Source: a virus | Lineage: Duplodnaviria; Heunggongvirae; Uroviricota; Caudoviricetes | Virus record (IMG/VR): IMGVR_UViG_2529293037_000021 | Coordinates: 1-7,353 of that record | Direction: 5' to 3' (one strand) | DNA: 7,353 bases | Shown: one piece after another, positions 1 through 7,353 of the stretch | Layout of the letters: the number at the start of each line of letters is the position of its first letter | How positions within the stretch are numbered: the first letter of the stretch is position 1 | Notes under the pieces: model-generated | The model's database searches: none | What the model was told of the DNA's origin: nothing | What the model saw: only the letters and a program-made list of their open reading frames with translations | Made by a program: the position numbers and the translations under genes

Positions 1-1
1 G

Positions 2-103
2 ATAGGGCCGGAGGCGGCAGGCAGTCTTGTGCAGCTGATTGACCAGCGGGTGCAGGCGGTGATGCTGTCCATGCGACGTGACGGAGGAATGCTGAGTGGC
101 TGA
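2..103 (+). CDS. C-terminal end of tail tape-measure protein (lambda gpH-like), partial at 5' end
   Basis: Open frame running in from the window start, stop TGA at 101-103 overlapping the GTG start of M at 96 (GTGGCTGA). Position directly upstream of M matches lambda H-M order. Assignment is by synteny only; the 33 translated residues are too short for me to recognise. Confidence 0.45.
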   Translation: MGPEAAGSLVQLIDQRVQAVMLSMRRDGGMLSG

Positions 104-437
104 GATAAAAACGCTGCATCTGGTCCCGCGTGAAGGGATGCAGGTGAGTGAGAAGCCGTCGGTGGTGAGGGTGCGGTTTGGTGACGGTTATGAACAGCGC
201 CGCCCCACAGGGCTGAATCCTCAACTGAAGACGTTTCAGGCGGTGTTCCGGGTGACGGATGAGTCAACCCGGCGCTGGCTGGATGAATTTTTATCCTGGC
301 ATGGTGGTTACCGTGCCTTTTTGTGGCGACCGCCGAAACATAACCGGACGGTGAGGGTTGTGTGCCGTGAGTGGAGTGTCACGGATAATGCCCGGTACAG
401 TGATTTCAGTTGCACGATAGAGCAGGTGGTGAACTGA
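96..437 (+). CDS. M: Minor tail protein M (lambda gpM family)
   Basis: 113-aa ORF with GTG start preceded by GGAGGAA (84-90). Translation contains VRFGDGY...HGG...FLW...EQVVN, which aligns along its length with lambda gpM as I recall it. Stop overlaps the L start (TGATG at 435-439). Confidence 0.88.
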   Translation: MAEIKTLHLVPREGMQVSEKPSVVRVRFGDGYEQRRPTGLNPQLKTFQAVFRVTDESTRRWLDEFLSWHGGYRAFLWRPPKHNRTVRVVCREWSVTDNARYSDFSCTIEQVVN

Positions 438-1134
438 TGCAGAATATTCATGAAGAAAGCCTGAACGAGTCGGTTAAGTCAGAGCAGTCACCGCGGGTGG
501 TGCTCTGGGAAATCGACCTGACGGTGCAGGGCGGTGAGCGGTATTTTTTCTGCAATGAGCTGAATGAAAAAAGGGAGCCGGTGACCTGGCAGGGGCGGCA
601 ATATCAGGCGTACCCGATTGAGGGCAGTGGCTTTGAGATGAACGGAAAGGGCAGCAGTGCCCGCCCGTCGCTGACGGTGTCCAATCTGTTCGGTCTTGTC
701 ACCGGGATGGCGGAGGATTTGCAGAGCCTGGTGGGTGCCACGGTGGTCCGCCGCCGGGTGTATGCCCGTTTTCTGGATGCGGTGAATTTTGTGGCGGGCA
801 ATCCGGAGGCGACCCGGAGCAGGAGCTGAGCGACCGCTGGGTGGTGGAGCAGATGTCAGAGCTGACGGCCATGACAGCCTCGTTTGTGCTGGCAACACCG
901 ACGGAGACGGACGGAGCGCTGTTTCCCGGTCGCATCATGCTGGCGAACACCTGTATGTGGGATTACCGGGGAGATGAATGCGGTTATCACGGTCCTGCGG
1001 TGGCGGATGAGTTCGACAACCCCACCACGGATATCCGGAAGGACAGATGCAGTAAATGCATGCGCGGGTGTGAGATGCGCGGCATGGTGGCTAATTTCGG
1101 CGGTTTCCTTTCCATTAACAAACTTTCGCAGTAA
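437..1134 (+). pseudogene. L: Tail tip protein L (lambda gpL family), interrupted by a 1-nt frameshift near 808-812
   Basis: N-terminal part (ATG 437, frame 2: MQNIHEESLNE...VVLWEIDLT...GERYFFCNE...VTWQGRQYQ...VNFVAGNPEA) stops at TGA 827-829. The C-terminal part continues in frame 1 from about 811 (DPEQELSDRWVVEQMSEL...TPTETDG...FPGRIMLANTC...NFGGFLSINKLSQ, stop 1132-1134). Both parts are collinear with lambda gpL, and restoring one base in GAGGCG(G)ACCCGG rejoins them. The true start is ATG 437, not the upstream in-frame ATG at 410. Confidence 0.85.
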
Positions 1135-1139
1135 ATCCA

Positions 1140-1883
1140 ATGACACAGACAGAATCAGCGATTCTGGCGCATGCCCGGCGGTGTGTGCCTGCGGAGTCGT
1201 GCGGCTTCGTGGTGAGAACGCCGGAGGGGGAGCGGTATATCCCTTGTGTGAATATCTCTGCAGAGCCGGAGGCGTATTTTCGTATTGCACCGGAAGACTG
1301 GCTGCGGGCAGAGATGCAGGGGGAGATTGTGGCACTGGTCCACAGTCATCCCGGTGGTCTGCCCTGGCTGAGCGAGGCCGACCGGCGGCTGCAGATAAAA
1401 AGTGCACTGTCCTGGTGGCTGGTCTGCCGGGGGGAAATTCATAAATTCCGCTGTGTGCCACATCTGACAGGACGGCGCTTTGAGCACGGGGTGACGGACT
1501 GTTACACGCTGTTCCGGGATGCTTATCATCTGGCGGGGACTGAAATGCCGGATTTTGAGCGTGAGGATGACTGGTGGCGCAACGGTCAGAACCTTTACCT
1601 GGACAATATGGCGGTCACCGGCTTTTACCGGGTGCCCCTGTCCTCTGCACAGGCGGGCGATATTCTGCTGTGCTGCTTTGGTGCTTCGGTACCGAACCAT
1701 GCCGCCATTTACTGCGGCAACGGTGAGCTGCTTCACCATCTGCCTGAACAACTGAGTAAACGGGAGAGGTATTCCGAAAAATGGCAACGACGAACGCATT
1801 CTGTCTGGCGTCACCGCCACTGGCACGCATCTGCCTTCACGGGGATTTGCAACGATTTGGCCGCCGCCTCAGCCTGTATGTGA
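1140..1883 (+). CDS. K: Tail assembly protein K (lambda gpK family) with N-terminal JAB/MPN metalloprotease-like domain and C-terminal NlpC/P60 cysteine peptidase-like domain
   Basis: 247-aa ORF starting 5 nt after the L stop. JAMM-type motif HSHPGGLPWLSEAD (H-x-H-x7-S-x2-D) with upstream Glu residues; NlpC/P60-like catalytic Cys in GVTDCYTLF and His in PNHAAIY/LLHH. Strong collinearity with lambda gpK. Confidence 0.9.
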   Translation: MTQTESAILAHARRCVPAESCGFVVRTPEGERYIPCVNISAEPEAYFRIAPEDWLRAEMQGEIVALVHSHPGGLPWLSEADRRLQIKSALSWWLVCRGEIHKFRCVPHLTGRRFEHGVTDCYTLFRDAYHLAGTEMPDFEREDDWWRNGQNLYLDNMAVTGFYRVPLSSAQAGDILLCCFGASVPNHAAIYCGNGELLHHLPEQLSKRERYSEKWQRRTHSVWRHRHWHASAFTGICNDLAAASACM

Positions 1884-2461
1884 ACACGGCAGCGGAAGCC
1901 ATCCGTGCCCTGTCGCTGCAGATGCCGGGATTCCGCCGTCAGATGAACGAAGGCTGGTACCAGATACGTATTCGCGGTGAGGACACGGCACCGGAGGCGG
2001 TGTACGCCCGTCTTCACGAACCTCTGGGTGAGGGGGCGGTCATCCATATTGTGCCGCGACTGGCCGGGGCCGGAAAGGGCGGACTGCAGATTGTGCTGGG
2101 GGCGGCAGCCATCGTGGGCTCTTTCTTCACGGCCGGGGCATCAATGGCGTTATGGGGTTCAGCCCTGGCAGCCGGTGGTTTTTCTGCCACCACGATGCTG
2201 TTTTCACTGGGGGCCAGCATGATTCTGGGCGGTGTGGCCCAGATGCTGGCCCCGAAGGCAAAAACACCGGATTACCGCGCAACGGATAACGGCAGACAGA
2301 ACACGTACTTTTCGTCACTGGATAACATGATTGCCCAGGGGAACCCGATGCCGGTGCCTTATGGTGAAATGCTGGTTGGTTCACGACGGATATCCCAGGA
2401 CATCAGCACCCGTGATGAGGGCGGAGACGGGAAGGTGGTGGTTATCGGGCGGCAGGCATGA
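1781..2461 (+). CDS. I: Tail assembly protein I (lambda gpI family; N-terminal ubiquitin-like domain, Gly/Ala-rich hydrophobic C-terminal half)
   Basis: 226-aa ORF overlapping the 3' end of K by 103 nt in a different frame, as in lambda K/I. Translation contains ARICLHGDLQRFGRR, AVIHIVPR, FSLGASMILGGVAQMLAPKA, TDNGRQNTYFSSLDNM and ends VVVIGRQA, closely matching lambda gpI. Confidence 0.9.
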   Translation: MATTNAFCLASPPLARICLHGDLQRFGRRLSLYVNTAAEAIRALSLQMPGFRRQMNEGWYQIRIRGEDTAPEAVYARLHEPLGEGAVIHIVPRLAGAGKGGLQIVLGAAAIVGSFFTAGASMALWGSALAAGGFSATTMLFSLGASMILGGVAQMLAPKAKTPDYRATDNGRQNTYFSSLDNMIAQGNPMPVPYGEMLVGSRRISQDISTRDEGGDGKVVVIGRQA

Positions 2462-2472
2462 AAGCGAAAAAA

Positions 2473-2504
2473 TCCCGCAGTGCTCACGGACAGGAACTGC
2501 GGGA
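2473..2504 (-). terminator. Putative rho-independent terminator for minus-strand (sodC) transcription
   Basis: Inverted repeat TCCCGCAGT (2473-2481) / ACTGCGGGA (2496-2504), 9-bp stem with 14-nt loop. On the minus strand it is followed immediately by a T6 run (the + strand A-run at 2467-2472). Sits just after the I stop codon. Confidence 0.5.
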
Positions 2505-2622
2505 GCGTTACGAAGATTGAGTGTAAGGAATTATTCTTATGTCACGACAAAAACATTAACTCAGAGAGGGAGGATGTGCCGTTCTTTTCAGGGAGAAAGG
2601 ATTTATCGTCCTGAGGAATAAA

Positions 2623-2644
2623 GGTAAGGGGCCCGCCCCTTACC
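2623..2644. terminator. GC-rich hairpin between the convergent I and sodC genes; possible bidirectional or sodC-proximal terminator
   Basis: Perfect inverted repeat GGTAAGGGG-CCCG-CCCCTTACC (9-bp stem, 4-nt loop), 8 nt beyond the sodC stop. On the minus strand it is followed by TTTATTCC; on the + strand by TGACTGATTATTG (weak U-tract). Confidence 0.45.
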
Positions 2645-2651
2645 TGACTGA

Positions 2652-3179
2652 TTATTGAATGATGCCGCAGGCCATTCTCGCACCACCACCGCCCAGGGGC
2701 TCCGGATGGTCATGATGGTTATCACCGCCAGCATGAAGCATGAGAGAACGCCCTTTAATCTCTTTTAATGAGTTCAGTCTCGGGGCCAGGACCGGGTAGT
2801 TCGCTTTTCCGTCATGCGTCACGAACAGCGCAGGGAGGTCGCCCAGGTGTCCATCCGGAGACCAGGGGCCAAGATGTTTGCCGGTGTTTTTCGGGTCAAA
2901 GTGACCGCCAGCCGATAATGCTGCGACCGGTTTTCCGTCTTTCAGTGCCGGGGCGCAATTTCCTTTTTCGTGCACATGAAAACCATGAATGCCTTCAGAC
3001 AGAGAGTGAAGGGCTGGTGTGAACAGCAGACCGTAGGGGGTCTCCTGAATGGTTATTTTTCCAATGCTGACTTCTTTTCCGTCAGCACTGACAAGGTTCA
3101 TTGGGACTTCCTGTTCTGCTGCGTATCCGCATGATGCTGCTGTCAGCATGGCAATGGCAGCAATGATTTTACATTTCAT
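2652..3179 (-). CDS. sodC: Periplasmic Cu,Zn superoxide dismutase (SodC family), prophage-encoded cargo gene
   Basis: 175-aa ORF (ATG is the reverse complement of 3177-3179; SD GAGGG about 5 nt upstream on the minus strand). N-terminal signal-peptide-like segment [20 protein letters not shown]. Conserved Cu/Zn-SOD motifs: [10 protein letters not shown] (Cu His ligands, disulfide Cys), GGHFDP (bridging His), [17 protein letters not shown] (Zn ligands), [21 protein letters not shown] (Arg and second disulfide Cys). Closely resembles Salmonella SodCI and E. coli prophage SodC as I recall them. The six-frame ORF extends to 3686, but that N-terminal extension is antisense to J and is not part of the gene. 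Confidence 0.93.
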
Positions 3180-3312
3180 AAAACCCTCATTAATTCCGTT
3201 AACAGACTGAGCTTGCTGGTTACAGGGTAACAAACAGCGTTCTGATGATATCGCGCAATAGCTGTGCAATATCCTATCACTGCGATTAATAATACCAATT
3301 GAGAGGAACATT
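3180..3312. promoter_or_regulatory. Intergenic region between divergent sodC and J; probable sodC promoter region and the J ribosome-binding site
   Basis: 133-bp AT-richer spacer. J SD GAGAGGA at 3301-3307 before ATG 3313. On the minus strand, a weak sigma70-like pair TTGGTA (reverse complement of 3293-3298) -16 nt- TAGGAT (reverse complement of 3271-3276) is the best candidate I can see. No strong consensus promoter is visible. Confidence 0.3.
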
Positions 3313-4881
3313 ATGGGTAAAGGTGGCGGCAGGGCGCACACGCCGGTTGAGGCAAAGGACAATCTTAAGTCCACGCAGATGATGAGCGTGATTGATGCCA
3401 TTGGTGAAGGGCCGATTGAAGGTCCGGTGAAGGGGCTGCAGAGTATCCTGGTGAACAAAACCCCGCTGACGGACACGGACGGTAATCCTGTGATACATGG
3501 TGTGACAGCGGTCTGGCGCGCCGGGGAGCAGGAGCAGACACCACCTGAAGGCTTTGAGTCTTCCGGAGCTGAAACCGCACTGGGCGTGGAAGTGACGAAG
3601 GCAAAGCCGGTGACGCGCACCATTACGTCCGCGAACATTGACCGCCTGCGGGTCACCTTCGGGGTGCAGTCACTGTTGGAGACCACCTCAAAGGGCGACC
3701 GTAATCACTCTTCTGTCCGACTGCTGATTCAGTTGCAGCGTAACGGTAACTGGGTGACGGAAAAGGATGTCACCATTAACGGCAAGACCACCTCGCAGTT
3801 CCTGGCGTCGGTGATTCTGGATAATCTGCCTCCCCGTCCCTTTAACATCCGGATGGTCCGGGAGACGGCGGACAGCACCACGGACCAGCTGCAGAATAAG
3901 ACGCTCTGGTCGTCATACACCGAAATCATCGATGTGAAACAGTGCTACCCGAACACGGCGATTGTGGGGCTGCAGGTGGATGCGGAGCAGTTTGGCGGCC
4001 AGCAGATGACGGTGAACTACCATATCCGAGGTCGCATCATCCAGGTGCCGTCAAACTATGACCCGGAAAAACGCACGTACAGCGGCATCTGGGACGGCAG
4101 CCTGAAACCGGCATACAGCAACAACCCGGCCTGGTGCCTGTGGGACATGCTGACTCACCCGCGCTACGGCATGGGAAAACGCCTGGGGGCCGCGGATGTG
4201 GACAAGTGGGCGCTGTATGCCATCGGGCAGTACTGTGACCAGCGTGTCCCTGATGGCTTCGGAGGGACAGAGCCGCGGATGACCTTTAATGCGTACCTGT
4301 CACAACAGCGTAAGGCGTGGGACGTTCTCAGTGATTTCTGCTCGGCGATGCGCTGTATGCCGGTATGGAACGGCCAGACGCTGACGTTCGTTCAGGACCG
4401 CCCGTCGGATGTGGTGTGGCCGTACACCAACTGCGATGTGGTGGTGGATGATAACGGCGTGGGGTTTCGCTACAGCTTCAGCGCCCTGAAGGACCGCCAC
4501 ACGGCGGTGGAGGTGAATTACACCGACCCGCAGAACGGCTGGCAGACCTCCACGGAACTGGTGGAAGACCCGGAAGCCATACTGCGCTACGGGCGCAACC
4601 TGCTGAAGATGGATGCGTTCGGCTGCACCAGTCGCGGTCAGGCCCACCGTGCCGGGCTGTGGGTGATAAAGACCGGACTGCTGGAAACGCAGACGGTGGA
4701 TTTCACGCTCGGGTCACAGGGGCTGCGTCACACACCCGGTGACATTATTGAAATCTGTGATAACGACTATGCCGGGACCATGACCGGCGGACGTGTCCTG
4801 TCCATCGATGCCGCCAGCCGCACGCGCAGTACTGCGACCAGACGGTCCCGGATGGTTTCGGGGGCACAGAGCCGCGGATGA
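3313..4881 (+). CDS. J: Host specificity / central tail fibre protein J (lambda gpJ family), N-terminal fragment ending at a frameshift created by an internal tandem duplication
   Basis: 522-aa ORF starting [22 protein letters not shown], collinear with the lambda gpJ N-terminus ([67 protein letters not shown]) up to ...[13 protein letters not shown]. It then reads the second repeat copy out of frame ([18 protein letters not shown]) and stops at TGA 4879-4881. Confidence 0.85.
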
Positions 4882-5421
4882 CTTTCAATGCGTACCTGTC
4901 ACAACAGCGTAAGGCGTGGGACGTTCTCAGTGATTTCTGCTCGGCGATGCGCCGTATGCCGGTATGGAACGGCAAGACGCTGACGTTTGTGCAGGACCGT
5001 CCGTCAGATGTGGTGTGGCCCTACACCAGCAGTGATGTGGTGGTGGATGATAACGGCGTGGGGTTTCGCTACAGCTTCAGCGCCCTGAAGGACCGCCACA
5101 CGGCGGTGGAGGTGAATTACACCGACCCGCAGAACGGCTGGCAGACCTCCACGGAACTGGTGGAAGACCCGGAAGCCATACTGCGCTACGGGCGCAACCT
5201 GCTGAAGATGGATGCGTTCGGCTGCACCAGTCGCGGTCAGGCCCACCGTGCCGGGCTGTGGGTGATAAAGACCGGACTGCTGGAAACGCAGACGATGGAT
5301 TTCACGCTCGGGTCACAGGGGCTGCGTCACACACCCGGTGACATTATTGAAATCTGTGATAACGACTATGCCGGGACCATGACCGGCGGACGTGTCCTGT
5401 CCATCGATGCCGCCAGCCGCA
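4224..5421 (+). repeat. Imperfect tandem direct duplication inside J, period 599 bp (copy 1 about 4224-4822, copy 2 about 4823-5421)
   Basis: Direct comparison of the two segments: both start ...GCAGTACTG... and end ...ATCGATGCCGCCAGCCGCAC. About 20 mismatches cluster in the first ~215 bp of the unit and only 1 in the remaining ~385 bp. 599 is not a multiple of 3. The near-identical antisense ORFs at 4300-4647 and 5004-5246 in the ORF track are a by-product of the repeat. Confidence 0.9.
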
Positions 5422-7353
5422 CCCTGACACTGGACCGTGAGGTGACCCTGCCGGAGACAGGTACACCGACGGTGAACCTGATTAACGGCAGCGGTAAGCC
5501 GGTGAGCGTGGCCATCACTGCACACCCCGCGCCGGACCGGATACAGGTCAGCACCCTGCCGGATGGCGTGGAGACATACGGTGTATGGGGACTCTCCCTG
5601 CCGTCACTGCGTCGTCGCCTGTTCCGCTGTGTCTCCGTCCGGGAAAACACGGACGGCACCTTTGCCATCACGGCGGTGCAGCACGTACCGGAAAAAGAAG
5701 CCATCGTGGATAACGGTGCCCGCTTTGAGCCGCAGTCAGGCACCCTGAACAGCGTCATCCCTCCGGCAGTGCAGCACCTGACGGTGGAGGTGAGCGCAGC
5801 TGACGGCCAGTATCTGGCGCAGGTGAAATGGGACACGCCGCGGGTGGTGAAGGGCGTGCGCTTCAGTCTGCGCCTGACCAGCGGAAGCGGAGAAGGCAGC
5901 CGTCTGGTGACCACCGCCATCACTGCGGATACAGAGCATCGTTCCAGTGGTCTGCCGCCGGGGGAATACACCCTGACGGTCAGGGCGATTAACAGTTATG
6001 GCCAGCAGGGGGAACCGGCCACCACCACGTTCAGGATTAATGCACCTGCGGTACCCGCCACGATTGAGCTGACACCGGGCTATTTTCAGATAACAGCGGT
6101 CCCGCGTCTTGCGGTGTATGACCCGACGGTACAGTTTGAGTTCTGGTTTTCGGAGACAAAAATCGCAGATACATCTCAGGTGGAAACCTCTGCCCGTTAT
6201 CTGGGGACCGGCAGTCAGTGGACTGTCCAGGGAAGCCGGATTAAGCCGGGGACGGATTTCTGGTTTTACGTGCGCAGCGTCAACCTGGTGGGGAAATCTG
6301 CGTTTGTGGAAGTCAGCGGGCAGCCCAGCAATGATGGTGAAGGGTATCTGGAATTTTTCCGGGAAAAAATAGGAAAACTGCATCTGGCTCAGGGGCTATG
6401 GGAGCTGATAGACAACAGCCAGCTTGCGGATGAGATGGCGGAGATGAAGACCACCATCACGGAAACCCGCAATGAAATCACACAGACGGTCAGTAAAACG
6501 CTGGAGAACCAGAGCGCCATCATACAGCAGATACAGCGCGTGCAGAAGGACACAAATGATGACCTTGCTGCACTTTACATGCTGAAGGTACAGAAAACAA
6601 AAAATGGCATACCCTATGTTGCCGGTATTGGAGCGGGGATTGAGGATACTGATGGCCAGCCCCTGAGCAACATACTGCTGCTGGCTGACCGTATTGCGAT
6701 GATTAACCCGGAGGACGGCAACACCACGCCGTTATTTGTGGCGCAGGGGAATCAGTTGTTCATGAACGATGTGTTCCTGAAACGACTGTTTGCGGTGAGT
6801 ATCACGTCATCCGCCAATCCCCCGACGTTTTCCCTGACGCCGGAGGGCAGGCTGACCGCAAGAAATGCTGATATCAGCGGTAACGTGAATGCGAATTCCG
6901 GGACGCTCAACAACGTCACGATTAACGGGAACTGTCGGGTTCTGGGAAAACTGTCCGCGAACCAGATTGAAGGCGATCTCGTTAAAACAGTGGGCAAAGC
7001 TTTCCCCCGGGACTCCCGTGCACCGGAGCGGTGGCCATCAGGGACCATTACCGTCAGGGTTTATGACGATCAGCCGTTTGACCGGCAGATTGTTATTCCG
7101 GCGGTGGCATTCAGCGGCGCTAAACATGAGAGAGAGCATACTGATATTTACTCCTCATGCCGTCTGATAGTGCGGAAAAACGGTGCTGAAATTTATAACC
7201 GTACCGCGCTGGATAATACGCTGATTTACAGTGGCGTTATTGATATGCCTGCCGGTCACGGTCACATGACGCTGGAGTTTTCGGTGTCAGCATGGCTGGT
7301 AAATAACTGGTATCCCACAGCAAGTATCAGCGATTTGCTGGTTGTGGTGATGA
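4878..7353 (+). CDS. J: Host specificity protein J, C-terminal portion (second repeat copy onward) in the shifted frame; partial, runs past the 3' end of the window
   Basis: The frame with codons at positions divisible by 3 is open from the stop at 4761-4763 to the window end. The first ATG is at 4878 and overlaps the stop of the N-terminal fragment (ATGA). Translation ([15 protein letters not shown]...[18 protein letters not shown]...[33 protein letters not shown]...[11 protein letters not shown]...VFLKRL...[14 protein letters not shown]...) is collinear with the lambda gpJ middle and C-terminal regions. Whether translation actually starts at 4878 is unknown. Confidence 0.6.

Follow-up and report, generated by a model that had tools for sequence, protein, structure and literature searches.

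A DEC3E prophage contig with interrupted tail genes L and J beside an intact sodC is probably a composite of paralogous O157:H7 prophages

Introduction

Prophage sodC-F genes are analogous to sodCI of Salmonella Gifsy-2. In Escherichia coli O157:H7 they are represented by sodC-F1 and sodC-F2 of CP-933R and CP-933V, which are reported to encode active enzymes and to contribute to resistance against oxidative stress (D'Orazio et al. 2008, PMC2569942). Defective O157 prophages that have lost morphogenesis functions yet keep their cargo are likewise documented (Asadulghani et al. 2009, PMC2669165; Shaaban et al. 2016, PMC5359411), and short reads do not suffice to resolve such paralogous prophage features (PMC5359411).

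The window analysed here is the complete contig AIFI01000016.1 (7353 bp) of the O157:H7-like draft assembly of E. coli DEC3E, under which name its proteins are recorded. It shares gene order and Pfam families with the lambda-type M-L-K-I-J module of STEC lambdoid prophages, both Stx and non-Stx, and its DNA is 92-97% identical to that of Stx1a- and Stx2a-converting phages and of hundreds of annotated prophages. In contrast to these modules, its L and J genes are interrupted, and the pieces that match it belong to three separate prophages in the closest closed genome. Its sodC agrees with sodC-F1 in the 175-aa product with Leu112 and in the position between I and J, on the opposite strand.

Results

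Gene content of the contig

Homologues of M, L, K, I and J follow each other in that order on one strand, as in annotated prophages, with all Pfam matches above the curated cut-offs (Table 1). The exact gpM-like protein has four occurrences within single closed O157 genomes and the exact gpI-like protein is present in 12 contigs; the K product is on record in AIFI01000016.1 and in no other assembly, and the DNA of I alternates between paralogue types. The contig is made solely of a multi-copy repeat, from the 3' end of H to about 32 nt short of the J stop codon, so that the contig ends within the repeat on either side, on the left in sequence found four times per O157 genome. With the whole window as query against 5426 closed genomes, up to 14 tail-module places per genome were detected among the closed genomes listed, with a median of three over all genomes.

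Table 1. Coordinates of genes, lesions and source blocks in the 7353-bp window
Feature	Position	Strand	Basis or remark
Tape-measure gene 3' end (3243-bp H type)	1..95	+	Alignment to annotated tape-measure CDS end in loci L001, L003, L053
gpM-like minor tail protein, intact, 113 aa	96..437	+	Pfam Phage_min_tail, E=4.8e-29
gpL N-terminal fragment, 130 aa, last 5 out of frame	437..829	+	Pfam Phage_tail_L, profile positions 3-98 of 206
1-bp deletion site in L	808..811 (missing base at 810/811)	+	Alignment with five intact L genes
gpL C-terminal part, shifted frame	841..1134	+	Pfam Phage_tail_L, profile positions 109-206
gpK-like tail protein, intact	1140..1883	+	Pfam JAB (Prok-JAB) and NlpC/P60 (NLPC_P60); 812-1878 100% identical to E32511 ompW prophage
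gpI-like tail assembly protein, intact, 193 aa	1880..2461	+	Pfam Lambda_tail_I
sodC cassette (moron) between I and J	2491..3311		BLAST boundaries versus locus L001
Terminator-like hairpin downstream of sodC	2622..2645	-	10-bp, GC-rich
sodC, periplasmic Cu,Zn superoxide dismutase, intact, 175 aa	2652..3179	-	Pfam Sod_Cu PF00080, E=3.9e-32, 133/133 profile positions
gpJ N-terminal ORF, 522 aa, last 18 out of frame	3313..4881	+	Pfam FNIII-A_GpJ, Phage-tail_3
Duplicated unit copy 1, ompW/sodC-prophage haplotype	4224..4822	+	
Duplicated unit copy 2, ydfJ-prophage haplotype	4823..5421	+	Junction 4822/4823
Rest of gpJ, open to contig end	4824..7353	+	Pfam Ig_J, Ig_J_second, Phage_Tail_Tip, Ig_GpJ_C
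ydfJ-prophage block	1..807		100% identical to E32511
ompW-prophage block	810..1878		100% identical to E32511
sodC-prophage block	2461..3626		100% identical to E32511 / O157
ompW-prophage-type patch, copy 1 start	4191..4466		
ydfJ-prophage-type block with duplication junction	4716..5422		
sodC-prophage-type J 3' part	5423..7353		232 sites matched by sodC prophage alone

The sodC cassette takes the place of about 311 bp in sodC-less prophages. The gene product is identical to that of WP_000649829.1, annotated as sodC in closed genomes, and its translation combines the Sod_Cu domain with the motifs GFHVHE, GGHFDP and HAGGDN and a hydrophobic N-terminus; a T at nt 335, i.e. Leu112, assigns it to the sodC-F1 type when compared with PMC2569942. 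The motif GAGG is placed 5 nt ahead of the ATG, and a second terminator-like site (2490-2474) accompanies the hairpin listed in Table 1, in agreement with the earlier description of sodC as intact and equipped with a Shine-Dalgarno sequence and terminators. Upstream of sodC, a scan for sigma-70 promoters gave no hit. Of the 5426 closed genomes, 646 contain the cassette, 542 of them at an identity of at least 99%, and nothing distinctive sets the 821-bp cassette of the window apart from sodC-F1 and sodC-F2. By its sequence, the window's sodC is intact and represents the conserved prophage sodC-F cassette in its ordinary form.

Exact segments of three prophages interleave

The window was compared with the three tail modules of the closed O157:H7 genome E32511 (NZ_CP038380.1), i.e. 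those of the ydfJ, ompW and sodC prophages at approximately 2.62, 2.92 and 3.51 Mb (about 2.612-2.630, 2.917-2.936 and 3.506-3.518), using exact matches of at least 20 nt. Forty tiles cover 99.8% of the window, leaving 13 of 7353 bases uncovered, and are divided between ydfJ (1925 nt, 26%), ompW (1808 nt, 25%) and sodC prophage (3607 nt, 49%). These sources are interleaved, with at least six switches, and site-by-site tracks display long runs of alleles private to one prophage, followed by runs private to another. As controls, orthologous prophages of other closed O157 genomes were assigned to a single E32511 prophage over 92-95% of their length, with largest tiles of 2.7-4.4 kb, and the same prophage retains 99.8-99.9% identity over 6.7 kb across independent closed genomes, whereas for the window, full-length matches in the closed-genome set reach at best 96.9-97.7%. 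The window hence consists of exact segments of different paralogues, unlike genuine orthologues, within a contig that is multi-copy element from end to end.

Lambdoid tail modules are naturally mosaic, and a patchwork by itself is therefore not diagnostic. In agreement, mosaic painting with a mixed panel of 18 loci, considered as a test for chimerism, was not diagnostic either, as the window yielded 34 tiles and genuine closed-genome modules 10-97; discrimination was achieved solely with the panel drawn from one genome, E32511, and its orthologue controls. A search of the literature found no paper linking DEC3E with E32511.

Based on these sequence comparisons, we consider it probable that the window is a stand-alone repeat contig joining at least three paralogous lambdoid tail modules and not one locus. 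The sources would be the ydfJ-integrated, the ompW-integrated and the sodC-carrying prophage, the latter adjoining tccP2, of an E32511-like O157:H7 genome. The sequence-only reading had proposed a single cryptic prophage, with the tail eroding and sodC held under selection; this is unsupported, since exact segments of three E32511 prophages interleave over almost the entire window. Collapsed or chimeric repeat contigs from drafts of poly-lysogenic strains similarly contain nothing but repeat, end within it, interleave their sources and carry an indel at a join. However, unlike a pure majority consensus, the window follows copy-private alleles over blocks of about 1 kb, and a pure majority-rule consensus of collapsed copies is ruled out by 52 ompW-only sites in L-K-I and by the sodC-only sites in the 3' part of J (Table 1). 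The data agree better with a path-type chimera that contains locally mixed zones. An L-truncated prophage of the strain 319 type (deletion from 799 to the end of I) was also considered as left parent and matches 1-799 at 100%, but is not needed, since the ydfJ prophage of E32511, in which L is intact, accounts for 1-807.

The L frameshift coincides with a source switch

Neither L nor J has an uninterrupted frame in the deposited sequence, as the sequence-only reading had stated. The L frame, starting with the ATG at 437, stops at 827-829 following a 1-bp deletion at 810/811, and the remainder of L continues in another frame. Alignment demonstrates that the deletion site reads GGAGGC-GACC (GGAGGCGACC), where intact L genes have GCG, GCC or GCA, and a one-base insertion restores a 232-aa L with two amino acid differences from L of the E32511 ompW prophage. 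The deletion falls on the switch point from ydfJ-type to ompW-type sequence, at a third-codon site where the paralogues differ, and is bracketed by the E32511 exact tiles, which stop at 807 and resume at 810; the column has three alleles, as do 1.2% of columns. None of approximately 6000 L copies in the 5426 closed genomes carries the deletion (best match 161/162), the 130-aa L fragment is recorded as a product in AIFI01000016.1 only, and matches to the 93-aa C-terminal ORF are limited to genes cut by contig ends. While the position of the frameshift is directly observed, its cause is probably a consensus error from merging ydfJ-type (GCGG) and ompW-type (GCCG) reads.

Alternatively, the sequencing platform could simply have under-called a homopolymer, in which case the assembly of L would be correct in all other respects and repeat collapse would play no part. 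The alignment allows the loss to be read as a C from CC or a G from GG, and the same loss is present in a second short draft contig (L043), there on a different haplotype, a recurrence that also speaks for the composite reading. However, two identical nucleotides make a weak homopolymer, and coincidence with both a three-allele site and a switch between 100% blocks of 807 and 1069 nt would be rare for a random error, rendering this explanation extremely unlikely. We note that a natural L allele, that of strain 2013C-4187, has the same local haplotype across the 737-983 switch, which was counted against the composite reading.

The J duplication is genuine and lies in a sodC-less prophage in three closed genomes

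The lesion in J is a 599-bp direct tandem duplication and not a point frameshift. The two copies differ at 22 positions, 21 of which are located within the first 211 nt. As 599 is not a multiple of three, the J frame from 3313 stops at 4879-4881, confirming the disruption noticed earlier, while frame 1 from 4823 has no stop; removal of either copy produces an open frame of 1147 codons. At the junction, GCCGCAC is followed directly by GCGCAGTACTG, and a 60-nt query for this junction is matched at 100% identity in 65 of the 5426 closed genomes. The duplication is thus shown to be a real pseudogenising allele of O157:H7.

In each of the three genomes examined for context, E32511, CEC13004 and AR-0427, the duplication resides in the ydfJ-integrated, sodC-less prophage. 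The resulting split J is annotated in E32511 as 'host specificity protein J' plus 'phage tail tip domain-containing protein', and is listed for EC4115, TW14359 and others. Its junction (60/60 nt) and ydfJ-type copy 2 are identical to those of the window. Unlike in the window, both copies in the split-J genomes are ydfJ-type, copy 1 contains an extra 1-nt deletion, and sodC is absent. Conversely, the sodC prophages of E32511 and CEC13004 have intact L and J, the sodC-prophage J of E32511 being annotated as intact along with all three L genes of that genome, and the 522-aa J fragment is a product recorded in AIFI01000016.1 only. In DEC3E the duplication would accordingly belong to the sodC-less ydfJ prophage, and the assembler may have threaded it into the sodC-prophage J via stretches, about 250 to 390 bp long, over which the two genes do not differ.

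A partly faithful contig would place the duplication in the DEC3E sodC prophage through gene conversion from the ydfJ prophage, leaving the L frameshift and the left joins as assembly or sequencing errors. For J, one tract would be sufficient (about 0.7-1.2 kb, roughly 4467-5458), both flanks being of sodC-prophage type, natural exchange between these prophages is known from strain 319, and draft contig L042 has the duplication in different surroundings, alongside a deletion of L-I. Nevertheless, L042 is likewise a short draft contig, the three closed genomes examined for context place the duplication in the ydfJ prophage with two ydfJ-type copies, the ompW-type patch in copy 1 (Table 1) requires a further event, and AIFI01000016.1 demonstrably switches sources elsewhere. 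We therefore regard this explanation as unlikely.

An assembly artefact, which the sequence-only reading had offered as its alternative for both lesions, is hence favoured for L, where the frameshift sits at a source switch and occurs in no closed genome, but not for the J duplication itself, which is genuine, though its place beside sodC is probably an artefact as well.

Discussion

A contig that faithfully represents one defective sodC prophage of DEC3E, with a real L deletion and a real J duplication and with sodC retained for the benefit of the host, would be compatible with several observations. Both lesions are contained in the deposited sequence, O157 prophages are mostly defective with structural genes preferentially lost (PMC2669165 Table 1; PMC5359411), and prophage SodC-F contributes to peroxide resistance (PMC2569942). 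Real tail lesions are moreover present in closed genomes, including a truncated L with deleted K and I (243), the split J (65) and the J beside sodC in strain 319, which is annotated as frameshifted in a sodC prophage that is partly ydfJ-like. Strain 319 hence demonstrates that real exchange as well as real J decay beside sodC do occur. However, a faithful contig requires at least four gene-conversion tracts among three prophages and a deletion exactly at a tract boundary, while showing almost no point divergence from the E32511 alleles despite these tracts. In addition, the truncated L, the truncated J and even the K product are found in no other recorded assembly, the L lesion is missing from the L copies of closed genomes, and the sequence is repeat and nothing else. 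Taken together, such a contig appears very unlikely. A version in which the sodC prophage gained the J duplication and the other tracts by gene conversion, so that lesions spread between paralogous prophages in a 'concerted decay' that leaves the sodC cassette untouched, is similarly improbable.

The composite contig thus remains the preferred explanation, and the combination of broken L and J beside an intact sodC is most likely for the greater part an assembly product, not selective decay. The interruption of L and J holds for the deposited sequence, but is probably untrue of the underlying prophages. With the pool of defective O157 prophages the window shares a concept, lost structural genes together with kept cargo. 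That concept rests on closed genomes, however, and the window cannot show it, as the lesions and sodC are probably not located on one prophage.

In conclusion, the general idea of defective O157 prophages that keep their cargo is correct and already published, and a claim of selective decay would for that reason add little biologically. With 65 closed O157:H7 genomes carrying it, the J duplication is a potential marker of lineage or prophage. Caution is advised with short stand-alone contigs from drafts of poly-lysogenic STEC, which can combine several prophages and create or relocate 'pseudogenes'; neither gene decay nor selection for cargo should be inferred from such contigs.

Contig identity and gene content

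Based on an exact-product match, the window spans the full 7353 bp of contig AIFI01000016.1 (draft assembly GCA_000249335.2), the proteins of which are named E. coli DEC3E by NCBI. The contig is a lambdoid tail module and nothing else, starting 95 nt upstream of M and ending ~32 nt short of the J stop codon, and all Pfam gene assignments exceed the curated cut-offs. On the minus strand, a 344-aa ORF (2652-3686) prolongs the sodC frame upstream, opposite the J start; it was rejected as a gene, being a stop-free run, and sodC is annotated from the ATG at 3179.

Features of the window and closest source among the E32511 prophages
Feature	Position	Strand	Assignment
Tape-measure gene, 3' end	1-95
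M	96-437		Pfam
L, interrupted	437-1134		Pfam
K	1140-1883		Pfam
I	1880-2461		Pfam
821-bp cassette holding sodC	2491-3311
sodC	2652-3179	minus	Pfam
J, interrupted	3313 to sequence end		Pfam
Source tile	1-807		ydfJ-prophage type
Source tile	810-1878		ompW-prophage type
Source tile	1879-2459		types finely alternating
Source tile	2461-3626		sodC-prophage type
Source tile	3627-4190		sodC-prophage type, with seven sites of other types
Source tile	4191-4466		ompW-prophage type
Source tile	4716-5422		ydfJ-prophage type (J junction and copy 2)
Source tile	5423-7353		sodC-prophage type (232 sites matched by the sodC prophage alone)

The sequence-only reading had described sodC as intact, and the ORF, the Shine-Dalgarno motif GAGG and a strong downstream hairpin are all confirmed. 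The product is identical to that annotated WP_000649829.1 and is of the Leu112 type, i.e. sodC-F1 (by comparison with PMC2569942). The cassette is the O157:H7 prophage gene sodC-F, already well described, with RpoS-independent expression in log phase and under anaerobic conditions and a contribution to peroxide resistance (PMC2569942). It occurs in 646 of 5426 closed E. coli genomes, at an identity of at least 99% in 542 of these, and is also carried by Stx2a-converting phages.

STEC genomes carry the module in many copies: with the whole window as query, the listed closed genomes have up to 14 tail-module places each, the median over all genomes being 3, and the M product is found four times within single O157 genomes. 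None of the 5426 genomes holds the window's arrangement; the best full-length match reaches 96.9% identity (97.7% at 94% coverage of the window) and lacks the duplication described below, while an orthologous prophage across independent closed O157 genomes shows 99.8-99.9% identity over 6.7 kb. The truncated L, truncated J and K products have no record in any other assembly.

Decomposition against three E32511 prophages

Positions 812-1878 are matched at 100% in only two closed genomes, OkiPb01717 and the O157:H7 genome E32511. The latter was chosen as reference for two uncommon features: this match, which lies in its ompW-integrated prophage, and the J junction, which it also carries. Against a panel restricted to its three tail modules (ompW at ~2.92 Mb, ydfJ at ~2.62 Mb and the sodC prophage, adjoining tccP2, at ~3.51 Mb), exact matches cover the window bar 13 bases, split into 26% ydfJ, 25% ompW and 49% sodC prophage. 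As controls, the sodC prophages of two other closed O157 genomes are assigned by 91-92% to their counterpart in E32511, and the CEC13004 ydfJ prophage by 95% to the E32511 ydfJ prophage, with largest tiles of 2.7-4.4 kb. Exact tiling together with these single-source controls thus argues that the window consists of E32511-type alleles with three prophages interleaved, unlike real prophages.

Six single-base differences (4953, 4974, 5295, 6928, 7013 and 7301) are left unexplained by the three modules; apart from 7013, they have no match among the other compared loci, and those at 4953 and 4974, in J copy 2, cause Cys-to-Arg and Gln-to-Lys substitutions. Neither 4900-5040 nor 4190-4310 has an exact match in the closed genomes, the best having 2 mismatches.

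The J duplication

The claimed disruption of J is confirmed in the sequence as written; it results from a 599-bp tandem duplication (4224-4822 and 4823-5421) rather than a point frameshift. Of the 22 positions at which the copies differ, 21 lie within the first 211 nt, and removal of either copy leaves an open frame to the sequence end. The junction itself is genuine: 65 closed genomes, among them EC4115, TW14359, SS52, ATCC 43889 and E32511, contain a 100% match to a 60-nt query with the junction at its centre, and J is annotated there as two pseudogene pieces. In the three context-checked genomes (E32511, CEC13004 and AR-0427), the duplicated J belongs to the ydfJ-integrated prophage, with both copies of ydfJ type, L, K and I intact and no sodC. 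In the sodC prophages of E32511 and CEC13004, J is intact at 3474 bp. The J of the window is of sodC-prophage type around a ydfJ-type junction and copy 2, and its copy 1 opens with an ompW-type patch. The source switches fall within ~250-390-bp stretches identical between paralogues, so that an assembler would be unable to phase there; short reads are reported not to resolve such paralogous prophage regions (PMC5359411).

Internal J rearrangements are also seen elsewhere. The J of the CEC13004 ompW prophage (L011:11851-14706, corresponding to window 4224-5441) has an in-frame 618-bp deletion, the left breakpoint of which (GCCATT|) is the start point of the 599-bp unit in the ydfJ-prophage J of the same genome; this common breakpoint could mark a hot spot of recombination, or both lesions could stem from one unequal exchange between J paralogues. 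The draft contig L042 (IMGVR_UViG_2531839369_000016, 4950 bp) combines the 599-bp duplication with an L-to-I deletion, a combination absent from all closed loci compared; it represents either a further chimeric contig or a different prophage that has the duplication. Putative internal J duplications recur among draft assemblies; P0001 and P0002 are J proteins encoded on two further short draft contigs, each with a different in-frame duplication, one having the junction ...TKMDA|VVVDNLPP...

The L deletion

L, too, is disrupted in the given sequence, as claimed. The frame that opens at 437 ends at 827-829, and the remainder is open in another frame to 1134; aligned with intact L genes, the sequence lacks one base at 810/811, and a 1-base insertion restores a 232-aa protein. 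L is annotated intact in all three E32511 prophages, and the deletion is found in 0 of ~6000 L copies of the closed genomes (best match 161/162). It sits where the 807-nt ydfJ-type block gives way to the 1069-nt ompW-type block, in the third position of a codon that is GCG, GCC or GCA depending on the paralogue; such three-allele columns are rare (24 of 2069, 1.2%, in the comparison panel). Merging GGCGGACC and GGCCGACC, with the shorter run of each base kept per column, would yield exactly the observed GGCGACC. The deletion is very probably a consensus artefact.

The draft contig L043 (IMGVR_UViG_2526164630_000016, 9635 bp) carries an identical 1-bp deletion (L043:4748-5140) in a different flanking haplotype, splitting L into 130 aa and 97 aa, a split present in no closed genome. 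This recurrence points to a putative systematic consensus error at a multi-allelic site.

Probable chimerism, natural mosaicism and genuine decay

We infer from these sequence comparisons that the window is most likely a chimeric contig of three prophages. That the contig is instead faithful, or partly so, appears unlikely, the two taken together. Lambdoid tail modules are mosaic by nature, and painting against a mixed panel, rejected as a chimerism test, leaves the window indistinguishable from naturally mosaic genuine modules. A natural L allele also has the window's local haplotype across the source switch, and the genomic context of the J junction was checked for 3 of 65 closed genomes. 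The sodC prophage of the closed strain 319 is moreover partly ydfJ-like; its K allele is that of the ydfJ prophage, so such prophages do exchange sequence in nature. Beside its intact sodC, J (L052:5823-9295, 3473 bp) is annotated frameshifted, which could be a long-read indel error.

A genuinely decayed, sodC-less tail module is found in another prophage of strain 319 (O157:H7), where L is cut at exactly 799 (L037:10342-10967 and L041:2929-3554, corresponding to window 437-799) and joined to the terminal ~25 nt of I, K and I are deleted and J is annotated frameshifted. Of the 5426 closed genomes, 243 have this L-to-I deletion junction.

For this locus, the earlier proposal of tail decay with sodC kept under selection is most likely wrong. 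The assembly artefact offered as alternative is favoured. The window holds no new biology: decay of O157 prophages with cargo retained, and preferential loss of structural genes, are already known from closed genomes (PMC2669165, PMC5359411).

Follow-up and report, generated by a model that had tools for sequence, protein, structure and literature searches.

The sodC-F1 gene lies antisense between tail genes I and J of a lambdoid prophage

A Cu,Zn superoxide dismutase gene in the I-J gap

The window, by which we mean the whole stretch of 7,353 nucleotides that was analysed (positions 1 to 7,353 of the IMG/VR virus record IMGVR_UViG_2529293037_000021), is a block of lambdoid tail genes encoded on the plus strand, each assigned by Pfam family (Table 1). 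A gene for a Cu,Zn superoxide dismutase (SOD) is found on the opposite strand, between I and J. The initial annotation had placed this gene at 2652-3179 of the minus strand within an I-J gap of about 850 bp, and all of its coordinates proved accurate: the gap measures 851 bp, with I ending at position 2461 and J starting at position 3313. The corresponding gap in lambda, which had been put at a few tens of bp, was measured as 60 bp (from the end of I at 15444 to the start of J at 15505).

The sodC gene is contained within a longer minus-strand open frame in the ORF table (2652-3686). The evidence supports the ATG at position 3179 as its start, which gives a product of 175 amino acids and a stop codon at 2652-2654. 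With this start, the product agrees with the NCBIfam SodC model over its full length (residues 2-174), and the start annotated in five nucleotide-identical copies of the gene is the same one.

Table 1 Features of the tail block and of the sodC cassette within it
Feature	Coordinates	Strand	Details
M (minor tail protein)	96..437	+	Pfam Phage_min_tail 4.8e-29
L, frameshifted	437..1134	+	ORFs 437-829 and 841-1134; 1-nt deletion near 811
K (JAB/MPN and NlpC/P60 peptidase)	1140..1883	+	Pfam Prok-JAB 3.1e-15, NLPC_P60 6.3e-13
Tail assembly gene I	1781..2461	+	Pfam Lambda_tail_I 1.6e-15
I-proximal spacer	2462..2567		106 nt, 43% GC; common to sodC-less prophages, outside the cassette
Second terminator-like hairpin	2474..2490	-	Adjoins the end of gene I; terminator scan and fold
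sodC cassette	2568..3312	-	745 bp, 50.5% GC; takes the place of the distal I-J spacer
Proximal terminator-like hairpin	2622..2645	-	6 nt past the sodC stop codon; 10-bp stem AGGTAAGGGGC GG GCCCCTTACCT
sodC (SodC-F1 allele)	2652..3179	-	175 codons and stop; Cu,Zn superoxide dismutase precursor
Signal peptide	3120..3179	-	Residues 1-20, read from the sequence; cleavage sites from PMC2569942
AT-rich upstream region, presumed to bear the promoter	3180..3312	-	133 bp, 39.8% GC
Shine-Dalgarno GAGGG	3184..3188	-	4 nt before the sodC ATG; read from the sequence
J 5' fragment (tail tip / host specificity)	3313..4881	+	FNIII-A_GpJ 2.1e-41, Phage-tail_3 4e-38
599-nt tandem duplication inside J	4224..5422	+	Copies 96.3% identical, lag 599 nt
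J 3' part	4824..7353	+	Restarts at J nucleotide 913; a single frame is open from about 4770 up to the window's end

The borders of the sodC-bearing segment were drawn from a comparison with the sodC-less phage LC727876. Homology to this phage ends at position 2567 and resumes at position 3313, and the cassette was therefore assigned to the 745 bp in between, where LC727876 carries 131 bp of unrelated spacer. The segment next to gene I falls outside the cassette: it shares 98% identity with the I-J spacer in LC727876, and matches to it alone occur in E. coli genomes without sodC. This I-proximal spacer has a minus-strand hairpin followed by T6 that opposes the late operon, even where there is no antisense cargo.

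The cassette differs in composition from the genes on either side, with a GC content of 50.5% over its full length and 39.8% upstream of sodC, compared with 58.7% from M to I and 58.1% in J. A transposon-like insertion was considered and rejected, no direct or inverted repeats being found to bound the cassette. Among the relatives, the I-J spacers are non-homologous replacements of one another. Just before J, lambda and two sodC-less prophages have a plus-strand GC-rich hairpin with a T-run (lambda, L007 2446-2505; LC727876, L002 at about 3235-3270; a second sodC-less prophage, L005 at about 7580-7615), and the cassette has none.

Family, allele and published properties of the product

The product matched the Pfam family Sod_Cu (PF00080; 3.9e-32, 111.9 bits against a cut-off of 28.9, positions 3-133 of the 133 in the profile) as well as the NCBIfam equivalog for SodC, NF007628 (218.4 bits against a cut-off of 165, model positions 2-172 of 172), and homologues of known structure were recovered from the PDB at 1e-62 to 1e-56 (1z9n, 2wwn, 1eqw, 1eso). 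The family is settled by the solved homologues, at about 60% identity, together with the annotation of the exact sequence. Judged by its sequence, with a match far beyond chance, the product is a genuine Cu,Zn-SOD, and the gene is complete and antisense, as had been claimed for it, over all 175 codons.

The window protein was aligned with SodCI of Gifsy-2, SodCIII of Fels-1, SodC of E. coli K-12 and human SOD1. The copper ligands (H68, H70, H93 and H149), the zinc ligands (H93, H102, H111 and D114), the active-site arginine R168 and the disulfide cysteine C171 were invariant across the five sequences. The partner cysteine of the disulfide, C75, is kept in the four bacterial enzymes, and its human counterpart was gap-shifted by the automatic alignment. 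In human SOD1 we take H46, H48, H63 and H120 to be the equivalents of the copper histidines of the window protein, and H63 (bridging), H71, H80 and D83 to be those of its zinc site. The conservation of metal-ligand and disulfide residues reported by the initial annotation was confirmed, with respect to the ligand pattern, by this alignment.

Nucleotide for nucleotide, the window coding sequence equals the sodC annotated (as WP_000649829.1) in four E. coli chromosomal prophages and that of a deposited Stx2a-converting phage genome, Stx2_EH2201. The chromosomes with the identical coding sequence are of O121, O157:H7 and O111:H11, and 1000 contigs or more carry the exact protein, recorded as SodC. 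Of 5426 complete E. coli genomes, 547 contain 80% or more of the 851-bp I-J gap; matches to the gap at 99% or more were obtained for 540 records among the complete E. coli genomes searched.

The two prophage alleles of O157:H7 differ only at nucleotide 335, where sodC-F1 encodes leucine and sodC-F2 proline, and both products, SodC-F1 as well as SodC-F2, have been described with a mature protein of 155 amino acids and an AASC lipobox with Cys17 as the N-terminus (D'Orazio et al. 2008, PMC2569942). In the window, codon 112 is CTG (leucine, with T at nucleotide 335) as in SodC-F1, and the prophage context is lambdoid. The N-terminal signal peptide, read directly from the translation, starts with MKCK and ends in SCGYA before AE; it includes AASC at residues 14-17 (nucleotides 3129-3140), and its 20 residues taken from 175 leave a mature protein of 155. 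Leu112, the AASC lipobox and the mature length therefore identify the window gene as the sodC-F1 allele. It is the known prophage sodC-F1 (RefSeq WP_000649829.1), which has been annotated, published and experimentally characterised before; Cu/Zn-SOD genes are listed for the Sakai prophages Sp4 and Sp10 (Ogura et al. 2007). The kinship to the prophage sodC of O157 proposed by the initial annotation was thus borne out to the level of the allele, both in the search against SodC families, with the match to NF007628, and in the nucleotide identity with annotated prophage sodC.

Purified SodC-F1 is a dimer with an activity of 19,380 U/mg, compared with 6,290 U/mg for chromosomal SodC, and it resists proteinase K and EDTA (PMC2569942). 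Its expression is independent of RpoS and extends to log phase and anaerobic growth, and the enzyme is enriched relative to SodC in bacteria within Caco-2 cells (PMC2569942). Mutants with sodC-F deleted have lower H2O2 survival; this phenotype of E. coli SodC-F was obtained in vitro, and no animal virulence phenotype was shown (PMC2569942). By analogy with the matching allele, the window product would share the activity of SodC-F1, its dimeric state, RpoS independence, dual localisation and H2O2 phenotype, and the earlier prediction of an active enzyme is consistent with the activity of that allele in published experiments. Resistance to the oxidative burst of the host, also suggested earlier, has direct evidence in the case of Salmonella SodCI, whereas the evidence for the E. 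coli allele consists of H2O2 survival and enrichment within Caco-2 cells.

Candidate expression signals around sodC

The initial annotation had credited sodC with its own Shine-Dalgarno sequence and with hairpin terminators. A GAGGG motif is indeed found at the appropriate place, and two terminator-like minus-strand hairpins lie downstream of the gene (Table 1). Upstream of sodC, the 133 bp up to J are 100% identical to those of the other copies. A strict sigma-70 scan of 2300-3500 gave no promoter at threshold, and a relaxed sigma-70 scan returned only weak candidates with 8/12 matches, the best of which combines, on the minus strand, TTGGTA (3298-3293), 16 nt and TGaTAGGAT (-10 at 3276-3271). 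The region upstream of sodC-F drives lacZ fusions, and expression in uninduced cultures was observed with epitope-tagged chromosomal sodC-F copies as well as with lacZ fusions (PMC2569942). The sodC promoter of the window probably lies within 3180-3312.

Salmonella sodCI is under PhoPQ control. Control by a PhoP box (KGTTTA-N5-KGTTTA, up to 3 mismatches) was considered for the window gene and rejected: the window holds 15 matches against 7.7 expected, none of them in 3197-3312, and the two PhoP-box-like matches near the sodC start codon are at chance level.

Downstream of sodC, the proximal hairpin folds at -19 kcal/mol (z = -2.7) and is followed by the tail TTATTCCTCA (TTATT). The palindrome folds on the plus strand too, and terminator function is uncertain because the U-tract is poor (UUUAUUCC). 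The second hairpin folds at -16.1 kcal/mol (z = -2.1) with the tail ATTTTTTCGC (ATTTTTT). A terminator scan of 2300-3500 (1.2 kb) returned 5 sites against 1.1 expected. As matches to the consensus, both minus-strand hairpins are putative terminators of sodC transcription.

An Rfam search of 2300-3500 gave a single match of note, a weak one to STnc400 at 2612-2688 of the minus strand (23 bits against a gathering threshold of 80, E = 0.09), which spans the 3' end of sodC and the hairpin. Since no STnc400 was found at gathering threshold near sodC in either Gifsy-2 or Fels-1, this match was judged to be due to chance. A 15-codon plus-strand ORF (MCRSFQGERIYRPEE) at the left edge of the cassette (2574-2621), with GGAGG abutting its ATG and its end at the 2622-2645 hairpin, is probably a chance occurrence.

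Related cargo genes, the tail module and the role of the cassette

SodC-F1 and SodC-F2 of O157:H7 (CP-933R and CP-933V in EDL933; Sp4 and Sp10 in Sakai) occur in the same lambdoid prophage context as the window gene. Compared with O157:H7 SodC-F1 the gene is the same, and it is the window prophage that differs, by its frameshifted L and the 599-nt duplication in J. In Fels-1, sodCIII (STM0924) lies antisense between homologues of I and J, as in the window, and is of similar size, with 60% protein identity. However, the coding region alone is homologous (about 70% at the nucleotide level over 343 nt), while the promoter and terminator flanks are unrelated, so that the Fels-1 cassette is either a separate one or a much older one. 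The Hfq-binding sRNA isrG (290 bits) falls inside the tail-fibre gene span of Fels-1 (NC_010391; L004 385-663), about 4 kb from sodCIII, and has no counterpart in the window.

SodCI of Gifsy-2 (STM1044) is likewise a prophage-borne dimeric Cu,Zn-SOD, with 59% protein identity to the window product, encoded antisense in the tail block, but its gene is located between a lom-like gene and L rather than between I and J. Its regulatory and stability properties parallel those of SodC-F (PMC2569942). SodCI has been shown to contribute to Salmonella virulence, whereas D'Orazio et al. 2008 gives no animal virulence data for SodC-F (PMC2569942). In lysogens, sodCI is highly expressed while Gifsy-2's lytic genes are silent, and antisense orientation is characteristic of accessory loci (Owen et al. 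2020). An antisense sodC inside the tail block is thus a recurring arrangement and is not peculiar to the window.

The chromosomal SodC of E. coli (b1646; 59% identity) has the same fold and ligand set, is exported, and matches the same NCBIfam equivalog. Unlike SodC-F1, it is monomeric, RpoS-dependent, present only in aerobic stationary phase, fully soluble, and less active and stable (PMC2569942); unlike the window protein, it has no lipobox. The sodC cassette also resembles lambda-type morons such as lom and bor, self-contained genes of atypical composition between conserved phage genes; like them, it would be expressed from the repressed prophage and benefit the host. The lom gene of lambda is located downstream of J and co-oriented with the late genes, in contrast to the sodC cassette, which is antisense inside the tail block.

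The tail genes on either side of the cassette are not all intact. The two ORFs of L match positions 3-98 and 109-206 of the Phage_tail_L profile, and the indel that separates them, mapped against two intact L genes, is the loss of one G from a GG pair (GGCGGACCC to GGCGACCC). The J frame breaks at the duplication junction 4823/4824 and meets a stop codon at 4879-4881; past the duplication, over 5423-7353, J is 100% / 99.7% identical to J of O157:H7 Rafaela_II. Base for base, the same junction is found in E. coli 28RC1 and CEC13004, where J is annotated as two pseudogene pieces and where the prophages with this split J have no sodC. The shared junction points to one ancestral event that would later have been recombined into different backbones. 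The combination of sodC, frameshifted L and duplicated J was not seen among the top-ranked complete E. coli genomes. In two sodC-less related prophages (L005 14222-16222; L006 11222-12823) the tail-fibre genes are succeeded downstream by a run of three genes with a DUF1076 domain; this run is followed by a DinI-like gene in 28RC1, where the prophage adjoins a truncated ydfJ.

Read at face value, the tail module in the window is apparently defective, with an intact sodC inside. Part of this decay could be an artefact, such that the L deletion is a sequencing or assembly error and the prophage is less damaged than it appears. We lean against this reading but give it appreciable weight, as the deletion removes just one G of a pair, occurs in none of the 5426 complete E. 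coli genomes (the best match, at 99.4%, keeps the extra base), and is spanned by a 36-mer whose exact sequence is absent from the GTDB representative genomes. The L deletion is thus either a strain-specific pseudogene mutation or a sequencing error. The J duplication junction, on the other hand, is real, being identical in two independently finished genomes, and J is therefore disrupted whether or not the L deletion is genuine.

Taken together, these results strongly support a model in which sodC-F1 forms a moron, a self-contained unit of 745 bp that lies in the I-J spacer and opposes the late genes, and we consider it close to certain that this is the best explanation of the locus. In this model sodC would have a promoter of its own within the AT-rich 133 bp abutting the J start codon and be translated from the GAGGG ribosome-binding site, with transcription ending at the GC-rich hairpin past the stop codon and the T-run hairpin beside gene I as a second presumed terminator. 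The precursor would be exported by its 20-residue signal peptide; cleavage by signal peptidase I would yield a soluble periplasmic enzyme, and processing at the AASC lipobox a lipid-anchored fraction. The mature 155-residue enzyme is expected to dimerise and to dismutate superoxide in the cell envelope, by which the lysogen may resist exogenous oxidative stress while the prophage is repressed. For relatives with an intact J, it is a reasonable inference that late transcripts cross sodC in antisense, as the initial annotation had proposed.

The proposed moron could differ from this outline in where its product resides. The AASC motif with Cys17 is present in the window protein, and the product might therefore be chiefly a membrane-anchored lipoprotein rather than a soluble periplasmic enzyme. 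We regard this as unlikely. The lipobox has Ala at position -3, where Leu, Val or Ile is usual. LipoP predicts an SPase II site before Cys17 in addition to an SPase I site after residue 20, and SodC-F1 partitions partly into the detergent phase, both as recombinant protein and in O157 cells, but the same fractionations contain a substantial soluble periplasmic fraction, which indicates mixed processing (PMC2569942). The description of the product as a periplasmic enzyme in the initial annotation accordingly stands for the soluble fraction and not for the part that is lipobox-processed and membrane-associated.

Two other readings concern whom, if anyone, the gene serves. With L frameshifted, J interrupted and no consensus promoter returned by the strict scan, sodC might be viewed as a decaying relic in a prophage that is losing its tail genes, its enzyme no longer active or expressed. 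This is extremely improbable, given that the gene is identical at every nucleotide to copies from prophages whose tail genes are intact, retains all catalytic residues, matches the NCBIfam equivalog over its full length above cut-off, and corresponds to an allele that yields active enzyme and is expressed at its native locus (PMC2569942). The cassette could alternatively serve the phage, either because convergent transcription damps late expression of I and J or because the SOD protects the cell during lytic growth; the orientation against the late operon, the position abutting the J start codon and the loss of the pre-J plus-strand hairpin of lambda and the sodC-less relatives would fit this idea. 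We nevertheless hold it to be very unlikely: transcription of sodC is directed away from J, with two terminator-like hairpins in its path ahead of I, the same cassette is present in relatives with intact tail genes, and the published expression in uninduced cultures resembles that of sodCI (PMC2569942; Owen et al. 2020).

The five prophages with an identical cassette (100%) differ in their flanks, with M, L, K, I and J mostly about 1-10% removed from the window and some far more; all five have one SodC protein accession, yet differing accessions for every tail protein. The sequences suggest that the cassette has either spread recently by recombination or been strongly conserved, as cargo, compared with the backbone. 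It is conceivable, although we give the idea little credence, that the cassette is an independently selected unit sweeping by recombination through diverged lambdoid prophages and remaining intact as their tail genes decay; this proposal is drawn from the complete identity of the cassette across diverged backbones and its intact state beside a broken L and J. As a bolder extension, constitutive antisense transcription together with the lost pre-J plus-strand hairpin may alter late tail-gene expression.

SodC enzymes encoded by prophages are a textbook case of lysogenic conversion. What the present locus adds is modest and quantitative, namely that the sodC-F1 cassette is invariant over many diverged tail backbones and survives in an apparently defective tail module, a pattern that fits the cargo, rather than the phage, being under selection.

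Follow-up and report, generated by a model that had tools for sequence, protein, structure and literature searches.

A 599-nt duplication that breaks the tail gene J in a prophage contig of Escherichia coli DEC3E is shared with finished O157 genomes

The window analysed here, a 7,353-nt contig of a defective lambda-like prophage from the draft genome of E. coli DEC3E, carries a host-specificity gene J that is interrupted by a 599-nt head-to-tail duplication. The junction between the two copies also occurs in finished genomes of the same serotype, and it is highly probable that the duplication is a genuine inherited lesion which turned J into a pseudogene, having formed within one Sp12-type allele before exchange between paralogues altered its surroundings. 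Sixty-five finished genomes carry this lesion under a pseudogene annotation, as a case of ordinary prophage decay; the feature in the window is no departure from known biology.

The repeat and its gene

The window corresponds in full to contig AIFI01000016.1 (assembly GCA_000249335.2); the serotype of DEC3E is O157:H7 (PMC8924650). The contig contains the following features of a lambdoid tail module:

1 to 103, plus strand: 3′ end of the tape-measure gene, which runs past the left contig edge (the EC4115 tape-measure coding sequence ends at position 4935 of locus L001, equivalent to window position 103)
96 to 437, plus strand: tail protein M, 113 aa (Pfam Phage_min_tail)
437 to 1134, plus strand: minor tail protein L, divided by a 1-nt deletion near 811 into reading frames at 437–829 and 853–1134
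1140 to 1883, plus strand: tail protein K, 247 aa (Pfam Prok-JAB, NLPC_P60)
1880 to 2461, plus strand: tail assembly protein I, 193 aa (Pfam Lambda_tail_I)
2652 to 3179, minus strand: intact prophage Cu/Zn superoxide dismutase gene sodC, 175 aa (Pfam Sod_Cu, E 3.9e-32)
3313 to 4881, plus strand: J N-terminal open reading frame, 522 aa, made up of J residues 1–504 and 18 out-of-frame codons before a TGA
4225 to 4823, plus strand: copy 1 of the 599-nt unit, whose first 43 nt are of a J allele type unusual in O157
4823 to 4824, plus strand: duplication junction (...AGCCGCAC/GCGCAGTAC...), where the parental allele shows no microhomology
4824 to 5422, plus strand: copy 2 of the 599-nt unit, whose first ~210 nt are Sp12-type
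4878 to 7353, plus strand: J C-terminal reading frame from its first in-frame ATG (Pfam Ig_J, Ig_J_second, Phage_Tail_Tip, Ig_GpJ_C)

J is thus placed after M, L, K and I in the tail module. The two reading frames of L cover positions 3–98 and 113–206 of the Phage_tail_L profile, and the lesion between them is one G absent relative to relatives. The exact sequence of the I protein was found on 12 contigs. The 522-aa product bears the NCBI name ‘host specificity protein [Escherichia coli DEC3E]’. At its other end J is cut by the contig edge 32 nt short of its stop (J ends at 9372 in locus L003, in which the window end corresponds to 9340).

An earlier sequence-only reading of the window had named the interrupted gene gpJ, and domain analysis confirmed this. 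With one copy of the repeat removed, J contains the Pfam series FNIII-A_GpJ (86–207), Phage-tail_3 (330–498), Ig_J (609–712), Ig_J_second (714–816), Phage_Tail_Tip (871–998) and Ig_GpJ_C (1027–1146), all above cut-offs, and its residues 1–506 match residues 1–506 of the lambda gpJ chain 8iyk_J with an E-value of 2.3e-283. The window gene shares its family, its domain order and the M-L-K-I-J gene order with lambda gpJ (PDB 8IYK, 8K35, 8XCG; 9E7M), but differs in that its frame is broken, sodC lies between I and J, and the receptor-binding end falls past the contig edge. The position of sodC between I and J is also that found in Sakai Sp4 and Sp10, and window positions 2501–3300, which span sodC, are identical to the corresponding parts of the O121 and Rafaela_II loci.

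Self-comparison revealed a direct repeat without gaps at an offset of 599 nt (4225–4823 and 4824–5422), as expected from the claim of a 599-bp head-to-tail duplication inside J. The span first proposed for it, 4224–5421, had the correct unit length but started one position early, on a C that 4224 and 4823 share by chance. The length and identity of the repeat lead us to discount a chance origin; TRF reported no repeat, its longest period of 500 being shorter than the 599-nt unit. Between the copies there are 22 mismatches (96.3% identity), 21 of them at 4226–4434, within the first 211 nt, and one at 4696, in line with the approximately 20 clustered differences noted previously. The description of most of these as synonymous was only roughly right: 19 J-frame codons differ between the copies, 12 of them synonymously, while the remaining seven change a residue (G305A, R311T, C348R, Q355K, N373S, C374S and V462M). 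The unit corresponds to J residues 305–504 plus 2 nt and spans essentially the Phage-tail_3 domain (330–498), which places the duplicated part in the hub-domain region of gpJ. In gpJ the hub domains are followed by two FNIII domains, a helical shaft, a central fibre and the receptor-binding domain, and gpJ is seated under the gpM/gpL ring by way of its hub domains (PMC11101478).

Because 599 is 3 × 199 + 2 and hence not a multiple of 3, the J frame is left at the junction. As had been claimed, the frame is lost at 4823/4824 and the open reading frame 3313–4881 ends, after 18 out-of-frame codons, at a TGA at 4879–4881. In copy 2, the J frame meets no stop between 4764 and the window end. Deleting either copy yields 1,147 stop-free codons up to the window end, so the duplication is the sole J lesion within the window. 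As it stands, the gene lacks the single uninterrupted reading frame of about 1,130–1,160 codons of a functional J and is a pseudogene of the gpJ/TipJ family, not a working member.

The junction in finished genomes

A search of 5,426 complete E. coli genomes with a 40-nt probe centred on the junction (4803–4842) found it in 65 genomes, 64 with an exact and one with a near match, in all cases on the chromosome. Each of these genomes has one site save NE122, which has two, and the serotype is O157 in every record that names one. In O157:H7 EC4115, TW14359, SS17 and further strains, the ydfJ-proximal J (ECH74115_RS11115 / RS11110) has the identical junction and unit boundaries as the window, and the 300 nt around the window junction are 99.7% identical to genomes of this EC4115 type. 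Unit boundaries are likewise equal in the loci L001, L004, L005 and L007, the last of which is a draft contig and the only one in IMG/VR with the junction. The two copies differ at three positions in EC4115, four in NE122 and two in L007. At the loci of EC4115, SS17 and NE122, two partial J pseudogenes are annotated (‘host specificity protein J, missing C-terminus’ and ‘phage tail tip protein, missing N-terminus’), and collapsing the EC4115 duplication restores an intact J of 3,480 nt.

The junction was not found in any of the ten Sakai lambdoid J loci, in NE1092-2, whose ydfJ-locus J is intact, in the phage collection, or among GTDB species representatives. Literature searches returned no description of the 599-nt J duplication. 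A 41-nt junction variant in SS17, considered as a frame-restoring change, proved to be a compensating insertion/deletion pair and is most likely a sequencing error.

These distributions indicate that the junction goes back to one event, inherited within an O157:H7 sublineage, of which the lesion would be a marker, and that the lesion in the window is, by descent, the split J of the EC4115 type. Its presence in 65 finished genomes means that the junction is no invention of assembly and that the DEC3E reads must contain it. Given that the source is a draft assembly, that the genome has about ten J paralogues and that the repeat makes an assembly graph loop, one might suspect that the duplication is purely an artefact and that all DEC3E J genes are single-copy, but we give this practically no credence, as a 40-nt identity with the junction of 65 independently finished genomes of the same serotype is beyond assembler invention. 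Of the possibilities left standing by the sequence-only reading, a gene with a single copy in reality is thereby refuted for the junction, and an assembly chimera survives for the DEC3E contig but not for the junction itself.

Allele make-up of the DEC3E contig

Outside the junction, the window and the finished genomes part company. The EC4115-type locus has an Sp12-type 5′ flank with a 342-bp I–J spacer and no sodC, and an Sp11-type 3′ flank with nleG cargo, whereas the window has Sp4-like flanks with sodC; over J the window is only 94.8% identical to the EC4115 locus. Excluding the repeat, the window J is nearly identical to the intact sodC-linked Sp4-like J of O157:H7 Rafaela_II, with stretches of 1,166 nt and 1,612 nt free of mismatches and an identity of 99.25% across 4824–7353. 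Copy 1 starts with a 43-nt patch (4224–4266) whose allele type is absent from typical O157 genomes and from all 16 O157 paralogue loci that served as donors. The best complete-genome matches to 4208–4282 were 98.7% in commensals and 97.3% in O157, none of them exact, and the patch therefore points to at least one unusual J allele in DEC3E. From 4267 at least to 4715, copy 1 is identical to the Rafaela_II Sp4-like J, and its last stretch, to 4823, is common to several paralogues. Copy 2 opens with an Sp12-type patch and is then Sp4-like again, with contig-private substitutions at 4953, 4974 and 5295 that each change a residue. The suggestion that different J alleles are involved was correct. 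At the three sites that separate the EC4115 copies, both window copies have the same bases. The junction alone identifies the locus of origin; the cluster of 21 differences therefore records which allele flanks the junction in the contig and not the duplication event. The pattern of divergent copies is specific to the DEC3E contig and most likely stems from paralogue mixing.

How the junction came to lie in an Sp4-like, sodC-linked J can be read in two ways. The one we favour, and consider probable, is an assembler path or consensus that mixed resident paralogues. The other, possible but clearly the less likely of the two, is that the sodC-linked duplicated J is real in DEC3E and was produced by gene conversion or a double crossover from the J of the ydfJ-proximal prophage into the Sp4-like J. 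Several observations speak for mixing and against a real arrangement. First, the window has the marks of a collapsed repeat: it is the whole of a short contig of multi-copy sequence, and its arrangement is absent from finished genomes of the same clone. Second, the combination of sodC and the junction occurs in none of the 5,426 complete genomes, and the K and truncated-J proteins are found on the DEC3E contig only, among about 15 billion proteins. The best complete-genome matches to the whole window were 96.9% (O121) and 97.7% over 94% of the window (O157), and the best match to L-K-I was 97.6%. Third, window positions 1–799 match two EC4115 paralogues at 100% identity, in both of which L breaks exactly there, and a SNP and the 1-nt deletion in the window L fall within 12 nt past this 799/800 breakpoint. 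Lastly, about seven variants are private to the contig, among them the three residue-changing substitutions of copy 2.

The contig can also be decomposed into segments of O157-resident paralogues, with 7,301 of its 7,353 positions in exact matches and 35 tiles in total. We had considered this fine patchwork as proof of chimerism and rejected it: with the same donors, the Rafaela_II Sp4-like allele required 46 tiles and the O121 allele 57, and because these control alleles from complete genomes tile just as finely, the argument was downgraded. That natural alleles are mosaic to an equal degree counts in favour of a real sodC-linked duplicated J, as do three further points. NE122 has two copies of the junction, one of them adjoining tccP/espJ, so the lesion may occupy at least two prophages within a genuine genome. 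Sakai Sp12, Sp14 and Sp15 have one 1-nt J deletion in common, from which it follows that lesions do spread between resident prophages. Finally, the 43-nt patch of copy 1 is not explained by a pure mix of typical O157 paralogues. On the side of mixing, the draft contig L007 places the junction in yet another context, together with an L-to-J deletion; this context corresponds in EC4115 to a prophage whose J has no duplication, and its combination with the junction was present in none of the complete-genome loci examined. Allele-level conclusions from short repeat contigs of draft EHEC genomes are not trustworthy.

Proposed order of events and the fate of the broken J

The duplication, the frameshift, the sharing of the junction and the allele type of each segment are observed; the order of events, like the choice between a chimeric and a real context, we infer. 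In the parental allele the unit is preceded by ...GCCATT/GCGCAG and followed by ...CGCAC/CCTGAC, and the new joint reads CGCAC/GCGCAG. Comparing the parental allele ends, we found no microhomology at this joint, which therefore represents an illegitimate rather than a homology-guided join. Allele types were assigned with a variant table against the Sakai paralogues. In EC4115, the upstream sequence and copy 1 are Sp12-type, while copy 2 is Sp12-type and the same as copy 1 over its first ~210 nt and then Sp11-type. The EC4115 copies differ at J nt 1281, 1314 and 1483, all of which are allele-diagnostic, with copy 1 being Sp12-type at 3/3 and copy 2 Sp11-type at 3/3 (Sp14-type fits copy 2 at two of the three). 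Downstream of these sites the sequence is identical to Sp11/Sp14-type J. The collapsed EC4115 J has no differences from the intact ydfJ-locus J over nt 1119–3480 and 54–71 differences upstream, and the first ~210 nt of copy 2 differ from the Sp11 J at the ydfJ locus at 11 sites.

On this basis we propose that a single illegitimate, microhomology-free join produced the head-to-tail duplication of 599 nt (J codons 305–504 plus 2 nt), and that its birthplace was most likely one Sakai-Sp12-type J allele in a lambdoid prophage of an O157:H7 sublineage. Translation departs from J at the junction and stops 57 nt later, which reduces J to an N-terminal stub of 522 aa and a C-terminal part that is not translated. 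Later homologous exchange among J paralogues, in a serotype with about ten near-identical tail modules, would have substituted the sequence flanking the junction on both sides; in the lineage of the complete genomes, a homologous crossover inside copy 2 (nt 1122–1281) would have joined it to the 3′ part of an Sp11-type J. The finished-genome version of the lesion would thus be an ordinary tandem duplication followed by paralogue recombination.

An improbable alternative is that one-step unequal or illegitimate recombination between two J alleles made the junction, with copy 1 contributed by one allele and copy 2 by the other. The allele-diagnostic nature of all three EC4115 copy differences fits such a join, as do the EC4115 flanks, Sp12-type on the 5′ side and identical to Sp11/Sp14-type on the 3′ side. 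However, EC4115 copy 2 starts with ~210 nt of Sp12-type sequence identical to copy 1, so that a one-step join requires a 3′ parent that already had an Sp12-type patch and is less economical, whereas duplication and a subsequent crossover within copy 2 can do without any hypothetical parent. The join was also made without homology. Moreover, the same junction is paired with a different allele on both sides in the window, which makes the pairing secondary in at least one case: as the flanking alleles differ between the window and the complete genomes, the junction predates at least one of the pairings. The proposal that the junction was created by joining the two alleles now seen in the contig is not supported, given that 65 complete genomes carry it and both EC4115 copies start Sp12-type, and the join offers no homology to steer unequal homologous recombination. 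The idea that the junction marks a deletion by which the tandem Sakai-type prophages Sp11 and Sp12 became fused was likewise rejected, as EC4115 keeps both of them in tandem.

A prophage with the lesion is unable to form a tail tip of its own. A far more elaborate scenario, in which the lesion moves among co-resident prophages by gene conversion, is real in the sodC-linked prophage of DEC3E and also yields a hub-less fragment from an ATGA, seems to us very unlikely. If true, it would amount to concerted decay of the O157 prophage pool, and the hub-less C-terminal J fragment might be borrowed in trans or hinder the tail assembly of other resident phages.

We also consider it very unlikely that the split J itself is functional, with termination-reinitiation at the ATGA (4878–4881) giving a C-terminal fragment, residues 323 to the end, for receptor binding. 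The ATG at 4878–4880 does overlap the TGA at 4879–4881, as pointed out by the sequence-only reading, and it lies in the J frame as Met323, with the frame open as far as the contig end. But it is preceded by no convincing Shine-Dalgarno sequence, a weak GAG at most, and the restart product would be without residues 1–322 and thus without part of the hub domains. Both J halves are pseudogenes according to PGAP, and the three contig-private substitutions in copy 2, all residue-changing, offer a weak argument against constraint. The gene caller of the contig index starts the second open reading frame at 5058. We also dismissed programmed frameshifting or a read-through J containing an internal repeat of 200 aa, since no signal backed them and a doubled hub domain would result.

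A broken J fits the known picture of an O157 prophage pool that is largely defective and survives via inter-prophage exchange. Defective host-specificity genes have been documented in this pool (Asadulghani et al. 2009, PMC2669165). The defective J of Sakai Sp12, Sp14 and Sp15 resembles that of the window in being an inactivated host-specificity gene with a lesion common to paralogues; the Sakai lesions consist of the 1-nt deletion near J nt 1110, plus others, as opposed to the 599-nt duplication in the window.

Module exchange and a common J lesion in resident prophages

EC4115 retains a tandem prophage pair at ydfJ (L001 and L107, 2.07-2.13 Mb), and two tandem prophages are likewise found at ydfJ in Sakai. 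In the ydfJ-proximal prophage of EC4115, an Sp12-type morphogenesis module gives way to an Sp11-type J 3' end, lom, fibre and nleG cargo, with the right-hand crossover of this module swap falling within copy 2 of the 599-nt duplication. A lesion of J is common to three Sakai prophages, Sp12 (L097), Sp14 (L006) and Sp15 (L104). All three have the same 1-nt deletion at J nt ~1110 and the same first J ORF of 1,176 nt; evidently, an inactivating lesion was passed from one resident prophage to another.

The duplication junction in other prophage contexts

Among complete genomes, only NE122 (NZ_CP038319.1) has two copies of the junction, the joint between the two copies of the duplication. One of them, at 9001-9040 of locus L005, adjoins tccP/espJ, which corresponds to the Sp14 position, yet its tail genes are Sp12-type. 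The draft contig L007 (IMGVR_UViG_2531839369_000016, 1-4950) carries an L-to-J deletion upstream of the junction. This architecture is that of Sakai Sp9 and the EC4115 prophage in the Sp12 position, but J in those two prophages lacks the duplication, unlike J in L007. The contig is a second instance of the junction in a context absent from all complete-genome loci examined. Just past the junction, the SS17 record (L004, about 5040-5050) gains one nucleotide and loses another close by (GCGAGCCAGAGGTCCC versus GCGACCAGACGGTCCC). The pair does not restore the J frame and is most likely a sequencing error.

sodC and the broken L gene

Two features of the window lie upstream of J:

2652-3179, minus strand: the prophage Cu/Zn superoxide dismutase gene sodC, intact and encoding 175 aa, between I and J
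437-1134: minor tail gene L, broken near 808-811 by a 1-nt deletion (GCGGAC to GCGAC)

A SNP adjoins the 1-nt deletion in L. Across window positions 2501-3300, which include the whole of sodC, there were 0 differences from the O121 locus or from the Sp4-like, sodC-linked Rafaela_II locus of O157:H7; sodC was absent between I and J in the junction-bearing complete-genome loci examined (EC4115, SS17 and NE122). The 100% identity of the window to EC4115 paralogues ends at 799/800, the same position at which L is broken in those paralogues themselves, and the window's L lesion follows 12 nt further on. The lesion near 808-811 has the appearance of a switch between paralogues or of an error in the consensus.

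Private substitutions and an unusual allele patch in the window's J

Three substitutions in copy 2, at 4953, 4974 and 5295 (C348R, Q355K and V462M, respectively), are private, being seen in no other allele among about 110 loci examined; that at 4953 was found in 0 of 5,426 genomes. They represent either pseudogene drift or consensus errors. At the start of copy 1, a 43-nt patch (4224-4266) is of a J allele type absent from the 16 O157 donor paralogue loci and has no exact match among complete genomes. Position 4251 within it carries the Sp4-type base, and the closest natural matches to the patch, with 1-2 mismatches, come from commensal E. coli strains and from two IMG/VR contigs.
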